Assembly (NCBI RefSeq): GCF_030144855.1
Contig: NC_082714.1
Location: 18,104,001 to 18,168,000, forward strand
Source: Hypanus sabinus
Taxonomy: Eukaryota
Reading direction: 5' to 3'
Length of the DNA stretch: 64,000 nt
In this document: positions 1 to 64,000 of the stretch, in pieces
Layout: each line of letters starts with the position of its first letter
How positions within the stretch are numbered: the stretch's first letter is position 1
Position numbers and translations under genes: made by a program
Notes under the pieces: model-generated
Seen by the model: only the letters and a program-made list of their open reading frames with translations
Database searches by the model: none
Told to the model about the DNA's origin: nothing

Positions 1-1673
1 TGCACTACTGAGAACACTGCATGATTTCCATCATGATCCTTATAACAAGAGCCATCTACGAACAGAACCTTTTTATCTGCATCCTCTAGTGGTTCTGACC
101 GTAAATCTGCTCTCAATTTGGCAAAGGTCATCGTCTTCCCTACACAATCATGGGGTTCTCCTTCATAGCCCAAAGGGACAAAATCGGCTATATTACTGGT
201 AGTGCATCTCTGTATAGTTATGTCAGGAAATGTCAATAGCATCTGATATGCTACTATCCTGGCTGGCGTCAGCACAAATTTCCTTCTTTCCAGCAATTCT
301 GCTACTTTGTGGTGTGTGTACAGAGTCACAGGATAGCCCAGGGTTACAGATGATGCCTTTTCATATGCATAGTACAGCGCCGCCACAGGGTGGATACTCC
401 TGAGCCACCTCATCTAGTCTCGTACTGTAGTATGCTATCGGCTGCTTTGCTTTTCCTGTGCCTGTCTCTTGTGTTAGAACCGCTGTGACATAACCCTCCT
501 GTCGGTTGGATACATACAAATGAAAAACCTTCTCATAGTCAGGCAAAGCTAATGCTGGTGCTGACTGCAATTCCTGCTTAATAGTATTGAAAGCTATCTC
601 TGCCTCTCCATTCCACTGTAAGCCGTTCTTCAAATTGGTATGTCCTGCTTTCATTATCTTTCTCAAAGGTGCCACAATCTCAGCATTTTCTCTTATCCAA
701 TCTGAGCTGTACCCTGCCATTCCCAAAAACGTCATCATCTGCCCTACAGTCTGGGATTTTGGGGCCTCAGTTATTGCCTCAATCTGATCTGGTGCTATCG
801 CCTTCACTCCCTTGGAGATTACCCTGCCTAAGTATTCCACTTGCTGCGTGCAAAATTGCAGTTTCTTTTTGGATATTTTATGTCCTCCGTGCGCCAGCTT
901 CTCTAACAGAGTTATAGTGTCCTGCTTACACTGTTCCTTACTGTGGGAGCAAATCGACAGGTCATCCACATACTGTAACAATGTACTTTCCAATGGTATG
1001 CCCTCTAGGTCTGCCTTCAACACCTGATTAAAAACATGTGGTGAATGTTTAAACCCTTACTTCTGGTATAGGTATACTGAGCACCTCTGTAAGTAAATGC
1101 AAACAGATACTGACACTGGTCGGCTAGAGGAATGCTGAAGAAAGCCGAACACAAATCAATCACTGAAAAGTAACTTGCTTCTAGTGGAACATTAGTCAAA
1201 AGCGTGTGTGGGTTGGGGACTATCGCTGGCCAGTCCTCTACCACGTTGTTTACCACTCGCAAATCATGCACCAATCTCCACTTAGATTTATCTACTTTTA
1301 AGATGGGCAGCAACTGGGTATTGCATGGACTGTTTGTTCTTTTAAGCACTCCTATTTCAAGCAACCCAGGCACTGTCGATGCTATTTCCTCTTCTGCTTC
1401 TGGTCTTAGAGGGTATTGTGGTCTCCTGGGTGGAATTGCTCCCCTTTTCAGCCTTATTTCCACCGGACTAGCTGTTTTTATTTTCCCTACGTCCGTGTCA
1501 TGTTGTGACCACAGAATCGATGGCAACTCATCTAACCTATCTTTCTGCTGGCCTCTTTCCTTTCCCAGCAATGGCATGTGTGGTTGGGAAGTTATTTCGA
1601 CCTCTCTCACTGTCCCTACCATATCTACACTTACCATTATTTTAATGCAATTGTTGTCTTTTGATATCCACAC
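1..1673 (-). pseudogene. pol: ERV pol: reverse transcriptase, connection domain and start of RNase H (frameshifted)
   Basis: ORF 1017-1673 (WRLVHDLRVVN, IDLCSAFFSIP, YLFAFTY) and ORF 361-1023 (LLQYVDD, YLG, FLGMAGY, PIAYYS). A further frame reads VLFVDGSCY near position 45-70. Confidence 0.93.
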
Positions 1674-1699
1674 CTCTGGCGTGATTTTCCTCTACACTG

Positions 1700-2080
1700 T
1701 TATGGTTTCAGCACTCTTAACGAAGGGTCCCAAGTCTTTAGACTGATATCCCTTGTTTACCAACAACGTTACGTGGGGTGCAGCCTACGGTATCCTGCAC
1801 CATTTTTCTAAAAAGGTGTTCCACTTAACTTGTAAAGCTGCCCCTTGCTTTCCAATTATCACAGCCTCCCCTTCCAGGTGCTGTTGGGTACATGCCTCCA
1901 GGTGCCATCTCTCCTCTAACTCCCTGTTCTGAGTCTCGTCTAAAATCACTGTACAATGTAGCTCAGATTTGGGCATTACAGCCCTGGGTAAATATAGCCT
2001 GCACGCCCTTTTTCCATTTTTCCCAGGCTTCCTGAATCTGATCTGCGATGTCTCCTATCCGAAAGACATTAGCCTTCTTG
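1700..2080 (-). pseudogene. 2H-phosphodiesterase-like (CNPase-like) domain between ERV protease and RT
   Basis: Two HxT motifs in one frame: SELHCTVIL (ORF 1785-1976) and, past one TAG, AAPHVTLLVNKGYQSKDLGPFV (~1719-1784). Confidence 0.7.
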
Positions 2081-2089
2081 TCTTCTCGC

Positions 2090-2490
2090 ATTATCAATTG
2101 AGACCCTGCTCTTTCCACATTCAGCCCATTTCTGGTGCATTCTAATTTTAATTCCAGTTTCAATAAGGCATCTCTGCCTAACAAATTAATCGGAGTTCCT
2201 TTAGATACTAGCACCGGCAAACCAATTCCTTTATTTCCCATTCTCAACTGCACTGGAGCCGTGCACTGTGTCAACTGTGTTTTCCCCGAGAACCCTACCG
2301 TCTTAAACTTTCCTGACATGGGAAGGTGAAGGGCATAATACTGTGGCTGTACACAAGTGTACGTGGCACCAGTATCTATCATCATTGGTGTCAGTTGCCC
2401 TTCTAACATAACCTGAACAATGGATTCCTCGTCTGCCTCCCTTAATATCATTGGGTAATGTCCTTTCCCACTGGAGTTCTCGGGGCACCC
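2090..2490 (-). pseudogene. pro: ERV aspartyl protease
   Basis: MIDTGATYT catalytic motif and PINLLGRDAL in ORF 1963-2799. Confidence 0.92.
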
Positions 2491-4784
2491 GTAATACCTC
2501 GCATAGGAGTTCACAGGTCCGCTTGGGCCTGTGGGGGCTGGTCCTTGACTAAACTTTAGTTCCCTTCTTATCGGTTCCTGCTGGTGTGCGACAGGCCATG
2601 GTGTAAACGGACAATCATTTCTCATGTGAACTGGCTGATTACATCCCCAGTACAGTCTCTCGACCTCTCCTCCCCCCGTTTCCTCACTGGTCCCCTCTGC
2701 CATAGCTCCTCTGTCCCCCTCCTTGGGACTTCCAGTCCTGTCTGAGCTGTTTGAATTTAGTCTGTTCCTGATAGGGCACTTGTGGGAATGTTCCTCCAAA
2801 GACGTTGATTATTGGCATGGGGCTTTCCAGCCCTTGTCTTACAGTATGATCGGTTCCTCCATATACTGGTGCTTCATCCAGTTCGATGGCTGTACTCAGA
2901 CACCACGGTGGTTGCTGGCAGCATCGTTTTGCTTTTCTCTTTTTCCTTCTTTTTGAGTTCTTCGAGCTGCATTTGTATTAACTTTCTTTGCACCTCTTCC
3001 TGCTGCTCAGCCAACCTTCGTTTGTCTTTCCGGTATTTCTTAACCGCATGGACTACGTGGTCTCTAAATTCTTGTGGGATCATTGACATCAGCCCAACCA
3101 CTTCCTCCAGTTTGGATTTTGCTTGCGGAGGCACTGCATCCAAAATGCTATGTCATAACAGTGGTGATAAATAAGCTATTTTCCACCTCTTGCTCAGTCT
3201 CCACCTTTTCAACTGGTTTTCTACGTAGGCTGCTGGGTTTTCAGTGACTCCCAGTGGATCCCCCTTGGGTAGATAAAGCTTCCTGAGGGCCTGCCATACC
3301 CTCTGCCTCACTCTGTCAAACCTGTCTCCATCAGATCTCGGGTCGTTCGAGTTTACTATTCCAGCCATTTCCATTAATTCGTTAAATTTGGAGGTTCCCA
3401 TCAACCTTATCAATAGTGCCTTCAAATCTCCCATAGCCAATAATCCTCCCGCCGTTTCTTCTTCAAAGGCTCTAATCCATTTCCCTGCTCCTTCATGTAG
3501 ATTGGGCAGAGTGTTTTTCAGCCCTTCTAGGTCCTGGGATCCCCAAGGGATGTACTGCACTTGTCCTGATCCTTTAACTAACAACGGCATCATTTTTCCA
3601 CCTTCTTCCCACCTGCCCTGGCTCTCCTCCTCCCCTGACTCCCCATCTGTCTCAGTGTATGACTTTATTGCCTCCCACACAAATTTCTCCGGGGTCCTCT
3701 TCTTCCCTTGGTCTCCCTGTGGAGTCCTTTCTTTCTGTCTTGATTCAATACTTGCTTGGCCCCTGGAGTATTTTTCGCATCTCCTCTGGCAATCCCCTCT
3801 CAGTAACTTATCTAGCTCTCTTTCTACTTCTGCAAGTCGCTCCCCTACCGCCTTCTTCTGCTCTTCTAGGCTTCTGCCTCCTACCTCTTCCCCACAAATT
3901 CTCGCATCCTCTCTCTCTCCACTTAACTCTTGCTCCTCCAATGAGTCACCTTCTCTTTCTTCCTGTCCGTGTCTGTACACCTGTGGCAGGGACTCCTCAT
4001 GATCCTTACTCGTGCTTGATTCCCTTCTCTCTTATGTTTCTCCAAGACTGTCATCTATCTTTTTTCCACTTCCTCTTGAATGCCTCATCTCTTCCTGCCC
4101 TGATGAGCCACTTTCTTTTCTAGTCTGTTTATTTCTATGGTATAACCCATACTCCTTTTCCTCTCTCAAGTATTTCATTCATTCAATCTCTTCTTTCATT
4201 TCTCTTTGCCTGTTCCACCTTTATCCTTTCTGCCTGTATCTCCTTCCATATCGGCACTTTTTCCTTCTCGTATTGTTTTTTTTTCCTCCTCATTATCCCA
4301 AACTTGTACCTCTCCCTGCATGTTTACTGTTCCCATCAGCAGGGGGCACTGCTTAGGGGTTCCTTCCTCATTATAGGGAGGGGGCTTTTCTGTTTCTTTC
4401 GCATCCGGGTACGGAGCTGAAGTCAGCTTCTCACTGTACCTTCCTCTCTCTCTAACAGGCTGTTTCTCCAGCACCTTAGTGTCTTCCCCGCTTGTAATCA
4501 ATATTCCACCTGTCCTCTTCAGCCTTTCTCCCTCCGTTCTGAAGAGTTTTAGCACTTCCATTTCTCGTTCTTTTTGCCCTCTTTTCTTAGATTTATCTTT
4601 TGGTTTGTGATTTTTAATTAGTGCCTCCATTTCTTCGCACAAGCTTACATCAAACGTTCCTTCTCTTGGCCATTTTGTGACCAGGTTTTTGGTTCCCTTT
4701 TCCCATTTAAGTTTTTGTGATCTCATATTTATTTACCAGGATTTTTTTGCTCAGAATTTCTACAGCCGTTCCTTTATCTGTCAT
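2491..4784 (-). pseudogene. gag: ERV gag (MA, acidic spacer, CA, NC), broken by frameshifts
   Basis: Likely ATG at 4784 (MTDKGTAVEILSKK). ORFs 4196-4726 (WPREGTFD, PPPY), 3153-3980 (YIPWGSQDL, LHEGAGKWIRAFEE), 2874-3143, and YWGCNQPVHMRNDC (degenerate zinc knuckle). Confidence 0.85.
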
Positions 4785-4925
4785 GTTGTTCTCTCTTTTT
4801 AAGGTATTTCAGAGATTCACAGTTCATTTACTGGATAATATTATTTACTCTAATTCTATACCTAGTCTATCGTCTATCTACCAGCGCTTTAAACTATATA
4901 TTGGACTGTCCTTGTTTCCTATTCT

Positions 4926-5093
4926 GTTCTGCCCGTACAGACCTCTATTCAGAGCGGTATCCACAGAACTTTCTCTTTGCACCTCGTCTATTCAGACCCT
5001 TATCTCTTAAGGGGGTATCCACGAGGATTTTCTCTATTCTCCTTTCCCTGCCTGTTCAGACCTTCGTTTCATACGAAGCGGTATCCACAGGGA
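4926..5093 (-). other. Three repeated structured RNA modules in the ERV leader (candidate packaging signal)
   Basis: Three units share UGGAUACC and GUCUG but have different, fully complementary inner and outer stems. Confidence 0.7.
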
Positions 5094-5100
5094 CTTACCA
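5093..5100 (-). promoter_or_regulatory. Candidate ERV major splice donor TG|GTAAGT
   Basis: Consensus donor (GT at 5098-5097) between the PBS and the gag start. Confidence 0.6.
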
Positions 5101-5416
5101 ACATGACGTGGAATTTTTCTTCGCTTAACTTCTTGTTAACTTATTTGTACTTACGCTCACTGCAGTGTTCTTGATCAATCCTCTGAGGCTCCTGTTAACC
5201 CCCAATTCTGCCAGATTCTTTGGACCGGAGAGACCCTTCGGCAGTGGTTCCACACTTCTGAGACTCCAAGAGCTCCGCAAAACCAACAGAATTCTTAGTC
5301 CAAATTGTCGCAAAAAGCGCTTGGGTGCACCCTTAATTCTGTTAGCCTTGTGGGGGTCCCTAGAGGACTGGGAAGCGTCCCCAATCTGCCTTTTCCTTTC
5401 CACGGGTCTCTTTCCG

Positions 5417-5434
5417 GTCCTGCCTTGGTCGCCA
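5417..5434 (-). promoter_or_regulatory. Primer binding site, tRNA-Arg-like
   Basis: TGGCGACCAAGGCAGGAC 4 nt after the LTR-terminal CA; 16/18 match to the recalled complement of the vertebrate tRNA-Arg(TCG) 3' end (TGGCGACCGCGGCAGGAC). Confidence 0.75.
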
Positions 5435-5438
5435 ATTT

Positions 5439-5902
5439 TGTCGTGGTTTCTCGTGCCCCACAAACGACCAGGAGATGTAGAAGATTCTTCAAGTATTGAA
5501 CTTTAATTTGCAAATCAAAGCTGAGACAGTCATTGAGCTAGTTGCTGATTGCCCACAGATCCTTGTACATAGCATTTTTTACAACAATCCCCTGGTTTAG
5601 TTGCATTAGCATATCCAATAGGTCTACAGTTGCGTATCACAAGTACAGCCACCACTATTGTTTCTACCCATTGACTTAATCATGTTCTAATCTACATCTC
5701 TTAGCTACCTCTCATTAACACACCATTATAATCTACAACTCTTCACTAGCCTCTCATTAACACCCCATTATCTTCTACATTCTTAAGATTTCATTCTCCT
5801 ACTAAATTGGATACCTGCATAGCAAATAGCAAGCTCAAAGCTGACTACATAGTTTTGGTTACACAGCAAACAATGCAACTTTTATACTCCAATACTTTCA
5901 CA
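5439..5902 (-). repeat. ERV 5' LTR (~464 bp)
   Basis: Minus strand starts TGTGAAAG and ends CGACA next to the PBS. ATTAAA at ~5502-5507, TATA-like TGTAAAAAA at ~5575-5583, ~42-bp tandem repeat in U3 (~5700-5790). The outer boundary cannot be confirmed without the 3' LTR. Confidence 0.75.
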
Positions 5903-5923
5903 TTCAGGTGTTCTTTATACAAA

Positions 5924-7135
5924 GTAACACACACAAAATGCTGGAGGAATTCAGCAGGTCAGGCAGCATCTTTGGAAATTAATATGCAGTTAATGTTTTG
6001 GGCTGAGACTCTTCTTCAAGACTGGAAAGGAAGGGGGAAGATGCCCAAATAAAAAGGCAGAGGGGGGAAGGAAAGGAGGATAGCTGGAAGGCGATAGGTG
6101 AAGCTAGTGGGTGGAAAAGGTTTGGGTCTGGAGAGGAAGGAATCTGATAGGGAGAACAGATCCTGGTACAGTGAGATGGTACCTCAGGTAGACACCGGGG
6201 AAGAGTGGGGAATAGAACAAGTGAGGAGCGGGAAGGGGGAAAAAATTATAGACAGAAGAAAAGGATGTTCTTGCCATCAGTTTGGAGGCTACCCAGACGG
6301 AATATGAGGTGCTGTTCTTCAACCCCGACTGATCTCATCGTGGCACAACAGGAAGCCATGGTCCGACGTGTCTGAACAGGAGTGGGAATACAAATTAAAA
6401 TGGCTGGCCACCAGGGAAATTACACTTTTTGCAGATAGTGTGGAGGTGCTCAAGAAAGCTGTACCCCAATATACAAGCAACACACACAAAATGATGGTGG
6501 AACGCAGCAGGCCAGGCAGCATCTATGGGAAGAAGCACTGTTGATGTTTCAGGCCGAGACCCTTCATCAGGACTAACTGAAAGGAAAGATAGTAAGAGAT
6601 TTGAAAGCAGAAGTGGGAGAAGGAAATGCAAAATGATAGAAGACCGGAAGGGGTGGGATGAAGCTGAGAGCTGGAAAGGTGATTGGCAAAAGGGATACAT
6701 AGCTGGAGAAGGGAAAGGATCATGGAACAGGAGGCCTAGGGAGAAAGAAAGAGAAGGGGAGCACCAGAGGGAGATAGAGAACAGGCAGAGTGATGGGCAG
6801 AGAGAGAAAAAAAAGGGGAGAACTAAATATATCAGGAGACTGCATTGGAAGCATGGGATACAATAGAAGTGTTGCCTCATCTGGAAGGAATGTTTGGGAC
6901 CCTGAATGTAGGTGAGGAACATGTATGGGCAGGTGTAGCACTTTGTGGAAAGTGGACAGTGGGAGTTAAAGATGTGCTTGGTGGTAGGATCCCTTTGGAG
7001 AAGATGGAATTTGCAGAGGATGATAAGGTGGAAAGTGAGAACGAGGAACTCTTTCTGTTTGGGCGTTCGGATGATAGGGTGAGCACATTTGTTTGGAAAA
7101 ATATAGGAGATGCAGATGAGGGCAGAATCAGCTTT
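5924..7135 (-). mobile_element. Two adjacent truncated Penelope-like element remnants
   Basis: Repeated terminal motif acacacaaaatgctgg...gcagcatc at ~5926 and ~6480. Degenerate C-terminal/GIY-YIG-region residues in ORF 6395-7141 (HLLQRDPTTKHIF, CYTCPY, IPCFQCSLLIY). Decayed hammerhead cores at ~5990-6022 and ~6540-6574. Confidence 0.7.
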
Positions 7136-7329
7136 ACACAAACATGTGGAAGTGGTATTGACTAATATCGCTACTGAAGTTTATAAAGTACCAAAGTACA
7201 AGTACGTTCCATTGCATCTGTGAGAGGCTTTCACTCAACCAATGATTTTCAATTTAAAAGCATGAACTCTCGTGTCTGGATATGACAAATGTTCAAACAT
7301 AAAACCGTGCAGCAGCTACAGTGACATCA

Positions 7330-8400
7330 TGGTGCCGGTCAGTGTGCGGCACATGGGCCTTAAAACTCCCAATTAAACTCGGGAAGGATCGCGGGCAAGC
7401 AGCCTACTAAAAGTCGGCAAGCAGCCACGATTAATCGTAGTGAGCGTTCCTGTCTATGGCAGTCTCTGCCCCACAAGAAACCTCAATATTTCGCGTCGTG
7501 GATAAGTTTTTACCTTCCGCCGCCTCCATCCTCCCGTTTCTCGATCCAGTACCCGCCGCCGCGTACGTGCGCGTACCCCTACGAGCGCGTGAGTACCTTC
7601 GCGTCCCCCGCCGTGTGATGTCACGTCACGGCGGCGGGCACGCACACTGCCACCTCAGATCGAGTTGTTCCGGCATCAAACCTTGACGGGCTGTCAATGC
7701 GGCACGATTGACGCGCATCCTGTCCACTCACCAAGTAGATTGCGGAGACGGCTGTCCGCGTAGACGTATAGGAAAGAGCTCTGGATGTGACGGGGCGGGG
7801 ACTCGTGTGGTTGAAAGGGCGGGGCGGGGAGGGGGGGTGCTGCTCCATGCACAATAAAAACAGTGAGTGGGGGTGGCCGACCCTTGGCTGGAAGCTGAGC
7901 GGAGTGTCGGGTTATTAACCCAGGTGGGTGACTGTCGGGCACGGGCAGTGACCGGAACATACGAGGTTGGTAGGGAACGGTGGTCCTTTCAGCCTGAGGC
8001 CTGCGGGTCTGGAGCTGGCTTGTCCCACCCCGGCTGTTTGCCCCTACTTGCTACCCAGTGCCTCACCTCATTAGCCCCGCTCAACCTAGGTTTCGACTTC
8101 GCCCTCTAACGACCTCAACTTCCTCCATTCCCTTCCTCGAGGCCGCACCTCATTTCTTCCCCAGTCCTCGCCCGACCCTCGGGACGGTGATGCCTTTCAG
8201 CGAAGCGCTCGTTTCCCTTTCCAGGGGCTAGTGTACTGCTGTCACAACACCCCCCCCCCCACCTCCAAACTACGAGTTTGGTAGGAACAACAGTGACTGG
8301 GTTCGCCCTCCTGATCAACTTGAGGTAAATACCCCGCCCGCCGTTTGATGTGCTGTGGGGAGGGATATGGCTGGCTGGGGCTGAGTTTTTGTTGCAACGC
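7330..8400. promoter_or_regulatory. CpG island / bidirectional promoter for NUBP2 and SPSB3
   Basis: CpG-dense. CRE/ATF-like TGATGTCACGTCA at ~7616-7628; GC boxes at 7791-7800 and ~7817-7829; candidate non-coding exon-1 donors for SPSB3 at 7863 (gtgagt) and 7924 (gtgggt). Confidence 0.8.
7514..7529 (-). CDS. NUBP2: NUBP2 first coding exon (cytosolic Fe-S cluster assembly factor); later exons lie beyond the left edge
   Basis: ATG GAG GCG GCG GAA G|gtaaaa (MEAAE), 16 nt then a donor, inside a CpG island. Resembles the human NUBP2 N-terminus MEAAAE and sits head-to-head with SPSB3 as in human. Only 5 codons are visible. Confidence 0.7.
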
Positions 8401-9716
8401 AAAGTCATCAGCAAACAAATGCATAACAAACTGCGCAACGTAATTGCAATAATAGACGCTTTCCCTTTCCAATCTTGTGCTTTTAAGAAAGAAATGTCCC
8501 AATTTATGTGAGCGTGATGTACATCTAATCAAGTAATCGCTTAGTTTTATATTTAAATAACTGTCCATTTACTGAGTAAGTTGTCCTTGTAACGCAATGA
8601 AGTACGTGACCCTACTGTTTTCGGTAACAAGGGCACGTTGATGCCTGGCCAGGATGGCCCGTGACGTTGAATTTTTGGTTTGTTTGCTCAGGCAATAATG
8701 TTGTGAAATTAAAGGTGATTCCAATAAAACACGGGTCTATTGCTTACCAAATTGAGAATGTACTTCAGAATTTGCTAATTGTATATCGCTGTGGGTAAGT
8801 CAGTACTGTACTGGTAACATAATTTTTTTATTTAAGATTTCGAACTTTATCATACCTTTTAAAATGAAATAATGTAGCATAAAACATTGCCAAATCTCCA
8901 AAGCAGAAGTATCACGTGTAAGAAAAAATTTAACAAGTCTTGCACCCTTATGGCTTTGAATCGGCCTCTACTTCTGGCTCACCTGTGCATTACCATTTGG
9001 AGTGGATTTTTGTTTTAAATCCTATTTTGGTTCTTTTGCTGATCACTCAGTTCTACATGATCTCATTAAGAAAGTATTTCGGTATAGGTGAAAGGTATCT
9101 TGCAGCAATTGTAAAGAGCCTTGTTGCAATGACAGCTGGAGTACGGAGAGCATTATTTTGACCTCCGGACACTTACTGAATTAAAAAAAATGTTTTTTTT
9201 GTTATGAAGGGAGTGAAAATTCGCACGGAGAGAAGGTTCTCTTCATAATTGAGTAAGCTGGGCTTATTTTTTTCCTAGACTAAGAATAATGACAGGAAAT
9301 GTCATTGAAACTTGTAAAGTTGTTACTTGGCTGGATATAAAGAGGATGTTACTCTTGACTGTCTAGAACCATTGATCTTGCTCTCGCAATAATTGAAGAC
9401 CATTTTAAAACAAAAGTGGGAAGAAATTTCTTCACATGGTGACGGGTCGGAGGCTCAGTCATTGAGCTCATTCAAAGTAAATGTATTCCATGATATTAAA
9501 GGAATAAATATATTGGAGATTTACTGTAGAAAATAAACTGTGAGATGTGATTCTACGACTTATGGACTCTCTTTAAAGGACTTTACAGCTTGTGTTCTTT
9601 GTATTTGTTTATTTGCACATAGGTTGGTTGTAAGCTTTTGTGTGACTCTGTTGTACTACTTTGTTCTACTGTGAGTGCCGAAGAAAAAGAATCCCCAGGT
9701 AGTATAGGGTGACATT

Positions 9717-11066
9717 AACTCAATGGCCACTTTATTAGTTGCCCCCTTCCTGTACCTAATGAAGTGGCCACTGTGCGTGCATGGTTATGGTCTTCTGCTG
9801 TAGCCCTTCCACTTCACGGTTTGATGTGTTGTGCATTCAGAAATGCCCTTCTGCACACTATTCTTGTAATGCGTGGCTATTTCTGTCCATTCTCCTCTGA
9901 CCTCTCACTAACAAGGCATTTTTAATCTCAGAATCAGGTTTAATTTCACCGGCATGTGTCGTGAAATTTGTTAAGTTAGCAGCAGCAGTACAATGTAATG
10001 CATGTTAATATAGAAAAAATATTAATAAGTAAATCATTTGCAGTAAGTATACATTAAACAGTTTAGTTAAAATAGTGCAAAAACAGAAATAATATTTAAA
10101 AAGTGTGAGCATTCATGAGTTCAATGTCCATTTAGGAAATTAATGGCAGAGGGGGTAAAGCTGTTCCTCAATCGTTTGTGTGCATTCAGGCTTCTGTACC
10201 TCCTTCCTGATGATAACAATGAGAAGAGGCCATTTCCTGGGTGATGGGGGTCCTTAATAGTAGACAATAACTTTCTGAGGCACCGCTCCTTGAAGATGTC
10301 TTGGATACTATGGAAGCTAGTACTCAAGATATAGAGCTGACTAATTTTACAACTTTGGAGCTTTTCGATCCTGTGCAGTAGCGTTAACTGCATACCCCAC
10401 CCCCCCATACCAGCCCGTCAGAATGCTTTCCATGGTACTACTTTAGAAATTTGGTTTAAGTGACAAATCAGTTCTCCTCAAACTCCAAGTAAAATAATAC
10501 CACTGCCTTGCCTTCTTTATAACTCCAATATATGCATTGATGTATTGGGACCAGTTAGATCCTCAGAGATCTTGACACCCAGGAACTTGTAATTGCTCAC
10601 TCTCTGTAGTTCTGATCCCTTTGAGGATTGTTTTGTGCTCCCTCTTGCCCTTTCTGAAGACCGCAATCACCTCTTTGGTCTTACTGATGTTGATTGCAAG
10701 GTTGTTGCTGTGACACCACTCAACTAGCTGGTGTATCTCACTCCTCTGTTCACTCACGTCTCCATCTGAGATTCTGCCCACAAAGAACAGCCACTCATTG
10801 GATTTTTATTTTGGCACCATTCAGTATAAAATCTAGAGCCTGTTGTACATGAAAATTCCAGGTGGTCAGCAGTTTCTGAGATACTCAGACCAGCCCATTT
10901 GGCACCAACAATTATTCTATAGTCATAGTCACTTGGATCATATTTTTTCCCATTTCTAATATTTGGTCTGAACAACAACCAAACCTCTTGACCATGTTGC
11001 ATGCTTTAATTCATTGAGTTGCCCCATGATTGGCTGATGTGTACCTAATAAAGTGGCCACTGAATG
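9717..11066 (-). mobile_element. Internally deleted Tc1/mariner element, copy 1, interrupted by a LINE
   Basis: TIRs actcaatggccactttattag / ctaataaagtggccactgaatg with TA flanks. Transposase HTH remnant in ORF 10754-11002 (IVGAKWAGLSISETADHLEFSCTT). Confidence 0.8.
9924..10776 (-). mobile_element. Rex1/Babar-type LINE 3' fragment nested in Tc1 copy 1
   Basis: RT C-terminal remnants (WCHSNNLAINISKTKEVI; KDPHHPGNGLFSLLSSGRRYRS) and a tcagaa-type tail at ~9924-9937. Confidence 0.75.
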
Positions 11067-13427
11067 TATACAGTTTGATAGATTTACCTTAAATTTTGCA
11101 GTTGTGTTGAAATATAATATCACCTATGATTTTTAAGAAATTACATAATAGTCAGAGCCAAATGGCATTTTCCTGCTCTGTGTGTTAGCTTGCTGGGATC
11201 TATTAAACAAGTTGTAAGAAGATCCTTAATAGTTGATTGGGTGAGTTAATAGTAGCTGGATTTTCAGTAAGCACTCAGTTGTTATAGATAACAGGTTAGA
11301 TTGTGCATCATTGGAGTAATCTGTCAAGCATTAATTGAGGATTGGTTAAAGGACATTTAAGATTAATAGCTTTTTTGCCATGTGTACTTTAAAACATTGA
11401 AACGTACAGTGAAATGGTTTGTTTGCATCAGTGACTAATACAGCCTGAAGATGTGCTGAAGGATGCAGAGAGGCTTCAAGGGATATTAAGTGAATCAGCA
11501 AGGCCAATATAGATCATGATTTGGGCAATTAAGACCACCCACGTTAGATGGATGAAATGGTAATGCAGTGTATCTTTAATTGGTGAGGAATTGGAGGGTA
11601 GCAATCGGTACATTACTGTTGTCTCGGATTTCAGTACAAGAGTAGAGCTTGCTCAGACTTTAAGTGATCTGGTAGTATCACATGGAATATTGTGTACATT
11701 TGTCTAAGGAAGTGTATGCTTGTAATTGAAGAACTATTGTGAAGGTATACTTCAACTGAGAATGGAGTGTGGGGTTGAGATTTCTTACATGTTGAGAGAT
11801 GAAGTGGTCCAGGCTCCTTAAGAAAGAGAGGTTATTTCATTGAAAGCTTCAAAATTTGCATTGATTTTGGAGGGTTGTTTCAGGGGTGATGCTTTCCTTG
11901 GGCGGGGTCTCTAGAACCAGTAGTCTTTCTCAAAATAAGGAGAGGTGAAATCTTTAGTGGAGATGATAGTATTGTTTAGCAGAAGACAGTTTCACTCTTG
12001 TAGACTGTTTTGCCATTCAAGATCATAAGGTGACATTATAACAGAGGATTTTGTATCCTGGTAGGCAGTAGAGGTTCAGTTGTTGAGTATTTTCAAAAGT
12101 AAAAGCAAATGTTCAGATATTTTTGAATCAAGGAACAGATGGTTAAGGAAGTGGTTATGAGGTAAAAATCAGCCTTGACTTTTTTTGAATGTAAGAGTAG
12201 GCATGAAAAGCTGAATGGCTTACTACTTTTTGTTTTGTTTGGAGTACCAGTTTCATGGTAATTACACCACACTTCTAGCCAGTGTGAAGAAATAACCTTT
12301 TATTACCTCAAATCCTAGTAATTTAGTCCTTTTTATCCACTCCACTCTTTTTTTTATTCCAAAGCATTAGATCTTGAAATCTTATCTACACATTACTTAT
12401 CACAATACTTTTGGAAGTCTGTGTGTGTCATTGACTTTTCTCTAATTTACCCTCTTTCTCTTCATTTAAAAAATAAAGTATAACAGAATTTAGAGACTCC
12501 CAGATTAGATTATTTGACTTGGGGAAAATCCAACTTTTACTCAAATTGCCCTTGCATTTTTAAAGTACTTATCAAGCTAGCAATAATAAAATGTTCCAGG
12601 GTATTAATTAAAGGCTAGATGCAGTACATGTTCCAATAGTTTAATTACAGGTGTCAGAATGATTACTAAATAAAATAATTGTAACAAGAGTATGCTGAGT
12701 GAAATGGTATGGGTAGTTACAGAAAATAGACATTTCTTTAGGAGAAATCTGCTTACAGCTTCAGGAATGGAACCCCATATGATTAATTGTGCCCGCACCA
12801 GCGTGTTTATTATATTGCTTATGTTTACAATGTGTATTCATGCAAGCTCACTTTTGATTTTCTGGACCTATCTGTCTTATCCAGGTTTAAAAACTATTTC
12901 TTATTCTGATGTTGTTTATTTCTCCCAATCATTTTGAAAATATTCTTTATTCTCCCCATTCAATTATACTTTCCAGTATATACCACCTATCAAATTGATT
13001 TAAATGTCACCCTTTCTTCTCCAGTACTAAAGAATTTTCCAGTGTCTCCAGCTCCATACAAGTACACAGATTTAAAGTCCTTCCTCCTGCACAGATATCC
13101 AGCTGTACATTTGTCTGTTATCCTGCCATTTCTACACTCACTAGCACCTACTGAAGTAATACCACCTGATCTCAGTTCCAATTGCCTTAAATTTCCCCCA
13201 CTGTACTTCCCTTATTCTGCCTATTGTTCCTCCTTCCTCCCAATAAGACTCTGGCTGCATTTCATAACAGTATTCCTCCTAACTATACTCAGAGCTTCTA
13301 TTAGATCTGTAATGTTTTACTGGGTCCTTAATTCTGTGGTAACTTTAATTACTATCCTGATCATAGTAAGAATGTATGTAGTTTTAGTACATCAGTGACC
13401 TGAATACTTGAGTTGTCAACTTTAATA

Positions 13428-13932
13428 CACTTAATTCCCACTTTAGGTACAGGAGTGTACCTAATAAATTGGCCACAGGAATGGAATCTGGTGTGATCTT
13501 GTGCTGCTGTCTCCCAACCACTTCAAGTTGTGATTATATTGTGCATTCAAAGGTATTCCTCTGCACGCCACTGTTGTAATACGTGGTTACTTAAGTTGTG
13601 TCCCTGTCCTATCAGTCTGGCCATTCTCCTCTGACCTTTTTACAAAGTGTTTATGCCCACAGAACTGACTTTTTTTTTGTATTTCACATCATTCTCTGTA
13701 AACTCTAGAACGTAAAATCCCAGGTAGGTGATCAGCAGTTTCTGAGATCCTGAAACCATCCTGCCTAGCACCTGTAATCATTCTGCAGTCAAAGACACCT
13801 GGATCACATTTCTTTTGCCCTTTTGACAAAGTCTGCATGCTTTTATACATGGAGTTACTGCCACCTGACTGGCTAGTTGGATATTTCATTAAACTATTGT
13901 ACTGGTGTACCTACTAAAATAGCCACTGAGTG
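13428..13932 (-). mobile_element. Internally deleted Tc1/mariner element, copy 2 (uninterrupted)
   Basis: Same TIRs with TA flanks; ORF 13689-13889 ITGARQDGFRISETADH. Confidence 0.75.
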
Positions 13933-14409
13933 TAGTTGGTAAATAGTTGTTAAGCAAAAACATTTGATACACTGATCTTTTATGGAGTTTTATGTATTGA
14001 AGTGCCATGAAATGATTAATGTTGAAACACAGTCTGAGTCATGAATCTGTTAAGCAAGCTTAAACAATGAAAGTATGTTTTTACATGGAATGCTTATGCC
14101 TTGTCATAAAAGTACAATTGTCAATTGTGTTACGTATTTTAGAACATGTTTTAAATTTTATCCTTAACTGACCTAAATAAAGTTGATTTTTATTGAACAT
14201 CTGAACAATTTGCAGTTGCTGCTTGGTCTTTTGCATTAACTTTGGGAATGTATCTATATTTTGGTATATTTGATTAATTCAGCTTTGATTTGTGAATGCA
14301 TTATTGAGCAAGGAATTCATTATTGCAGTTTTAAACATTGATGTGTTTGCACATTAAGAATAGAATTTGCAATCATAAATTTCTAGACATTGGTTTCCAT
14401 GCTTTGAAG

Positions 14410-15620
14410 TGGAATTAGTGCTCCAATACCATGGCCTCAAGGCTTCCATGTGCAACTGGATCCTCCGTTTCCTCACTTGTAGATCCCAGTCAGTTCAGGT
14501 TGGCAACAATATTTCCTCCACAACCTCCATCAGCGCAGGTGCAGTGCAAGGCTGTGTGCGTAGCCCCTGCTCTATTTGCTTTACACATATGATTGTGTCT
14601 AAGCACATCCCCAATGCCATATTGCTGATGACACCACTGTCATAGGACAAATCAAAGGATGTGACTAGTCAGCATATAGGGGGGAGGATCCAGACTCTCC
14701 AGTTTGGAGATTCAAACTAGAGGACATGATTTGAGAGTTAGGGGGCAGAAGTTTAAGGGAAACATGAGGTGGTATTTCTTTACTGATAGCTGTGTGGAAT
14801 GAGCTTCCTGTAGAAGTAGTAGAGGCCAGTTCAGTTGTGTCATTTAAGGTAAAATTGGATAGGTATATGGACAGGAAAGGAGTGGAGGGTTATGGGCTGA
14901 GTGCGGGTAGGTGGGACTAGGTGAGATTAAGGGTTCGGCACGGACTAGGAGGGCCAAGATGGCCTGTTTCCGTGCTGTGATTGTTATATGGTTATATGGA
15001 GATTGAAAATCTGGCTGAGTGGTGCTATGACATCAACCTCTTGCTCAATGTCAGCATTGATTATTCTCTTCAGGAGAATGAAGCCAGATGTCCATGAGCA
15101 AGTCTTCAATGGAGGATTAGAGGTGGAGAGGCAACTTTAAATTCCTTAGTGTTATTTCAGAGGACCTGTCCTGGGCTCACCATATAAGTGCAATTACAAA
15201 ATTAGCACGGCAGCAACTACTTTCTTAGGAGTTTGTGGACATTCGGCATGGCATCTAAACTTTGACAAGTCTATAGATTTGTAGTGGAGAGTATATTAAG
15301 TGGCTGAATCACAGCCTAGTATGGAAACACCAATGCCTTTGAACAGAAAATCCTACGAAAATTAGTAGATAGAGCCCAGTCCATCACAGATAAAGCACAT
15401 CTACATGAAACACTATCACAGGAAAGCAACATCCATCATCAGGGATCTCCACCACCCAGGACAAGCTATCTTCTTGCTGCTGCCATCGGGAGGAAGGTAC
15501 AGGAGCCTTGGGATCCACACCACTGGGTTCAGGAACAGTTATTTATCCCTGAACAGCAGGCTGCTGAACCAGAGGAGATAACTTCACTTGCCCCATCATT
15601 GAAATGTTCCAACTTTCAGT
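14410..15620 (+). mobile_element. Rex1/Babar-type LINE 3' fragment with a nested CR1 3' end (~14688-14998)
   Basis: ORF 14409-14645 ([16 protein letters not shown]). The CR1-like tail (gttatatg repeats) interrupts the host at gggag|attgaaaat. Confidence 0.7.
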
Positions 15621-16759
15621 GACTCCACCCAGTGATGTCCCAAATTACTTGGTCAATGAAGTACTTCATAATGTTACAATATGAGGTAAGAAATGCAGCA
15701 GCCAATTTTTTGCACTGTATGCACCCACCAATAACAAAACTCAAATGTTGGTTATGGGATGTGGATTTTTTTTTTGTTGCACAGTTCTAATTCCCTTGAA
15801 GGTGGCAATCAGGAGAATCACTTCAGTCTTTCTGATGCACCCTCCACAGTCGCATCACCAGATAAGGAGTTCCAGACATTAGACCAGTGACAATGTATTT
15901 CCAAGTCAGCATTAGAAATATCTCCCATCATTTTTCAACATACTTTTACATTCACCTATGAAGGTTTAACATCTGATCCGATCAGTAAAGCTTTCTATTG
16001 GCATGATACTGTACTGAATTGTTCACCTAGTTGTATTTTTTTTTGTTTTTGGGAGTGATGTTTGAGCCCTCAACTTTCTTTCCCAAGTCTGTCGGCACAG
16101 CATTTTTCTTTGACCTCCTAAACTGGAAAGGAATAAATCATGTCAATAGCAGTGAATAGTGTATGACTTGTAATTTTGGAAAGGTATTTAGTAAGCTATC
16201 AAATGGAGAATGCTGTCTTGGTTATAAAAATGTACCATTACTTCCAGGGACAAGAAATAATAATCATGTAAATAGTGTATATTTGTTTGCTGAACAAAAG
16301 ATGCTTTTTCATTGCTGACTAAACACTATTGTGTGCTGATAAGATCGATCTTGAAACATTTTCTTGTGGAAAATAAACTTGGTTCTTGGACACTTGAGCC
16401 TAGATATTAACCCTCACTCTATCTTACTATCATTGCACTTTGGGTCAAGTGGGAAAGGGATGTGACAGAAAATAGAAAAGCCAATCTCAGTGTCTGTGTG
16501 GGGAAAAAAAACTGCAGGTGCTGGAAATCTGCAACAAAACACAAAGCTGGAGAAAAACGGACAGTTCCTCAAGCTTTTTGTGTGTGCAGGTTCAGTGGCA
16601 CAGAGATCCACAGTATACAGCTAAGTAGATACTTAATTTAACAATTAATACCTTGATTTGTAAGTTTAGAGTTCTGCATGTACAACAGTCACTAAAATCA
16701 GTGGCACTTTTGGATAATTACTTTGACATTAAAAAAACTAACAATTTTTCTTTGAAATT

Positions 16760-16970
16760 GTGCAACACTATTACAGTTCGGTTCATCGGAGTTGTCTATA
16801 AGGAGTTTTTACATTCCCTCCATGACCACATGGATTTCCTTCCACAGTCCAAAGGCACACTGGTTAGTTGGTTAATTGGTCATTTAAAATAGTCCTCTGA
16901 TTAGGTTGGGGTTAAATAGGTGAGTTGCTGGGCCAGAAGGGCCTGTTCAGTGCTGTATCTCTAAATAAAA
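16760..16970 (+). mobile_element. V-SINE-like element
   Basis: tttccttccacagtccaaag core, taattggtcatt, A-rich tail. Confidence 0.55.
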
Positions 16971-17041
16971 TAAAAACAATCTAGTTTTTGACTACTAACC
17001 TATTGTATAAATCTCATTACAGGACAGATTTGGGAAAAAAC

Positions 17042-17167
17042 ATGTCTCGGAGTAACAGAAATAATCGTGCATGGCGATATGTTTACAGTGGCATTCGAGA
17101 AACCGATGCTATGGCTGTAGTATTGCCTGATGGTTCTGCAGGTGCTGTCTATGATTCAGATGGTCAG
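17042..17167 (+). CDS. SPSB3: SPSB3 coding exon 1 (SPRY domain and SOCS box protein 3)
   Basis: Acceptor ag at 17021-22, ATG at 17042, MSRSNRNNRAWRYV...YDSDGQ, donor gtaggt. The six coding exons join to 1068 nt (355 aa). Confidence 0.93.
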
Positions 17168-17982
17168 GTAGGTAACAAAATATTTTATTGCTTATAGTTT
17201 CAGTATGCAAATGTGTAAGGTCTTTTATTCCATAAAGCTATGGCTGCAGATGTTAGACATCTGAAATAGGGACATGCTCAACAGGTCAGAAAATGAATAC
17301 TTTTGGTTCAGTTAAAAATGGAGTGACAGACTTGAATTTCTGTATTTTGATGAGAAATAAACTGATGCTAAACTTACCAAAGTTGGTTTGAATATTTAAA
17401 TTTGAAACTTCTGCGAAGCATGAGATATTGTGACATCCTTAGTAGAATATAATTTTTACCCTTTATAAAGTTTAGAAGTTCCATTCTAATTTTCTGTAAA
17501 GCATACTTCAGAGAATTGTTATGTTATCAATTGTTGCACTGGAAATAGTTAAAGTTCAAAGTAACTTTAAAATCAAAGTACCTTTCTACCCATATAGTTT
17601 CTATCCTGAAATCAATTTTCTTGCAAGCATTCACAGTGGAACAGAAAACAATAGTATCAGTAAAAAATTACAAACGTAGACTGACAAACAATGTGCAAAT
17701 GACAAACTGTTCAAATTGAAATATAATAATAGAGTACATGAATTGTAGGTCCTGAAACTAAGTTAATTTAAGAATATATTTTTAATACTTTTACCATGTC
17801 CATCGATAATTTTGACAAGTATAGATTCATCTGCAATGAATTCATGAGAACTGATCAATATAGTAATGTTGAAGCTGTTTATTTTAGTATTGGGGGAAAA
17901 GCTGAGGCTTTGGCTGTTGCATGTTTCAAAATACTAGTCAAAAATTGTTTTTTCAGTAATTCTCAGTTTACAAAATTTGAAG

Positions 17983-18165
17983 TTTCAGCAGGTGAGTATT
18001 TCTCACTTATGTATTTCACTTAGTATCAATTTTTTAGGAAGATTTTTAAAAAATAGTAAACTCTTTCTATTTGCTTTCAGCAGGTGAGTATTTCTCACTT
18101 ATGTATTTCACTTAGTATCAATTTTTTAGGAAGATTTTTAAAAAATAGTAAACTTTCTATTTGCT
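17983..18165 (+). repeat. Near-perfect ~92-bp tandem duplication in an SPSB3 intron
   Basis: Unit tttcagcaggtgagtattt...tttctatttgc starts at 17983 and again at 18075. Confidence 0.9.
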
Positions 18166-18293
18166 GTAAGTTCTTCCAAAGTAATTCTTCAAAAAGCTGC
18201 TTTCAGTTCTACAATTTAATTTGCATAGAACAAATGGTGTCTAAAAGACTGTACAATTATGTTTAAGACTTTTCTTTTCCCATCTCTTTAAAG

Positions 18294-18468
18294 CACAGTG
18301 ACTCTGATTCTGAGCCAGAATTCCATTTGCCGCCATCAATACCAACTGCATTACCTGTGACAGGAGAATCTTATTGTGACTGTGTAAACCAAAATGATAC
18401 TCGATGCTGTGGTAGTATGCGCAGTTTTCATCGTATGAAGGACTGCCACTGTGGAGAGGAAGATGAAT
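18294..18468 (+). CDS. SPSB3: SPSB3 coding exon 2
   Basis: ag|[30 protein letters not shown]...CHCGEEDE|gtgagt; phase 0 to 1. Confidence 0.95.
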
Positions 18469-19349
18469 GTGAGTTTCAGTAACCATTGTCTCTTCTGGTG
18501 GTGGATTGGGAATTACTTAAGGCTGTACAGTAAAACTCCTGTAATCCAGCCCTTCAGGATTCTGGTGTCTTCCGGAATATTTGATACAAGTCCGATTAAG
18601 TGTGTGGAGTATTAATAATGTTTACCAATGTTTCTTAAATGTTGCAGTTGAACCCAGAGTTTAAATGGGGAATGAGAGCTCAGGTAGGTTAAGGAGCCAC
18701 ATGCGGAATCATCAAGGTTTCTGAACGGTAGGATAGTGAATTATTGAATGCTTTTTGTACATGGTAATAGGATGTGGAGAGGTGTATAAACCAGTCATCT
18801 GAAATACTTAATCCTGTTGCTTTACCTCTGAAGATCAAAATTGCAACATTCTAGTTCAAGGTTTTGATCATTGATAAATAGGAAATTAGCATATTTGCTC
18901 ATCCCATCAATGCTGAAAATATTAAGTAAAATGAGATGTTGACAGATACTGAAGTGTTGGAGTGGACTTTTTTTTGGATGGGCTTTAGATTGTGGTCGCT
19001 GGGGGCTTTGCTATTGCTGGCATGGTGGGGAGGAGGGTCTGGTGCTATCGCTGGAGCAAGTAGTGGGAGGGTTGATTCTTTTTGCTATTAGCATGTGCAG
19101 GGGAGGGGGGTTGCTTTGGGGTTCTGAAGCTTCTGTAATTTGGGATTTTTTTTCTGTTTGATGTCTGAAGAGTTAAGAATTTCAGGTTGTATACTGTATA
19201 CATCTGATATCAAATGGAACTATTGGTGCTGGGCATACTCGGATTCTAATGGCTGTTCATCTGAAATATTAACACTTTTTCTGTTTCCACAAATGTCTGA
19301 TTATATAGCATGGTTTTGTTCCTTTAATTAGATTTTTGTAGTTTTTGTT

Positions 19350-19875
19350 TCAGACCTTGATCAGACCCCACTTGGAGTACTGTGTTCTTCACTACAGGAA
19401 GGATATGGATACTATAGAGAGTGTAGAGGAGACTTACAAGGTTGTTGCCTGGATTGGGGGGTGCATACCATGAGAATAGGTTGAGTGTATTTGGCCTTTT
19501 GTCCTTGGAGTGACAGAGGATGAGAGATGACTTGATAGAGGTGTATAAGATGAGGGGCATTGAGCATGTGGATAACCAGGGCAGAAATGGCTAACATGAG
19601 AGGGCACAGTCTTAAGGTGCTTGGAATTGGAAGTAGGTACAGAGGGGATGTCGGGTAAGTTTTTCCACACAGTGGCGAGTGTGTGGAATGCACTGCTGGC
19701 AGTGGCAGAAGCAGATACAGTAGGATCTTTTAAGGGCCTCTTAGATTGGTACATGGAGCTTAAAAAAAGGGCTATGTGCTAGGGAAATTCTAGGCAGACA
19801 CTAGAGAGGTTACATGGTCAGCACAACATTGTGGGCCGAAGGGCCTGTAATGTGCTACAAATTTCTATGTTCTAG
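19350..19875 (+). mobile_element. CR1-type LINE 3' fragment
   Basis: cagaccccacttggagtactgtg ... gggccgaagggcctgt ... ttctatgttcta tail. Confidence 0.75.
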
Positions 19876-20278
19876 CCCACGGATAAGAACACTGAATGAT
19901 CCAAGTACATCTTGATTATGAGCAAACTGAAGAAACTGCAATATTTGGGATTTTTCATTTTTATAATTCAAAAGTAAATGGTAAATTGAAAGTTAAAATG
20001 TTCTTTCATTTCCTCCACCATAAAATTACGTGTTCTTTAAGTGTTATGAAAAAATGTGCATGCATCACATCAGTTTGGCCTTCAACAGGTTTTCAGCATG
20101 AATGCTATTACATTGTTAATAGATTTCACTGAGCCTCTTTGTGTGGGTCTAATAAAGACAACTGTCTATGCGCCTTTTAATATGAACATGTTGAGCTTTG
20201 GTGGAAACAACATCAACTCCAGTTAAAGGTTAAATATGAATATTACCAGTTAAATTCAAAGACAAACCCGCTTTGCAG

Positions 20279-20466
20279 ATTTCGAATGGATGTGGGATGA
20301 TTCAACCAAATCTTCTGCTACACTGCTAAGCTGTGAGAACAGAGAGGTGAATTTCCATATGGACTATAGTTGCGGAACAGCAGCGGTTCGTGGCAACAAA
20401 GAAATGAGCGAGGGACAACACTTCTGGGAAATAAAAATGACCTCTCCGGTATATGGTACAGATATG
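20279..20466 (+). CDS. SPSB3: SPSB3 coding exon 3 (SPRY)
   Basis: ag|(Y)FEWMWDD...[16 protein letters not shown]|gtaggt. Confidence 0.97.
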
Positions 20467-20529
20467 GTAGGTATAGTAAAACATGGTTTTATACTTTATG
20501 GAAAGTATATTTCTTTATGAAAGAGTGTT

Positions 20530-20890
20530 AAAACCTCAGATTTATAAGATGATGGGAGGCACAAATAGAGCAGGCAGATAGTATCTTTTTCCCAGGGTTG
20601 AGATGTCTAATACCAGAGAGCATGCATTTGAAGTGAGAGGGGTGTGTCCATAGGAGTTATGAGGGGCAAGTTGTTTTTTTTAAACAATGTTAAGTGCCTT
20701 GAATGCACTGAATGATGTGATGGTGGAGATAAATATGTTATAGACTTGTAACAGACACATGAATGTGAGGGAAATGGAAGGATATGGGCATTGTCTTGAA
20801 CAAAGGAATTCGTTTCGTTGGCCATTTGATTTCTAATTGGTTCAGCACAGCATTGTGGGCTAAAGGGCTTGTTCCTGTGCTGTACTCTTC
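20530..20890 (+). mobile_element. CR1-type LINE 3' fragment
   Basis: tctttttcccagggttg ... ttgtgggctaaagggcttgttcctgtgctgtac. Confidence 0.65.
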
Positions 20891-22077
20891 TATAAGACTG
20901 GGTAACCAGTTTTGCATCTGTAGTGATTTTCACAAACTTGTGTGCTAACATTGTCATCAATTTTATATTGACTTTTTGTTATGCTGTACCTTGATACTGT
21001 TTTCAACTGTACTTATTGTAAGCATTTCCATCAAATCATTAGATATCACATCTGACTAATTCTGCATTTATCCTGTTTCGCCTCAAATATTTCCCACATT
21101 AATTTATTGATTTCTGTCTTAATTGCATGTGCAGTTCTGCAATATTTCATTGTTAAAATGATGGGTTGATATATATCTTGTTTTTCAAGTTGTAACAAGC
21201 TGTCAATTAATACTATCTGTGTCAGTTTTGTTACTGGCATTTGTTTGTTGTTAAAATAAATGCCCAATTTAAATACAGCTGCTTTTCAATACTGGAGTCT
21301 TGCATATTCCATTTTCAGTCCAAAAGATATCACAACTGAACTTGACACTGAATTCTTTGAATGGAGTTCAAAAATCTTTGGCTGCCCAGTAATGAACATT
21401 TGGTCAAATAAAACAATCCAATAATTTGAACATGAACAATACAGATCATTTAATACCATTCTAAGCAGTGAGTCAAGTTGTAAGCTTGTCCCCCATTTAA
21501 ATTTGAGCTCCATTTAAATATAGTTTTGTAGGAAACTCATCAAGGTCGGTTGGTACTAAGTGACTCAACTTGGATCTTTGAATTCAATAAAATGTTCATG
21601 AATAATGTTGTTACAGTTGATGTCTTGTTCTGTTATCTAAGGTTTTTCTTTGTATATCCAGTTTTAAAATGGGTCCCAGATAATCAGCTCTACAGAGAAT
21701 GTCTTGCTGTGCACCAGTGGTTTGCTCATCATTTGTCTGAACTACCTTGACTGTAGTTGCATTTAGCTTCTCCACCTCTTCCCTGTTCAAAGCACTGAAG
21801 TGACCACCTTTGATAACCTTTTGTCAAATCTTTATGTTAAGCACTGCAACATAGGAGCTATATTGTTATATTTGGTTACAGTAGATCAATATCCATTGTT
21901 TCATAGAAATAAATATCTGTTAAGCTAATGTGCAGGAGTAAAATTTTGTGGTTGCTTGTAACAGCAGTGTTTCCCATTGCATTCTTTGTATATAATCTTG
22001 CTTCTCTAACCATTTCAACTAGAGTATTTGTTAGCTTACCTAACCTGCCCACTCTTGTATTTTTGTGCATCATTCAG

Positions 22078-22180
22078 ATGGTAGGAATAGGAACAACTGA
22101 TGTCAAACTGGACAAATTTCGTCACACCTTTTGCAGTTTACTGGGAAAGGATGAAAATAGTTGGGGTCTCTCCTACACAG
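22078..22180 (+). CDS. SPSB3: SPSB3 coding exon 4
   Basis: ag|[34 protein letters not shown]|gtact. Confidence 0.97.
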
Positions 22181-23444
22181 GTACTACTCTTAATTATTTG
22201 TCACTTTCCAAGTGAGGAATAACAAATCTTCCCCCCCCCCCCATTTAAATTTAAACACTGTTTCTCTTCAAGAAATTGTAGCACACGCCGTGGATTCGGT
22301 GGCCTGTTCACACTTACCTATGCCTACCTTTTCTCCCAGATGAAGGCACCTATAATAGTGATTGATCTTCAAGTGCTCTTGCAGATGTGATTAAAATATG
22401 ATGACCCTTCCAGGCAAAATATTCCAGATCCCAGTACTAGTTGGGATTTCTGATACTCACGTAGTTCTCTTATACTGATTGTGAATCAATATCCCTTAGT
22501 TATTGACTATATATCTATGGTATTATTTACCTGTGACCTCTTATAATACAAAACAGCTTGATTATAATATATACTGTAAATAAAATCCAACTTAGTTTTT
22601 ATTTCAACTTGGTAACGTATTCATCTAAACTAATTACCCTCCCCCCCTTATCTTTATAATGTGATAATCAAAACTACACAGTAATTAAGCTCCAGGAAAG
22701 AATTGATTTAGACTGTCCCAGTATGATTTATTTCTGAATCCCTTTTGATAGAGCCTCCTGTTTGTTACCTTTAGCCACATTCCTTATCAAACTGTCCTGC
22801 TGTCTGCCTACATTTCCATCTATAGAATCCATTCCTCAAATACTTATCAAACTACTTGCCATGTATTCCTTCAATTTGTTCTTGCCAAATTCAGTGTCTC
22901 AGCTCTTGAGCTGAATTCCATTTGCCTGTTTCCCACTCACCTGACCAGTCTATAATTTTTTATTTACTTCCTCCTTGTCAACAGCACTCAGTGAATGAGC
23001 AAGTATGAAAGGAATTGCCTCTCCCACTTTGCTTAACACTGATGAAAGTTTATTACAAGAATGCTTTGTGTAATTAACACATCCATTTACATTCTGACAA
23101 TCACCTAGAAAAAATAACTAGAAGAATAGAATTTTGAGACAAGTTAAATAGTTTTTTGACCAAGTTTGTATTTGAGATTATAGTGATCAAATTGGAATCT
23201 TGTGTGCAAAATATGTATGTAGCCATTCTCCTGTTGCCGTCTTTTTAAGTATCTTTAAGAAAATGATGGTTTTCATGTTCTGATCCCACACTTAAAGGAG
23301 ATCTTGAACCTCTGGACACTTTGAACACAGCTAAGAATTTAACTATTCCTAAATTTTAAGTCTTAAGTACCATTAGAATGTATTCAGTGTAAAATTTAAA
23401 TAACTTGGGTTTGTTAATGTTTATAAATCATGGAAATTAGATAG

Positions 23445-23728
23445 TTTGTCACTACAGTAGAGTGATGGTTAGCGCAACACTATTACAGCTCAGGGTGTTT
23501 TGGAGTTCAATTCCGTCACTGTAAGGAGTTTATAAGTTCTCCCTGTGAACTGTGTAGGTTTCCTCAGGATGTTCAGGTTTCCTCCTCAATCCAAAGATGT
23601 ACTGGCTACTAGATTAATTGGATATTGCAAATTGTCCTTTGATTAGGCTAGTTTTAAATAGGCGGGTTGGTGGGTGATGCAGCTCATTGGTCCAGAAGGG
23701 GCTGTTCCACACTGTAACGCAAATAAAT
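23445..23728 (+). mobile_element. tRNA-derived V-SINE-like element
   Basis: Box A/B-like tggttagc and gttcaattcc; central ggtttcctc...tccaaag domain. Confidence 0.6.
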
Positions 23729-23769
23729 GCTGCTGCTGCTTTTCTGAAAACGTTTGCAATGTTTTGTAG

Positions 23770-23895
23770 GTGTACTCCATCACAAAGGTGCCAAGAGTCA
23801 CTTCTCAACAAGATTCGGTCAGGGCTCTATCATAGGTGTTCATCTGGATACGTGGCATGGTGTCTTGACATTCTTCAAAAACAGGAAATGCATAG
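23770..23895 (+). CDS. SPSB3: SPSB3 coding exon 5
   Basis: ag|(G)[41 protein letters not shown]|gtatga. Confidence 0.97.
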
Positions 23896-24654
23896 GTATG
23901 ATCTAGTGTTATAGATTAAATTTTACATTGCTTGCTTCATCAAAAATTTAAGGTTATTTTCTGATACCTTGATGCTGAGCCACAAACTGGCTATTTCAAA
24001 ATCACCAGTTTTGGTTATAAATCAGACTTATTAATATCTTTAATAAGACATTTGGCATTTATGGGGTTTAAATTTTTAAACTGTGATCACCAAAGGTAAC
24101 AGGAGTGAGTAGGGATTTTAGTTTTTCTATATTATACAAACCAAGTGATGTGGATATCTCCAATGATCTGGAGTTCATCTGTAAAGTTACGTTCATCTTG
24201 GAACTTTTTTTTACATTGCCAATAGCCTGAAAACTACCAGCTGAAGAGCTTTGAAAGTTGAGCCTCAAAATACCATCTAAGATGCTTCCAAAATTGCAGC
24301 TTGGCTTATTTTCATGAAGTTCAGTTTTCTGAATGTACACATTATGCAAAGAACAATAAGGTTTTAGACTCTAGGAATAAATGTTTGGCTTTGCTTTAAG
24401 TTGTGTTTCTTAAAAGCTTTGAGAAATTGTTTCAAGAAATGTACAATTTCTCTGTATTCTGAAAATCTTTAGATGTGTAAATTCAAAAGTCCATATTACA
24501 TGCCTTGCTGGCCAGAAGTTGATAGTTTATGGAGACTATAAAATTTTTAATTGTCTGCCTTTTAACTTAAGACTTGGCAGGTAGCTGATTTGTTTAAAAT
24601 CTAATAATGAAGTTGTGCATAGCTGGCATTAATAGTTGTTTTTCCTTTATAAAG

Positions 24655-25004
24655 GAGTTGCAGCTACCAAACTGCAAAACAAGAAGTTTTTTCCTATGGT
24701 GTGTTCCACTGCAGCAAGAAGCAGTATGAAAGTGATTCGCTCGTGTTTCTCTCCAACCTCTCTCCAGTATCTTTGCTGTCTGCGGCTTCAGCAATTATTG
24801 CCTGATCACACCAACAAATTGGAGGTTCTTCCACTGCCCCCGGGTCTGAAGCGTGTGCTACGCAATCGATTGGGTTGGGTCCTCACTATGAGTCAAGAAG
24901 GTAGCAGCAGCGAGGCTGCTTGCAGCTCATCAGGCAGTGATTCTGACAGTTCCTCCACAATAGATTCTGAAACTTGTCAACGGAAAAGATGTCGATGGAC
25001 TTAA
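24655..25004 (+). CDS. SPSB3: SPSB3 final coding exon (end of SPRY, SOCS box, stop)
   Basis: ag|(G)[26 protein letters not shown]...SLQYLCC...LPLPPGLK...CQRKRCRWT*. Confidence 0.97.
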
Positions 25005-28000
25005 CACCTCTGGTTTGATTTCCATTTAAATCATGACTTTTGCATCTAATGGCCGTTAAAACATTTATTTAGTATGGACATGGAGCATTACTGCTATACA
25101 ATGAGATGAGTGCAAGATGACTGATGCTCTGTTCATTTTGAGTGGTTCCTGCTCTGTGCAGCAATCTTACAGGAACTGTTATCTGTCAGCACAGATTGGC
25201 AGAAGTGCAAATAGGGGTTTAAGATGATGTCATTCTCAATAAAGTTACCTGTGTTCTAAGGGTGTTTTCCTCAGTCTACACAGTTTTTGTAGGTTATTTA
25301 GCACTTTCACTTAATATATTAAATAATCAGCTTGTCTAAAATGTTTATAGCATGCATATCTTATTTCTCAAGAAAACTTCAGTAAACTCTACCTCTGGTT
25401 GAGTCTTTCTGGTTAAGCCAGGGAAATCACTCGAGTTTTTCCTGAGCTTTAGTTCTTAGTTGGGATAAAGCTAAGTCTGATCAATCAGTGTTGAGTTGGA
25501 GGGGGAATAATGTTCTGATTCCTATTCCCAATAACTGTGTGCTACTGGAGACATGCAAGTGAACATCTGATGAGGATTGAATTAATTTTTGTCAGAAAAT
25601 TTTGACAACTGCAGTTTTGGCTTGCACTTGCATTTTACTGAGGTAATTATTAAAACCTTCTGAAATTAACTTATTTCAGGAGAGGGAAGAATCAGGTGGA
25701 AGAGTAGATGCTGTTGTAAAATTTATGTTGTGTGACTGAAGAAAATATTTGTCAATCTCAACTTTAAATTTGATGTAAGCCTAATTTCTGTGCTGTAAAA
25801 ACATTTAAATATTTCATTTGCTGGTACACTGCAAAAGAAGTGTCTACTATCCGAGCAATCTAAAATGAATTGAGTAAACAGCATATTAATGATTTTCATT
25901 GGATATTTAACAGTTGTAATCGCCAAACGAATTTCCTATTGCAGGCAATGGAGCACATTTGCAAAACTGCTTGAAATCTCATTTTGTTCAATTTGTATAT
26001 GGAATGCTTATCAACTGTATGATGTTTGATAATGGAAATTGGTTACTATTGTTACTATAATTAAGTAATTATTGTCAACCTCCAGCTCAAAGGATAGTTG
26101 GTCTCACATTCTGAAGTATTGCTTTGAATCGGTCACATTTAGCTTCAGTGGGTTATTCCCTAAATTGGTTCCAAGAATTGTACTTTGCCTAGTATGGAAG
26201 TAAGTACACCTATTTCAAAATTGGCCCTATTTATGCCAAATGAAATGAGACCATTAGTACATAGTGGAATGTAAAGAGATGTGATTTGTTTCCTGTTTTT
26301 ATTCCAATAGTGCTTTCTGTGTATACTAAGAATGACAGTATACAATATTTCCCAACTATTGACCATCCATTCTTTCCTAGAAGATAGTTTGAGTGGAAAT
26401 TGCTTATGTTTTGTAATGATGGAATCTACCAGTAAGGTTTTGATTTGTGTGAATGTCTGGAAACATAATGTGCAATGCTAATTCTAATGTTTAGCACTTC
26501 AAATAGAATATTTGAGTGTAACTTGAATTCTGGTTTTGGCGTTCTGGATCTGTTGTAAAGTTTAAATGCAATTTTGGGCCTTCTGTTGTAATGTAGTCAC
26601 CTGTATCCTTTTTGCCCCTCTTGGATTTGTACTTTGAAAATCTTAAAAGTTGTAAAAAGAAACAGCAACTTGACAAATATTAAGTGCTACAAAAATGGAA
26701 AAGATGTCTGGGTGCAAAAAGAAAATCCAAAGGTTAGGAATTGAGGTTTTTTTTAAAAAAAAGTGTAACTTCATTCCTTAGAGCTGTGCCACATTTGTTC
26801 AGAAAGAAATTGAAAATATCTTCTATATTCAGCTTTATAATCGCCCTATGCCTCCTACAGGTTAGCAAACATATTGTCTTTGCTTTAGAGTAAGAGTCTG
26901 ATGTTTAAAATTGAGATCTTAAAAGAAACAAATACTGCAGAATTTCTATCAAATTTCAGGCCATAAAAGCTGTGAAATTCTCCTTGTGTAGAAGCATGCA
27001 AATATGGCATTGTGCCAATTCAAACTTTGTTTTTTTATTTGATCCCTTTATAATTCAATTGATGCAACACATTGCACATCACAAGTTACTATTTATTTGA
27101 TCACATCTATTAATACAAAGATATTACATTCTGTCAAACTCACAAATCTAGTCTCACTTTTTCAGGGTTACAATAAACAATCTACGAACTTGGCACTCAG
27201 TACAGAGAAAAAACATTTTGTGCTCTCGGGTTTTAGGTGTAGCATTCTGTGTGAGGCCTTAGACTCTTATTTGTGCTCTTCAAGCTTGTTTGTAATGTTT
27301 TTATCATTTCTGTTTGCAAATACTGTTGTTTGACATTCAATTTTTCCTTGTGCTTAATCTAAAAACTAGTACTTTAACTTGCAGTCTGGTGTGTAATACT
27401 ATATCACAGCTGAATATTTAATGTGAAGTCTTAATCAAAATTAGAATAGCAATGCTATATTTTTTCCAAGCCTGAAAGAAAATATATTTTATTCTCCTGG
27501 ATTTATTAGTTAACAATCATCATTGAACTTCCATTAACTGTTCCTGGTGTTAATATCAAGCCAAATATTTTAAGCATAAGATTTCTACAATTTCTATAAT
27601 CCCATTTTTCAATAGGGATAGTTCTTGTCCATCTCTTTCTAACTAGAGTACATTATGCCATAACTATTCTAAACAGGATTGCATCAACTCATAACACATA
27701 CACGATTGTTATCCATACAAATACTACTAATTAAGTGCTAAGTAACCATACATTTCGTAATAGTATCACACAGTATTGCAAGTATGTCAATAAATGTTTA
27801 TGTATTATAAACACCAGTCAAAATTTCCTATAATCTTGACAAATCGTATTTTATGTGCCACATCTTGCTGTATGGTAGGTATGTGATAATTCTACCATTA
27901 GACAATTAATGTATATTTTGAATGTTGTTTAAGTAACTCCATTACTTATTGAATGGAGATACAGAATTCCAGAGGCTGTCGGCCACATTAAAGAAATTTA

Positions 28001-31000
28001 GGAAACTTGAACATTACACTCCCCTTAATGGAAAAAATCTGGTGCTTTTCTTAATATACAAGAGAAAAGGTTTTCTCATCGTTTTTGTTTTCTTTAATCA
28101 TCCACTACTTATTGTAAAAATTGCTCCAAACATTTTCTTTGCAGATAGAATTCAGAGAAGTTTATTAGCTCATTAACCTGCCCTTTTGTCTGTCTTTTAC
28201 ACTCAAGTTCCTATTTTAGATCACATTGAAATGGCTTCCTCACTTAAATGTTATCAATAACTTTGTTATTACTGATTTGGAAACCTAGGGTTCATAAATC
28301 AAAACAGGAATTGAAGCTGGTTACTTGACCTGTATCTGACTACTGATTAATTTTCAATTTGTGCTCAGTTATTAACATAAAACATAATTTGAGTTCAGAC
28401 TGATGATGGCAATGTTTCATTTGGGACAGGTTTAATTTTATACCTGACCAGATCTGAACTAAAACAATTTTAAGGTTAATCTTATTCTTTGCTTCCTTAA
28501 TTTCTGTAAGCTAATTTCTTAGTTAGCACCTTCACATGGTTCATTTTTCTCTTGTAGCATTGCCTAAATATAAACCTTGTCCTAATCAAGTCACAAACTT
28601 TGGCACTCCAGAGTAGGTGGACCAGTTTTAAAACCAAAGCTTGTTTGCTCATGTAATGTGGACAAGCTTTAAGCAGCTCCCAATCAAAACAGGTCATTCC
28701 TACTGGAATCTGAATTGCTTCTGACTTCTTGAAATGAAAGAGACTAACATCATTGATTGTCACGGTAACTTGAATTTCATCCCTATAAATAATTCCCAGG
28801 GCTATTCACTTCCATCGTATTTAATCCTGCTTTTTTCTTTTCAAATTCTTTTTTCAAGTTCATCTTAAATACTTGTTCATAGAAATTTAATGGAGTTTCC
28901 TCCAATATTTCTTACTAATGTGCTTACAACAGTTTTCCAGCAAAACTTAATCTTGCCTTTAGGGTAAAATGTAGTTAACGCCAATCTTTTGATTGGGTCC
29001 CTTTTTTAATTCATAGTTGTGATTTTAATTGTTTAATTTACATTGGTTTGTAAATTTGGCAGCAATGAAGGACATGGCAGTATTTAGGAGTGTAAACCTA
29101 ACTTCAGTTTTGAACAGTTATTTTATCCACTTCCTGTATTAATGAGGCCTCAACTCCAGTGGTGGTGATCCTGCAGTGGAAAGCAGTTAAAAGTTTAAAG
29201 TAGTTAAAAGTCCCTAATTGGAGCAGAGAACTGGGAGCTGAGGTATCAGCAGTTTACTATTCTCGTGCTAGGTAGTGACCAAATGGAAGGGATTACACAA
29301 ACTATTTAAATACCAAACCAATATACTAGTATTTTAGTATGTATGCACTTGTATTTTAAGCAGCCTATCACCCTTACTTTTTCATAAACCATTATTTTGA
29401 ATTGAAAATCTCAATGCTCAATGACATTTAAAATTGAATTACCTAGATAAAGCTCATGTGGCCAGTTACTCGCTTCCTCTAGTCTAGCATTTCATGCTAT
29501 CTAAAGTCTGAAATTTTGGAACATTGCACTATTTCATTGGTGAAGTAGATTTTCATATGGTCTAAACAATTGGTCTTCATCATTAAAACTCAAATTATCG
29601 CATAAATTTTGTTCAATTTATTTGTGGATTTGCTACAAGTGCCAAGCTTTTAAAACAGGGTCTTGCAGTTTCCATGCAAGATTAAGTGCCTTTTTCTTAA
29701 ACTGAAAAGTATTTTCCCTGTACGACATGTCAAAGCTGATGTGGGTATGACCCAATACAGTTGATGGCTTATTGGCTTTTCCACTGATTATTTGCTGTGC
29801 CAGATGGTAACACAGTAAATTCTGAGAGATTTATAACTTACAACAAACTCAATGAAGACGCTACCCAATGATTCTGAATTCTTTGGGAAGCATAGGTCCC
29901 ATCAGTTGATAATATGCCACTGATTTGCTTCGATTTAGTAAGAAGGTGAACCTGGCCATGTCTCCTCTTTGAGCTACTGAGTGGTTACCTTGAGCTGCTG
30001 CAATTCTGGTGATGGTGCTTCTACAGCACCATAGGGAATAGGTTCTAGATTTAGATCTGGCATCAGTAAAGGAGGTGATATTTCCACTTCAGGATCTTTA
30101 AGGACTTTTTCATGCAACTGCAACCACTCGTCTGTCTTAGTGGTACGGGTTTTGCATTTGGGAGCAGTTTAGTTGAGTGTTTAGAGTGAATTTTAAAGTT
30201 GGAAGCAATAAGTATTCAAGGAGGTGGAATAGACATCCAATCAAGTAGATTGCTTCATTCTACATCGTGTATCAGTGTTGCTGTTGCACCCTTCCAGATA
30301 GGTGGAGAGAATTCTATCACACTCCTGACTTGTGCTCTGAGGTCTCAGAAGGTGATTTGCTTGCTGCAAATGCCCAGCCTTTTGAAGCCATAGTACTTAC
30401 ACCCACATTATTTTTACTTTTAATTGTTCTAACTCTTTATAACCAGCTTCTGACCTCTTGCAGCCAATGCATACACATTCAGCTGGCCCAATTGATCTTC
30501 TGTTCTATAGTGCCACCCACCATGTTAAATATTTGGAAACTTGATGGTGTTGAAAGTAAAGCGTAAGTGAGTAGGTGCCTGGAATTATTGCCTAATGTGA
30601 ATGGTACTTGTCATTTATCATCCCATGCCTGAATGTTGCACCATTTGCAATCTAGAACTGTCATTTACTGTTGAGTGGCAAATGGAATTGAACAGGGTGG
30701 AATCCCCACTTGATAGAAAAACTGCAGTTGATGAGCCTTTGGTGGTTGGGCCTATGACGCTGCTCTGTGGAATCTCTGCAGCGATCCTGTGGCTGGAAAA
30801 ATGGTCTTCAACAATGGGCACCCTCCTTCAAAGTGTATCAATTCTTTAACTTCCAGAAAATGATGTGCCTAAAGTCAGACTTGTGTGAATTCTCTCTCCA
30901 CTGCTCCCTATCTGCTGAAGACGTGTATCAGTCAACAGGGTTTGTGTTAATCTATGTAACTATGTTTAGATTTTAATTTAATTGGCAACCCCTTTCCATA

Positions 31001-31330
31001 AATGTTCTTGTTGGACCCACATGTCAATGTTGTGAAAACATTATTCTAGAATTTTGACTTGCATTAACAGCTTTTGTTACCATCATACAATATTTCTGTG
31101 TGAGCAGCTACGTATTGTATATTGAATTAAAAACTGGTCTGTGACGCTTTCAATTTCTTGTAATGGATTAACAAACAGTAACTGTTTTAATAAAATCAGT
31201 TTAGAGCTCACAAATAAAGCTTCTATAACATACTGCTAATGCTAAACTGTTTTTAAATACAGACAACCCTGCTAATGTATTTTATATAAAAAGTTCATAA
31301 AATGCACCATTCTGTTTTCATCTGATCTAT

Positions 31331-31501
31331 TTAACCACTTTTATCCAAGACTATGTCAGAATTTTCTGAGGTCATGAAAATGTACAACCTGCGGGATATA
31401 TCTGGTCCAACACGTCGATCCACACGTTTTCCTCCAGCTTCCACTTTAACCTCTGATAACAGATTCTGCTTCTCCCATTCTGTAGTGCATTGTCTATAAG
31501 C
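31331..31501 (-). CDS. EME2: EME2 exon 8 (last); MUS81 partner subunit
   Basis: ag|AYRQC...DRRVGPDISRRLYIFMTSENSDIVLDKSG*, the EME C-terminal HhH-like motif. The eight exons join in frame to 1323 nt. Confidence 0.92.
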   Translation of the reverse strand, partial: AYRQCTTEWEKQNLLSEVKVEAGGKRVDRRVGPDISRRLYIFMTSENSDIVLDKSG

Positions 31502-34500
31502 CTTTAAATGCATAATGGTAAGGCACAACTGTGAATTTTATCTGTCAGGCAGTAAACATTTTACAGCACTATTAACATGTTGACATTGAAAATGATAGGC
31601 CACAGAAATACTAAATTTTTTTAGGATGAGGTATAAAAAGATTGCTATTCCATTGCACAGAGGGAAAGGATGCAAGAGGCAAGCAAATTGGAGTGAAGAG
31701 ATGTTAAACAACAGGACTGAAATAATGGATGACTGTTTATCCAGTGAAAACTGAATTTAAGGATAATGGAAATGGCTAAATGTGATGGAATGCTACAACA
31801 ATCAGCAACAATGCTTTCAGTTAAACAATGCTGCTTTATCTTTTACTGACACATCTGAAACTATATTTAATTGGTCCTGTTTAAAAAGGAAATGGTAAGA
31901 GCAGCAGCAGTCAAAGTATAAGACCATATGTATTAGAATCACCTGTCTAAACCAATTTTAGGACATTTTAATTATCGTGTGCACAAGCTAAATGTTCTTC
32001 CAAAGAGCTAAACAGCTGGAGTTACTGCAAATACAACGAGGACTAAAATGTAATGAGTGGAAAAATTAGGATCTAAATTAAAAGTTAAGAATAAAAACTA
32101 ATAGCAAAAGGAAACCCCTGCATTCACAGAACATGGAAGCTGCTTGTAGACAGCAGTAGGAATTGAACCTGTTCACTGGTATTGTAAAACGTTGTGTTAT
32201 AATGGCCAAATATAAACACGATAATTCTGGGGGGATTTGCAACCTTTGAGTGGGAGAAAAACAGCAGTCCCTGAATGCATGCTAGGAGAATTTGAAGAGG
32301 AAATCTCCAATCTTTAAATGTGTTCTAGAGAAATGTTGGGAGGCCAATTTAACATTGATCACTTTAAATGAGAAGCAGCAAGTTTCTTGGATACAGAGTT
32401 TGGGATAAATTAAGATAAAGAAAATCTCACATTGCAAATTTGTTCAAAATAAAACCATGTATGGTAATGTAATTTTTTTTAAGTTTTGATGATGATGTGG
32501 TGTGGAAAACATGTAAAGTATTTAGAGATGGTGTTGTAGAGGCTGAACTTCTGTGTTTAAAATCAAGGTGAACGCTTAATAGTGCAGTAGAATGGATAGT
32601 TTGTTAAAAGTTGGGGTTGGTACTGGTACTAAATGTTTTCCAGGGCACAGTAATGCATGTACTATTGTCTTGGGTGTTTGCAATAGAAAGGTTGTTTATA
32701 TTGTAAATGTTCAGAATTCTTTGGGAGAACCATATCAAATTGCAACAAGAGCAAGAGGGAATAATTTTTCATGAATCTGCTCAGTCTTAATGAGGATTCT
32801 GCAGCAAGAGAAAACAATCTCCCCGATTATATGAAGCATTCAATCAGGAAATTATCAAATAAATTAATCATTAATCTTGGGTTGCTCTAGAAAGAATCAG
32901 TGCAAACCTTATGCTTCACATCCACTTTGTAAACTTGTTCTATAAAACTATTTCCAACCATTTTAAATCTACAAAGCAAATAGAATCAAAAAGTAGTAAA
33001 TGAGTTCCAAATGAGCAAGGGTAGTGTTTAGGCAACTTTTTTCAATTATAAGTTTAAAATGAATAAAAGAACAGAAAGGTGATTATTCTGAAACATTTAA
33101 CTGTTTCTGTCCATTTTTTTTAAAGTAACAGTCACATTAAGTTGGTTAGATCAGTTTTGAAAAGGATTTGGATAGGAATAAGTCTGAACAAAGTAAAATT
33201 ACCTAACTCTTTATAAATGGAAGATAGAAGCTGACTCAATGCATGCAAATCACTGATGTTGAAGAAATGAAAGAGGGAACCGCCATCAGTTGGGTATTGC
33301 TCAAGTGCATCAGCATAAAAATAAAGTGCAAAATTAGGATATTTTGTTAATGCAGTAAATTGTTATAAACAGTACCCCTCAAGAAGATTTAAAAGGGAAT
33401 TTTGCTCAAACTTAGATAAGGTCAATAGGTTATGTGGCAATGAAGTTCAATATTCTTCCACATGTCACTGCAGTAAAGTGACTCTTTTATTAATGCCTTT
33501 TCTGCTTACGTTACATCTCATGCATTGACATTAAAAATAGCCATCAAACTGCTTGTAAAACTGAATAACTAATTTCATTTACATAATTATTACAAAACAT
33601 CCTAAAACATTTGACAATAGCATTATAAAATATAAAAGTGAGCTACTTAAGGAAATATTTTTTGGAGATGTTCACACAGTAAAACTGTCAGGAGAAAGTG
33701 AGAAGATAGAAGAGAATGCCAGATCATAAGGCTAAGGCAGCTGAAGACATGGCTATTGAGGAAGTGATTAAATTCTCAGCTGTTGGAATCTAGAGGTAAA
33801 GCAGCACTGACATCTGAGAGTTATGAGTTAGAGGAAAATTGAGTTACAGGAAGGTAATTGAAAATAAGTATGTGTTTTAAAACATTTCTCAAATGAAAGT
33901 TAATAAAGTCAATAGTCCATACTAGGGAAATTAGGCAAATGGTATTGGTGCGTGTTAGAATATGGGCAGCAAGAGATTTGGATGACCACAATTATTTTGA
34001 AGCATGTTTATTAGTAGTCTACAGTAGAACCTCGATTATCCCTCACAAAGGGAAATTTTCAGAGGAACATGTGAACATCTACGTGGAAAGATGCCAAGGC
34101 CTATCTGCTTCCTTTTCTATTGTCCTATTAGATATGTTGCAATAATCATTGAACTGTTAATAAATCCTGAAAAATAATTAACATTGAAATATATACAGGT
34201 ACCTCTATCCCTTGCTTGGTTTCTAGTTTATGATTCAAGCTCTTTTTTCTAATTAATCCAGTATCTGGTATGAATTTTTTGGGAAACTGCTTGCTTCTGA
34301 TCTCCTGCTTTATTTTTTTTAGCCTGAAGTTAAACACTAATGAAGCACAGAAAATCAAGTATGTGACTATCGACATCCAAATAACAACTACTTACCTACA
34401 GTAGTTGGAACAAGAACCCAGATGGTTAAGGAGCAGCCAGCTTTAAAAAAAAAATACATTTGCTCCATCTCTTGATGGTAACCTAATTCCGTGGTAACTT

Positions 34501-34660
34501 CTGTGGATAATAAAGACTATGGATAATCAAGGTTTCACTGTATATTAATAACTTGGCAAGATGAATAGAGGAAACTATTAAGATGGATGGACAGAGTGGA
34601 AACTATTAGCAGAGATGTGAATGAGAAAAATGGCAGATATTTATATATAGCTGCCATTAC

Positions 34661-34850
34661 CCGTACGAGCAGCTGTGGTGTAGGGTAGGCTTGTGCTATT
34701 GCCATTGCCACTGGTTGGGTGATCCTGTTGAGCTGCTGCAGCTGTTTTTTCCACAATTTCAGGAGGCCCTTTCCATCCTTGTCCACTTTCACACCAGTGG
34801 ACCACGTTCCATCAGGGCAGAAGGAGAAGGTCATTTTCTCAGTCTGCTTT
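34661..34850 (-). CDS. EME2: EME2 exon 7
   Basis: ag|KQTEKMTFSFCPDGTWSTGVKVDKDGKGL...QLNRITQPVAMAIAQAYPTPQLLVR|gtaatg. Confidence 0.93.
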
Positions 34851-35580
34851 CTAAACAAAATTATTTTCACAAGAATGTCTTGTCAAAAGTAGTTTTATTT
34901 TTGAAAATACATTCCTTTAACCATTGTATTAAGACACTTAAGTTCAGCTAATTTCAAATGCAGAGCAATATGGATAAACCTTAAACTATATTTCTTTTAA
35001 GTAATTTATTTGTAGGATTGAAAGAATCATCAGCCATTGGAACTGTGCAATAGGAAGTCAATAACTCAACCTGGTGAACACAAAGGTAAAACTCCAGCAT
35101 CTCTGATTAGATGTAGGAAAACTGAAACCACTGTTGTTGCATTGACATTTTTTTGGAGAAGTATTTTCAATAACTAAAGTATGTTGTAAAAATGAATAGG
35201 ATTTTTTTGAAGGATCACGAAAACAATGGTTTTGTGTGTAAAAATCTTGTGCACATTTTCTCTACAGTAATGTTATCAGACAAAAGATACCTCTAAAACA
35301 CGTGCTGTAGTTGTAAAGGCAGCTTAGAAAATGCATGAAAGCCAACTCCTTAGGACTGCCTCAATGCTCTGCTCTACTCACAGCCACCCAGACAATCTAC
35401 GCCTTACCAGAGAAACCATATAGCAGATTCAACATAAGAATCCTCAAAAACAAAAAATGAGCTCTAAAATAAAAACATTTGTTTTTAATTTGTACCCAAC
35501 GGATAAAAAAAAAACTCCTCCAAACTAGTTTTTAAACATTAGTTTCTTTGATGCATGGGTATTCACTGTGGCTTACTTAC

Positions 35581-35696
35581 TTGAAAGGAGATCGGGCTAT
35601 AGCCTTTGTAAGTGTTGCAACATGATCGGCAAATTGTTGCCAGTTCTCTAAGAACCAAACTGTTGTGTGTGTTTGCAGTTGTAATGCCACCTGTAC
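35581..35696 (-). CDS. EME2: EME2 exon 6
   Basis: ag|VQVALQLQTHTTVWFLENWQQFADHVATLTKAIARSPF(K)|gtaagt. Confidence 0.92.
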
Positions 35697-36192
35697 CTGA
35701 ACACAAAACAGGAAAAAGGTGAGCTTGATCCAGAGTAAGACTGAGGAATCTTCTGCCACTTCTTATTCCTAAAGTAATATGCGCATAGGAATTCTATATG
35801 CTCTGCAAATTTAAGCACTAATATATATTCTTGCATCCTTGCTATTTCTATAGATTAAATAATTCTACTTTTTATTCAACAAAAGGCTTGGTCATCTAAT
35901 TGTAGATTAGTTAAGACAGAGAATGAAGACCATTCAACCCATAGGTCTGGCCTGCTTTTAGCAGAATGATCCCAACAGACCCATCCCCATAATCATTTGC
36001 CATGGATTTATCCAATACCATTTGTAGGGCATTGATTTTGCTCCCACACAGTCATGATTAGTGAAGTCCAGAACAGAACTACTAGGTGCATTGAAAAAAA
36101 AATTTCCTCATTTTCCCACTTGCGCCATTGGCACTGGATTCAGTCAGTTTGGAGAAATGAGAAACTAACTAATGTACAAAAACAACACAGAC

Positions 36193-36292
36193 CTCATCCA
36201 AATCTGCACAGGTCAACCCAAGCTCCTTGCTAACCCAAGACTCTGAATCTTCATCAGTGTTGTTTTCTGAATTCTGTTGCCTTTTCACTGGG
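36193..36292 (-). CDS. EME2: EME2 exon 5
   Basis: tttacag|(S)PVKRQQNSENNTDEDSESWVSKELGLTCADLDE|gtctgt; the phases (2 in, 0 out) fit both flanking exons. Confidence 0.78.
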
Positions 36293-37109
36293 CTGTAAAG
36301 CCCCTTTTCCCTAAATAATTTAAGAAAACTAAGTTAAGTAACAAATCAGTGATTATAGAACATAGAACAGTACAGGACCTTCAGCCCACAATGTTGTGCT
36401 GATATTTTAACCTAGTTTAAGGTCAATCTATCCCTTTCCTCCCACAGAACCCTCCACCTTTTTATCATATGTGCCTATCTAAGTTTCTTAAATGCCCCTA
36501 ATGTATTTACCTCTACCACCACCCCTGGTGGAGTGTTCTGTACACCATCACACTGTCTTTTTTTAAAAAAAAACTTACATCAATGTGCTTGATATCTTTA
36601 AAATAAAATCAGTCTGTAAATTATGGTAAAAGGACATTTTCCATGGAAGGGGATTTGCTGAGAAGTTCTAAGTTAAAGGCAGTTACCTGTTCTAATTGGA
36701 GATCTGAAGCAACAGACTATCTGATGAAAGAACTCATGGGTCTAGCGGCATCTGTGGAGGGAAAGGAATGGTCAACGTTTTGGAACAAAACCTCAACAGT
36801 TCCTTTCCTCCCACAGACGTTGCTCAACCTGCTGAGTTCGTCCAGCTGGTTTTGTTTATCGGTCAGTTCTAATTGATATTTCTGCCATTGAACTCTCACT
36901 TTAAATCAGATTTATGAAATTAATTTTTTTTTAAATCCCTCCTTGTCCCATTATTGTCATGGTACAAGAAAGGCCAGAAGCCTCCAACATATCAACATAG
37001 ATACATGAATGGAGCAATGGCTTATGGGAATGTTCTTTGCTACTTAAAGGTAAAAGTGATTACATCAACCTTTAGCTCAGTAATTAATGCAAGAAAATTA
37101 TTTTAAAGG

Positions 37110-37600
37110 TAATACAGAGGAGCAGAATTAGGCTATTCAGCCCATCAAGTCTGCTTTGCTGTTTGTTCATGGCTGGTTTATTTTTCTTAACCCATTCTCC
37201 TGCCTTCTTGATAGCCTTACTAATCAAGAACCTATCAACCTCTGCTTTAAATACACCCCATGACCTGGCCTCGCATCTGTCTGTGGCAATGAATCCCACA
37301 GATATGCCACTCTCTGCCCAAAGAAACTCCTCCTCATCTGTTCAAAAGGAACATACTTTTCTGAGTGTGCCCTCTTTGGTCCTTGACTGTTCTACTATTG
37401 AAAATGTCTTCTCCATGTCCACTTTTACCAGGCCTTTTTATATTCACAGGTTTCAATGAAATTTCTCCCCTCATTCTTCTAAATTCCACACGTACAGGTC
37501 CAGAGCAAATAAATGTTTCCTGTACATTAATCCTTTCATTCCAAGGATCATTCTTGTAAACCACCTTTGAACTCTTTACAATGCCAGCTTATCCTTCCAT
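37110..37600 (-). mobile_element. CR1-type LINE 3' fragment
   Basis: ORF remnants EFRRMRGEI and GVFKAEVDRFLISK; aggagcagaattaggc terminus. Confidence 0.7.
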
Positions 37601-37688
37601 TTATAACAGATTACACAGAAATTATTAAATCTGTTGCAAGGCTGAAAAGAACACAGATCTCTGGGAAATATTGTGAACTCACATTTAC

Positions 37689-37813
37689 CTTGTGTAGGTA
37701 TCCAAGCCAATGACAGCCAATGTGGCTTTTCTATGAAACCGCTTGTCCAGAACTCTGATTATGAAGCTGTCAAATGTTTCACAGATGTTTTCCATGAAAA
37801 TGCCTTTCATTTT
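37689..37813 (-). CDS. EME2: EME2 exon 4
   Basis: ttgacag|KMKGIFMENICETFDSFII...ATLAVIGLDTYT|gtaaat. Confidence 0.88.
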
Positions 37814-37999
37814 CTGTCAAGCAAAAAAAAAGTTAAACTGATCCCATTGAATGATTAATATGAGAATTAGTCATGTAGCACAGTTACTGGCCATTCGGCC
37901 CACTACATCCATGCTAGCCATCAATTATCAGTCTACATTAATCCCATTTACCAACATCAGGTCCCCAGATTTCTATGCCTTAGCAATTAATTTAGTTAA

Positions 38000-38512
38000 C
38001 TTTATTACTTACATCCTTCATATACATGAGTAAAAATCTTTACGTTACGTCTCCATCTAAATGTGCAATGTGCAATTTATAATAAATAGTATATACAACA
38101 GAATAGTAAATATAATATGGAAATTCAGTTGTGTCAGCATGAGTTAAGTAGTCTGATGGCCTGGTGGAAGAAGCTGTCCCGGAGCCTGTTGGTCCTGGCT
38201 TTTATGCTGTGGTACCGTTTCCCAAATGGTAACAGCTGAAACTGTTTGTGGTTGGGGTAACTCGGGTCCCCAATGATCCTTCGGGCCTTTTTTTTATAAA
38301 CACATCTGTCTGTGTAAATGTCCTGAATAGTACAGGTCCACTGGGCTGTCTGCACCATTCTCTGCAGTCTTGTGATTGAGGGAATTACAGTTCCCATACC
38401 CGGTAGTAATGCAGCCAGTGAGGATGCTCTCAATTGTGCCCCTATAGAAAGTTCTTAGGATTTGGGGGCCCATACCAAACTTCTTCAACCATCTGAGGTG
38501 AAAGAAGTTCTG
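38000..38512 (-). mobile_element. Rex1/Babar-type LINE 3' fragment
   Basis: ORFs 38294-38569 (FYRGTIESILTGCIT) and 38134-38433 (RTNRLRDSFFHQAIRLLN). Confidence 0.75.
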
Positions 38513-39631
38513 TATGCAACACAAGTCATCCCAGATAATAGGAGGCAAGAGGGAGTTAAAGAAGACCAAAAGAAAGAAAAACTTTTAAAAGAAAGCTTAA
38601 CTTTATTTATTGTCACACGGACATTGAAACGTACAGTGAAATGCATTGCTTTTGTCAAATCAACAAGAATTGTGCTGGGCAGCCCACAAGTGTTATACTT
38701 CCAGCGCAAATGCAGCATGCTCACAAGACACTAACCCTTACTGTATATCTGTATTCATGGGGCGAATGCATAAACTCCTTACAGTCAGTGGCAGGAATTG
38801 GACCTGATCAATGAAAGCTGATGCTGTAAAGCGATGCGCTAATCGTTAACACTACCCTACTGCTCTACATCCTAAACAAACATTGGTCTACTTCCAATTT
38901 ATTTTGTTTGAGGCTCTTTGCAATAAACTATCAAGAAGTTGAGAAGGAACTGGAGGAGAGGGGAAAATCCCTGGGTGCGGTTAACGGGGATTCTAATGAT
39001 TGGGCAGAAGTGAGAATGGGATTGAGGTTTAAGTATAACATGAGTGTCGTCAGAGCCAACAGGACTGAATCAGCAACTACTTCATGATAAAAGGTAAAAA
39101 GCTAACAGTAATGTGTCACATAAATTTATGAACAATAGGAAAGTAAAGAAATATGTAGTTAAAGTGACCCACCCTTGCTCCAAATACAGAACCTGCAACT
39201 CATCCATCAGAAATGTGTCCATCAGAATGAAAACCAGGGGGAGAGGTAGAAAGCCAAGCAAGAAACAGAGGGAGAGGCAAGACAGTAGAATGAAGGCAAA
39301 CGATCTGCCATGAACTTGTTAAATAAAAATGTCTTGCGTCTGTGTCAATATTGTGCTACTGTTTTGATAGAAAAGTAGCTGGTGGAAAAGATCAGCAGTA
39401 AGTGAAGATTTACAATGGCAATAAATTACAAATCAATCCACTGTGATGTTGGAGGATAAAGACTTAAGTATTTGCATTGCCGTAGTTCCACTTTCCTGCA
39501 CTAACCTTTATATCCAAGGAATATGTTGATTAAATTTTTTATACTTGAATATTGCTTCCTATATTTTCATGTTATTTTCTTAAACAAAAATCCTTCCCCC
39601 CCACTTCCTCCACCATACTTTCTCTCTCCCT

Positions 39632-39632
<1 letters not shown>

Positions 39633-39712
<80 letters not shown>
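39633..39712. repeat. (CA)n-(TA)n microsatellite in EME2 intron 3
   Basis: Direct inspection. Confidence 0.95.
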
Positions 39713-39755
39713 AACAAAATGTCTCACTGCACAGAGACATCAATTTGATCCTTAC

Positions 39756-39848
39756 CTGTTTATGTGACCACACCATGTTAAGGAAGTAATTTGGTGAAAG
39801 CAGCACCAGAATTTGATTTTCCTCCTTAGACTTGTACACGAATTTGGC
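39756..39848 (-). CDS. EME2: EME2 exon 3
   Basis: tttcag|AKFVYKSKEENQILVLLSPNYFLNMVWSHKQ|gtaagg; 93 nt. Confidence 0.88.
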
Positions 39849-41706
39849 CTGAAAGCACAAACAATATCACCAAGTAAACAACAACGCAAAGATAAATTGA
39901 TCATCTAATTATTTACTTTTTTTTTCCAAGTGGTTGTCTCAGAGGAAAGATTCTGTGAGTGGACCCCACATCCTTCTCACAGCGCAGTTCTTTTTTATGA
40001 GACCGAGTTGTGAGCTCGACGCTCAACCCAGCACAGATGGAATGCATGCCCAGGAGCGGCCTGACTGGATTCGAACTCAGGAATCTTCGCTCCGGAGTCC
40101 GGCGCTGATATCACTGTGCCACCAGCTGGACTCCTTAAGATATACGTGTTTAGTTTTGTTCAAATGACCATTATCTTCCTGTGTCCTCTAAACACAGAAT
40201 TATCCTCCTCAGATGTAGATATCTGTCTAAGTAGATGCAGTAGTCAACATAGAATGTATGTTACTTTATTTAGGAATACAGCATGGAACAGGTCTGTGCA
40301 GCCCAACAAGCTACACTGTATCTATTTAACCCTAGCCTAATCACAGAACTATTTACAATGATCAGTTAATCTACTAACTGGTACATCTTTGAAATATGGG
40401 AAGGAACCCATGCGCTCACAAGAAGGACATATAAACTTTTTACAGAGGACTCTGAAGTCCCCAATCTGTACAGCCCTGTGCTAACCACTACATACTGTGG
40501 CACCCCAATAATATGCAGAAGAGAATTTCCTAAGCTATCTTGGATGAGTTACGAGGATATGTTACTTACAACATGAGTTTTAGCTTGCAATGTCATCACT
40601 CTCACAAACACAGAAAAAGATTTGCTCTTCATAACAATAGTTCAGTTTAAGACCGAGGTCATGGCACATTTTTTCTGAGATCAATAACTAGTGAATGAAG
40701 AAATCAATTCAGAATGCTTAAATTCACATCACTGTCTCTGCACACTGCTAGTGCCTACCTGCACGCTTACACAGGGGTCTCCTGCTGGCTATTAAATGTT
40801 TTCAAACACAAAACGCTGGAGGTACTCATCAGGCAGCATCTATGAAAAGGAATGAAGAATCAGTGGTTTGGTCCGAGATGCTGACTCTTTATTCCTTTCC
40901 GTAGATGCTGCCTGACCTGCTGAGTTCTTCCAGCATTGTGTGTGTGTGTGTGTGTAAATGTTTTCAGAGCTGGTGTGACATCACTTGATTATCTTGTTCT
41001 TAAAAGAAACCTCTTCAATCTAGTTAGTGAGTAGGATATAAAGCATTTGTAAAGCATAATCTGATACCATAGACTTCTCAGCCAAAATCACTAGTAAACA
41101 TTGCTGTTTGTGGGAGTTCACTTTGGAAAAACTGGCTGCAATATCTTCTGTGATAGAACAGTTGTCCTCTTTCAAAATGTATGACAATGGAAATAACATG
41201 ATTTCGGAAGGTGTGAAAGGCATCACACTAAAATACTTTATCTTACAAAGGCAAGTATAAGCTGTGTTGAGACTGCCCTCCTATAATATAGAGCTTGAGC
41301 TGGTGATGAATCCAGAGTTACACTGTGATCATTCTGTGTTCCAAGGCATATAAGGAAGGAGAGAAGCCAGGCCCAAGACAAGGCCCAAGTCTTGGGTTAA
41401 AGGACTATGTACTGTATGTATGTGGGTGGGCAGAAGGGAGGGAGGAACAGGGATTGTTTTGCTGTTGTTGCTATGTTGTTTGGAAGGTTCTGATTTATAA
41501 TCTTCTATGTTGTTCTTCTGAATATTGTAGGCAAACTATGTTGGCGCTGTAATGTGTGGTGAGACTTGTGGGCTGCCCCCAGCACATCCTTGGGTGTGTT
41601 GGTTGTTAACGCAGACGATACATTTCACTGTATGTTTCAGAGTATATATAACAAAATAAATGAATCTGAAATCCGAGTTGTCCTTTTAAGCATCCTATCT
41701 GCTTAC

Positions 41707-41855
41707 CTCATCAGACAGCTCATCCAATATATCTTGAGGTAATTCTCTTCTCCATGTTATGGTGGAAGGCACAGACTGATGCTCAATGCTATACTCTGAT
41801 TCCAGCGAGTTCAAAACATCCAGCAACACGTAGCCGCCAGCCTCCTGCAGAATAG
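41707..41855 (-). CDS. EME2: EME2 exon 2
   Basis: cttag|(A)ILQEAGGYVLLDVLNSLESEYSIEHQSVPSTITWRRE...DE|gtaagc. Confidence 0.92.
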
Positions 41856-42244
41856 CTAAGTGAGGAGCAACACATGTTCAGTTCAAGTGCAGAATTCACC
41901 CCTCTAGAACTGAAAGAAAAAAAAACACTTGAACTATTTCAGGAAGGTCCCACCGAATGAATAATCAGTCACAAACAGTCCTAACTTTTTTGTTTTATAT
42001 GTAAATTGATTGCTTTCTGTATAATATGATCAAGATAAACTTATAATCGCTCAATCTGTCATGGCCTTTACAATTAATTATTTGCTTTCCTCTGTAATTT
42101 TAACACTACATCCTGAATCCTGATGAAGGGTCTCAGCCTGAAACATCAACACGTTATTCCTCTTCATAAATGCTGCCTTAACCTGCTGAGTTTTTCTAGC
42201 ACTTTGTGTGTGCTATCCTGCATTCTATTTTTTTTCTTGCTTTA

Positions 42245-42602
42245 CTCGTCAGCCGTGGTTGGCAGCTCATCTAGAAGGAAAACTTCGATCTCAAACCTCC
42301 ACTGCTTTGCAGCTATACACACTCATGGGGAAGGCTTAGGGAGAAAACTTTAAGGAAAAGTCTGGAGCTGAAATCCTTAAGGCAGTCCAACGTTGAGTAC
42401 AACGCTGACTGGCAACTCCTGTGATGCCGCTGGTGCCAAACTGTATCAGTATCTGCCATTTCCTTGGGATTCATCAGCTATGTGGAGAGGGGAAGCCTAC
42501 TACATGGGCAACAGTTTGCTCTCCATGTCGCACTGCCTTGCCTTACATATCACGTAGATAGCTGGGATGCAACATCCATGATCAACCCCGACCAACAGAG
42601 GT
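42245..42602 (+). mobile_element. Non-autonomous RTE-related element (5'UTR-like)
   Basis: ggcagctcatctagaaggaaaact...ctcaaacc resembles RTE-clade 5' UTRs; identification from memory only. Confidence 0.4.
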
Positions 42603-43378
42603 CATCAACTCAACTACCTTGACGTACTTGTGTGTGGAATGATCTGTCTGAATGATATGCAAGGATTTTCCACTGTATCTTATTGTGTGTGACAATAATA
42701 AGCAAATTAGCAATTAAACTGTTACCTCCTGAACCTTCCGATATTGGACTCCTCGAAATACCCTTACAAAGACTGCAAGAAGTTGTAGAGTTGCAAACAC
42801 AGTCCAGTCTATCATGAATGCTAGTCTCCCCTTCCAATGACCCTGCCTACATTTCCCATAGCCTTGAGAAACCAGCCAACATAATCAAAGACCTCTCCCA
42901 CTCTGGTCACTCCACCCTTCCATTGTTCAGAAAATGCCAAAGCTTAAAAACACCTTCTGCTAGGCTGGACAGCTCCCAGCCTGCTGATATGAGTCTCTTG
43001 AACAAACCACTTACACTTGATGAATACGGATGAAAACTTGATCTCTCAGTCTACCTCATCCTGGCCCTTGCACTTTATTTGTCAGTCTACACTGTACTTT
43101 CTCTCTAACTATATTCTACATTATGCTACTGTGTTACTGTCCCCCTTAATAATCTGTCTGGATGGCACACAAGGCTTGTTACTTTATCTCAACAGGTGTA
43201 ACAAAAACATTTTACCAAACACTCATTTACAGTACCTGAATTAAGTACCAATTAAAATCCTCTCATAAACCTGCCTGTATTAGAACCTCTCCGTTCCTAC
43301 TTCACACGCACACCCTTGTATAAAGAATCAGAATCTGGTTTAGTATCAATGATAAATTACAATAAATATACAGCACTG

Positions 43379-43506
43379 NNNNNNNNNNNNNNNNNNNNNN
43401 NNNNNNNNNNNNNNNNNNNNNNNNNNNNNNNNNNNNNNNNNNNNNNNNNNNNNNNNNNNNNNNNNNNNNNNNNNNNNNNNNNNNNNNNNNNNNNNNNNNN
43501 NNNNNN
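43379..43506. other. Assembly gap (128 N) in EME2 intron 1
   Basis: Run of N. Confidence 1.
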
Positions 43507-43948
43507 GAAATAGAGATAGAGAGAAAGTTGCACAGTACTGTATATTAGTTAAAATAGGAAGGTGGAAGGAAAACAAAAATAAAAGTACTTAGCTTTGTGT
43601 TAGCTCAGTAATAACTGGAAAATGCTGTAATGTGTAATAATATATTCGTAATTTATAGTTTTTTAAGTTACATCAAATCAAAAAGCAAAACAAACGCCAG
43701 AACTCTGAAACGGTATCGCAGCAAAACCTTGAACCGATGTTGAGCTGAAGCCTGCTTCTCTCTCTCTCTCTCTCCACTCAGGCACAAGAGACGGTAGAAA
43801 CTGGAAGAAGGGGCAACATCTGCGGGAGGAATTCGAGCATCTCCGTCGAAAGATGCTGTCTGACGTGTTGAGTGTTTGCTGCCTTTGTTAGAGTCACGGG
43901 TTAATAATTTGCGGGGAACAAAACAAAAAGATGTAAAGGCTCACTCAC

Positions 43949-44327
43949 CAGGGTCCACACACACCCTGATGTACTTCAAACATTGGTCCGGACGGATGTA
44001 CTTCAGGGTGATGTCCGTCGCCTGCCGCTCATCCCTCTCTTGCTTCTCCACCTCCCTGGCAGCCTCCCTCTCCCGCTGGAGTATCTCCGACCCCCACTCG
44101 GCCAAGTGGATCTCCTCGGGGCTGCAGCCCTTCCTCTGCCCGGAGCTAGGGCTCGCCGTGCGTCCTACCCCACAGCCCGCTGTGGCCGAGCTACCCTCTC
44201 CCGCTCCCCCTTCCAAGGGTGTCTGGACGCCGGCCGTGAACGGCCTGCCGCCGGCCTCCGGACAGCACAGCTCCCAGCCCGTCACGGCCACAGGCGCCCA
44301 GTAGAAGGAGCTCAGAGCCGGGTACAT
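43949..44327 (-). CDS. EME2: EME2 coding exon 1 (start codon uncertain)
   Basis: C-terminal part LKYIRPDQCLKYIRVCVDP|gtgagt matches the EME family. First in-frame ATG is at 44327, with an in-frame stop upstream at 44373-44375. Confidence 0.8.
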
Positions 44328-44735
44328 GTTCACCGCTCCCTCCCCCTTGCAACGGGGGCCGTGTCCAATCGATCAAGGCGCTCCCAGATCCAGATCGCCG
44401 GGCGTCAGAACAATAAACATCCCGGGACAGGGGCGGTCAAACGCCAGCTCCCAGCACAAAGCTTTGCCAGTGAGACCCCCGGATCTGGCACTGCCCCATC
44501 GCCGACCCACCAGCCGCAGCCAGACAAAGGAACCGAGGCTCAAGGTATCCCCCCCACCCCCACCACAACCACACGCACACACAAACACACACAGCCCTGG
44601 GCTGATCCCACCGAGTCCAGCTCCCTCTGCAATCCGACCAGGTAACCAAGCTGCCGCCGAACAATTCCCCCACCAACACGGAGACTCTCCCGCTCTCGCC
44701 ATCCCATCCCTCTTCATCGCTTCACCGTAACCTGA
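43950..44735. promoter_or_regulatory. CpG island over the EME2 5' end
   Basis: High GC and CpG content against an AT-rich background. Confidence 0.75.
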
Positions 44736-45007
44736 TCATAAACCAACATGCAATAGAAATGTTTGCAGCAGTTTCAGCTTGCAGGCAGCATAATAAATCT
44801 CTTTCCCCTCTCTCTTGCAGAATTTCACTGCTTCTCCTTCTTAGAGTTCAGAATCTTATTGCTCCGTTATATGACTCGTTATAATTCCCTCGCCACCAAA
44901 TTGTGTGTTTTATTTATCAGAAGCAATTATATTCCTTAGGCAGTGACACGAGATGGAGGATGAATGAAGGATAAATAATATTAATGGTAATTACAATTCA
45001 TAAACTT

Positions 45008-48000
45008 TAGTCAAGTCTCTTTTATTGTCATTTCAACCATAACTGCTGGTACAGTACACAGTAAAAACGAAACGTTCCTCCAGGACCATGGTGCTGCATT
45101 AAACAACACAAAACTACACTATAGGCTATATGAGACAACACAAAACTACACTAGACTACGTGAAACAACACAAAACTACACTGGACTACGTGAAACAACA
45201 CAAAACTACACTGGACTACATGAAACAACACAAAACTACACTAGACTACATGAAACAACACAAAACTACACTAGACTACGTGAAACAACACAAAACTACA
45301 CTGGACTACGTGAAACAACACAAAACTACACTGGACTACGTGAAACAACACAAAACTACATTGGACTACCTGAAACAACACAAAACTACACTAGACTACG
45401 TGAAACAACACAAAACTACACTGGACTACGTGAAACAACACAAAACTACACTAGACTACGTGAAACAACACAAAACTACACTGGACTACGTGAAACAACA
45501 CAAAACTACACTAGACTACGTGAAACATCACAAAACTACACTGGACTACGTGAAACAGCACAAAACTACACTGGACTACGTGAAACAGCACAAAACTACA
45601 CTAGACTACGTGAAACAACACAAAACTACACTAGACTACGTGAAAAAGCACAAAACTACACTAGACTACGTGAAACATGAAAAAACTACACTGGACTACG
45701 TGAAACAACACAAAACTACACTGGACTACGTGAAACAACACAAAACTACACTGGACTACGTGAAACAACACAAAACTACACTAGACTACGTGAAACAACA
45801 CAAAACTACACTAGACTACGTGAAACAACACAAAACTACACTGGACTACGTGAAACAACACAAAACTACACTAGACTACGTGAAACAGCACAAAACTACA
45901 CTGGACTACGTGAAACAACACAAAACTACATTGGACTACCTGAAACAACACAAAACTACACTAGACTACGTGAAACAACACAAAACTACACTGGACTACG
46001 TGAAACAACACAAAACTACACTGGACTACGTGAAACAACACAAAACTACACTAGACTACGTGAAACAACACAAAACTACACTGGACTACGTGAAACAACA
46101 CAAAACTACACTAGACTACGTGAAACATCACAAAACTACACTGGACTACGTGAAACAGCACAAAACTACACTGGACTACGTGAAACAGCACAAAACTACA
46201 CTAGACTACGTGAAACAACACAAAACTACACTAGACTACGTGAAAAAGCACAAAACTACACTAGACTACGTGAAACATGAAAAAACTACACTGGACTACG
46301 TGAAACGACACAAAACTACACTGGACTACGTGAAACAACACAAAACTACACTGGACTACGTGAAACAACACAAAACTACACTGGACTACGTGAAACAACA
46401 CAAAACTACACTAGACTACGTGAAACAACACAAAACTACACTGGACTACGTGAAACAACACAAAACTACACTAGACTACGTGAAACAGCACAAAACTACA
46501 CTGGACTACGTGAAACATGAAAAAACTACACTAGGCTACATGAGACAAGACAAAACTACACTAGACTACGTGAAACAACACAAAACTACACTGGACTACG
46601 TGAAACAACACAAAACTACACTGGACTACGTGAAACAACACAAAACTACACTGGACTACGTGAAACAACACAAAACTACACTGGACTACGTGAAACAACA
46701 CAAAACTACACTGGACTACGTGAAACAACACAAAACTACACTGGACTACGTGAAACAACACAAAACTACACTGGACTACGTGAAACAACACAAAACTACA
46801 CTGGACTACGTGAAACAACACAAAACTACACTGGACTACGTGAAACAACACAAAACTACACTGGACTACGTGAAACAACACAAAACTACACTAGACTACG
46901 TGAAACAGCACAAAACTACACTGGACTACGTGAAACATGAAAAAACTACACTAGGCTACATGAGACAAGACAAAACTACACTAAACTACGTGAAACAACA
47001 CAAAACTACACTAGACTACGTGAAACAACACAAAACTACACTGGACTACGTGAAACATGAAAAAACTACACTAGGCTACGTGAGACAAGACAAAACTACA
47101 CTAGACTACGTGAAACAACACAAAACTACACTGGACTACGTGAAACAACACAAAACTACACTGGACTACGTGAAACAACACAAAACTACACTGGACTACG
47201 TGAAACAACACAAAACTACACTGGACTACGTGAAACAACACAAAACTACACTGGACTACGTGAAACATCACAAAACTACACTGGACTACGTGAAACAACA
47301 CAAAACTACACTGGACTACGTGAAACAACACAAAACTACACTAGACTACGTGAAACAGCACAAAACTACATTAGACTTCAGACTTACACGGGACTGCATA
47401 AAGAGCACAAAACAGTGCAAGACAGTACAATAATTAATAATCAAGATAATAGGCACAGCAAAGGGCAAATTACAATATAATAATAAATCATGTAAATGTA
47501 ACAATGTTCTAGCGGGAATTGAGAAAAATGAGCAAAAAATGCAAAGGGGGTGGAGTGGTGTTCAGTTGAGTGAGTTCTGATGGCCTGAGGGAAGAAACTG
47601 TTACACAGTCAGGTCGTGATAGCTTGAATGCTTCGGTACCTTTTGCCAGATGGTAGGAGGGAGAAGAGTTTGTATGAGGGCTGCGTGGGGTCCGTCACAA
47701 TGCTGTTAGCTTTGCGGATGCAGCATGTGGTGTAAACGTCTGCAATGGCGGGAGGAGAGACCCCGATGATCCGAACCAGGCAGTAATGCAGCTGCTCAGG
47801 ATGCTCTCGGTACATCCTCTGTAGAACGTGGCGAGGATGGGGGGGGTTGGGAGATGGACTTTTCTCAGCCTTCGCAGAAAGTAGAGACGCTGCTGGGTTT
47901 TCTTGGCTATGGAACTGCTGTTGAGGGATCAAGTGAGATTCTCCGCCAGGTGAACACCAAGAAATTTGGTGCTCTTAACGACCTCTACAGAGGAGCCGTC

Positions 48001-49468
48001 GATGTTCAGAGGAGAGTGGTCGCTCTGTGTTCTCCTGAAGTCAACAACCATGTTTGTTTTGTTCACATTCAGAGACAGGTTGTTGGTTGTGCACCAGTCT
48101 GTTAGCCGCTGCACCTCCTCTTTGTATGCTGACTCGTCGTTCTTGCTGCTGAGACCCACCACGGTCATGTCATCGGCGAACCTGATGATGTAATTCGAAC
48201 TTTGTATTGGGGCACAGTCGTGGGTCAGCAGAGTGAACAGCAGACTGAACACACAGCCTGGGTGGGGGGGGGGGGGTGCTCAGTCTGGTGGTGTTGGAGA
48301 TGCTGCTCCCGATCCGGACTGCCTGAGGTCTCCCAGTCAGGAAGTCTAGAATCCAGTTGCAGAGGGAGGTGTTCAGGCCCAGCAGGCTCAGCTTTTCAGT
48401 CAGGTGCTGAGGAATGATTGTGTTGAATGCTGAACTGAAACTTATGAACAGCATCCGAATGTACGTGTCTTTTTTGTCCAGGTGGAGGTTGGTTGCGATG
48501 GCGTCGTCTGTTGAGCGGTTGGGATGATAGCGAACTGCAGGAGGTCCAGTGAGGGGGGGGCAGCAGGATCTTGATATGCCTCATGACGAGCCTCTCGAAA
48601 CACTTCATGATGATGGATGTGAGTGAAACGGGACGGTAGTCGTTGAGGCAGGACACTGAGGACTTCTTCAGCACGGGGACAATGGTGGGGGCCTTGAAGC
48701 ACGTTAGAACGACGGCGCTGCTCAGGGAGATGCTGAAGATGTCGGTGAGAACACCTGTCTGCACATTCTCTGAGCACTCTGCCAGGAATATTGTCTGGTC
48801 CAACAGCCTTCCGTGGATTGACCCTACATAGAGTTTTCCTCACATCAGCCACGTAAGTACACAGCACCTGGTCATTGGGAGGAGGGGTGGTCTTCCTCGC
48901 GACCACATCATCTTCCGCCTCAAAACGAGCGTAGAAGTTGTTCAGCGCATCTGGGAGGGAGGCATCACCAGCACAGGCAGGTGATGTTGTCCTGTAGTTG
49001 GTGTTGTCCTGAATGCCCTTACACATGCGCCGTGTCGCTGCTGTCCTGGAAATGGCCGTGGATTCGCTGGGCGTGTGAACGCTTTGCCTCTCTAACAGCT
49101 CGGGACAGTTTGGCCCTCACTGTTGTTAGGGCTGCCTTATCACCTGCTCTGACGGCGGAGTCCCGGGTCCTCAGCAGCGCACGCACCTCCGCGGTCATCC
49201 ATGGCTTCTGGTTGGAGCGTGTAGTGATGGTCTTGGACACAATGCACTTGCTGATGTAGCTCGTCACTGTTTCTGTGTACTCCTCTAAGTTGGTGGAGTC
49301 GCCATCGGTTGCAGCCTCCCTGAACTTGTGCCAGTCAGTGTGCTCAAAGCAGTTCTGATGAGCAGAGGTGGCTCCTGCTGGCCAGGTTTTCACCTGTTTC
49401 AAAACTGGTCCGGAGCGTCTGACGAGCGGTCTGTTTGCTGGAATTAGCATAATAGAGACGTGGTCATC
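45008..49468 (-). mobile_element. 5'-truncated Rex1/Babar-type LINE with an expanded 3' UTR
   Basis: Frameshifted ORF2 pieces: [49 protein letters not shown]. 3' end aataaaa...gacttgact at ~45008-45026. Confidence 0.88.
45100..47380 (+). repeat. 30-bp tandem array (~75 units, tgaaacaacacaaaactacactrgactacg)
   Basis: Strict 30-bp period with no indels between 45131 and 47380. Confidence 0.99.
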
Positions 49469-49829
49469 TCTGTGGTCATCATGGGTAAAGTTTTACCCAT
49501 GAAAAGTAATTGAGCTACAATCTTTGTATAAAATGTAGCGCCTGCTCCCGCGGTGTAGTTGTGGGAACTGGCGCTGATGTATTTAAAGCGACACTGGAAG
49601 GAGAAAGCAACATAACTGAGGACTGGTATGAACGTTGTGGGTTGAAGACTCTGGTTCTGTGCTTAAAAGGTGGATGAAGTGAAGGCATAGTTTTGCTAAA
49701 TCTAAATACCACAGATGCTTGAAATGTGAAATAAAAAGAGAAAGTGCAGGTCAAGAGGCACCTGTGCAAAGGGAAACAGAACTTCATGAAGGACAGTCTG
49801 ATGCACATGCTCCCGACTTCAACCATGCT

Positions 49830-50815
49830 GAGGTTGGAAAGGTTGACAGCTTCAGGTTCCTAGGAGTGAATGTCACCAATAGCCTGTCCTGGTCCAACCA
49901 CCTAGACACCACTTAAGCTCACCAACTTCCTCAGGGGCTAAAGAAATTTGGCATGTCCTCATCGACTTTTACCAATTGTTAAAAATGCACCATGGAAAGC
50001 ATCATGCCTTAGTATGGTAACTGCTCTGCCAGTGACAATAAACTGTGGATGCAGCTCAGCATATCACAGAAGCCAGCCTCCCCTCCATGGACTCTTATGT
50101 ACTCTTCCTGCTGCTTAATTAGAGAAGCTAGCATAATCAAAGATCCTACCCACTCCAGACATTCTCTTTTCTCCCCTTCCATCAGACAGAAGATACCCCA
50201 ATGTCATTTGATTATTGAATGGTCTATTAGTACAATATGTTCCCTTGATGTCGCAATCTACCTCATTATGATCTTGCACCGGATTGTCTGCTTACTCCAC
50301 ACTTTCTCTATAGCTGTTGCACTTCATTTTGCATTGTGTTGTAATTTTTCTTTGTACTGCCTCAGTCTGAAGATACAACTCTACCAAAGGAGATGTCAGG
50401 CGCTCCTTCCCTCCGCTAGCCTGTAGATCACCGTTGGGCAAGGTATAGCATCTGCTTAGCCCCTCAATCAGGATCACGTGAAGCCATGGTCGTATGAGCA
50501 GCTGGTGCATATCGCAAGTCCTGGTTATGAGAACACTGATGCCAGGCAATCAATCCCTGAAAAGTGCTGATAATGGCTGGGGTCACCCATCTTTTAAAGA
50601 CACTGCCCAGAAGAAGGCAATGGCAAGCCACTTCTGTAGAAAATATTGCCAAGAACAATCATGATCGTAGAAAGAATGATCACCTACAACATATGACACA
50701 GCACATAACGTATGAACCAACTCCCTCAATGCACTGTATAATGGTTTGATCTGTATGAACAGTATGCAAAGCAAGCTTTTCACTGTATCTTGATGCATGT
50801 GGCAACAATAAACCA
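49830..50815 (+). mobile_element. Rex1-like 3' fragment interrupted by an RTE-related short element (~50365-50710)
   Basis: VDSFRFLGVNVTNSLSWSNH and IIKDPTHSRHSLFS remnants; the insert ends with gcaatggcaagccacttctgtag...gccaagaacaatc. Confidence 0.55.
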
Positions 50816-51814
50816 ATTCTAATTCCAATTAACTTAAAGGTAACCATTAAGAAGCAAAAATAGAGGAGGTGTCAGAGAGAGCAAAAGGGAAGTCTGTGTC
50901 TGGCTGGAATGAGGTTGATACTCCTGTTTCTTCTGGCCTCAGCTTCTCATTAAAATTTACTTTCCCCTCTAATTTTCCTGTTCAAATAACCAGAGGCACT
51001 GGTCTGCATTTTTCTGGAAATCGTGGCATTTCCCAGGTACGTTGTGTTTCAGAGCTACTGTATGATTTCCTGGCCAAGCTCACGGCCATTTTCTGATTCA
51101 ACTCCACTGCTAGACACCCTGTGGAGTCCAGAGGTGGCAATAGGCCCTGCTGAGAATCTCCAATATTCAGACTGTGAAATCTGCTCCCAGATCTTGTGGC
51201 CTTCCACAGGCCGAATGATGTTGATAAGGGTTGTGTGACTTCCAAGAAGAAAGATAAGGCAAAGCAAAGTTTTTTTCTTCAAAAAAATTACTTGTGTCTT
51301 ATTTAATGTCAAACTAATCCCTCCTGCCTCCACAGTGTCCATATTCTTCTATTTTGTGCCCATTCCTGTGCCTGTCCAAGAGCCTCTTGAATTCCTGTTG
51401 TATTTGTCTCCACCATCATCCAAAGCAGCACCTTACATTAAAGCATTAAAAACATTTTTAGTTAATTAATGTTTCTGTTTGACAGGGGTTTGAAACACTT
51501 CCAGACACCTAGAGCTTTGACACTTGACAGGGTGGTGATGGAGAGGATGACAGACAAGTTCAGTGGGTGAGTCCTGTTGTGGCTCTATTTCATCTCGTCA
51601 TGTCTGGGCTGCCACAGAGGACCTATCACTCAACTCTGCAGATGAAAAGTTCAAAGGGTTGCTAAAATGGGCAGGAAGGCTGAACAGTTGGATTAATTTA
51701 GTAAATCAGTATTTGAGTCAAGTGTTACCAAGAAGTTACTATATTTTGCAGGATGATTTTTGAGTTTCATAGTCACACAGCATGAAAACAGACCTTTCAG
51801 CCAAATCATAAACA

Positions 51815-52605
51815 TAAGAGCTTCTGCAAGTGCTGGAAATCCAAAGCAACACATACAAATGCTAGAGGAACTCAGAAGGTCAGGCAGTGTCTATGGAAAT
51901 GAATAAACAGCCAACACTTCAGGCTGAGACCCTTCATGAGGACTGGAGAGAAGGGGAACGATTCCAGAATAACAAAGTGGGGAGAGGGAAAGGAGTAGAC
52001 ACTAGAATGTGATAAGTGAAGCCCATCACCTCCCTGTGGTGGTGCCCCTCCTCCTAAGGTCAACTCTCCTCTATCAAATTCCTTCTTCTCCAGCCCTTTA
52101 CCTTTCCACCTATCACCTCCCAACTTCTTACTTATTCCCCTCCCCCACCCACCTGGCTTTACCTATCATCCTCTAAAGTGTACTTCTTCCCCTCCCTTAC
52201 ATTCTTATTCTTGCAGTTTCCCACTTCCATTCCAGTCCTTTGAAGAGTCTTGGCCTGAGTCTAATAGAAGGTGGTGGGGGGGAGGAGTACAAGCTATCCT
52301 CCCTTATTAGATACCTTCTTCAGCCCTTTAACTCTTATCTATCCCCTCCCAAATTATTTCATCCACTCACCTTCCCCATCTCATTAGATTTCAATTATCA
52401 TCTGCCAGCTTGTACTCCTTCTCTCACCTCTGCTCCACCATCTTATTCTGGCTTCTACCCCCCTTCCTTTCCAGTTCTGATGAAGGTCTTGGTCTGAAAA
52501 GACAATGGTTTATTCTCCACCATAGAGGAAAACTGACCTGCTGAGTCCCTCCAGCATTTTGTGAGTGTTGCTCAAGATTCCAGCATCAACAGAATCTCTT
52601 GTGCT
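51815..52605. mobile_element. Penelope-derived inverted-repeat cluster
   Basis: Terminal motif in opposite orientations (~51820-51945 and ~52470-52600) with decayed CTGATGA cores. Confidence 0.65.
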
Positions 52606-53054
52606 TAAGACAAACTGGAGACTAGTTAATCGTTTTAATTTCCTGGCAGCTGGGAGACAATATCAGACTGTTTCCTGACTTTCAAAACAATGAATATGAG
52701 TATCAAAAATGACAAGAAAATTAAGCAGATAATGGAAACAACCTGGTTGGCAAATAAGAACAAATTACACAGGAGGAACTGTTGAGTCATTAGTTGAATT
52801 ATGATTAATTTATATTGTTAACATGGTTGTTTTATGTTAATATCATCATTAACATGTGGAGGTTTGTTCAATTTTGCTCTGATTTACTACAACAAGGGAA
52901 CATCAATGCAGTATTTGAGCATAGAGGTAGAAAAATTTGGGGTAATGGAATCAAATCTGGATTCACAATTTCTTCATGAGACCAAGCTTCATCTAAGGGC
53001 TAATAATTAAAGTGTGGGTACAATGTATTGTTGTGGGTCTTATACTTCAAATAA

Positions 53055-53525
53055 GACTATAAGACCACAGATATAGGAGCAGAATTAAGTCATTCAGCCC
53101 ATCAAGTCTACTCTGCCATTCTATTATGGTTGATTTAACATCCCTTCAAACACATTCACCTGCCTTCTGCCCCGTAACCTTTGACGCCTTTACTAATCAG
53201 GAACCTATCAACCTCTGCTTTAAATGTATCCAATGACTTAGCCTCCACAGCTGTCAGTGGGAATAAATTCTACAGCTTCATCACCCTCTGGTTAAAGAAA
53301 TTTCTCCTCTACTCTGTTCTAAAGGAATGTGCTTGTATTCTGAGGCTATGCTCTCTGGTCCTAGTCTCCCTCACTGTAGGAAATACTCTTTCCAGGTCCA
53401 CTCTATCTAGGACTGTCAATATTCTCTAGGTTTCAATGAGATCTTCCCCCCCACCCCCACCATTCCTCTAAACACCTCTGAGTTTAGGCTCAGATCCATC
53501 AAATGCTCCTCACACATTAACTCTT
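53055..53525 (-). mobile_element. CR1-type LINE 3' fragment
   Basis: ataagact/ataagacc tail, aggagcagaatta terminus, similar to 37110-37600. Confidence 0.7.
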
Positions 53526-54846
53526 CCACTCATTATAAAAATAAATCTTAATTCTCCCATCTCATTACCATGATCAATATTTGAAAACAACTAATAATTG
53601 ATAAAAATAATAGGAAATATCTCCTAATATATTAAAACTAAGAGACTGAAATAGCTAACTATATATTGTTTGTAGTCATTAGAGAAAGTGACAAGGCTGG
53701 GGTCTTTAAATTTGGAACAAGTGGGAACAAAGGATTTAATTAAGGTGCAAAAGATTATTGAAAGTCTAGCTAGAGTGAACAGTTCCCATAGTAAATTGAT
53801 AAATGGGTCAGAGGAAGTTGAGAATTTTGGTTAAATACCCAGAATCACTGTCAACAGGAGTGGTAGAAGCAGAGTTTTTAGGCACATTTAACCAAGGCTT
53901 GGAGCTATAATCTCCAAAACTATGGATCAAATTTTGGTATATGGCTGTAACCATTTTTGTCTAGTATGATTATAATAAGTCAAATGGCTCCCTTCTGTGC
54001 CTTAAAATTCTATGATTGCATTAGATAGTGCTCCCCCTTATCCTAATCTCAACAGAAAAATGAAAACATACTGTAATTACCTTCTTAATTCTAACACCTT
54101 GTTCTCCTAACTTGTCCTAGTCTATTTGGATGTGCAATTTGTTTTCTAGAACTATCTTGGCATCATCAGAAATCAGTAATTCTTTAATTTATCTGTCAAT
54201 ACTTTATTTTTCATTATATATTTACTGTCTTTCTCTGAAAGGGGCCCATATTTGCTCTTAGTTGTCATTTTGGTAGACATGCCCTTGCAATGTGACATTT
54301 ACTTGCCAACAATCCACACGACATGAGCAATAGTCAGGATTTCAGGAGTCCATTTCACATTTTAAACTCAGTGACATTGAGACACTCTAGGGTCTGACAT
54401 GCAGTGGCAGAGTCGAGGCTGAGTAAAGGTTCCCTCAGGCTGGAGAGCAGTGAATTAAGAGCCATTGTCATAAGAGGTAAGCCACTTAGACAGAGAGAAA
54501 AAAATGAGAATTTCTTTATGCTGAAGATTATAAATATTTGGAATTCTCCTTCCAGAAGCCAGTTGATGCTCTGTTGTCGTGTACATTCAAGGTTAAATTG
54601 TGAATAAAGGGGATTCAATTTCCAACGTACTGGGAACAATAAAGTGCCAGGTAAATTAGTACCCTTAATAATAAATAGTTTGAGTTATTGCATAATACCT
54701 CAGCTGATATATCCTTGCCATTCACTGCATTAATTCCTTTTGTAGTAGCTTGCATTAGTAACTTAATTTTAATCACATGATTTTGTTTCACACTAAATCC
54801 CTTCCCTGTCCCATATCAACTGTGAGAGTATATCCCAACACGTGAC

Positions 54847-55065
54847 TGTAGTGTATTCAATATTTCATTAATATTTGAGTAATATTGTAAATATATTATT
54901 TGATTAAGCATTCTTTGGTTATTTACACAAGTCATTATGGACTATATGTAAAAAATACATGAATGGCATAGGTCATTATACCAACGCACCTCACTAATGA
55001 AAAAGGAAAGAGAAACTTTCCTGTGTTTTTCTTTTAATTAGTTTTTGAAGTTACAAAACGTAACA
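54847..55065 (+). repeat. Short solo LTR candidate
   Basis: TGTAGTG...CGTAACA ends; flanks gtgac / atgac (4 of 5 matching TSD). Confidence 0.5.
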
Positions 55066-55904
55066 ATGACTGATAGCTAACCTGCTGCAAAATATGCACA
55101 ATTATTGTACCGTATCTGGAACATTCCATATTTCTGAACCTGCACCTGGCTGCCAATATTCCTGGTGTTCACCAAAGCAATTTATAATTGCTATCACTTT
55201 TCTCCAAGAGTCATTTACATCATAATTTCTCCAAAAGTTGCAGAGTTCATCAACAACAGTGTAATTCACTTGAAAGGTAGAATACCAAGCTACTTAGTAC
55301 AATAATGGGTAGTTAGCAGCAACAGAACTCGGGAGTTCAGTGAGTCCATCTCTTACACCACCTCTGTGATTTCTACTGCTCTGTGAGTCTTTACCTATCA
55401 CCTTCTAGCTTGTGCTCCTTTTCCTCCACCCCCAACCTTCTTCTGGGTTCTTCCCCCTTTCTCCCCAGTCCTGATGAAGGCTACTGGCCCAAATTTCAAC
55501 TGTTTATTCCTTTCCATAGATACTGCCTGACCTGTTGAGTTCCTCCAGTATTTTGTGTTACCCTGGATTTCCAGCACCTGCTTAATCTCTTACGTTTTTC
55601 TACTTAGCTAGAGGCTTTAATGTCATAAGACATTGGAGAGAAAAAAAAGTGTCGTTTTAAGCAAAAAATCCAGAGGTTAAGGCCAACTCAACCTTCATTA
55701 TGGAGTGAGAAATGTTGGAGAGACACAAGGGGCTGAATTCAAAGAATGCAGAGTATTGTTAAAATTATAGGAACTGGGAAGCTATGGAGGAACTTCACAA
55801 ATCAAGGATCAACTTTATTCATCATACACATTTACATATATTAAGAATTTGCTGTGGTGAATTGGTGCAACATACGACAATAAAATTCTCACTATTATCA
55901 TTTC

Positions 55905-56630
55905 ATAGGACCTGTCCTCAGCCCCGTATGTATGTGCAATTATGAAGGAAACATGATTGCACCTCTACTTCCTTAGAAGTTTGCGAAGTTTTGAAATGAC
56001 ACCTAGAACTTTGACAAAATTCTGTAGATGTGTAGTGGAGAGTATATTGACTGGCTACATCACTGCCTGGTATAGAAACAACAATGCCCTTGAACAGAAA
56101 GTCCTACAAAAAGTAGTGGGTACGGTCTAGTCCATCATGAATGAAGCCCTCTCCACCATTGAGCACATTTAAACGGAGTGTCGCAGGAAAGCAGCATCTA
56201 TCATCAGGGATACCCAGGTCATGCTCTCTTCTCCCTGCTACCAACAGGAAGAAGGTACAGGAGCCTCAAGACTCACACCACCAGGTTCAGAAGCAGTTAC
56301 TACCCCTCAACCATCAGGCTCCTGAGGATAACTTCAATCAACTTCAATTGCCCCATCACTGAACTGTTCTCACGACCCGTGACTTTCAAGGGCTCTTCAA
56401 CTCATGTTCTTGATATTTATTGCTTATTTAATTATTATTTTTTTCTTTATTACTTTTTCTTTCTTTTCGTACTTGTTCAGTTTATTGTCTGCCCTGTTGG
56501 TGCAGTCTTTCATTGATTCTATTATTGTTATTAGATTTATTGAGTATGCCCCCAAGAAAAAGAACCTCAAGGTTGTATACAGTGATATATACAATATGTA
56601 CTTTGATAATAAATTTACTTCGAACTTTGA
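55905..56630 (+). mobile_element. Rex1/Babar-type LINE 3' fragment
   Basis: PGHALFSLLPTGRRYRSLKTHTTRFRSSYYPSTIRLL; aataaa and aactttga tail. Confidence 0.75.
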
Positions 56631-58296
56631 AAAATAAAGAATTATAAATAAAGTTAGAGTACCGATGTGGAAAAAAGTGCATAAATAAGTAAATATCAGC
56701 ATGTACTTAACAAGTAAACATCATTATAAATAGTGGTTTAAAGTGTTTATAGTCCAATGACTGGTGTAATAGATAGAGGAGGATGGGGGCTAACTAGAAA
56801 AGTTGATTAGATTAACTACCTGGAGTAAGAAATTTTAAAGCAGAGGTTGATACATTCTTGATTAGTAAGCGTGTCAAAGGGTATAAGGAGAAGACAAAAG
56901 ACTGGGGTTGAGAGGGATAAAAAAGCCAGCCATAATGCAATATCAGAGCAGACTTGATGGGCTGAATCGTCTACTTCTGCTCCTACATCTCATGGTCTTA
57001 AGATGGCATTAACTTTTTTAGTTAGTAACCATATAGTGCTTTCCAGAAGGAAACTTTTGGAAAAGACAGTTTGCTGGGTGGGCAGTGTCCACAACAGTTA
57101 AAAGCATTACTAGAGCAGCAACTAATGCAGTTTAGTAATCACTAAGTATGGATGAATGAGGTTGGGTATAAATTAAGACATGAATTGCAATTAACTCATG
57201 TGACAGGCAGCTTTGATTTTCTATCATGTGGACTTGCCTCTGGAATTAGGGGACATTAAGTACAGCACAATAATCCTTCACAGAAAAAAAAACTGCCAAG
57301 AATTTCACCCTCAGCCTGTATAATTGAAGTGTTACATGCTGCCATATAATTCTCATTGTGCTCTAATCCTTCCACTGATTTCAATCGGAATAAATATTAC
57401 AGGCCACACACAATACACAGTTGCTCCTAGGCAATAGAGAATGCAGTTCTGGGCAACTAATCCTAATGAAAGGCCACACACTAATTTATTGAGAATATCT
57501 AAAATGGCACACTTAGAAGCCAAGAAGCTGAGATGCCAGAAAGATAAATCATTTTGGAGATATTAGAGAAAGGCAGAGGCAAGAAAATAAATATTGACAG
57601 CTTTGACTGCTAAAGCTTCCAGCTGCTCTGGTTGAGAAACTGGGAGTTTCTTAACTTGACTTCACAACATCCTAGGTAGTTTAGTGATAGTGGCTCAACC
57701 TCTGTAACAATCACCCATATCTGTTCATCTGAAAATGCTAGTCGTTGATGTGAAGGTGGTATATGACCAACTGGAGCATTTTTGTTTTACAAAACATTTG
57801 TAACTTTTCCTCTTTTATATAAAAAAATGCATTCAAGCACAAAATAAAAGAAATAATCTATTGACAAAATGAACAGAAACCACTTGACGACACTAAGTCA
57901 AATGGTTCTGAAGAAGGGTCTTAGTCTAAAACGTCAACTGTTTACTCTTTTCCAAAGATGCTGTCTGACTTGCTGAGTTCCTCCAGCATTTGTATGTGTT
58001 GCAAATGAGTACTACATCACATTCATTGTGGGAAAAATACATTGAGGCAGTGTTTTAAAATGTTAAGAGAAGAAATTAACAGAGTTCTTTTTCTAACCTT
58101 TGGTGGCAAACCATCTTCATAAGCTGACCAGCTACAAGGATACACAATTCGTCTTCTTGTAGCAGTGAGAGCATGGCTCATCTTTGGATAACCTGGGGAA
58201 CTGTATACCGACATTAGCTTAGATGAACAAGAAATAACAACAATCTTCATGCCAATTATACTCTTCGCTGATAATTTACAATTTAATCACTACTTA

Positions 58297-59273
58297 AACT
58301 CAGTGGCTATTTTATTAAATACCTCCTACACCTAATAAAGTGGCCACTGAATATATACCTGCTTCAAAGTTTGTAGTGTTGTGCGTTCAGAGATGCACAT
58401 CACTTTGTAACACATAGTTATGAGTTACTAGTCACATTCCTGGCAGCTTGAACCAATCTGGCTATTCTCTGACCTCTCTCATTAACAAGGTGTTTCTTCC
58501 TTTTAGGAAGGATGTGGAAGCATTGGAAAGGGTATAGAGGAGATTTACCAGGATGCTGCCTGGTTTAGAGAGTATGGATTATGATCAGAAGTTAAGGGAG
58601 CTAGGGCTTTACTCTTCGGAGAGGAGGAGGATGAGAGGAGACATGATAGAAGTGTACAAGATATTAAGAGGAATAGACAGAATGGACAGCCAGTGCCTCT
58701 TCCCCAGGGCACCACTGCTCAGTACAAGAGGACATGGCTTTAAGGTAAGGGGAGGGAAGTTCAAGGGGGATATTAGAGGAAGGTTTTTCACTCAGAGAGT
58801 GGTTGGTGCGTGGAATGCACTGCCTGAGTCAGTGGTGGAGGCAGATTCACTAGTGAAATTTAAGAGACTATTAGTCAGGTATATGGAGGAATTTAAGGTG
58901 GGGGGTTATATGGGAGGCAGGGTTTGAGGGTCAGCACAACCTTGTGCGCTGAAGGGACTGTAATGTGCTGTATTATTCTATGTTCTACGTTCCCACAGAA
59001 CCACCGCTCACTGGATTTTTTTGTTTTTCACATTATTCTCTATAAAAACTTTTGTGTGTGAAAATCCAGGGGATCAGCAGTTTCTGAGATACTCAAACAA
59101 CCCCGTATGGCACCAACAATCATTCCCCAGTTAAAGTCACATTTCTTCCCTATCCTGATGTTTGGACTGAACCATGTCTCCGTGTTTTTATGCATTGCAT
59201 TGCTGCCAAATGATTAGCTGATTAGATATTTTGATTGCCAAGGTGTACAGGTGCATCTAATAGCCACTAAGTA
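58297..59273 (-). mobile_element. Internally deleted Tc1/mariner element, copy 3, interrupted by CR1
   Basis: actcagtggctattttatt / ctaatagccactaagt ends; same internal sequence as copies 1 and 2 (gatcagcagtttctgagatactc). Confidence 0.75.
58501..58989 (+). mobile_element. Young CR1-type LINE 3' fragment nested in Tc1 copy 3
   Basis: Unbroken ORF 58553-58927 (ERRRMRGDMIEVYKIL, TRGH, FFTQRVVGAWNALP); ttctatg tail; ttcc duplicated on both sides. Confidence 0.88.
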
Positions 59274-59942
59274 TATGTCACCATTAACTTCTACAGTTGT
59301 CAAAGATACATAATTGATTTGTCACTTCAATAGCGAAGATCACCAACACAATTCATGTCACTGTAGTCAATGGTGTTTATACTTTTTAAGTGACTCCTTA
59401 TTTTTAAAACATTTTTCTCAATAACCAAGACTTGATATATGAGTCCTGGGATAAAATGTCACATGGGATAATTGGATGAGTCTAGATGCACTGACAAGGA
59501 CTAGTGGTTATTAATTACAGTTGAACCTTTTCATCATCCTTAGCTTATTCCAAAGTTGATGCAACAATGAAATGCATTAAAACAAGATCAATTCTGGGCA
59601 TTTAAAAGTGTGGTTCAAACGCTTTTCCCAACCATCCAAAAGCAAAAAATTATAACTAATTCCAATTGTCTTAAATAATTATGCAAGGGATGTCCATTAC
59701 AGATTATTAGAAACCTTTCTATTTTAAGTTGTTTCAACAATCTTTTCCCCCTAATATGGTAATATTAGCAAAATTTATAAGAAGCACAGCACCTATACAT
59801 GAATGAAAGCAAAAATGATTTCACTGAGATGAAAGTCAGGTGAACTTTATAGCAAGTTATCAATCCTCTTTATGGGGCAGTTAAGTTGCCCTACTCGTTT
59901 CTCGATTCGTGTGCAACGGAAGGTTCCAGTGGATTTAAAGAG

Positions 59943-60123
59943 CAAACACGAGGAAATCTGCAGATGCTGGAAATTCAAACAACACCACACACAAAATGCT
60001 GGTGGAACACAACAGGACAGGCAGCATCGATAGGGAGAAGCGCTGTCGACGTTTCGGGCCGAGACCCTTCGTCAGGACTACATGCTGCCTGACCTGCTGT
60101 GTTCCACCAGCATTTTGTGTGTG
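59943..60123. mobile_element. Penelope-derived palindromic mini-element
   Basis: ~59986-60027 is inversely repeated at ~60082-60122. Confidence 0.75.
60045..60078 (-). ncRNA. Minimal type I hammerhead ribozyme motif (Penelope type), intact core
   Basis: Minus strand: GUC-CUGACGA-A-GGGU(CUCG)GCCC-GAAAC-GUC-GAC, i.e. both core boxes, stem II, a 3-bp stem I and a GUC cleavage triplet. Confidence 0.7.
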
Positions 60124-60289
60124 GTCCCAGTGGATGGCCATTTTATCTCCTTTTTTCACTCATCAAAGTATGGCTAAGTTGATCTGCTAGGTATTTGTCG
60201 GGTTATTCCTAGCCTGGCATTTGAAATACAATTCAAGCGCTTGATACAAGTAACCAGGACATTAAAGTTGTTGCTATTTGATGCCCTTC

Positions 60290-60700
60290 TTTCTACGTAG
60301 GCGCGGAGCAAGAACTAAAGGGAGTAGTGTATTTAGGTATTTTAAAGAGTCACGTTAAGTATGGAGAACGTCGAACAACATCCAGAGCCGGAGCAACGAA
60401 CCGGACCCGCCGAGACGAAGACGCATGCGCACCCGAAAGCCCGCGCGAAAGAAAAGCGAGCCCTCCGCGCGTAGGAGGCCCAATCGATAGGCCGCGCGAT
60501 CGATCGGCCGCATGCGCACTTACCAATTCTCGCAATCAATCCCGATCGGTTCATTCCTCTCCCCCCATAGCCGGGAACCTCAGAGGAGTGGAAGGGAATG
60601 AGTGAGGTAAACTGAGAAAAATATGATGAAATGTCTATCCTGCTTGGTACGGGCCGACTGCCGCAGGGCGTGGGGGTATATACGGATCAGTGCTCCTTTG
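60290..60700. promoter_or_regulatory. Second CpG-island promoter, gene unassigned
   Basis: CpG-dense. NRF1-like CGCATGCGC at ~60422 and ~60509, E2F-like GCGCGAAA at ~60443, CCAAT at ~60480 and ~60523. Confidence 0.75.
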
Positions 60701-61633
60701 GGTCATATTTCAGATCTGTGCTGAGGATCAAAGATAAAGCACTGTGATATCAGCTTCCTGACCACATTCGTTAGAAGAGAAAGTTACTCACAGAATCAGC
60801 CAGTCATTTAATATCACTTGTGAATCGTTCTAGCCTGGTTGAAGTTTTCCGTTGACATCTCTCGCCTTTGCTGACCAGCAATCGTCAATGTTTAAATATT
60901 TATATCCCAGGTTTTTTTCAGCTCTCTTCTACGAACTGGTTTGCCTTCAGGTTAAGCAGTCCTACACTGTTGGGGAAGAAAAGGCAAAAGGATATGAATT
61001 GATTTCTTTATAGCTATGAACATTGTTTCAATATGTTTGCAGGAGAGGTTGGCAGAGCCATCCTTAACTGACCTTGAGAAGGTGGTTGTGAGCCACACAA
61101 CAGTTCCAGGAATTAGATCCAGTAGAGAAGAATAAACCGATTCCAGAGCAGGGTAGCATGCAAATTGGAGGGAAATCTAGAGATGGCTGCATGTGCATGC
61201 ACTTGATGCCCTTGTCCTCCTTGATGGCAGATGTTGCCTGTGATTTTGGGAGATTGCTGTCAAAGTAGTCTAGACAAGTAAATGCAGTGCAATTTTTTGA
61301 TGGTACACACTACAATTATTGTATACTAGCAATGAAAGAAACAGACAGACAGTGCACATTGATGGATTGCTTTGTCCTTCATTGATCTTCTTGACTATTT
61401 TTGGAATTGCACTTCTCAGGGCAGGTAGGCAATATTCCATCACATCCTTGGCTTGTACCTGTACCTGAAGATGTACTTTAAACTATCTCCCCATGAGCTA
61501 GAAAGTCTTTCTAAAATTAAAAGAAACATTGGAGTTACCATCAATGTATTCATTTTGGTGTGCTGTGACTGGAAAAAAAATGTAAGGAATTTCCTAGCAT
61601 TCCCCCCAATCCTGTATCATGAGGAATTCATCT

Positions 61634-62407
61634 TGTTATGCCTGCAGCCCCCTCCTTTGTGAGAATTGCAAGATCACTGTTGGGTTGGGTCAGGGGGCCC
61701 AGGAAATGAGAGAGAGAGATGTGCGGAATGTCTCGTTCCCCCGGCGATGTAAAGCTACGGGACATGGCCATTGTCTCCGGAAGGCGAATTTGTGGATTGG
61801 AGACTGTACTACATGGACGCCCTCAGGCAAAGTGGGCTGGTTGAGGGAGAGATTGCATCACCCCCAACCTGATTGACATCTACGACCCTGCGAGTCGGGA
61901 TAAAAGAGGGTCTGTGGGAACAGCCCCTCAGATGCACCAGAAGAAACACTAGCACTCCCATGATAGCAGGAAGCCAATTGAAGGAGGCCACATGCGTTCA
62001 GTTCCGTTGCCTGGGACTGGTGGCTTGTAACACGGAAAACGGCTTTCAGCTAACAATGGGGAAACCAACTCCCCGACTCAAAGGATTGGCATCATAAAAG
62101 ACCTGGGCAAGTTAAACCGTCTCTCTCTTAAACCCAAAATGCTGCAGCTTGAACGAACTAACAGTGACTTTTATATTTCCATCGGACAATACATTATCCC
62201 CTAGACAATGATAAAGCTATTTCTTATTGGTTATTATTATATCCGCACTTTAGATTTAGTATTGACGACGTATATTATCTGTATGTTTGTATTAATCTTA
62301 TCTTTGTGCCGCTTTATCAATAAATACTTTTAAAAATAGTACCATCAGACTTCAACAGACCTCTCTATCTTTGCTGGTAAGTGACCCAGTTACGGGGCTT
62401 CGTAACA
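61634..62407 (+). repeat. Solo LTR (~774 bp)
   Basis: Inverted termini TGTTATG...CGTAACA; flanks atct / atgt; GATAAAAG at ~61899; AATAAA at ~62319; no PBS or internal region follows. Confidence 0.75.
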
Positions 62408-64000
62408 ATGTAAATGATATATGTTTCTTCTTGGAATATCTAGAGTTAACCTTTTGTTTATTCTTTCCAAAATGTAAAATACAGATGATTCTGAAATCAC
62501 GTGTCACGGTTTCAAGAAGCTAGCCCATTTGCTTTTCTTGACTCATTTATCAATGTGTGGACAGCAATGTTTCATTGTGACATCTCTTACATAGATAGTG
62601 AGCACTGTTCTTATCCTTTACTGTGATGATTTTGGTAGTAAGCTTTGCACCATCTTCTATTTTGCAGTGATAATATTTCATCTTAATGTCTTCTATTCAA
62701 AGTCAAAGTCCATTTATTATTTATAAAAGTATGTCTGCTGTTTACAATCCCAAAATTCATCTTCCCCACAGACAGTCATGAAACCATGGAACCAAAAAAA
62801 CATCAAACCCCCTTCTCCCTCGAGCAAACAGCAACAAAAAGAGTGGAAAAACACAATATAAAACACAAAATCAAAACCAGAACTAGAACTCATCATTAAA
62901 AATGGAATCAGAGAACAAATCTACAGTCTGTGTTGATTAAACTGTGCTGTGGCACCGTTCATGAACAGCATCGAGAAAAAGAGAGATCACTCAAATGCAG
63001 GGATCTTCCCTCGGGAGCAGTGAGCACACAAGACAGAGGAATATACATGTCTGCCTTGAACTGACAATTGATACTGTTGAATTGGGCTGTAGAATTGTTA
63101 TTTTTATTATAGTTTGACTTTCTTATGTTTGTTTGTATATGATCACCTATATACATGGAATTATTCAGTGAGTTTTCCAGTGGTTACTCTGTATCTGTAT
63201 TTTTTTCTGGAAAATTTATTGTTTCAGTGGTATGTGTCACATTTCTTGAAAATGGCTATCTTATTGGTTTACTGTTATCAGTGGAATTTCTGTTAACCGT
63301 AGTCTGGTGTGAGAAGACCACAGCACTTTAGTCTTCTCTTTCCTTTGTCTCCTGGCATGTTTCTTCAGCTGTGGCTTCTTCTTTGCTCTTGTAACACTTA
63401 ATAAAACAATTTAAAGCAACAAAGTTTTATGGCTCATTATTGATTTCTGAAGAACCTTTGGATCGCAAAAGCATCAGGATCCAACAGTACTACATCTCAA
63501 TTTAATTATACAATTGGTCAAACTGCCCTTACAGACCCACTCACACTCCTACCAGCCCACTATGGCAGAACTGTGTACTATTTACAAAATACAACACTCA
63601 GCCAGGTCTTCATTGATGGCATCTCCTAAACCCAGAGCCTCTGTCATCCAGAAGCACAAGCACAGCGAGTGAATGACAGTACCTTCAAGTTTCTTCTCAT
63701 GTTATGCACCATCCTGACTTGGAAATATGACCGCCATTCCTTCACAGTTGCTGGGACTAAGTCTCTAACCCTACTTGAATGCATTGTGGGCATCTCTGCT
63801 TCAGTCTGCAGCAATTTAGGAAGGCGGCTCTTCATCACCTGCTCAAGATCAATAAGGATTGACAATAAATGCTGGTCATGTCAGGGAGATGCGCAACATA
63901 TAATTCAATTGAAATGAAAATAGATTACAATCCATGTTAGAAACATGTAACTTGAAATTTGAAGAAATGATGTCCATCATTGCTCTTGGAAAAGCTACGA

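What the first reader, a model, noticed from the sequence alone, without database searches (positions are those of the whole stretch)
1700..2080. ERV pol carries a 2H-phosphodiesterase-like accessory domain between protease and RT
Seen: more than 100 extra codons separate protease from RT, with two HxT motifs (LHCT and PHVTL) about 60 residues apart in one frame, broken by TAG codons. Established: paired HxT/S motifs define the 2H phosphoesterase superfamily (vertebrate CNPase HCT/HIT; coronavirus ns2 and rotavirus VP3 2',5'-PDEs). A 2H domain has been noted in some fish retroviral polyproteins and is absent from MLV-type pol. Inference: a virion-packaged nucleotide phosphodiesterase, perhaps acting on RNA 2',3'-cyclic ends or on innate-immune second messengers. 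I know of no functional characterisation in this lineage.
Basis: partly seen in the sequence, partly recalled or inferred. Interest (0 to 1): 0.75.

Follow-up and report, generated by a model that had tools for sequence, protein, structure and literature searches.

The report
CNPase-like enzyme inside a stingray retrovirus
A dead endogenous retrovirus in a stingray-like genome carries, between its protease and reverse transcriptase, an extra domain with two conserved catalytic-type histidine motifs that is predicted to fold like the vertebrate enzyme CNPase and likely opened cyclic-phosphate ends; such domains were already noted in fish retroviruses, and I found no test of their job.

Summary
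Observation confirmed. On the minus strand, about 170 extra codons (window 2079-1590) separate protease from RT. HCT (1958) and HVT (1775) lie in one frame, 61 codons apart; two TAGs and one frameshift break this copy. Both histidines are kept in 26 of 26 sister copies that cover them and in 55 of 60 distant relatives, the named ones from fish. The predicted fold matches mouse CNPase best (Z 15.9; viral 2-5A and cGAMP enzymes 6.6-8.5), and a profile comparison aligns both motifs and helix alpha7. It is CNPase-like, not a CNPase: the Arg307 and Val321 positions differ and Pfam CNPase is not hit. Best reading: a Gag-Pol-borne 2',3'-cyclic phosphodiesterase; activity and role are untested. 2-5A is an unlikely general substrate, because ray-finned fish lack OAS-RNase L yet their ERVs keep the motifs. 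In walleye virus WEHV1 the fold match is to Env while Pol lacks the domain. The domain is already described in fish retroviruses, and this scan found it before in two other cartilaginous-fish genomes. New member of a known kind.

The parts
1590..2079 (-). CNPase-like 2H phosphoesterase domain in Pol (about 165 codons), broken in this copy by one frameshift and two TAG codons
   Evidence: Fold models and searches, profile comparison, conservation
1950..1958 (-). First Hx[T/S] motif (HCT), equivalent to CNPase His230-x-Thr232
1767..1775 (-). Second Hx[T/S] motif (HVT), equivalent to CNPase His309-x-Thr311
1703..1739 (-). KDLG motif and following helix, matching the CNPase beta5-alpha7 loop and helix alpha7
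   Evidence: Helix in both models; Gly at His2+15 in 57 of 60 viral and 70 of 71 CNPase domains
2143..2430 (-). Retroviral aspartyl protease (DTG at 2376)
   Evidence: Pfam RVP E 2.9e-9
1..1535 (-). Reverse transcriptase and start of RNase H, with frameshifts and stops; continues beyond the window's left end
   Evidence: tblastn of a natural Pol, 51-61% identity; landmarks
2490..4740 (-). Degraded gag region with a damaged zinc knuckle near 2650-2620; boundaries approximate
   Evidence: Translation; intact CCHC in the protease frame ahead of a TAG in 9 of 22 copies where the protease site was found. Pfam found no family in two gag pieces
5417..5434 (-). Primer-binding-site-like sequence starting TGG just inside the 5' LTR; the tRNA was not identified
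   Evidence: sequence
5439..5894 (-). 5' LTR; its partner lies outside the window (L033:5406-5823); 4-base target-site duplication CTTT

Best explanation
This is a broken copy of a high-copy class I endogenous retrovirus whose Pol carries, between protease and RT, a domain predicted to have the CNPase type of 2H fold, which in the living virus was likely an active 2',3'-cyclic phosphodiesterase carried into the particle with Gag-Pol. Shown: position, motifs, their conservation, the breaks in this copy. Predicted: the fold and its closeness to CNPase. Inferred: (1) the domain was made by readthrough of the gag TAG as part of Gag-Pro-Pol and so was packaged beside RT, the genome and the tRNA primer; (2) the two histidines did acid-base catalysis with the two Thr/Ser holding the phosphate, an aromatic residue stacking the base and the alpha7 loop placing the water, as in CNPase, giving a 2'-phosphate and a free 3'-OH; (3) the substrate was a cyclic-phosphate end on RNA or a small nucleotide, most simply ends left on primer tRNA or viral RNA by metal-independent host RNases. 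Odds: 2H fold 0.97; active enzyme in the ancestor 0.85; 2',3'-cyclic phosphate as substrate 0.55; RNA-end healing as the selected role about 0.3.
For: Models at mean pLDDT 94.3 (natural sister copy, whole domain) and 92.1 (window copy with X at the stops). Against 48,161 chains the top hit is mouse CNPase: Z 15.9, rmsd 3.6, 164 aligned and Z 12.7, rmsd 2.4, 129 aligned; next best 9.7 and 5.9. All 41 Foldseek PDB rows listed are CNPase or RICH (best E 4.4e-6). ESM Atlas: CNPase cluster TM 0.80 by structure, fungal tRNA-ligase CPD clusters 0.95 by features. HHalign of 60 viral against 71 CNPase domains: probability 95.8, both motifs in register; 30 column shuffles reached at most 2.1. Both His in 55 of 60 and both full Hx[T/S] in 48 of 60 relatives whose domains average about 31% identity in the 22 tested pairwise. 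Aromatic at the Phe235 position in 49 of 60 and in 24 of 26 sister copies. A TAG 38 codons before the protease Asp in 15 of 22 copies, and protease, domain and RT landmarks in one stop-free frame in 4 of 30 copies. CNPase chemistry and the alpha7 loop as unique to CNPase: PMC4643303, passages read.
Against: No activity data exist in what I could search. Identity to CNPase is only 11-16%. CNPase Arg307 (70 of 71) is mostly Val/Ala in the viral domains and Val321 is Lys/Arg in 51 of 60, so the pocket differs. None of 47 proteins scanned hit Pfam CNPase. Within the family the domain shows only weak constraint (dN/dS 0.66, 95% 0.46-0.96, 23 copies; RT N-part 0.52), as expected mostly from decay after insertion. 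Many related viruses lack it (8 of 30 in the tree), so it is not essential to reverse transcription. In walleye viruses the match is to Env, which weakens a role that needs contact with RT. Whether an RT can extend a 2'-phosphate, 3'-OH end is unknown to me.
Confidence: 0.55

Rival explanations
1. The domain degrades cyclic dinucleotides such as 2'3'-cGAMP, damping the DNA-sensing response to reverse transcripts.
For: Other viral 2H enzymes do this (phage Acb1, avian poxvirus PDE; PMC11410667, passages). The pocket differs from CNPase, with a basic residue at the Val321 position. A close relative gives a weak Acb1 profile hit across both motifs (E 0.14, below cut-off). A cytoplasm-facing place in either Pol or Env would suit a soluble substrate (inference).
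Against: Acb1 (Z 8.0) and penguinpox cGAMP PDE (Z 6.6) rank far below CNPase (15.9); the CNPase alpha7 element is kept. Gag-Pol delivers few molecules (established for readthrough retroviruses, recalled).
Confidence: 0.2
2. The domain is a 2',5'-phosphodiesterase against the OAS-RNase L pathway, like coronavirus ns2 and rotavirus VP3.
For: Same superfamily (Z 8.5 and 7.7); cartilaginous fish have a working OAS-RNase L pair (PMC10400998, passages).
Against: The pathway was lost in the ancestor of ray-finned fishes (same paper), yet relatives with the domain are annotated from perch, Danio, pipefishes, a herring, a knifefish and a cardinalfish, most with both motifs.
Confidence: 0.07
3. The domain is a non-catalytic decoy or scaffold, for example against host CNP, which blocks HIV-1 particle formation by binding Gag.
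For: Host CNP inhibits HIV-1 assembly independently of its enzyme activity (review PMC5758531, passage).
Against: The catalytic histidines are among the most conserved columns (49 of 50 and 53 of 55) while identity to host CNPase is under 20%.
Confidence: 0.08
4. The domain opens ADP-ribose 1''-2''-cyclic phosphate, working in an NAD/ADP-ribose conflict pathway.
For: 2H domains serve this pathway in viruses (PMC9503650, passages); some ray-finned fish ERVs encode macro domains (PMC4977317, passage).
Against: Plant Appr>p CPDase ranks at Z 7.7; no macro domain appeared in Pfam scans of 44 relatives.
Confidence: 0.07

Closest known systems
2H/CNPase-like domains of fish retroviruses (Mazumder 2002 as cited in PMC9503650; Basta 2009 as cited in PMC4977317; originals not held)
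   Same: CNPase-like 2H domain in an epsilon-like fish retrovirus; relatives from ray-finned fish have it in the same protease-RT slot.
   Different: Host is a cartilaginous fish; the review's section on cartilaginous fish does not mention the domain. I could not read the originals, so I cannot say exactly what placement they report.
Envelope polyproteins of walleye viruses WEHV1 (Q9WHI8) and WDSV (A4GTG3)
   Same: Best named viral fold matches: E 2.7e-11 and 4.0e-8, TM by query 0.77 and 0.75, about 175 columns.
   Different: The match is to Env. WEHV1 Pol (P0139) has a short 198-residue protease-RT spacer and no domain hit. WDSV Env has a cytoplasmic loop of about 170 residues between two membrane helices (PMC3185748, passages); that the match lies in this loop is my inference, as the search gives no target range.
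Vertebrate CNPase catalytic domain (PDB 2xmi, Pfam PF05881)
   Same: Fold (Z 15.9), both motifs, aromatic at Phe235, alpha7 loop with its Gly.
   Different: 13% identity; motifs mostly 59-64 apart against 78-84; Arg307 absent; Val321 is Lys/Arg; no kinase-like N-terminal domain; no Pfam hit.
Viral anti-immune 2H enzymes (MHV ns2, rotavirus VP3, Acb1, penguinpox PDE)
   Same: Same superfamily and catalytic motif pair.
   Different: Structurally more distant (Z 6.6-8.5).

Membership tests
2H phosphoesterase superfamily | Two Hx[T/S] motifs, conserved | tested here: met
   Window; both His in 26 of 26 covered sister copies chosen by RT and 55 of 60 distant relatives
2H phosphoesterase superfamily | 2H fold | tested here: met
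   Predicted models; the top 20 structural hits in both wide searches are nearly all named 2H proteins
2H phosphoesterase superfamily | Histidine-dependent phosphoesterase activity | not testable with these tools
   needs an assay
CNPase family (PF05881) | Match to the Pfam CNPase profile at its cut-off | tested here: not met
   0 of 47 proteins; the same family found only the host gene in the genome
CNPase family (PF05881) | beta5-alpha7 loop and helix alpha7 after the second motif | tested here: met
   feature described in PMC4643303
CNPase family (PF05881) | Aromatic base-stacking residue at Phe235 | tested here: met
   Tyr or Phe in 49 of 60 relatives; Phe in 24 of 26 sister copies, Leu in the window copy
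CNPase family (PF05881) | Arg307 and Val321 | tested here: not met
   Val/Ala in 40 of 60 and Lys/Arg in 51 of 60
CNPase family (PF05881) | 2',3'-cNMP to 2'-NMP activity | not testable with these tools
   needs an assay
Viral 2',5'-PDEs and cGAMP PDEs | Structure closer to ns2/VP3/Acb1/poxvirus PDE than to other 2H groups | tested here: not met
   Z 6.6-8.5 against 15.9 for CNPase
Viral 2',5'-PDEs and cGAMP PDEs | Cleavage of 2-5A or cGAMP | not testable with these tools
   needs an assay
Class I (gamma/epsilon-like) ERV | Paired LTRs with a 4-base target-site duplication | tested here: met
Class I (gamma/epsilon-like) ERV | gag and pro-pol in one frame, separated by a stop codon | tested here: met
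   TAG 38 codons before the protease Asp in 15 of 22 copies, CCHC in the same frame in 9
Class I (gamma/epsilon-like) ERV | Gamma-type TM with CX6CC | tested here: met
   TM remnant with CX6CC; TLV_coat E 3.7e-4, below cut-off
Class I (gamma/epsilon-like) ERV | RT groups with epsilonretroviruses against other genera | tested here: inconclusive
   Tree of 30 relatives includes WEHV1 Pol but no outgroup and not the window's own RT

The most novel reading that the evidence does not exclude
Fish retroviruses keep a CNPase-derived enzyme that has moved between Pol and the cytoplasmic part of Env, and whose changed pocket (Arg307 lost, a basic residue at Val321) takes RNA ends or cyclic dinucleotides: a retroviral nucleotide-level counter-defence enzyme carried inside the particle.
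Probability: 0.3. Interest if true: 0.75.

Novelty: new member of a known kind. Interest (0 to 1): 0.35.

Why it matters
Pol normally holds protease, RT/RNase H and integrase. A further enzyme kept across ERVs of rays, skates, sharks and many bony fish, and found in Env in walleye viruses, points to a host pressure that is not yet identified. The domain has been in print for about two decades, and my searches found no assay, so the fold and pocket comparison here make a cheap test possible. This locus itself is a dead copy and adds one more host group.

Tried and rejected
Sequence searches alone do not name the domain: Pfam on the window piece gave only DUF5797 at E 0.048; phmmer against PDB sequences gave one chance hit; of 40 relatives, 2 gave sub-threshold hits to PF13563. 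Within-family dN/dS was little help; the low RT-core value (0.25) is biased because copies were chosen on that region. The RT tree needs 5 changes of the presence label (shuffles 7.2; 15 of 500 as low) and has no outgroup, so single gain with losses cannot be told from several gains; 22 proteins with and 8 without the domain were used, others were dropped for lacking landmarks. Motif counts in the 30 best domain hits are biased by selection, so I repeated them on copies chosen by RT; 4 of those 30 did not cover the motifs (one deletion, two cut by the locus edge, one with no alignment upstream). Mazumder 2002, Basta 2009, a paper on the salmon swim bladder virus and Schwer 2008 were not held. 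Searches for a functional study returned only the reviews cited; subscription papers and supplements were not seen and may bear on novelty. No complex prediction or read mapping was run.

Full report
The observation. The element is on the minus strand. HCT (1958) and HVT (1775) are in one frame, 61 codons apart, with TAG codons at 1787 and 1694 and a frameshift near 1985-1990. Protease (Pfam RVP, E 2.9e-9) ends near 2143 and RT begins near 1535. The distance from the protease Asp to the RT DLR motif is about 370 codons; in database relatives it is 324-399 with the domain (19 of 30) and mostly 198-220 without (9 of 30). The insert is thus about 170 residues, window 2079-1590. A motif pair at this spacing arises in 258 of 20,000 codon shuffles.

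The element. LTRs lie at window 5439-5894 and L033:5406-5823, with a CTTT target-site duplication and a span of 8,489 bases. The LTRs differ at 22 of 417 aligned bases (K2P 0.055); I give no date because I have no tested rate. In this copy the integrase runs directly into the TM part of env, so the end of integrase and the SU region are missing. The family is large: 906 first-look candidates, of which the 150 scored are 88-94% identical to the window piece apart from the window itself. A TAG stands 38 codons ahead of the protease Asp in 15 of 22 copies where the site was found, which fits gag readthrough (inference from established class I retrovirus biology). The host CNPase exon is 96% identical to a Hemitrygon protein and the domain is 87-90% identical to proteins annotated in Hypanus, so the host is a stingray or close kin.

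Conservation. In 30 copies chosen by RT, 26 cover both motifs; all 26 keep both His and 18 keep both full Hx[T/S]. A search of 50%-identity representatives gave many distant relatives; of 60 with most of the domain, 55 keep both His and 48 both motifs. Named proteins without the domain are from a lizard, sea turtles, a frog and WEHV1. Domain and RT identities correlate across 22 proteins (Spearman 0.50; pairs are not independent). Within the family dN/dS is 0.66 (0.46-0.96) for the domain, a weak signal dominated by decay.

Fold. A natural sister copy of the whole domain folds at pLDDT 94.3 and the window piece, with X at the stops and lacking its first strand and helix, at 92.1. Both match mouse CNPase best: Z 15.9 (rmsd 3.6, 164 aligned) and 12.7 (rmsd 2.4, 129 aligned). 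Other 2H proteins follow well behind: bacterial and archaeal LigT types 8.7-9.7, MHV ns2 8.5, Acb1 8.0, rotavirus VP3 7.7, penguinpox PDE 6.6. Foldseek on PDB lists only CNPase/RICH and the ESM Atlas agrees. A profile comparison, independent of the models, aligns both motifs and the alpha7 Gly (probability 95.8; shuffles at most 2.1). Kept from CNPase: aromatic at Phe235 and the alpha7 loop, which PMC4643303 calls unique to CNPase (passages). Changed: Arg307, whose mutation raises KM but leaves kcat in that paper, and Val321, now Lys/Arg.

Pol or Env. The best viral fold matches are an unnamed entry (Q2VF30_1, E 8.7e-13; I recall it may be the salmon swim bladder virus polyprotein, unverified) and the Env proteins of WEHV1 and WDSV. 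WEHV1 Pol was among my hits and lacks the domain. WDSV Env has a cytoplasmic loop between residues 874 and 1045 (PMC3185748, passages), the size of the domain; that the match lies there is inferred. Both placements would face the cytoplasm and the particle interior. The TM tail remnant of this element is short and gave no family hit.

How it likely works. Shown: position, motifs, conservation, breaks. Predicted: CNPase-type fold. Inferred: synthesis within Gag-Pro-Pol, packaging, and hydrolysis of 2',3'-cyclic phosphates to 2'-phosphate and 3'-OH (0.55), most simply on RNA ends cut by host RNases (about 0.3 as the selected role). cGAMP cleavage is the main rival (0.2). 2-5A is unlikely as the general substrate because ray-finned fishes lost OAS-RNase L (PMC10400998, passages) while their ERVs keep the motifs; a ray lineage could still differ. 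A decoy against host CNP (PMC5758531, passage) fits badly with conserved catalytic residues. This copy itself is non-functional.

What is known. PMC9503650 states that 2H domains occur in fish retroviruses including WDSV, citing Mazumder 2002; PMC4977317 states that some ray-finned fish ERVs encode CNPase or macro domains, citing Basta 2009. I saw these passages only; the originals were not held. PMC11410667 tested viral LigT-like enzymes and has no occurrence of 'retro' or 'CNP' in its main text. Searches found no functional study and no report for cartilaginous fish. The scan noted the same domain in two other cartilaginous-fish genomes.

Verdict. Real, well supported, CNPase-like but not a member of the CNPase family proper; a new member of a known kind whose function is still open. 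Interest 0.35.

Noticed in passing
L033:6288-6554 (minus strand, outside the window): Integrase core runs in frame into the TM part of env (CX6CC); the end of integrase and SU are absent from this copy.
   Followed up: partly
P0079 (database protein): A related Pol with a 329-residue protease-RT spacer, about 125 residues longer than plain Pols, with no hit to the domain profile: a decayed domain or another insert in the same slot.
   Followed up: no
P0042 and P0239: Retroviral Pol pieces with the domain are labelled as bacterial (Cetobacterium, Metamycoplasmataceae MAGs); probably fish host DNA in metagenome bins.
   Followed up: no
window 45101-47377: 30-base tandem array, 75.8 copies, 94% matches, giving long repetitive open frames; probably a minisatellite.
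   Followed up: no
window 7400-8350: GC- and CpG-rich stretch about 1.5 kb beyond the 5' LTR, like a host promoter.
   Followed up: no
window 48442-49492 (minus strand): Fragments that read like a LINE-type element; not tested.
   Followed up: no
L033:2957-3367: DDE_1 transposase remnant (E 3.5e-5) about 2 kb beyond the 3' LTR.
   Followed up: no
window 5688-5786: 42-base unit in 2.4 copies inside the 5' LTR; most of the 46 gap columns between the two LTRs may come from it.
   Followed up: no

What the first reader, a model, noticed from the sequence alone, without database searches (positions are those of the whole stretch)
4926..5093. Three covarying double-stem RNA modules directly after the ERV splice donor
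Seen on the genomic (minus) strand: A = UCCCUG-UGGAUACCG-CUUCGU(AUGAA)ACGAAG-GUCUGAACAGG-CAGGGA (5045-5093); B = CCUCG-UGGAUACCC-CCUUA(AGAGA)UAAGG-GUCUGAAUAGA-CGAGG (4982-5026); C = GUUCUG-UGGAUACCG-CUCU(GAAU)AGAG-GUCUGUACGGG-CAGAAC (4926-4969). All six stems differ in sequence yet pair perfectly, while the middle segments are conserved. This is the pattern expected from selection on RNA structure with a sequence-specific internal motif. The modules lie between the splice donor (5098) and gag, so only unspliced RNA would contain them. Inference: a triplicated packaging, dimerisation or nuclear-export element. It does not resemble the GACG-tetraloop MLV psi, and I do not recognise it as a described motif.
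Basis: partly seen in the sequence, partly recalled or inferred. Interest (0 to 1): 0.8.

Follow-up and report, generated by a model that had tools for sequence, protein, structure and literature searches.

The report
Conserved repeated RNA module in fish retrovirus leaders
Between the likely splice donor and gag of a decayed endogenous retrovirus lie three copies of a small two-stem RNA hairpin with a conserved internal loop; the same module is found in related retroviruses of carp-like fish, so it is a real, selected RNA element, most likely a site where the viral Gag protein picks up the unspliced genome.

Summary
On the minus strand, 5093-5045, 5026-4982 and 4969-4926 each fold as outer stem, large internal loop, inner hairpin. 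The loop strands are nearly identical and every stem differs yet pairs.

A covariance model built only from these three copies finds five more copies in two related ERV loci from unnamed NCBI assemblies (L275, L276). A second model finds one decayed copy in a Cirrhinus mrigala ERV (L280). All lie between the primer binding site/splice-donor-like site and gag.

Apart from a short gag stretch, the module halves are the best nucleotide matches between the window's LTR-leader and those leaders; everything else is at noise level. Over eight copies, 10 of 13 stem pairs show two-sided changes. Rfam has no match.

Most likely function (inferred, about 45%): a multivalent Gag/nucleocapsid recognition module, that is a packaging signal, of a gamma/epsilon-like fish ERV lineage. 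Each loop shows an invariant UCUG and other unpaired G. A host-factor export element is the main rival.

The published 517-bp "repeat region" of nine repeats in zebrafish ZFERV has the same position and unit length. It is probably the same element, but I could not compare the sequences.

The parts
5045..5093 (-). Module A. Outer stem 5093-5088 with 5050-5045; junction pair 5087/5051; 5' loop strand 5086-5079; inner stem 5078-5073 with 5067-5062; apical loop 5072-5068; 3' loop strand 5061-5052, holding UCUG.
4982..5026 (-). Module B. Outer stem 5026-5022 with 4986-4982; junction pair 5021/4987 (U-A); 5' loop strand 5020-5014; inner stem 5013-5008 with 5002-4997; apical loop 5007-5003; 3' loop strand 4996-4988.
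4926..4969 (-). Module C, the copy most like the teleost modules. Outer stem 4969-4964 with 4931-4926; junction pair 4963/4932; 5' loop strand 4962-4955; inner stem 4954-4951 with 4946-4943; apical loop 4950-4947; 3' loop strand 4942-4933.
5093..5100 (-). Splice-donor-like site (TG|GTAAGT, GTAAGT = 5098-5093). Its +6 base is the first base of module A. Use as a donor is not shown.
   Evidence: sequence read directly
5149..5154 (-). A second GTAAGT, an alternative donor candidate upstream of the modules.
5417..5434 (-). Primer-binding-site-like 18-mer starting TGG just after the LTR. The relatives L275, L276 and L280 carry a similar 18-mer in the same place.
5441..5925 (-). 5' LTR (the 5' limit is approximate), with a TATA-like box, an ATTAAA and a 42-nt x 2.4 tandem repeat at 5688-5786.
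2967..4784 (-). gag, broken. Against an intact relative's Gag there is at least 1 frame change and 1 in-frame stop, plus a further interruption near the N-terminus. A PPPY late-domain motif is present. The N-terminus is homologous to that of L275-type Gag. The zinc-knuckle motif is recognisable but not intact.
1..2799 (-). pro-pol (protease, RT, RNase H, start of the rest), broken and cut off by the start of the window. At least 3 frame changes and 2 in-frame stops against intact relatives.

Best explanation
The three units are copies of a cis-acting structured RNA module carried by the unspliced genomic RNA of a gamma/epsilon-like (class I) fish retrovirus lineage.

Each unit is a hairpin whose two helices only have to pair. 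They hold open a large asymmetric internal loop of 7-8 nt opposite 9-10 nt, whose sequence is under strong purifying selection. The loop shows an invariant UCUG and several other invariant guanosines.

My preferred mechanism, which is inferred and not shown: each loop is a docking site for the single CCHC zinc knuckle of the nucleocapsid domain of Gag. Two to three (perhaps up to nine) units in tandem would then give a multivalent, high-avidity site. Because the units lie downstream of the splice donor and upstream of gag, the site would mark only unspliced RNA for encapsidation, which is what a packaging signal does.

Shown: the structure, its covariation, its conservation across distant ERVs, and its position.

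Inferred: Gag/NC as the partner, and packaging as the outcome.
For: Structure and selection:
- Folds.
- Three window copies: 97% paired, 8 of 13 pairs changed on both sides, 0 of 500 shuffles as good.
- Eight copies from three loci: 87% paired against 40-51% for slid controls, 10 of 13 pairs with two-sided changes, 0 of 500 shuffles.
- One-sided changes keep pairing. The junction pair is C-G 3, U-G 3, U-A 2; the next pair is G-C 3, G-U 3, A-U 2.
- Seven G-U cells would be A-C mismatches on the other strand, which favours the sense RNA.

Conservation:
- Model R1, built from the window copies only, finds five modules in L275 and L276 at E 4e-7 to 5e-3.
- Model R2 finds one in the Cirrhinus mrigala locus L280 at E 8e-8.
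- CA of the L275-type Gag (P0009) is only 46% identical to the window's. The best nucleotide matches between the two 5' regions are a 32-nt gag stretch and the module halves (15-17 nt, E 0.04-0.6); the other short matches are at noise level.
- Loop columns over 8 copies. 5' strand: G 8, G 8, A 4/C 4, U 8, A 8, C 8, C 7/U 1, G 7/C 1. 3' strand: G 8, U 8, C 8, U 8, G 8, C 5/A 2/U 1, A 7/U 1, C 7/U 1, G 6/A 2, G 8.

Position:
- All copies lie after a GTAAG donor-like site and before gag.

Partner:
- Unpaired UCUG is the documented binding site of the MoMuLV NC zinc knuckle and a Gag site in FIV. Internal loops with unpaired G are primary Gag sites in HIV-1 (PMC7599994; PMC13736810).
- Four related loci (L275, L276, L120, L122) each show one CCHC knuckle motif in the NC region.
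- Pfam places the family with MLV-like viruses: RVP, RVT_1, MLVIN_C, TLV_coat.
- In the window the linkers between modules are purine-rich, and single-stranded purines are Gag sites in other retroviruses.
Against: - There is no binding, probing or expression data.
- Only two deeply separated lineages carry the module (the window; the L275/L276/L280 group). Much of the covariation therefore comes from paralogous copies, and shuffle controls overstate significance for related sequences.
- Very strict loop conservation across ERVs whose Gag is much diverged could fit a conserved host protein better than a fast-evolving viral one.
- In L275 the near-identical repeats are predicted to pair with each other, so UCUG is not predicted to be free there.
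- Other relatives with the same Gag N-terminus (L277, L279, L123) show no module in the leader sequence available. The module is therefore either lineage-restricted or lies further upstream than the contigs reach.
- No palindromic dimer-initiation site was found next to the modules, unlike the MoMuLV arrangement in which dimerisation exposes UCUG.
Confidence: 0.45

Rival explanations
1. Host-factor export element, working like the constitutive transport element. Each internal loop would be bound directly by a conserved cellular protein (an NXF1-type export receptor or another RNA-binding protein). This would let the intron-containing genomic RNA leave the nucleus and be expressed without a viral Rev-like protein. 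Tandem copies would raise efficiency.
For: - Same architecture class as the CTE: a helix, an asymmetric internal loop, a helix, with the loop sequence conserved, used in more than one copy by the virus (PMC4338338).
- A 5' splice-site sequence lies next to the internal loop in cellular CTEs, as at module A here.
- Near-invariant loops between a ray-like host's ERV and carp-like hosts' ERVs fit a highly conserved host partner.
- The ERVs seen here look like simple retroviruses, which need such an element.
Against: - The modules sit in the 5' leader, whereas the known retroviral CTE lies near the 3' end (my own knowledge).
- No Rfam match.
- Loop sequences could not be compared with CTE loops, because no comparator sequence was available through the tools.
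- Being downstream of the donor is needed for packaging selectivity but not for export.
Confidence: 0.2
2. Splicing control. The modules, or proteins bound to them, would damp use of the adjacent 5' splice site, so that enough full-length RNA stays unspliced. The +6 base of the donor-like site is part of the outer stem of module A.
For: - GTAAGT at 5098-5093 overlaps the first base of module A.
- The modules are always in the intron-proximal leader.
- Retroviruses are known to need incomplete splicing (my own knowledge).
Against: - In L275, L276 and L280 the donor-like site lies about 220-370 nt upstream of the first module, so overlap with the donor is not conserved.
- Only one base of the donor is in the stem.
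- A splicing silencer would not need a strictly conserved 8 + 10 nt loop in several copies.
Confidence: 0.1
3. Dimer linkage or another RNA-RNA contact element. The loops would pair with a second genome copy or with another part of the leader.
For: - Dimerisation and packaging signals usually overlap in retroviral leaders (PMC2951377, abstract listed; PMC13736810).
- An exact complement of the 8-nt 5' loop strand lies in the window's LTR at 5808-5815.
Against: - Apical loops are not conserved and not palindromic, and the loop strands are not self-complementary.
- The LTR complement is absent from L275, L276 and L280.
- A candidate long-range pairing that brackets the modules (I2) has zero probability in the ensemble.
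Confidence: 0.05
4. Neutral or DNA-level feature: a leader minisatellite or repeated transcription-factor sites, with no RNA function.
For: - ZFERV's leader repeats have been described only as repeated DNA.
- Copy number varies: 3, 3, 2, and 1 plus remnants.
Against: - Two-sided compensatory changes keep both helices paired while the arms change sequence. This is the reverse of what a protein-bound DNA palindrome would show.
- The loops form the best non-coding matches in otherwise unalignable leaders.
- G-U pairs fit only the sense RNA strand.
Confidence: 0.03

Closest known systems
Repeat region (RR) of the zebrafish endogenous retrovirus ZFERV (Shen and Steiner 2004, as described in PMC3382231 and bioRxiv 10.1101/2021.01.21.427598)
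   Same: - It lies between the 5' LTR and gag of an epsilon-like fish ERV.
- It has tandem direct repeats, 9 in 517 bp, or about 57 nt per unit. The window's module spacing is 57 and 67 nt.
- The host is a cyprinid, as for L280, which carries the module.
   Different: The sources I could read describe it only as repeated DNA, with no RNA structure, covariation or function. Its sequence could not be compared here, so identity with this module is an inference. The window ERV sits in a genome whose closest Gag relatives are from rays.
MoMuLV core encapsidation signal with UCUG nucleocapsid sites
   Same: - Positioned between the splice donor and gag.
- Stem-loops flank unpaired UCUG, whose G enters the single zinc knuckle of NC.
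- Several UCUG sites are needed for high affinity (PMC7599994; PMC13736810).
- Related loci here also show a single CCHC knuckle motif.
   Different: Here UCUG sits inside a conserved internal loop of a repeated module, not in linkers that dimerisation exposes. No palindromic dimer-initiation hairpins were found. There is no sequence or Rfam similarity.
Constitutive transport element (MPMV CTE; cellular NXF1 intron-10 CTE)
   Same: A helix, an asymmetric conserved internal loop and a helix. The loop is the protein-binding site. The virus uses more than one copy. The element is conserved from fish to man, and a 5' splice-site sequence lies next to the loop (PMC4338338).
   Different: The known retroviral CTE is near the 3' end (my own knowledge), whereas these modules are in the 5' leader. 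Here the modules are separate tandem hairpins, not two loops in one long hairpin. Sequence likeness was not testable.
Internal-loop and UCUG Gag-binding sites of lentiviruses (HIV-1 SL1 internal loop; FIV UCUG)
   Same: The primary Gag site is an internal loop or unpaired tetranucleotide held between helices, with unpaired guanosines as the key contacts (PMC13736810).
   Different: Those sites are single copies, lie upstream of the major donor, and belong to viruses with two zinc knuckles. Here the module is repeated in tandem, downstream of the donor-like site.

Membership tests
Any Rfam 15 family (including retroviral psi, CTE-like and ribozyme families, if present) | Match to a curated covariance model | tested here: not met
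   E-value scans of window 4300-5700 and L275 4100-5600 gave only chance-level hits outside the modules. The gathering-threshold scan of the whole window gave 0 matches.
Gammaretroviral-type packaging signal (MoMuLV psi) | Lies between the major splice donor and gag, so it is present only in unspliced RNA | tested here: inconclusive
   The position relative to donor-like GTAAG sites and gag holds in the window, L275, L276 and L280. Donor use was not verified by transcripts.
Gammaretroviral-type packaging signal (MoMuLV psi) | Unpaired UCUG sites for the NC zinc knuckle | tested here: inconclusive
   UCUG is invariant in 8 of 8 modules. In the window the 3' loop strands are predicted 39-73% unpaired. 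In L275 they are predicted paired, because of repeat-repeat pairing.
Gammaretroviral-type packaging signal (MoMuLV psi) | Palindromic dimer-initiation hairpins whose dimerisation exposes the NC sites | tested here: not met
   Apical loops are neither conserved nor palindromic. No supporting long-range pairing was found.
Gammaretroviral-type packaging signal (MoMuLV psi) | Direct binding of NC/Gag | not testable with these tools
   This needs biochemical or structural data.
Constitutive transport element | Extended hairpin with an asymmetric internal loop as the binding site | tested here: met
   An internal loop of 7-8 nt opposite 9-10 nt lies between two helices in every module. This is a likeness of architecture only.
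Constitutive transport element | CTE loop sequence, or homology to the 53-nt core | not testable with these tools
   The papers held give the sequences only in figures. No comparator sequence could be fetched, and Rfam gave no hit.
Constitutive transport element | Binding of NXF1/NXT1 | not testable with these tools
   No data are available.
ZFERV leader repeat region | Tandem direct repeats between the 5' LTR and gag of a fish epsilon-like ERV, about 57 nt per unit | tested here: met
   Start-to-start spacing in the window is 67 and 57 nt, and 78 nt in L275. ZFERV has 517 bp in 9 repeats.
ZFERV leader repeat region | Sequence homology of the repeat units | not tested
   The ZFERV record may not be fetched by accession under the rules, and no tool holds it.

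The most novel reading that the evidence does not exclude
The module is a so far undescribed RNA family. It would define the genome-recognition (or export) signal of a whole lineage of fish gamma/epsilon-like retroviruses, from rays to cyprinids, and would explain the unexplained 'repeat region' of ZFERV. Its strictly conserved internal loop would fold into a new three-dimensional protein-binding motif.
Probability: 0.4. Interest if true: 0.7.

Novelty: new variant of a known kind. Interest (0 to 1): 0.6.

Why it matters
The 2026 review of retroviral RNA packaging that I read does not mention epsilonretroviruses or walleye viruses, and my literature searches found no cis-acting RNA signal described for fish retroviruses.

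This module is a compact, repeated unit of 45-50 nt with covariation support and a sharply defined conserved loop. That makes it a convenient object for structural study of how a single-knuckle Gag, or a host export factor, reads RNA.

It also gives a searchable marker (a covariance model) for annotating this ERV lineage in fish genomes. It offers a likely explanation for the leader repeats long noted in ZFERV.

Conservation of the loop between ERVs of a ray-like host and of carp-like hosts bears on how old the lineage is and how far it has moved between hosts.

Tried and rejected
1. Motif scans of IMG/VR and of the metagenome collection gave only chance matches. Just 3 of 343 had both stems, and those three are unrelated sequences.
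2. The window's Gag N-terminal ORF found no homologue and is not on record.
3. The closest Gag relatives (Mobula birostris 72%, Hemitrygon akajei 67-68%) could not be read, because the assembly files are too large. The most informative comparison is therefore missing.
4. Relatives L120, L122 and L123 have no module. L277, L278 and L279 share the Gag N-terminus but show none in the 1036, 361 and 508 nt available upstream.
5. A long-range pairing that would bracket the modules (I2) has zero ensemble probability.
6. A complement of the 5' loop strand in the LTR is not conserved in relatives.
7. Tandem Repeats Finder does not see the modules, because the copies are too diverged.
8. In my reasoning only, I compared the loop with short consensus motifs recalled from memory: k-turn and box C/D, loop E, tetraloop receptor, hammerhead and hairpin ribozyme cores, SECIS. 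None fitted. These recollections are leads, not tests, and went into no tool.
9. The Shen and Steiner 2004 paper is not held.

- The output shows, for one loose match, the place and letters of a non-intact zinc-knuckle motif in the window, and a context string with a stop in L275. I do not repeat or use them.
- Recalling motif letters from memory in my reasoning (point 8) also went against the rule.

Full report
**1. The observation**

Each has an outer stem of 5-6 Watson-Crick pairs and a junction pair (U-G, U-A, U-G). Next comes a 5' loop strand of 7-8 nt, an inner hairpin of 4-6 pairs with a 4-5 nt apical loop, a 3' loop strand of 9-10 nt, and the return of the outer stem.

- Folded alone, each unit gives this structure as both MFE and centroid, with z-scores of -1.4 to -2.1.
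- The 191-nt stretch gives all three units as its MFE, although its z-score is only -0.97.
- In the 657-nt leader, modules A and C keep both stems in the MFE. Module B keeps its inner hairpin but loses its outer stem to another pairing. In the ensemble the stems have unpaired probabilities of 0.02-0.29 and the loop strands 0.39-0.75.
- The two loop halves at the right spacing occur three times in 64 kb against 0.04 expected.
- As an outside control, 343 chance occurrences of the same halves in viral and metagenome contigs gave both stems in only 3 cases, all unrelated sequences. The window gave 3 of 3.
- On the three copies, 97% of cells pair against 46-57% for slid partners. Eight of 13 pairs change on both sides, and no shuffle out of 500 reaches this.

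**2. Context**

The units sit in the 5' leader of a decayed class I ERV on the minus strand. The start of the window cuts the ERV off.

- Pfam finds protease and RT/RNase H in ORFs at 1963-2799, 1017-1673 and 361-1023.
- The ORFs at 4196-4726 (with PPPY) and 3153-3980 are Gag pieces. The second finds 370 relatives.
- Against intact relatives, gag shows at least one frame change and one in-frame stop. The pol part in the window shows at least three frame changes and two stops.
- The LTR runs from about 5925 to 5441 and is followed by a primer-binding-site-like 18-mer at 5434-5417.
- GTAAGT occurs at 5154-5149 and at 5098-5093. The last base of the second is the first base of module A.
- By homology with relatives, gag begins at about 4784, some 140 nt after module C.
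- The closest Gag proteins are from Mobula birostris (72%) and Hemitrygon akajei (67-68%), so the host is probably a ray or a close relative.

**3. Relatives**

The ray genomes could not be read. Through a CA relative at 46% identity (P0009) I reached L275, from an unannotated NCBI assembly (GCA_977066305.1).

- L275's Gag N-terminus is clearly homologous to the window's: 61% identity over the aligned piece, with an invariant W-P..G.F...E.L.K pattern across 12 sequences.
- Its leader has a similar primer-binding-site-like 18-mer, a donor-like AAG|GTAAGC, and, about 220 nt further on, three tandem units of about 78 nt.
- These units have the same two loop strands as the window modules and an inner stem that extends that of module C. 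They also have a long A/U-rich apical part and a different outer stem.
- L276 (GCA_977066275.1), whose Gag N-terminus is 64% identical to L275's, has two such units.
- A covariance model built only from the three window units (R1) finds all five at E 4e-7 to 5e-3, and nothing else in 115 kb.
- A model built from all eight (R2) finds one further unit in L280, an ERV of the cyprinid Cirrhinus mrigala (E 8e-8). Its loops are partly changed, and two collapsed remnants lie just upstream, as expected in an old copy.
- L275, L276 and L280 are alignable at the nucleotide level, at 72-85% in patches. They count as one lineage.
- The window ERV is a second, distant lineage. blastn between its 1.4-kb LTR-leader-gag start and the L275 and L276 leaders gives, as its best matches, a 32-nt stretch in gag and the module halves (15-17 nt, E 0.04-0.6). 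All other short matches are at noise level. The modules are thus the only plausible islands of conservation in otherwise unalignable leaders.

**4. Covariation**

On the clean alignment of eight units (A4), 87% of cells pair against 40-51% for slid partners. The unpaired cells are almost all at the two outermost positions of the teleost units. Ten of 13 pairs carry changes on both sides, and no shuffle out of 500 reaches the observed values.

- Junction pair: C-G 3, U-G 3, U-A 2.
- Next pair: G-C 3, G-U 3, A-U 2.
- One inner pair shows C-G becoming U-G.
- The seven G-U cells would be mismatches on the other strand, so the sense RNA is the folded strand.

Loop columns are nearly fixed.

- 5' strand: G 8, G 8, A 4/C 4, U 8, A 8, C 8, C 7/U 1, G 7/C 1.
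- 3' strand: G 8, U 8, C 8, U 8, G 8, then C 5/A 2/U 1, A 7/U 1, C 7/U 1, G 6/A 2, G 8.

Caveat: there are only two deep lineages, and the copies within a locus are paralogues. The shuffle control therefore overstates significance. The slid controls and the cross-lineage detection are the sounder evidence.

**5. What it is not**

- No Rfam family matches.
- No tRNA is present in the window.
- The antisense ORFs over the region are spurious.
- Apical loops are neither conserved nor palindromic, so a kissing-loop dimer site is not supported.
- A candidate long-range helix around the modules has zero probability.
- A complement of the 5' loop strand in the LTR is not conserved in relatives.

**6. 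Mechanism**

The helices only need to pair, while the loop is read by sequence. That is the signature of a protein-binding (or tertiary-contact) internal loop.

- The loop holds an invariant UCUG. Unpaired UCUG is the site into which the single zinc knuckle of MoMuLV NC inserts the G. Several such sites are needed for high affinity, and UCUG is also the proposed Gag site of FIV. In HIV-1 an internal loop with unpaired G is the primary Gag site (PMC7599994; PMC13736810).
- Four related loci each show one CCHC knuckle motif in the NC region, and the family carries MLV-type domains.
- The element's position, after the donor-like site and before gag in all four loci, is the one that gives selectivity for unspliced RNA.
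- Copy number varies (3, 3, 2, 1 plus remnants), which suits an additive, multivalent site.

I therefore favour a packaging signal made of repeated Gag/NC docking modules, at about 45%.

The main rival, at about 20%, is a CTE-like export element read by a conserved host protein. The architecture is alike, cellular CTEs even have a 5' splice-site sequence beside the loop (PMC4338338), and the very strict loop conservation across diverged viruses fits a host partner. Against it stand the 5' position and the lack of any testable sequence likeness.

Splicing control (about 10%) is weakened because overlap with the donor is not conserved. Dimerisation (about 5%) and a neutral or DNA-level repeat (about 3%) are poorly supported.

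**7. Comparison with the known**

The nearest described feature is the 517-bp 'repeat region' of nine direct repeats between the 5' LTR and gag of zebrafish ZFERV (PMC3382231; also drawn as 'Rep.' in 10.1101/2021.01.21.427598). Its unit length of 57 nt and its place match the window, and a cyprinid ERV (L280) carries the module.

I think it likely that the ZFERV repeats are this module. In the texts I could read, the repeats carry no structural or functional interpretation.

The 2026 packaging review does not mention epsilonretroviruses.

**8. Verdict**

This is a real, selected, repeated RNA module, new as an RNA family and probably a new form of a known kind of retroviral leader signal. Function is inferred, not shown.

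- The output shows the place of one defect in the window and one stop in L275.

Noticed in passing
window 5688-5786: A 42-nt unit repeated 2.4 times (83% matches) inside the U3 part of the LTR. It looks like the enhancer-type tandem repeats common in retroviral U3 regions.
   Followed up: no
window 5808-5815: On the sense (minus) strand, the LTR holds an exact 8-nt complement of the 5' loop strand of the modules. No such complement exists in L275, L276 or L280, so it is probably chance.
   Followed up: yes
L275 about 5040-5100; L276 about 2465-2530; L277 about 680-830; L280 about 7310-7435: Downstream of the modules, the teleost-group leaders carry 2-4 copies of a second short repeated unit (AUGAGCCC, a few bases, then AAAGGGAC, able to form a small hairpin). 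It is absent from the window's shorter leader and may be a second conserved leader element.
   Followed up: no
L280 about 6923-6965: Two collapsed module remnants lie upstream of the one full module in the Cirrhinus mrigala copy. The outer-stem arms are kept and the whole inner part is missing.
   Followed up: partly
L120 341-1375: A related, apparently intact retroviral contig from a sequencing run (SRR10813972) has two extra ORFs (204 and 136 aa, no Pfam hit) upstream of gag, where the others have a leader. This could be a complex fish retrovirus with 5' accessory genes.
   Followed up: no
window 45130-47433: A 767-codon ATG ORF is in fact a 33-bp minisatellite (an 11-residue repeat, about 70 copies) that happens to stay open. 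It is not a gene.
   Followed up: partly
proteins P0210, P0219, P0225; L278: Gag N-terminal fragments of this fish ERV family are deposited as hypothetical proteins of bacterial MAGs (Fusobacteriaceae, Cetobacterium, Brevinema). This is most likely host-DNA contamination in fish-gut metagenome bins.
   Followed up: no
window 43379-43506: A run of 128 N (gap or masked). Left as it is.
   Followed up: no
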